NCBI RefSeq assembly: GCF_006345805.1
Contig: NW_021826133.1
Location: 1 to 13,295 of the forward strand
Direction: 5' to 3'
From: Octopus sinensis
Taxonomy: Eukaryota
DNA: 13,295 bases
Shown here: positions 1 through 13,295 of the stretch, in pieces
How positions within the stretch are numbered: position 1 is the first letter of the stretch
How the letters are laid out: each line of letters opens with the position of its first letter
Made by a program: the position numbers and the translations under genes
Notes under the pieces: model-generated
Databases searched by the model: none
What the model saw: the letters and a program-made list of their open reading frames with translations, nothing else
Told to the model about the DNA's origin: nothing

Positions 1-152
1 CGTGTGTGGTGTGTGTGTGTATGTGTGTGTGTGAGTATGTGCGTGAAACAGAGTGAGAGGAAATGAGAAAAAGAGACAGACAAACAGATAAGAGAAATAT
101 AGAGAAAGACAGAGAGAGAGAGTAAGACAGTGATAGGGAAAGACAAAAATAA

Positions 153-183
<31 letters not shown>

Positions 184-260
184 ATGTGTACATGCGTCCC
201 TGTTTGTGTGTGTCTATCTGTATGCATATGTGTGTGTGTGTGTTTGTGTGTGCGTGAGAT
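1..260. repeat. Compound (GT)n/(GA)n microsatellite
   Basis: Visible directly. Confidence 0.9.
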
Positions 261-419
261 GGAGATTTATACTAAATGTTGAATAGATTGATTGATATAT
301 CTGTAGCCGGGTGAAGCGGTGGAGAGATATCTACACCCATCTATCTATATTATCGTCATTAGTGCGTCCGTCGTTGTCGACGAAGACCAAAGACATCACG
401 TGAGAGATGTCTATCTCTC

Positions 420-446
420 CACACACACACTCACACGCCTCACGCA

Positions 447-492
<46 letters not shown>

Positions 493-686
493 ACACATAC
501 ATACATACACACACACATCCGAATATGTGACTAATTTTGTAATCTTTTCTGCTTTTATATATCTATATAACTATCCACACACATTAAATTATCAATCAAA
601 TTCTTCTCACACTGTCTCTTTATTCCTCTCTTTCTATCCATCTCTCTCTCCGTCTAGCTTCCGCCTCTCTCTGCACACCTACCTAC

Positions 687-733
<47 letters not shown>
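420..733. repeat. (CA)n/(TA)n microsatellite cluster with CT-rich spacer
   Basis: (TA)n at about 450-490 and (CA)n at about 689-733. Confidence 0.9.
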
Positions 734-735
<2 letters not shown>

Positions 736-790
736 ATTGAAAAGATTGGAGTCAACCAAAAGGCGTGCGGTTGGACATTTATTTTTTAAT

Positions 791-828
791 CACTACAATT
801 GTTTCCACGCAAAGTAGTTCTTCAGGTA
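791..828 (-). ncRNA. Degenerate type I hammerhead motif
   Basis: Minus strand reads TAC CTGAAGA AC TAC TTTGC GTG GAAAC AATT GTA GTG. Stem III is the palindrome ACAATTGT, stems I and II are 3 bp, and AATAAA follows at 783-778. Confidence 0.6.
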
Positions 829-1102
829 CTTGACTATGCAACTGTTTCCCTTGCAGTATGAGATCTATTTGTGCCTCGTCAGGCGATATGTAAATATTGT
901 CTCCGTAAGTTCAAAATACTCGGCTTTTTGCGGTTCAGCAAAAGAGAATGAGGTTGTGATTCACCACTCTCCCGCCCAGAAGCTCTGCCATTCAAAGAAC
1001 TTTTGGAAGCTGTCAATAATTCCCAATGTGAAAGTTCTCCAGGAGATTGGTTTCAAAGTTTGGAACAAGGCCACCGATTTCGGAGGAAGTGTGTAAATTC
1101 AT

Positions 1103-1241
1103 TCCATCGACTCCAAGTGCTCAACGGTTGCTTATTTTATCGAACCCGAAACGAAGAAGGGCAAAGCTCGACCTGGGCGGAGGACGAAGTGCCGCTTAGC
1201 AGTTTGTTCGCAGTTGGTAACAGTTCAGCGAGCTCGAGGCT
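1103..1241 (-). mobile_element. Highly diverged family-B SINE
   Basis: TTATCGAACCCGAAACGAAGAAGGGCAAAGCTCGACCTGGGCGGA..GACGAAGTGCCGCTTAGCA..AGCTCG matches the reverse complement of 7402-7565 with an internal deletion. Confidence 0.7.
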
Positions 1242-1269
1242 TTAATAAGAACTGAGAATATGTAATATT

Positions 1270-2160
1270 GATGAAAGAAAGAAAGAAGGAGGAGAAGGAC
1301 AAGTAGAAAAGGAGGGGAGGAGGAAGAAGAAGGGGACGAATGAGGAGGAGGAGAAAAATAAAAAGAGGAAGGAGGAGAAATAAGAAGTAGTAGAAGAAGA
1401 AGAAGAAGAAGAAAAGAAGAAGAAGAAGAAGAAGAAGAAGAAGAAGAGGATAAGGAGGTGGTGGTGGAAGAAGAGGAAGTGACGGAACGGGGAAGTAGAA
1501 GAAGAAGAAGAAGAAGAAGAAGAAGCAGAAGAAGAAGAAGAAAAAGAAGAAAAGAAGAAGAAGAAGAAGAAGAAGAAGAAGAAGAAGAAGAAGAAGAAGA
1601 AGAGGAAGGAGAAGAAGAATAATGTGGAGAAACAAGAAGAATGAGAATAAAAAGGAAAGCGAAAGAACAAGTAGAGGAAGAAATAAAGGTGATGAGAGAG
1701 AGCAGCAGGGGTAGGAGGAAGAGTGGACGATGAAGAAGAATTAAACAGGAAGATGATGATGGGAGGATGAGGTTGAGGGGGATGCGCATAAGAAAAGGGA
1801 AAGAAGCAAGAGATGGTGATGTTGCTGGTGGCGGTGGTTGTGGTTGTTATGTTTGAAGTGGTGACGATGTCCGTGGTTGTGGCGGGGATGGTGTGTTGGT
1901 GGGGATGCATGTGGTGATGGTTGTGGTGGCGGTAGCTGTAGGGGTGTCGGTGATTGTGGTGATAGCTATGGTTGTAGTGGTGGTGTTGGTGGTCGTCGTG
2001 GTGGTTGTAATAGTGGTTGGTGGTGGTTATGGTAGAGTTGCTGGCTCTAATGTTATTGTTGTTGCTGTTGTTGACAGTGGTGGCTCAGTTGGGGATTGTG
2101 TTGGTTGTGTTGGCCATGGCACAAGTGGTGGTGGTGGTCGAGGTTGTAGTGGTAGTAATG
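1270..2160. repeat. (GAA/GGA)n tract grading into degenerate (GGT/GTT)n
   Basis: Visible directly; source of the low-complexity ORFs. Confidence 0.92.
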
Positions 2161-2322
2161 ACGAATTTCTACATGAAGGGGTTTTTATTGACGGTATCTG
2201 TGCGAATTTACTTGATAATATTCTACGATGTTTTACCTCCGGCTATTCTTTACGGTGTAGTGTAAGGAGTGGTCCATTGAAGTACCAAAATGAATTAACA
2301 TACACACACACACACCACACAA

Positions 2323-2355
<33 letters not shown>

Positions 2356-2554
2356 ACATACAGTTATATATATATATATACAGCTACACACACACGTATA
2401 CACATATACACCCCGCATAGCTGCCACTGCTATCTTCACCACAGTAATATTTGGAGTTAATACCATTTCATGCTTATTTTGAATATAGAATTTAAATTAT
2501 ATGCATTTCTTTTATATTTCTTCAAAAACTGGTCTCTTGTATATGTACGTACGT

Positions 2555-2890
<336 letters not shown>

Positions 2891-2944
2891 TTGCAAACGG
2901 AATCCCAAAACGAACTATATATATATATATATATATATAACATA

Positions 2945-3198
2945 ATATAATATAAATATTATATAATTATATGCATATATAGATACATATATGTACATAC
3001 CTACATATATATACACATATATATGCATATATGGGTACAGGACATAAAAAAAACCTGAACACAATAAGAAACGAAAACATAAAAACAAAACCATAGAAAC
3101 GAACTTTTTTCAAACAACGAAAAAAACATTACAAGACACACAACAAAAGGAATATTCCCCTTCTTCAGTTGTCCCTGTTTCATCTACCCCGCGTTTCG
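2945..3198 (-). mobile_element. Dispersed ~250-bp repeat, copy 1 (probably Penelope-like terminal repeat)
   Basis: Reverse complement aligns end to end with 10951-11210, including CGAAACrCGGrGTAGATGAAACAG..CTGAArAArGGGAATATTCCTT and GGTTTTGTTTTTATGTTTTCGTTTCT. Confidence 0.75.
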
Positions 3199-3259
3199 AC
3201 TTCGGTTTTGGATTTGGTTTGCAAGATTCTTTACGTGAGTTCGTGTGTCTAAGCATATT

Positions 3260-3516
3260 TTGTTGTGTCTGGGGAGAGTCTTTCTCTTTTAGTGCCTTAT
3301 TATTTAACACACTCACAGGTAAAGTTTCCACTCATCTACTTATTTATTTTTCCTAAACAGTTCGTTGCGTCTTGCAACATTTTCAATAATTGTTAACGAC
3401 TATTGAATAGGTTGCAAAAACGAATCGAAAACTTTAGGAAAAATAAATAAGTAAATGAGGGGAAACTTTACCGGTGAGTGTGTTAAATAATAAGACACTC
3501 TCCCCAGACACAACAA
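3260..3516. repeat. Spacer-less inverted repeat (foldback) centred on GTTAAC 3392-3397
   Basis: 3260-3394 aligns with the reverse complement of 3395-3516, e.g. TTGTTGTGTCTGGGGAGAGT / ACTCTCCCCAGACACAACAA. The right arm lacks about 14 bp. Confidence 0.92.
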
Positions 3517-3518
3517 TG

Positions 3519-3882
3519 TGTATACATACATACATACATACATACATACATACATACATACATACATACATACATACATACATACGTACATATATATATA
3601 TATAAATATATATACGTATATGTACATATATACATATATATACATATATATATATATATATTATATATATGTATATATTATATATATATATATATGTATA
3701 TATTATATATATATATGTATGTATGTACATATATGTATAATATATATATATATCCTTCTGTCAGTTACTACTACTACTACCACCACAACACCATCACCAA
3801 CACCACCACCACTAATAATACTACTAGCACCCCAGCATCACCACCACCACCACCACCACCACCACCACCTCTACTACCACTA
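3519..3882. repeat. (TACA)n, (TA)n and (ACT/ACC)n microsatellites
   Basis: Visible directly. Confidence 0.92.
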
Positions 3883-4783
3883 TAGGCTCACGTGTGAGAC
3901 AAACCACCTGAGAATTGTCCACAACCCGGCAAAATCTACCTTAAAATAGCAAATCTTATCATTTATAATTTAAATAGAGGAAAAGCAGAATGAAAATAAA
4001 AAGCGTAATATATCCAAGATAATGGTTGAAAAACTGCATTAAACATGATAATTCCACAAATGAATATAAGAAAAGAAAAACATTTAAAACTTCACGAACC
4101 AAATTTATAAAATAAATAAATAAATATTATTTATATGATAATAATGAAAGGTATATATGTAAGTAAATCTGAAAATGCGTTTTGGCAGGTGTCAAGATTT
4201 TTTTAAAGTTTTATTTTTTAGAAAATAGAAGAAAAAATTAGCGAATTTAACTGAAATAAATTGTTAATCATTCTAAATGGCTGAAACCATATTAATGGTT
4301 TGTAATTTTTTGAAAAAAAGATTAGAGTTAATCTTTGAATCTAAATACTTGGGTATTAACACACATTTAACTTGTTTAATTACCCCTGTCGGTTATCATT
4401 TCATTGAAAAGGAGAGAAAGAAAAAAAAGCGGTTTTGAATATAATATGCGAATTAATAAACATCTGAGCCTCGAAGATAAAAGTCAGGCTCTATCCCAAA
4501 ATACCTGGCAGATGTTTTTTTTCTTTCTTTATATATTTCCGTTTCGTTTCCATCTTACCTGCATACGCAAACACAAGTGTATATATATCAATGTGTGTGT
4601 GAAAGTATTTGTGTATTAATATTTCATGTATTTGTATATTCACATGTGCATACACAAATATATGTATGAATATATAAATGTATATATAACGTACTGATCC
4701 GTGACAGAAAATTCAACAAAAATATATTCCATCTGGTGAGAGAGGAATATCATTTATTTAAACGTCACAATACATATATTAAA

Positions 4784-4836
4784 GCACTACTAATAGTTTC
4801 ATACTATGAGAGAACTCAAACATCTTATTCAGGTGC
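4784..4836 (-). ncRNA. Degenerate type I hammerhead motif (G8U)
   Basis: Minus strand reads GCAC CTGAATA ...TGAG TTCT CTCA...GAAAC TATTA GTA GTGC. Stem I GCAC/GTGC is perfect and stem III is ACT/AGT. AATAAA follows at 4758-4753. Confidence 0.65.
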
Positions 4837-4899
4837 AAACCACATCTCATAACGAACTATATGCTGCCTTCTCAGTTTTTTCGCGTTTCTTCTATCATT

Positions 4900-5013
4900 C
4901 AGTTTCTTTAGTTCGTTTTGATATGTGGTTTGAAGAATATGTTTGAGTCCTCTCAACAGTTTCTTTAGTTCGTTTTGATATGTGGTTTGAAGAATATGTT
5001 TGAGTCCTCTCAA
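4900..5013. repeat. Exact 57-bp tandem duplication
   Basis: CAGTTTCTTTAG...GTCCTCTCAA at 4900-4956 and 4957-5013 are identical. Confidence 0.95.
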
Positions 5014-5134
5014 CACATGAAACTTTCAGTATCATTTTAATATATGCATTGTGATCTTTAAATAGATAAATAATAGATAGATCGTTGGCCATTACACACA
5101 TTTTTTTCTCTCACTGTTTCTCTCCTTTTTTGTG

Positions 5135-5178
5135 TGTCCATTTCTGTAAAAGAGCGTAGGCTCGAAACGTAAAAGACA
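5135..5178 (+). ncRNA. Degenerate minimal type I hammerhead motif
   Basis: TGTC-CA-TTT CTGTAAA A GAGC GTAG GCTC GAAAC GTA AAAGACA. Stem II is perfect, stem III is a palindromic ACGT stub, stem I is bulged, and the core deviates at positions 6 and 8. Confidence 0.6.
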
Positions 5179-5270
5179 TTTATTATTCCTGAGCGTTTAT
5201 ACTAATACATCTGTTTGTTTTGTACACCACTTGTCTTCGTCTTTTGTGTTTTTCGTTCGTAACTCTCCTC

Positions 5271-5338
<68 letters not shown>

Positions 5339-5520
5339 CAGGCGAATCAAAAAAATCAAATCAAATATATGTGTGTGCTTGTGAATGTATGTGTGAGTGT
5401 GTGTGTGCTTGTGAGTGTGTGTGTGCTTGTTTGTGTGTGTGTATGTGTATAAAAACAAAACATGAAAACAACAAAAGTCAAAAGACACTCGTAGAAAGAT
5501 TAAGATGGAACAAACAGTGG

Positions 5521-5556
5521 GTGTGAGGTTTCAAGTATGTCCCTTCGTCAGAAAAG
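5521..5556 (-). ncRNA. Degenerate minimal hammerhead-like motif
   Basis: Minus strand reads CTGACGA AGG GACATA CTT GAAAC CTC. Both core boxes and a 3-bp stem II are present; stems I and III are poor. Confidence 0.4.
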
Positions 5557-5632
5557 TTAAGAGGTGAAAGTCTGAAGAAAGGAAAAGAATAGTCCGAAAA
5601 TAACCCGTGTATTGCTACATATATATATATTA

Positions 5633-6008
5633 CTAGCGTTGCTCGGGTTTGTTTCGACCCTTTAGATTTGGAATTTTTGAAAAGTAAAAATTTTGCATTT
5701 TGTAGCTTGTTATTCTCTTTAAGTTAACAATTCTCTGGTTGAAACATACCAAAAATGGCGACACAGCAGTAAAATAAAATCGTAAAAAAAAGTGATTTTC
5801 ATAGAAAAAAAAGCACCTTTTTGATGTAATTAATTTGTTGTGTTAACTTGGTCCGATTTGAATTTTTCTCCTACGGAAGGAAGAGCAAGCCTTTTTCTAT
5901 CATATTCCCAATTTTGGTTAACTTGCGCCGCAGGGTTTCGGAGGAGATTGTGTTAGTTGTAGGCTACCAAACCTGCCACACACAGACAACTTCAGCTTTA
6001 TATATATA
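5633..6008 (-). mobile_element. Non-autonomous Helitron-like element
   Basis: Minus strand starts TATATATATAAAGCTGAAGTTGTCTGTGTG, resembling Helitron 5' ends (terminal TC not preserved). It ends CCCGAGCAACG-CTAG followed by T. The subterminal GC hairpin appears half-deleted. Confidence 0.6.
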
Positions 6009-6174
6009 TTTCGGTAGAACGTGAAATAATTCGATTTTAGAAATGGATCTCCAGTGTACAAGAATTTATTACGAATTTCTTTGCCGGGCTTGTAATATAC
6101 TTTCCCTGTGACACTAAAGCAAAGACAACATTCCGTATTATATGAGAACGGTGACTCATATACATACATACCAT

Positions 6175-6617
6175 AGGCACAGAGGTAGCTGTATGGTAAC
6201 TAGCTTGCTTACCAACAACATGGTTTCGGGTTAAATCCCACTGCGTGGCACCTTGAGCAAGTGTTTTCTACTATAGCCTCTGGGCCTACCAAAGACTTTT
6301 GAGTGGATTTGGTAGACGGAAACTGAAAGAAGCCCGTCGTATACATATATATATATATATATATATATATGTGTATTTGTGTGTGTGTGTGTGTGTGTGT
6401 ATGTAAGTGTTTGTGCGTCTGTGTTTGTCCTCCCACATCGCTTGACAACCGATGCTGGTGTGTTTACGTCCCCGTAACCTAGCGGTTTGGCAAAAGAGAC
6501 CGATAGAATAAGTACTAGACTTACAAAGAATAAGTCCTGGGGTCGATTTGCCCGACTAAATAAGGTGCTCCAGCATGGCCACAGTCAAATAAGTAAAATA
6601 AGTAGAAGAGTAAAAGA
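6175..6617 (+). mobile_element. tRNA-derived SINE (family A) with internal (TA)/(TG) microsatellite
   Basis: A-box-like TAGCTGTATGGT 6186-6197, B-box-like GGTTAAATCCC 6229-6239, then GGCACCTTGAGCAAGTG and an A-rich repetitive tail. Resembles an abundant octopus SINE from memory. Confidence 0.8.
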
Positions 6618-6665
6618 CGAAAAGAGTATATATATTTATATATACACGCACATATATATATATGT

Positions 6666-6707
<42 letters not shown>

Positions 6708-7139
6708 ATATATACATATACATATATATACAATACACACACACATTTTGTAACCCAAGCTGTTATATTTAATTTGTTCATTCGCAAAATTGCCTCTCTC
6801 TCTCTCTCTCTCCCTCTCTCTACATATATGTAAATGTAGTATGTATACACGCATACACATCTCTCAATATATATATACATATATTTATATATGTGTATAT
6901 ATATATATGTATATATATTTATATATATATTTACATATATATGTGTAAATATTTATACACACCCGCATACACACATGTTCATGTGCATATATACATATCA
7001 AATACTAAAAAAATCCGAAGGATTTGCTTTATCTCATACATATTTATTTCTCTCTTAATTCTGGATTTCATTAATCCTGCGTCTTCCGTCCATTAGTTCA
7101 ACGTTTAAATAAATTATCTGATTGGCTCAGGTTCCTATG

Positions 7140-7290
7140 AAATATCCTGTTTGAAGTTGCGCAATATGCTAGATATAGCAGTTAAATTTCCATTGAATGT
7201 ATGTCGGGCATTGGAATATCGTTAAATCTAATATTGCTGAATTATAGCTGACCTGAGGCTAAATAACAGCAACAGCAGCAGCAACGCAAC
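7140..7290 (+). mobile_element. Possible decayed 3' end of another SINE/LINE
   Basis: Ends GCTGACCTGAGGCTAAATAACAGCAACAGCAGC with a short CAA/CAG tail. Recognised from memory only. Confidence 0.3.
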
Positions 7291-7359
7291 CACCAAATGA
7301 AGCAGATCGTGCGCGCACGTGATAGAGAGAGTGGGGAGCTAAGGACTCAGTAGAGGAGC

Positions 7360-7767
7360 TACATCCACCTCAGTGCTGAACCGGTACTTATTTGATCGGA
7401 GGGCGGCGAGCTGGCGGAAGCGTTAGTATGTCGGGCGAAATGCGTAGCCGTATTTCGTCTGTCGTTACGTTCTGAGTTCAAATTCCGTCGAGGTCGACTA
7501 TGCCTTTCATCCTTTTGGGGTCGATAAATTAAGTACCATACCAGTTACGCACTGGGATCGATATAATCGACTTAATCCGTTTGTATGTCCTTGTTTGTCC
7601 TCTTTGTGTTTAGCGCCTTTTGGGTAGTAAAGAAATAGGTACTTATTTGATCGTCCTCGAAATGACAGCAAAGTTATCACGCTGGAATGGGAAATCTGGA
7701 CGTAAAGACGGACGAAATGCTGCTAAGCATTTTCTCAGCATGCCAACGATTCAACCAGCTCGCAGCC
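7360..7767 (-). mobile_element. Older antisense family-B SINE split by the 7399-7637 insertion
   Basis: 7638-7767 (GACGGACGAAATGCTGCTAAGCATTT...CCAGCTCGCAGCC) is a diverged reverse complement of about 7402-7537. Its continuation is 7360-7398. Confidence 0.8.
7399..7637 (+). mobile_element. tRNA-derived SINE (family B), full length, with 16-bp TSD
   Basis: A-box-like TGGCGGAAGCG 7412-7422 and B-box-like GAGTTCAAATTCC 7474-7486. TSD GGTACTTATTTGATCG at 7383-7398 and 7638-7653. Confidence 0.88.
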
Positions 7768-7860
7768 TTATATCGCTGGCAGCCTCATATATATATATTA
7801 TCGCTATGGACTACGTGTGGGCAGTCATCTAAAAGTTTTTGTTCGTCATGATGCTGACAT

Positions 7861-7965
7861 AAGTTCCTTGTCTTTCCTGATGAGAAGGCGGCATAATGCA
7901 CCCTTTATTCCGTCGGAATTGAGAATATGCAGTCTTCGAAACATATGTCGAGTATAAAGGAATTT
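7861..7965 (+). ncRNA. Type I hammerhead ribozyme, canonical core
   Basis: CTGATGA 7877-7883. Stem II GAAGGCGGCATA (7884-7895) pairs with TATGCAGTCTTC (7926-7937), 11 of 12 pairs including one G-U. GAAA 7938-7941. Minimal stem III lies in the palindrome ACATATGT. GUC triplet 7947-7949. Stem I is TTC/GAG, an internal loop, then AGTTCCTT (7862-7869)/AAGGAATT (7957-7964). Confidence 0.88.
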
Positions 7966-7997
7966 TGTTAAATCGTCGTTCGACTCCATTCTTTCAT

Positions 7998-8015
7998 TTA
8001 TATATATATATTATA

Positions 8016-8049
<34 letters not shown>

Positions 8050-8062
8050 ATATATATATATA

Positions 8063-8116
<54 letters not shown>
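7998..8116. repeat. (TA)n microsatellite
   Basis: Visible directly. Confidence 0.95.
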
Positions 8117-8119
<3 letters not shown>

Positions 8120-8640
8120 CTGGCCAGATTGGATCAATCTCAAGAATAACCAGCCGAAATTGTGAGGATAATCTGGTGCTGATTAAATAAGGCAAGCTTC
8201 GAATGACACGTCCTTGTTGTCTTCGTATCGTCTATCTGTATATTTTGTTGTCCCTTTTTGTGTCACCTAGTTGTCCGCATGCTTTGCGATCTTGTCCCAT
8301 TTTGTATTTTATATATATACACATATATATATAAAATTAGGAAAAAAACACCTTTTATTAATTACCATCTAGAAAATTACATATAATAGGAAAATTAAAA
8401 TTAAAATTACAATAAAATTTAAAGATTAAGTAAATTGCAAAAAATAATAATAAAAAAGTATATAATAGGTAGAAAAATAAGTTTGGATTTTATTCCTTCA
8501 AACAATAATTATATATTTATATATTTATATATATCTATATAACGGCGTACGTACACTCTGTTCTCTCATATATATATATATAATATATATATAGATATAT
8601 ATACTATATATATATATATATATATATCTATATATATAAC

Positions 8641-9186
8641 TTTTCTGTAGAGAAAAAAACTTCATCTTATATTAATAGTAGACTTATTACTACTCGCTAT
8701 AGGGACCGGTAACCACTATAACCTGTAGTGGCGAACAGTCAACACGTTGTATTGAGGCTGACCTAAGAATTTTTATTTCTAGATATAACTGGGGTACTTA
8801 AATGTACTCATGTTTTTTGCTTCGTCTTTTTCCATGAGCGCATGTAAGTATCTTATTTATATTCTCTCGTAAGCTCTACTGAAGAGGAATAAGTCTTTTA
8901 TGAGATTAATTCCGAAATTTATTCAATATAGAGATAACGAATTTTTAGAAATTCTAACGGCCAGCTTGCCCGACTTCAGTTCTTCGATTTTTGCTGTAGC
9001 GAGTATATTATATGTGGAAATTGACGATTTAATAGTCTGTTATCAGCATATTGGCTTTGAAATAATTTTCTTTAGCCCTTACTTATAAGTTGTTTATAAT
9101 TTTAACCGTAAAGGTATTTTAATATGCTGCCACATTTCCTCAGGGAATTTTTTTCTTAGAGAAAAAAACTTCATCCTATATTAGTA

Positions 9187-9189
<3 letters not shown>
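8641..9189 (+). mobile_element. ~510-bp HHR-containing unit with terminal direct repeats between (TA)n tracts (Penelope pLTR- or retrozyme-like)
   Basis: TAGAGAAAAAAACTTCATCyTATATTArTAGTA occurs at 8648-8680 and 9157-9189 (31/33 identical), each preceded by TTTTCT. Internal HHR at 8867-8940. (TA)n on both flanks. Confidence 0.55.
8867..8940 (+). ncRNA. Type I hammerhead ribozyme, canonical core
   Basis: CTGAAGA 8879-8885. Stem II GGAAT/ATTCC plus AGTCTT/GAGATT with a TTAT loop. GAAA 8914-8917. Stem III ATT/AAT with a TATTC loop. AUA triplet 8926-8928. Stem I CTCTA (8874-8878)/TAGAG (8929-8933), an AAG/ATA internal loop, then TCGT/ACGA. Confidence 0.88.
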
Positions 9190-9226
<37 letters not shown>

Positions 9227-9319
9227 TATATATATATTATGATATATATATATCGGCAAGAGTGTTCCTTAGCATTTAAAATTATGCTTTTGCCCAAATT
9301 TGTATTTTGAAAAGACTCA

Positions 9320-9339
9320 CATGTATGTATGTATGTATG

Positions 9340-9400
<61 letters not shown>

Positions 9401-9449
9401 TGTATGTAGGTAGGTAGGTAGGTAGGTAGGTAGTTTGTATGTATGTATG
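9320..9449. repeat. (TATG)n/(TAGG)n microsatellite
   Basis: Visible directly. Confidence 0.95.
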
Positions 9450-9693
9450 TTTAGAGGAAGGGAACCAGGTCTCAGCGTATATCCAATGTAATATATAGGT
9501 AATATAATCGTCCGACTGTTTAAAAAATAAATCATTTTCTCTTTATAAACGTACATTCTTCTATCTCACTGTATTTTTTGAATCCCTTGAAAATCGGTCA
9601 CGTGGCGTGACATCCCTCCTTCTTTCAGTAAAGACACCCATGGCGTCGGAGACAACCCCGACGAATAAGACCGAGGACGACAATGAATATACT

Positions 9694-10380
9694 ATGATGA
9701 TGATGACGATGATGATGATGACGACGATGATGATGACGACGTTGTCGATGAGAAAAATGATGATAATGATGATGATGACGATGATGATGATGATGGTGAT
9801 GATGATGTTGATGATGATGTTGATGATGATGATGATGATGACGACGTTGTCGATGAGAAAAATGATGATAATGATGATGATGACGATGATGATGATGATG
9901 GTGATGATGATGTTGATGATGATGTTGATGATGATGATGGCCGCGACGACGACGATGATAGCGATGACGATGATGCTGATGATATTGATAACGACGATGA
10001 CGACGATGATGAATATGACGTTGATGAGAACGACGATGATAATGATGATGATTATGATGATGATGATGACGGTGACGTTGATGATGATGACGGTGATGAT
10101 GCTGATGCTGATGCTAGTGATGAAGATGATGGTGATGATGATGATGGAGGTGAGTGTGATGATGATGATGATGATGATGGTAATGATGGAGGTGTTGATG
10201 ATTATGGTGATGATAGTAGTAGTGTTGTTGGTAGTGATGATGGTGATGATGGTGATGATGAGGACGTCGATGATGTGGATAATGATGATGATGGTGAAGG
10301 TTGCTGCGGTGTAGTCGGTGGTAGTGGTGGTGCTTGTGGTGAAACTTTGATGATGATATAACCAAGATAACGATGATGAT
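9694..10380. repeat. Degenerate (GAT)n tract with a 105-bp higher-order duplication
   Basis: ACGACGTTGTCGATGAGAAAAATG recurs at 9736 and 9841. Confidence 0.92.
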
Positions 10381-10808
10381 AAATGGAATCCGGGTATAAT
10401 CACTTTCCCTCCGACGTCAATAATTTTGGTCGGGTTGGTGGTGCGGTGTTGGGCAGGGAAGGAGTGTCGGATGATATCCGAAAGTGGTACAAGTGATTAG
10501 TATTTTGGCAGGTCTATTTAAGAAGGTGTTTAGAGTAATGAGAAGCAAATGGATGAGGAGGAGGAGGTGGTAGTGGTGGGGAAATGAATAAAAAGAGAAG
10601 GGAAGAGAAGGAAGAGGAGCAGAAAAGAAGACGAACTAACAACTCTAACGAAAATAACAACCAACAAAATATTTAAAGACTTGTAATAGCAATAGACAGT
10701 TACTAAATGGATACGAAATATGAGTTTACAACCGCACAGGCAAATATATTTATGATTTCAGTAACTCTCTCCTCTCATGGATGTGTAGTGTGTCCGTATA
10801 TATATATC

Positions 10809-10859
<51 letters not shown>

Positions 10860-10950
10860 CGGACACACGTATTTTATTTATTTAATTTATTTTTATTTAT
10901 TTATATATGTGTATATATATATATATATTTAAAAAAAGGATATATATATA

Positions 10951-11210
10951 CCTTCGAAACACGGAGTAGATGAAACAGAGGCGACTGAAAAAAGGGAATA
11001 TTCCTTGCGTTGTATGTCTTTTACTCTGTTTTTTTCGTTGTTTAAAGAAATGTCCGTTTCCTTGGTTTTGTTTTTATGTTTTCGTTTCTCATTGTGTTCG
11101 ACGTTTTATTTTTTTTAGTGTCCTGTACCTATATATGCATGTATATATATACATATAGATGTAATTACGTACATATATGTATGTATATATGCATATGTTT
11201 TATTTATATT
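10951..11210 (+). mobile_element. Dispersed ~250-bp repeat, copy 2
   Basis: Homologous to the reverse complement of 2945-3198. Begins directly after a (TA)n tract. Confidence 0.75.
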
Positions 11211-11213
11211 TTG

Positions 11214-11219
11214 TTATTA

Positions 11220-11261
<42 letters not shown>

Positions 11262-11277
11262 ATTATTATTATTATTA

Positions 11278-11343
<66 letters not shown>
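11214..11343. repeat. (TTA)n then (TA)n microsatellite
   Basis: Visible directly. Confidence 0.92.
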
Positions 11344-11419
11344 ACAAATCTGGGAGAAGGGAAGTGGGACGAAACGACGAATCGAATCGACCTGACGCGA
11401 ACGCGCTGTCGGACAATAA

Positions 11420-11600
11420 TGTAATAAATAAAATATATGCATGCATACAAACATAAATGTACGTACCTACATCTACATGTATATATACATGCATATATAA
11501 ATATATATACGTGAGTACAGGACACTGCAACCAGACGTAGAACTCAACGAAAAACGAAAACGGACAAGCCATATTTTTACAACAAAAAAACAGAGACGAA
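11420..11600 (-). mobile_element. Diverged third relative of the same repeat family
   Basis: Shares GTACAGGACA, ACGAAAAC and GTAC.TACCTACAT..ATAT blocks in the same order as 2960-3120. Confidence 0.5.
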
Positions 11601-11650
11601 ACGGAGACGGGAAAAACATTATTTTTTACAACAGAAAAACAAGATATATA

Positions 11651-12006
11651 CAGAATGATTCAAAAGTTTCCATACATGGGAATTTATTTTTTTCATAATA
11701 TCCCCTAGATCCCCTGATCTGATCCCTCTTGATTTCTGTCTTTGGGGGCATTTGAAAGGCACGGGCTATCGCGGAAAGATAAAAGACATAAACTATTTGA
11801 AAGAACGCATCACCAACGCATTTGCACACGCATCATTAGATGTGCTATAACGAGTTCACAGTGAATGGGGTTAACGTATTGCAACGTGTTTTCAAAACAA
11901 TGGTTACCATTTAGAGCCTATTAAATACAAAAAAAACTGTTCTTATAAACTGTTTCTTATAAAAAGATAAATTGTTCCTATGTATGGCGACTTTTGAATC
12001 ACCCTG
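11651..12006 (+). mobile_element. Internally deleted Tc1/mariner element (DDxD type, rosa/DD41D- or maT/DD37D-like), 356 bp
   Basis: 32-bp TIRs at 11651-11682 and 11975-12006 (27/32 match), TA on both flanks, and an internal transposase C-terminus. Confidence 0.9.
11701..11925 (+). pseudogene. C-terminal transposase fragment with two in-frame stops (absent from the ORF track)
   Basis: Manual translation: SPRSPDLIPLDFCLWGHLKGTGYRGKIKDINYLKERITNAFAHASLDVL*RVHSEWG*RIATCFQNNGYHLEPIK. Matches the WPPRSPDLxPLDFxLWG...GxHFE pattern. Confidence 0.88.
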
Positions 12007-12010
12007 TATA

Positions 12011-13143
12011 CAGTGGGGGGAAATAAATATTCGTAAATGTCAAAATTCTTTATTTAATTTCTAATGAACATAAATGGGATATACCAATACTATATTTGCA
12101 TACATATGCATAAACTAAGAATATGCAAAAGAAACTAATACATAATTGTAACTAATGAATTTATATACAATTATAAATATTTAGGGGTGAAAAAAGTATT
12201 CGTATAGAATAAATTTATGATATTCTATGCCACAAAATGCTGTTAAAATATTTTTTTTACTAGAACTTACTCGTTTGTTCCAATAATCTTATCAGTTGTC
12301 ATTTTTAAGTGTCAAAACACTAGCTTCTTCATTCAGCATTGAGACAACATAAAGTAGTATCCAATTAATGGCGAAAAGTAAAGAACACACAAATTCAGTG
12401 AAAAACTTATTTATTGAACACTGGAAAGCAGATAAAAGTCACAGGAAAATATCAGAGACCCTTTGTATTCCATTTTCTATCGTATCTTCATTTATTCAAA
12501 AATATAAAAAATCGGGACAGAATAAGATCTGGTGCACCACGCAAGATTTCCCCTAGATCTTTAAGAAAAAATGAAGCGAAGAATCGAAAATAACGCAATG
12601 ATCACCAGAAAGGAGTCGCAAGAAGATTTGCTAACTTCAGGGACTACTGTTACACTATGAACAATCAGCAAGAACTTCATAGTAATGAACTGAAGTCACG
12701 CTCTCCATGAAAATATCCGCTGTTGACTCAAAAGCATAGAGATGCCCATTTAAAATTTGTTTATGAACATAAAGATAAATCTGATACATTCTGGGAAAAT
12801 ATTCTATGGACAGACGAGTCGAAAATTGAATTGTTCGGACGAAATTCGAATAGCCATGTTTGGAAGAAAGATCGTACCGCCTATTCGCCGAAAAACGCAA
12901 TTCCTACCGTAAAGTTTGGAGGTGGCACCATTATTGGTGTGGGGGTGTTTCTCTGCTAATGGTACTGGCAATTTACATGTGATAGGTTGTAGAATGAATG
13001 CAGAGATGTACCAAAATATTTTGATCAATAATTTATGGGACTCCAGCTTTGTGAAGGGTGGGTTTTACAACAGGGTAACGACCCTAAGCACACGGCGAAG
13101 TCTACCAAAAAATGGATTGTCGTTCACAGTATAAAATTATTAT
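12011..13143 (+). mobile_element. Decayed Tc1-family DNA transposon, left IR/DR end plus most of the transposase
   Basis: TA|CAGTGGGGGGAAATAAATATTCGTA at 12011, a similar inner repeat GGGGTGAAAAAAGTATTCGTA at 12184-12204, and transposase remnants downstream. Right end not in the window. Confidence 0.9.
12368..13143 (+). pseudogene. Tc1-like transposase pseudogene (frameshifts, stops, second catalytic D changed to G)
   Basis: N-terminal HTH (SHRKISETLCIPFSIVSSFIQKYK), GAPRK (GRPR-like), ILWTDESK with the first D at 12813-12815, TVKFGGG/VWGCFS, and QQGNDPKHT with GGT at 13074-13076. Cut by SINE sequence before the SPDLNPIE motif. Confidence 0.93.
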
Positions 13144-13295
13144 TCCGTTTGTATGTCCTTGTTTGTCCCCTCTGTGTTTAGCCCCTTGTGGATAATAAAG
13201 AAATAGGTATTTCGTTTGTTTTCACGTTCTAAGTTCAATTTCCGCGAGGTCGACTTTGCCTTTCATCATTTCGGGATCGATAAATTAAGTACGCA
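13144..13295 (+). mobile_element. Family-B SINE fragments in permuted/tandem order, interrupting the Tc1 transposase
   Basis: 13144-13209 matches 7576-7641 (3' end). 13207-13295 matches 7450-7536 (internal part). Runs off the window end. Confidence 0.85.

Follow-up and report, generated by a model that had tools for sequence, protein, structure and literature searches.

A type I hammerhead motif in a 509-bp non-coding repeat of Octopus sinensis, a likely non-LTR retrozyme inserted in (TA)n

Metazoan non-LTR retrozymes are described as AT-rich units without open reading frames, each with one type I hammerhead; they occur as monomers, dimers and short arrays and are found together with Penelope-like elements (sections of PMC7229834 and of bioRxiv 10.64898/2026.07.22.740005). 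Sizes given in these sections are 170–400 nt for the RNAs (PMC7229834) and 51–972 bp for the units (bioRxiv 10.64898/2026.07.22.740005). Hammerheads also reside in the pLTRs of Penelope elements, where a minimal motif has a long helix II and a palindromic helix/loop III suited to dimers. The accounts cited here report partial tandems, an inverted 5' arm, end extension and a microsatellite target for Penelope-like elements (PMC4209133; PMC8557442), with an end offset of 30–40 bp (PMC8557442). Formation of dimers via a palindromic loop 3 is established for animal type I hammerheads in the relevant parts of PMC4209133 and PMC7229834. Schistosoma Sm-alpha and CChMVd(-) exemplify a tertiary contact in which U1.7 interacts with the last A of a loop located 4 bp into stem II (excerpts of PMC11875169 and PMC2632901).

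The window analysed here comprises 13,295 nucleotides (contig NW_021826133.1 of assembly GCF_006345805.1) and represents animal DNA rich in microsatellites. It contains a type I hammerhead motif within a protein-free, (TA)n-inserted repeat with a unit of 509 bp (Table 1). The reading that we favour with reasonable confidence is that this repeat is copied, most likely in trans, by a Penelope-type RT/endonuclease, and that a private change in stem III is predicted to weaken cutting by the window copy. Like the described metazoan non-LTR retrozymes, the repeat lacks ORFs, is AT-rich, has a single type I hammerhead per unit, shows the same range of array sizes and is accompanied by Penelope-like elements. 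It differs from these accounts in the two-part stem II, the 4-bp stem III and the prevalence of dispersed, two-armed (TA)n insertions. The long helix II, the palindromic stem III and all the insertion traits named above are likewise shared with Penelope-like elements. Compared with the minimal pLTR motif as presented in those accounts, the octopus motif has a full stem III, a structured loop I and no extra base before stem II; its end offset is 91–96 nt, and no linked ORF was found among the examined loci. As in the excerpts on Schistosoma Sm-alpha and CChMVd(-), U1.7 follows a stem I of 5–6 bp, and a loop situated 4 bp into stem II has an A on its 3' side. The Schistosoma hammerhead combines internal loop 1 with apical loop 2 and CChMVd(-) apical loop 1 with internal loop 2, whereas both loops would be internal here, a combination that does not occur in these excerpts.

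Table 1. Positions of the insertion, its hammerhead motif and related features in the window.
Feature	Position	Strand	Basis
Whole insertion, 1.08 units of the ORF-less 509-bp repeat	8641..9189	+	direct repeat, genome copies
Remnant of preceding unit, 5'-truncated (partial tandem, pLTR-like)	8641..8680	+	
One full unit	8681..9189	+	alignment ends
Second fixed end, at which the other arm stops in two-armed insertions	9093..9098	+	alignment ends
Left (TA)n tract, insertion target	8568..8638	.	sequence
Right (TA)n tract, insertion target	9190..9253	.	sequence
Type I hammerhead ribozyme motif	8867..8940	+	sequence, descriptor, covariation
Hammerhead core C3-A9, CUGAAGA	8879..8885	+	sequence, descriptor
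Two-part stem II	8886..8913	+	alignments
G12-A15.1, stem III, AUA triplet; predicted cut after 8928	8914..8928	+	sequence, descriptor
U private to the window copy (family: G)	8920..8920	+	distinct-row comparison
U1.7, likely partner of A8909 in a putative stem I/stem II tertiary contact	8935..8935	+	conservation
62-aa ORF, spurious	8900..9088	+	

All required core nucleotides (C3-U4-G5-A6-N7-G8-A9, G12-A13-A14, A15.1-U16.1 and H17) were present in the motif, with GAAA at 8914–8917 as G12-A15.1. Stem I is formed by pairs 8867–8870/8937–8940 and 8874–8878/8929–8933 with AAG/AUA in between, stem II by 8886–8890/8909–8913, an A.A mismatch and 8892–8897/8902–8907 (two G-U pairs) capped by the loop UUAU, and stem III of the window copy by 8917–8919/8925–8927. 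The cleavage-site triplet is A8926-U8927-A8928. The three helices, which are backed by covariation, and the open helix I assign the motif to type I. A type I descriptor applied to both strands of the window matched only once, at this motif, and none of 1000 dinucleotide-shuffled windows contained a match. The folding z-score of the motif was -2.6, with 4 of 200 shuffles being equally good. The Rfam search of the window returned no hammerhead match at the gathering score or at E ≤ 10, which is likely due to the long stem II; the five Rfam matches obtained at E ≤ 10 were chance matches to AT repeats. The AUA triplet was kept in 55/58, 23/23, 14/14 and 3/3 core-intact copies of four groups. The core, the stems and the triplet can be read directly where a preliminary description of this DNA had placed them, and comparison of genomic copies confirms the motif as a genuine hammerhead at the sequence level.

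A DNA search of the genome revealed at least 82 matches to the repeat among 40 scored of 2480 candidates, the top full-length copies being 85–94% identical to the window repeat. The exact hammerhead pattern occurred at 262 places in the genome versus none for a control pattern, which puts the copy number at 262 or more. A second pattern gave 429 matches versus 10 for its control, the former number including overlapping double counts and other families. Local duplications of 0.7–7.5 kb carry whole insertions (L119 at C1:207.47 Mb, L003/L004 and L101/L102), so that copy counts are inflated. Besides subfamily A, to which the window copy belongs, we distinguished subfamily B (68% identity over 435 nt), family C with a unit of about 495 bp and copies 95–98% identical (loci L164–L193), and family D with four pattern matches (L091–L093 and L106). 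Families C and D share the two-part stem II, the AUA triplet and a self-complementary stem III. The A group of core-intact copies also took in two loci that are unrelated. Relatives of 85–99% likeness were also seen in contigs from four sequencing runs, which show neither ends nor strand. A further type I hammerhead, with a long insert in stem II and a perfectly palindromic stem III of 12 nt, is located at L097:4179–4278 on the minus strand.

The near-family alignment comprised 60 copies, five of the original 65 rows having been excluded because their flanks were truncated or rearranged; about half of these loci had been collected with a pattern that fixed stem III. A core base was lost in 15 of the 60 rows. 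The stem I pair 8874/8933 was U-A in 40 copies and C-G in 18, and the stem II pair 8888/8911 was A-U in 48 and G-C in 11. In a set of 37 rows (19 A, 18 B) picked by hand from 98 core-intact copies, with A rows dropped where redundant and five B rows dropped as well (three of these had insertions), 14 of 23 pairs changed on both sides, versus at most six for slid controls. Most of the covarying cells stem from the single divergence of A and B and, therefore, count as few events. All three stems covary across the subfamilies, which is the outcome of a check among paralogues that the preliminary description had set beforehand. Since the distal pairs of stem I are among those that covary, the extended stem I proposed there (5+4 bp with a 3×3 internal loop) is real.

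Stem II of the family consists of 4 bp, an A-rich 2×2 internal loop (8890–8891/8908–8909) and a hairpin of 5–6 bp; the last pair of the 5-bp distal hairpin covaries too. The 5+6-bp stem II reported earlier is present in the window copy but does not describe the family, in which U8890 closes a fifth pair in 17 of 60 rows only. In family C, there are 3 bp plus U.U instead. All 98 core-intact copies of the four families have U at position 8935 (U1.7), and 95 of them have A at position 8909, adjoining the 4-bp stem II. The earlier suggestion that the stem I internal loop touches terminal loop II is not supported: this loop is 11 bp away from the core, and the A of the described contact is only 4 bp out. 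By analogy with the described systems, the putative contact likely involves the A-rich internal loop of stem II and would thus join two internal loops, one of stem I and one of stem II. A more tentative proposal, which we regard as possible but doubtful, is that in several hammerhead families of this genome the stem II internal loop docks on that of stem I while compensatory changes keep a fully paired stem III self-complementary through its loop. The ribozyme would then be weak as a monomer and strong as a double hammerhead, and would cut multimers but spare unit circles. Neither cephalopod retrozymes nor hammerheads of such a build were the subject of any paper retrieved by our literature search; the supplement of PMC7229834 may list such families.

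The 3-bp stem III of the preliminary description proved to be a peculiarity of the window copy rather than a family trait. Among the distinct rows collected by overall similarity, position 8920 was U in the window alone and G in all 33 others; with this G-to-U change, stem III loses its fourth pair and the strand is no longer self-complementary. The family strand, AUUG-AUU-CAAU, forms 4 bp with a self-complementary loop and is a near-palindrome. Its computed self-duplex energy is -6.7 kcal/mol versus +2.2 kcal/mol for the window version. In subfamily B, 13 of 23 copies have AUCG-GUC-CGAU, with a self-duplex of -13.9 kcal/mol. Stem III is self-complementary through the loop in 11 of 16 copies of family C (-11.2 kcal/mol) and also in family D (-9.2 kcal/mol), for which the evidence comes from three loci retrieved with a pattern that put no constraint on stem III. 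The bases flanking the central U of loop III are unable to pair in a hairpin but able to do so between two hammerheads. This dimer-only pair was A-U in 18, G-C in 16, G-U in one and unpaired in two of the 37 rows, a covariation that amounts to essentially one event between the two subfamilies (chance about 0.29). Because these dimer-only loop positions covary (A-U/G-C), the family is likely dimer-capable, although a 4-bp stem III could also function as a monomer. The private U8920 could be an assembly error; a search for a second copy of the window locus, allelic or an empty site, yielded none among 40 scored of 10481 candidates, the flank being repetitive.

The preliminary description took the window copy for a canonical hammerhead that may be active as a monomer; in the corresponding rival reading, the copy cuts efficiently as a monomer through contacts between stem I and loop II. 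The core of the copy is intact, stems I and II are predicted to form with probability >0.9, both U1.7 and A8909 are in place, and most invertebrate retrozyme hammerheads dealt with in the cited part of PMC7229834 cut well as monomers with a helix III of 2 bp. However, in the predicted minimum-energy fold (-19.9 kcal/mol versus -14.2 kcal/mol for the hammerhead fold) stems I and II are kept while the core UGAA (8880–8883) pairs with UUCA (8922–8925), replacing stem III. With U8920, the computed cost of adopting the active fold rises from about 3.4 kcal/mol to a penalty of 5.6 kcal/mol, as compared to 2.3–3.7 kcal/mol in 14 intact copies of subfamily A. The penalty alone is a weak argument, since it is 2.8–12 kcal/mol in subfamily B copies and 4.9–8.7 kcal/mol in four diverged A copies and thus spans the value of the window copy; the folding model also ignores tertiary contacts. 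In addition, U8890 is able to pair with A8909, and eight of nine Xenopus retrozyme dimers are given as showing no cutting at 6 mM Mg2+ in the section concerned of bioRxiv 10.64898/2026.07.22.740005. The window copy has lost the capacity to dimerise and is predicted to cut poorly, so that activity as a monomer is doubtful; an efficient monomer appears unlikely to us.

The preferred reading, a weakened hammerhead within a mobile repeat, takes into account the enclosing 509-bp unit, which the preliminary description overlooked while recognising the motif itself. The insertion is 5'-truncated and has a single arm and a single hammerhead, which is bracketed by a direct repeat (8641/9150, spacing 509). 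The main 3' end of the unit at 9189 reads ...UAGUAGUA and is followed by (TA)n; the second fixed end lies at the offset given above. Among 139 distinct alignment ends, 86 mapped to 9180–9191, a bin inflated by the end of the query at 9190, 33 to 9087–9101 and 20 elsewhere. The 86 ends were followed by a microsatellite in 51 cases, by the next unit in 20 and by other sequence in 15; 30 of the 33 ends in the second bin were followed by a microsatellite. Ten of 11 two-armed insertions, in which one arm is inverted, use one end per arm. Head-to-tail tandems of the family, in arrays of two to three units, were found at loci L007/L017, L013, L023 and L054. The family thus has two defining traits of non-LTR retrozymes, a short unit that is non-coding and contains one type I hammerhead, and an occurrence in head-to-tail tandems. 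The window copy, with its 1.08 units and one ribozyme, lacks the two ribozymes of an 'active' retrozyme. The family also displays 5' truncation, partial tandems, an inverted 5' arm, end extension and a microsatellite target. The ORF overlapping the hammerhead had already been suspected to be spurious and is so: its ATG plus at least 55 aa are kept in 5 of 51 copies, and the 62-aa product has no match in Pfam. Taken as a whole, the repeat is likely a non-LTR retrozyme mobilised by Penelope-type elements.

A somewhat less probable alternative, which we also consider unlikely, is that the unit is not an independent retrozyme but a terminal repeat (pLTR) that stands alone and belongs to an autonomous Penelope-like element. 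According to the passages used from PMC8557442 and PMC4209133, numerous 5'-truncated pLTRs that carry hammerheads are left behind by such elements, and our screen for an autonomous element scored 150 of 5029 GIY-YIG candidates and examined 57 loci. No element with the 509-bp unit as its terminal repeat was detected in these 30 GIY-YIG loci and 27 fetched stretches. At 20 junctions of tandem copies, moreover, the 3' end runs directly into the next unit with no intervening ORF, and the ORF lists of the repeat loci contain no adjoining RT/GIY-YIG ORF. The sole Penelope-like element near a relative of the repeat (L108) has a (TA)n of its own, at which it stops 450 bp earlier. The only clear hammerhead matches beside GIY-YIG loci (L108/L119 and L115/L130) turned out to belong to subfamily B and family C and to have been inserted separately. 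Two further hammerhead matches beside such loci were weak (E 0.06–0.09). Least of all do we expect the window hammerhead to have been domesticated for a host function, an extremely improbable case that has the intact core and nothing else in its favour, given that the 13-kb contig comprises repeats only, with no gene recognised, and that the destabilising private change sits in the very copy in question.

With regard to the enzyme required by a Penelope-mobilised retrozyme, the genome carries intact Penelope-like elements of 775–781 aa with RT, Cys-linker and GIY-YIG (L107:1253–3592, L108:1032–3374, L109 on the minus strand and L194–L223). One RT + GIY-YIG family (781 aa) is inserted in (TA)n and its 3' ends are 99–100% identical across 40 scored copies; therefore, this family must be very young. 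The presence of intact elements that insert in (TA)n means that a mobilising enzyme is available. No relationship to the repeat emerged at the termini of the 781-aa family: their likeness, including a 12-nt likeness and a 3'-end likeness, was at the level of shuffles (635/1000, 589/1000 and 321/2000). Its two ends are roughly 35–40 nt apart, as judged by eye, versus 91–96 nt in the 509-bp repeat.

Several other features were noticed in the window. Two copies, 81% identical, of a repeat of about 260 bp are located at 2942–3199 (minus strand) and 10954–11217 (plus strand); in this repeat GAAAC precedes CUGAAGA, which reads CUGAAAA in the 10954 copy. Overlapping CUGANGA ... GAAA motifs occur on both strands at 5545–5600 (+5572 and -5551) with no descriptor match, and are possibly minimal hammerheads of another Penelope remnant. 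A high-copy SINE-like repeat that includes inverted pieces is present at 7360–7770 and 13140–13292 and is 81–89% identical to many genomic copies. A broken transposase of the Tc1/mariner type extends over 12368–13134 (Sleeping Beauty HTH match with E 1.3e-8, below the cut-off). At 3260–3516 there is an imperfect inverted repeat, the two arms of which measure about 83 nt each and are 88% complementary.

The proposed life cycle of the repeat would begin with transcripts of tandem source arrays, which may be cut after AUA in each unit. Cutting would proceed best in a double hammerhead held together by pairing between two stem III strands, each self-complementary, and probably assisted by the contact between U1.7 and the A of the stem II internal loop. 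The resulting unit-length RNA, possibly circular, could then be reverse-transcribed at nicked (TA)n sites by a Penelope-type enzyme. This step would yield 5'-truncated copies of more than unit length, which then would decay. The window copy, with one ribozyme only, can neither release a unit nor form a dimer in cis, and it may represent a dead-end insertion in neutral decay.

The 509-bp repeat adds one retrozyme family of an already known kind. Its subfamilies differ by compensatory changes at dimer-only positions while the two-part stem II is kept; therefore, natural sequences are suited to assays of both the dependence on dimers and a contact between the internal loops of stems I and II. This case also illustrates that a lone genomic copy can mislead about the fold of its family.

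Follow-up and report, generated by a model that had tools for sequence, protein, structure and literature searches.

What mobilised the short non-coding element at positions 8641-9189 of a 13,295-nucleotide stretch of Octopus sinensis DNA (contig NW_021826133.1 of assembly GCF_006345805.1; the whole stretch is hereafter called the window), and how did it come to carry the same sequence at both of its ends? A first-pass annotation, made from the letters alone, described a retrozyme-like monomer and took its terminal redundancy for what reverse transcription slightly more than once around a circular RNA, or else a partial-tandem PLE pLTR, would leave. We consider it fairly probable that the locus is a solo copy of an animal element of the non-LTR-retrozyme type, one that is non-autonomous and relies on a Penelope-like retrotransposon (PLE). 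Membership among retrozymes or non-autonomous PLEs is likely, and the proposed kinship is borne out by a multi-copy family in which another copy shows a head-to-tail junction, by (TA)n targets and a conserved whole-unit fold, and by the lack of Helitron, TIR, and tRNA-SINE marks. The account of the ends did not fare as well, as discussed below.

A 509-bp unit with a terminal repeat and a hammerhead motif

The non-coding unit occupies 8681-9189 on the plus strand (509 bp, approximately 32% GC). Immediately upstream, at 8641-8680 on the plus strand, 40 bp repeat the end of the unit, as either a Penelope-type "tail" or a short partial tandem of family sequence; the second copy of this terminal repeat (9151-9189, plus strand) is the unit end itself. 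The 33-bp direct repeat that had been noted at both ends was recovered as an ungapped match between 8648-8680 and 9157-9189 (31 of 33 positions identical, offset 509). Allowing one gap, the match extends to 8641-8680 versus 9151-9189, with 37 of 40 positions identical. The extra G in the 5' repeat copy is a family variant, present at 9156 in all four runs examined, and the redundancy is therefore approximately 40 bp rather than 33. By chance, the longest repeat with two mismatches is expected to have a mean length of 14 and a maximum of 19 (300 shuffles). No second copy of the 509-bp unit is present elsewhere in the window. The (TA)n runs described on both sides are located at 8568-8638, the putative target site, and at 9188-9253. 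A terminal extension or partial tandem of 30-40 bp, as in Penelope-mobilised insertions, is thus present here and is known for the window copy only.

The statement that the element has no credible ORF also held. The longest stop-to-stop frame inside the unit encodes 71 amino acids, and all six frames of the element, when read through, gave nothing in Pfam at E<0.07. A search of the longest frame against 1.84 billion representative proteins returned no PLE protein and only three weak matches (E 6e-6 to 9e-4), which were set aside as unrelated repeat proteins, one of them from a green alga. By frames, Pfam, and protein search alike, the RT and GIY-YIG ORF of an autonomous Penelope-like element is absent from the unit.

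A type I hammerhead motif, as expected of a non-LTR retrozyme, was found by our own descriptor at 8874-8933 on the plus strand, with a cut predicted from the sequence at 8928/8929. All core nucleotides are present. Helix I (8874-8878/8929-8933) has 5 bp and may extend via 8867-8870/8937-8940; it is followed by the core word CUGAAGA (8879-8885), a long helix II (8886-8913), and GAAA (8914-8917), while helix III consists of 3 bp with a 5-nt non-palindromic loop, and the triplet is AUA. The descriptor had no match in 20,000 shuffles of the element, and Rfam scored no hammerhead in either the whole window or the element alone. The claim of one intact canonical hammerhead is consequently upheld for the sequence but not for the predicted activity. 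In the predicted fold, helices I and II form but the core is occupied by loop 3 (pair probabilities 0.95-0.98), and this blocked lowest-energy fold lies 5.7 kcal/mol below the active hammerhead fold in an energy model that leaves out tertiary contacts. A helix III self-dimer is predicted to be unstable (+2.2 kcal/mol). The lone hammerhead is therefore predicted to be weak or misfolded, and inactive. Low activity of monomers is usual for PLE hammerheads (PMC4209133), and the ribozyme of an anole PLE cleaved only when its protein was present (PMC11167929).

A second type I hammerhead motif is located approximately 1 kb upstream of the unit (window 7862-7960, plus strand; core from 7877, motif 7877-7946). 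Its long helix II has a base of 6 bp, helix III consists of 2 bp with a palindromic loop, the triplet is GUC, and helix I has decayed to 3 bp. The motif sits in a piece of approximately 200 bp between TA runs and has no similarity to the 509-bp unit; its occurrence suggests that hammerhead elements are common in the host genome. Hammerhead core-like words at 5551 (minus), 5572 (plus), 3168 (minus), 882 (minus), and 825 (minus) all fail the full descriptor, and those at 5551/5572 and 3168, near (TA)n, may be decayed Penelope ends.

The window also contains other repeats, which look like octopus repeats and which we presume to be such. We take the interspersed repeats at 6180-6590, 7380-7640, and 13140-13295 to be octopus SINE-type sequences, the latter two being alike by eye. 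Related repeats of approximately 150 bp (3046-3199 and 10954-11110) are in opposite orientation, with arms 78-83% complementary, and each adjoins TA-rich runs. A long MITE-like hairpin at 3291-3499 (83-nt arms 88% complementary, 43-nt spacer) gave sub-threshold Rfam microRNA matches. A broken Tc1/mariner-type transposase is located at 12353-13134 (plus), and its first piece matches Pfam HTH_SB at E 1.7e-8, which does not reach the curated cut-off. Spurious long frames arise from two long degenerate arrays, (GAT)n at 9694-10297 (200 units) and (AAG)n at 1283-1619 (113 units).

Related copies and the predicted whole-unit fold

Parts of the stretch are present in 20 of the 24 listed runs (10 studies, four organism labels), with at most 0.46 of its words in any run. 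Contigs from four of these 20 runs (X1, X4, X13, and X14) were aligned to the stretch at 80% likeness; the run types are guesses, two being presumed DNA and two presumed RNA. The two presumed-DNA runs placed 1,543 and 1,417 contigs on the unit, covering 30 of 30 bins, and likeness was below 95% in 984 and 879 of them, respectively. The two presumed-RNA runs gave 70 and 36 contigs in 30 and 29 of the 30 bins, which speaks neither for nor against transcription. The 509-bp unit is a member of a multi-copy family, as is expected of a non-LTR retrozyme. Pattern scans of viral, metagenome, and prokaryote genome contigs gave no matches, as expected for animal DNA.

The terminal repeat (8641-8680) has a summed contig depth of 8,000-17,000. 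Because it occurs at that depth in other copies, it is element sequence and not a target-site or local duplication, and the local duplication named in the first-pass annotation as a possible refutation is ruled out. One X1 contig (depth 109) passes from 9189 into the unit start, indicating that the end-to-start junction is present in another copy; no contig spans the whole unit, arrays of two or more full units were accordingly not seen, and junction contigs could come from copies built like the window copy. Joints at 9107→8651 (X1) and 9137→8653 (X4) may be tandem junctions or the repeat misplaced on its other copy, and they were left uncounted.

Among 24 of the 344 loose ends, departures at 9098 into a TA-rich repeat were found in 18 X4 and four X14 contigs, five X1 contigs appear to stop near 9178, and a 5'-truncated copy is represented by one X13 contig, in which (TA)n gives way to the unit at 8834. 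These 24 of 344 loose ends thus display the (TA)n or AT-rich targets, discrete 3' ends, and variable 5' ends of Penelope-mobilised elements. The search for other copies, permuted or tandem, that had been suggested gave a divided answer: the family is multi-copy and the junction occurs in another copy, but the relatives share a discrete 3' end and do not have only permuted ends.

The summed depth is mostly 170,000-350,000 over 8904-8941 and approximately 9000-9112 versus 1,300-25,000 in most other bins, or approximately ten to a hundred times higher than elsewhere in the unit; these depths are inflated by overlapping contigs and are not copy numbers. The excess suggests that commoner relatives share the 3' half of the ribozyme and the second domain of the fold described below. 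A far more abundant relative has only these two parts in common with the unit and stops at 9098, ahead of (TA)n; this relative may be either the PLE partner or a non-autonomous sister family.

The predicted plus-strand fold has two domains. Domain 1 (8692-9004) is closed by an 11-bp helix (8692-8702/8994-9004) within which lie a long hairpin at 8782-8863 and the hammerhead. Domain 2 (9012-9135) includes the pair 9056/9074 and a hairpin at 9083-9099, where many relatives end before (TA)n. In a tandem or a circle, the unit end (9151-9189) is predicted to form a 7-bp hairpin closed with 8685-8691. Folding of the monomer, which had been proposed as a check, confirmed strong self-pairing, with z = -5.1 in linear and -4.4 in circular form. 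A lower z was obtained for two of 12 other stretches of 509 bp taken from the window, and fold z by itself was therefore dropped as evidence. The unit is thus non-coding, low in GC, highly self-paired, and a few hundred nucleotides long, as are non-LTR retrozymes. The strongest fold tested was that of 4700-5208 (z -8.9), a segment with a perfect 57-bp tandem duplication (4900-5015) and inverted arms (4752-4831/4988-5067).

Only the window copy was used to predict the fold, which was then compared with the differences found in other copies. The 40 best-supported of 144 differences were used; they are unlinked to single copies and the copies are related, so that the figures below are not exact probabilities. 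Twenty-two of the 40 fall on unpaired positions, 14 keep a pair, and four break one, and the pair 9056/9074 is altered on both sides among copies. Random placement gave 15.6 ± 2.5 breaks, with four or fewer in none of 20,000 trials, and shifting all positions together gave 17.7 ± 3.1 breaks, with none of the 508 shifts reaching so few. Outside the ribozyme, two of 33 differences break pairs versus 14.6 ± 2.7 expected. On the minus-strand fold, the same differences break 11 pairs and keep six, so the signal points to a plus-strand RNA, with its G-U pairs, rather than to an inverted repeat in DNA. The difference-free span 8898-8941 was dropped as evidence of conservation, since a gap of that size, wherever it falls, has a P of 0.80. 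The predicted plus-strand fold of the whole unit appears to be spared by the differences among copies, and the unit looks like an RNA under selection.

A proposed insertion pathway and alternative explanations

We propose an insertion pathway based on these features. Source copies elsewhere, arranged head-to-tail, would be transcribed, and an autonomous PLE would supply the RT/GIY-YIG protein that binds the folded 509-nt RNA. The PLE endonuclease would nick a (TA)n run, and reverse transcription would start at a fixed internal site, presumably 9189 in the window copy and approximately 9098 in the commoner relatives; both sites share TA microhomology with the target. Copying of one unit and 40 nt across the junction would leave a unit plus tail. 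The template could be either a linear multimer or a circle. Because the lone hammerhead is predicted to misfold, it would need the help of a second ribozyme or a protein to cut multimeric transcripts down to unit length. The window copy is probably a dead end because a single ribozyme cannot release unit-length RNA.

PLE integration has been described as producing extensions of 30-40 bp, or "tails" (PMC8557442, PMC11167929), and tails of this size, partial tandems, and (TA)n or AT-rich targets are PLE traits (PMC11167929, PMC8557442). Since the 40-bp redundancy fits the published Penelope tail, a circular template is unnecessary, and together with the discrete 3' end of the relatives this makes reverse transcription slightly over once around a circle an unneeded explanation of the repeat. 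We nevertheless weighed an account in which an abundant circular RNA of approximately 510 nt is the template and reverse transcription proceeds 1.08 times round to a random stop, leaving circularly permuted copies. This account agrees with the preferred reading except for how the ends arise. The plus-strand fold is conserved across the unit, the junction closes a hairpin in the circular fold, and such a life cycle has been either demonstrated or put forward for retrozymes of coral, mussel, and axolotl (PMC7229834) and proposed for PLEs as well (PMC4209133). However, the overhang is exactly tail-sized (30-40 bp), and the 3' end at 9098 is discrete and common to the relatives. In vitro work on a single PLE, that of the anole, showed that uncut linear RNA served as the main template and that insertion still took place when the ribozyme was mutated (PMC11167929). 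No back-joint was found in the two presumed-RNA runs among 15 of 17 joints, a weak argument given contigs and a guessed library type. Taken together, we find the circle quite unlikely as the source of the ends.

The abundant relative could also mean that the unit does not multiply as a 509-nt entity but belongs to an abundant autonomous PLE, either as its terminal region (pLTR) or as a by-product that has undergone internal deletion. The high-depth modules (8904-8941 and approximately 9000-9112) are shared with a much commoner relative that ends at 9098, and in the anole PLE the ribozyme and the RT start sites are located at the ORF start (PMC11167929); here, a 62-codon frame begins at 8900, 28 nt ahead of the predicted cut site. 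We think this origin unlikely, as no protein of a PLE resembles the frame among the 1.84 billion representatives, Pfam finds no match in six frames, and variation spares the fold along the whole unit, including the long-range helix. Only one in 100 aligned DNA contigs continues into unlike sequence, which also speaks against this origin, though weakly because the contigs are short.

The idea that the locus is a fragment of a Helitron, MITE, TRIM, or SINE, or arose by target-site or local duplication, and that it resembles a hammerhead by chance, is highly improbable and largely refuted. AT-rich, microsatellite-rich DNA does give many core-like words (seven in the window), and Rfam leaves the motif unscored, but the repeat is family sequence and the full motif never arose in the 20,000 shuffles. 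The exclusion tests used the 5' TC and 3' CTRR ends of Helitrons and other mobile-element motifs. Helitron TC/CTRR ends, another possible refutation named at the outset, were looked for and not found: CTRR is absent from the last 30 nt on either strand. The unit ends are not inverted repeats of the MITE/TIR kind, and the unit contains no A box, B-box-like words only with one mismatch, and no tRNA gene. Its plus strand has six T runs of at least 5.

A bolder extension of the preferred reading, a Penelope-dependent retrozyme-type element, is rather doubtful. The unit would represent an undescribed family of viroid-like circular RNAs of approximately 510 nt in this animal lineage, selected for the whole fold. 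Pairing between loop 3 and the core would keep the hammerhead shut, a Penelope protein or a second unit would release it, and the genomic monomers would carry a Penelope tail. If true, a viroid-like family with such a tail would be a direct mechanistic fingerprint of Penelope enzymes moving retrozymes.

Comparison with known systems

PLEs account for 6.83% of the Octopus vulgaris genome, with 190 families, 31 of them recently active, and the passages searched of this repeat annotation mention neither ribozyme nor retrozyme (PMC13282606). By titles and abstract openings, no report of a cephalopod retrozyme or hammerhead element was found in the literature. Hammerhead-bearing, probably Penelope-dependent mini-elements are already known in many animals, and the kind of element is ordinary; what is new here is that the among-copy differences appear to spare the predicted plus-strand fold of the whole unit. 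The case for mobilisation of animal retrozymes by PLEs has been built on ribozymes that the two share, on their co-occurrence, and on pLTR homology, with the mechanism stated as open (bioRxiv 10.64898/2026.07.22.740005, PMC7229834). A non-coding unit that combines marks of PLE integration (40-bp tail, (TA)n target, discrete 3' ends) with an apparently conserved fold would be a handy test substrate for this link.

The unit resembles metazoan non-LTR retrozymes (PMC7229834; bioRxiv 10.64898/2026.07.22.740005) in being non-coding, low in GC, and self-paired, in having one type I hammerhead, and in occurring as dispersed solo monomers with a head-to-tail junction. Solo monomers have been described for retrozyme families deriving from PLE pLTRs (bioRxiv 10.64898/2026.07.22.740005). 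The first-pass remark that the unit is longer than usual is correct with respect to the circles of 170-400 nt shown in invertebrates (PMC7229834), but 509 bp is within the 51-972 bp range of retrozyme units in bioRxiv 10.64898/2026.07.22.740005. In that classification the window copy fits the "monomer" class and falls outside the definition of active copies, which have two or more units. Its ribozyme is predicted to be blocked by loop 3, whereas that of most metazoan retrozyme circles is predicted to be free (PMC7229834).

Endonuclease-bearing PLEs (Penelope/Poseidon, Neptune) and their pLTRs (PMC4209133, PMC11167929, PMC8557442) share with the unit a type I hammerhead with a short helix III and a 5-bp helix I, a terminal extension of 30-40 bp, AT-rich or (TA)n targets, discrete 3' ends, and 5'-truncated copies. 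The unit differs from them in having neither an RT or GIY-YIG ORF nor a remnant of one, and its helix III of 3 bp with a non-palindromic loop is not of the minimal or palindromic form. The non-autonomous Chlamys PLEs, such as MRC1, likewise travel as non-coding passengers of PLEs, and direct terminal repeats and head-to-tail insertions result from their activity (PMC8557442). In contrast to the octopus unit, they are green-algal, mostly have no hammerheads, and insert at (C)n or (CA)n targets (PMC8557442).
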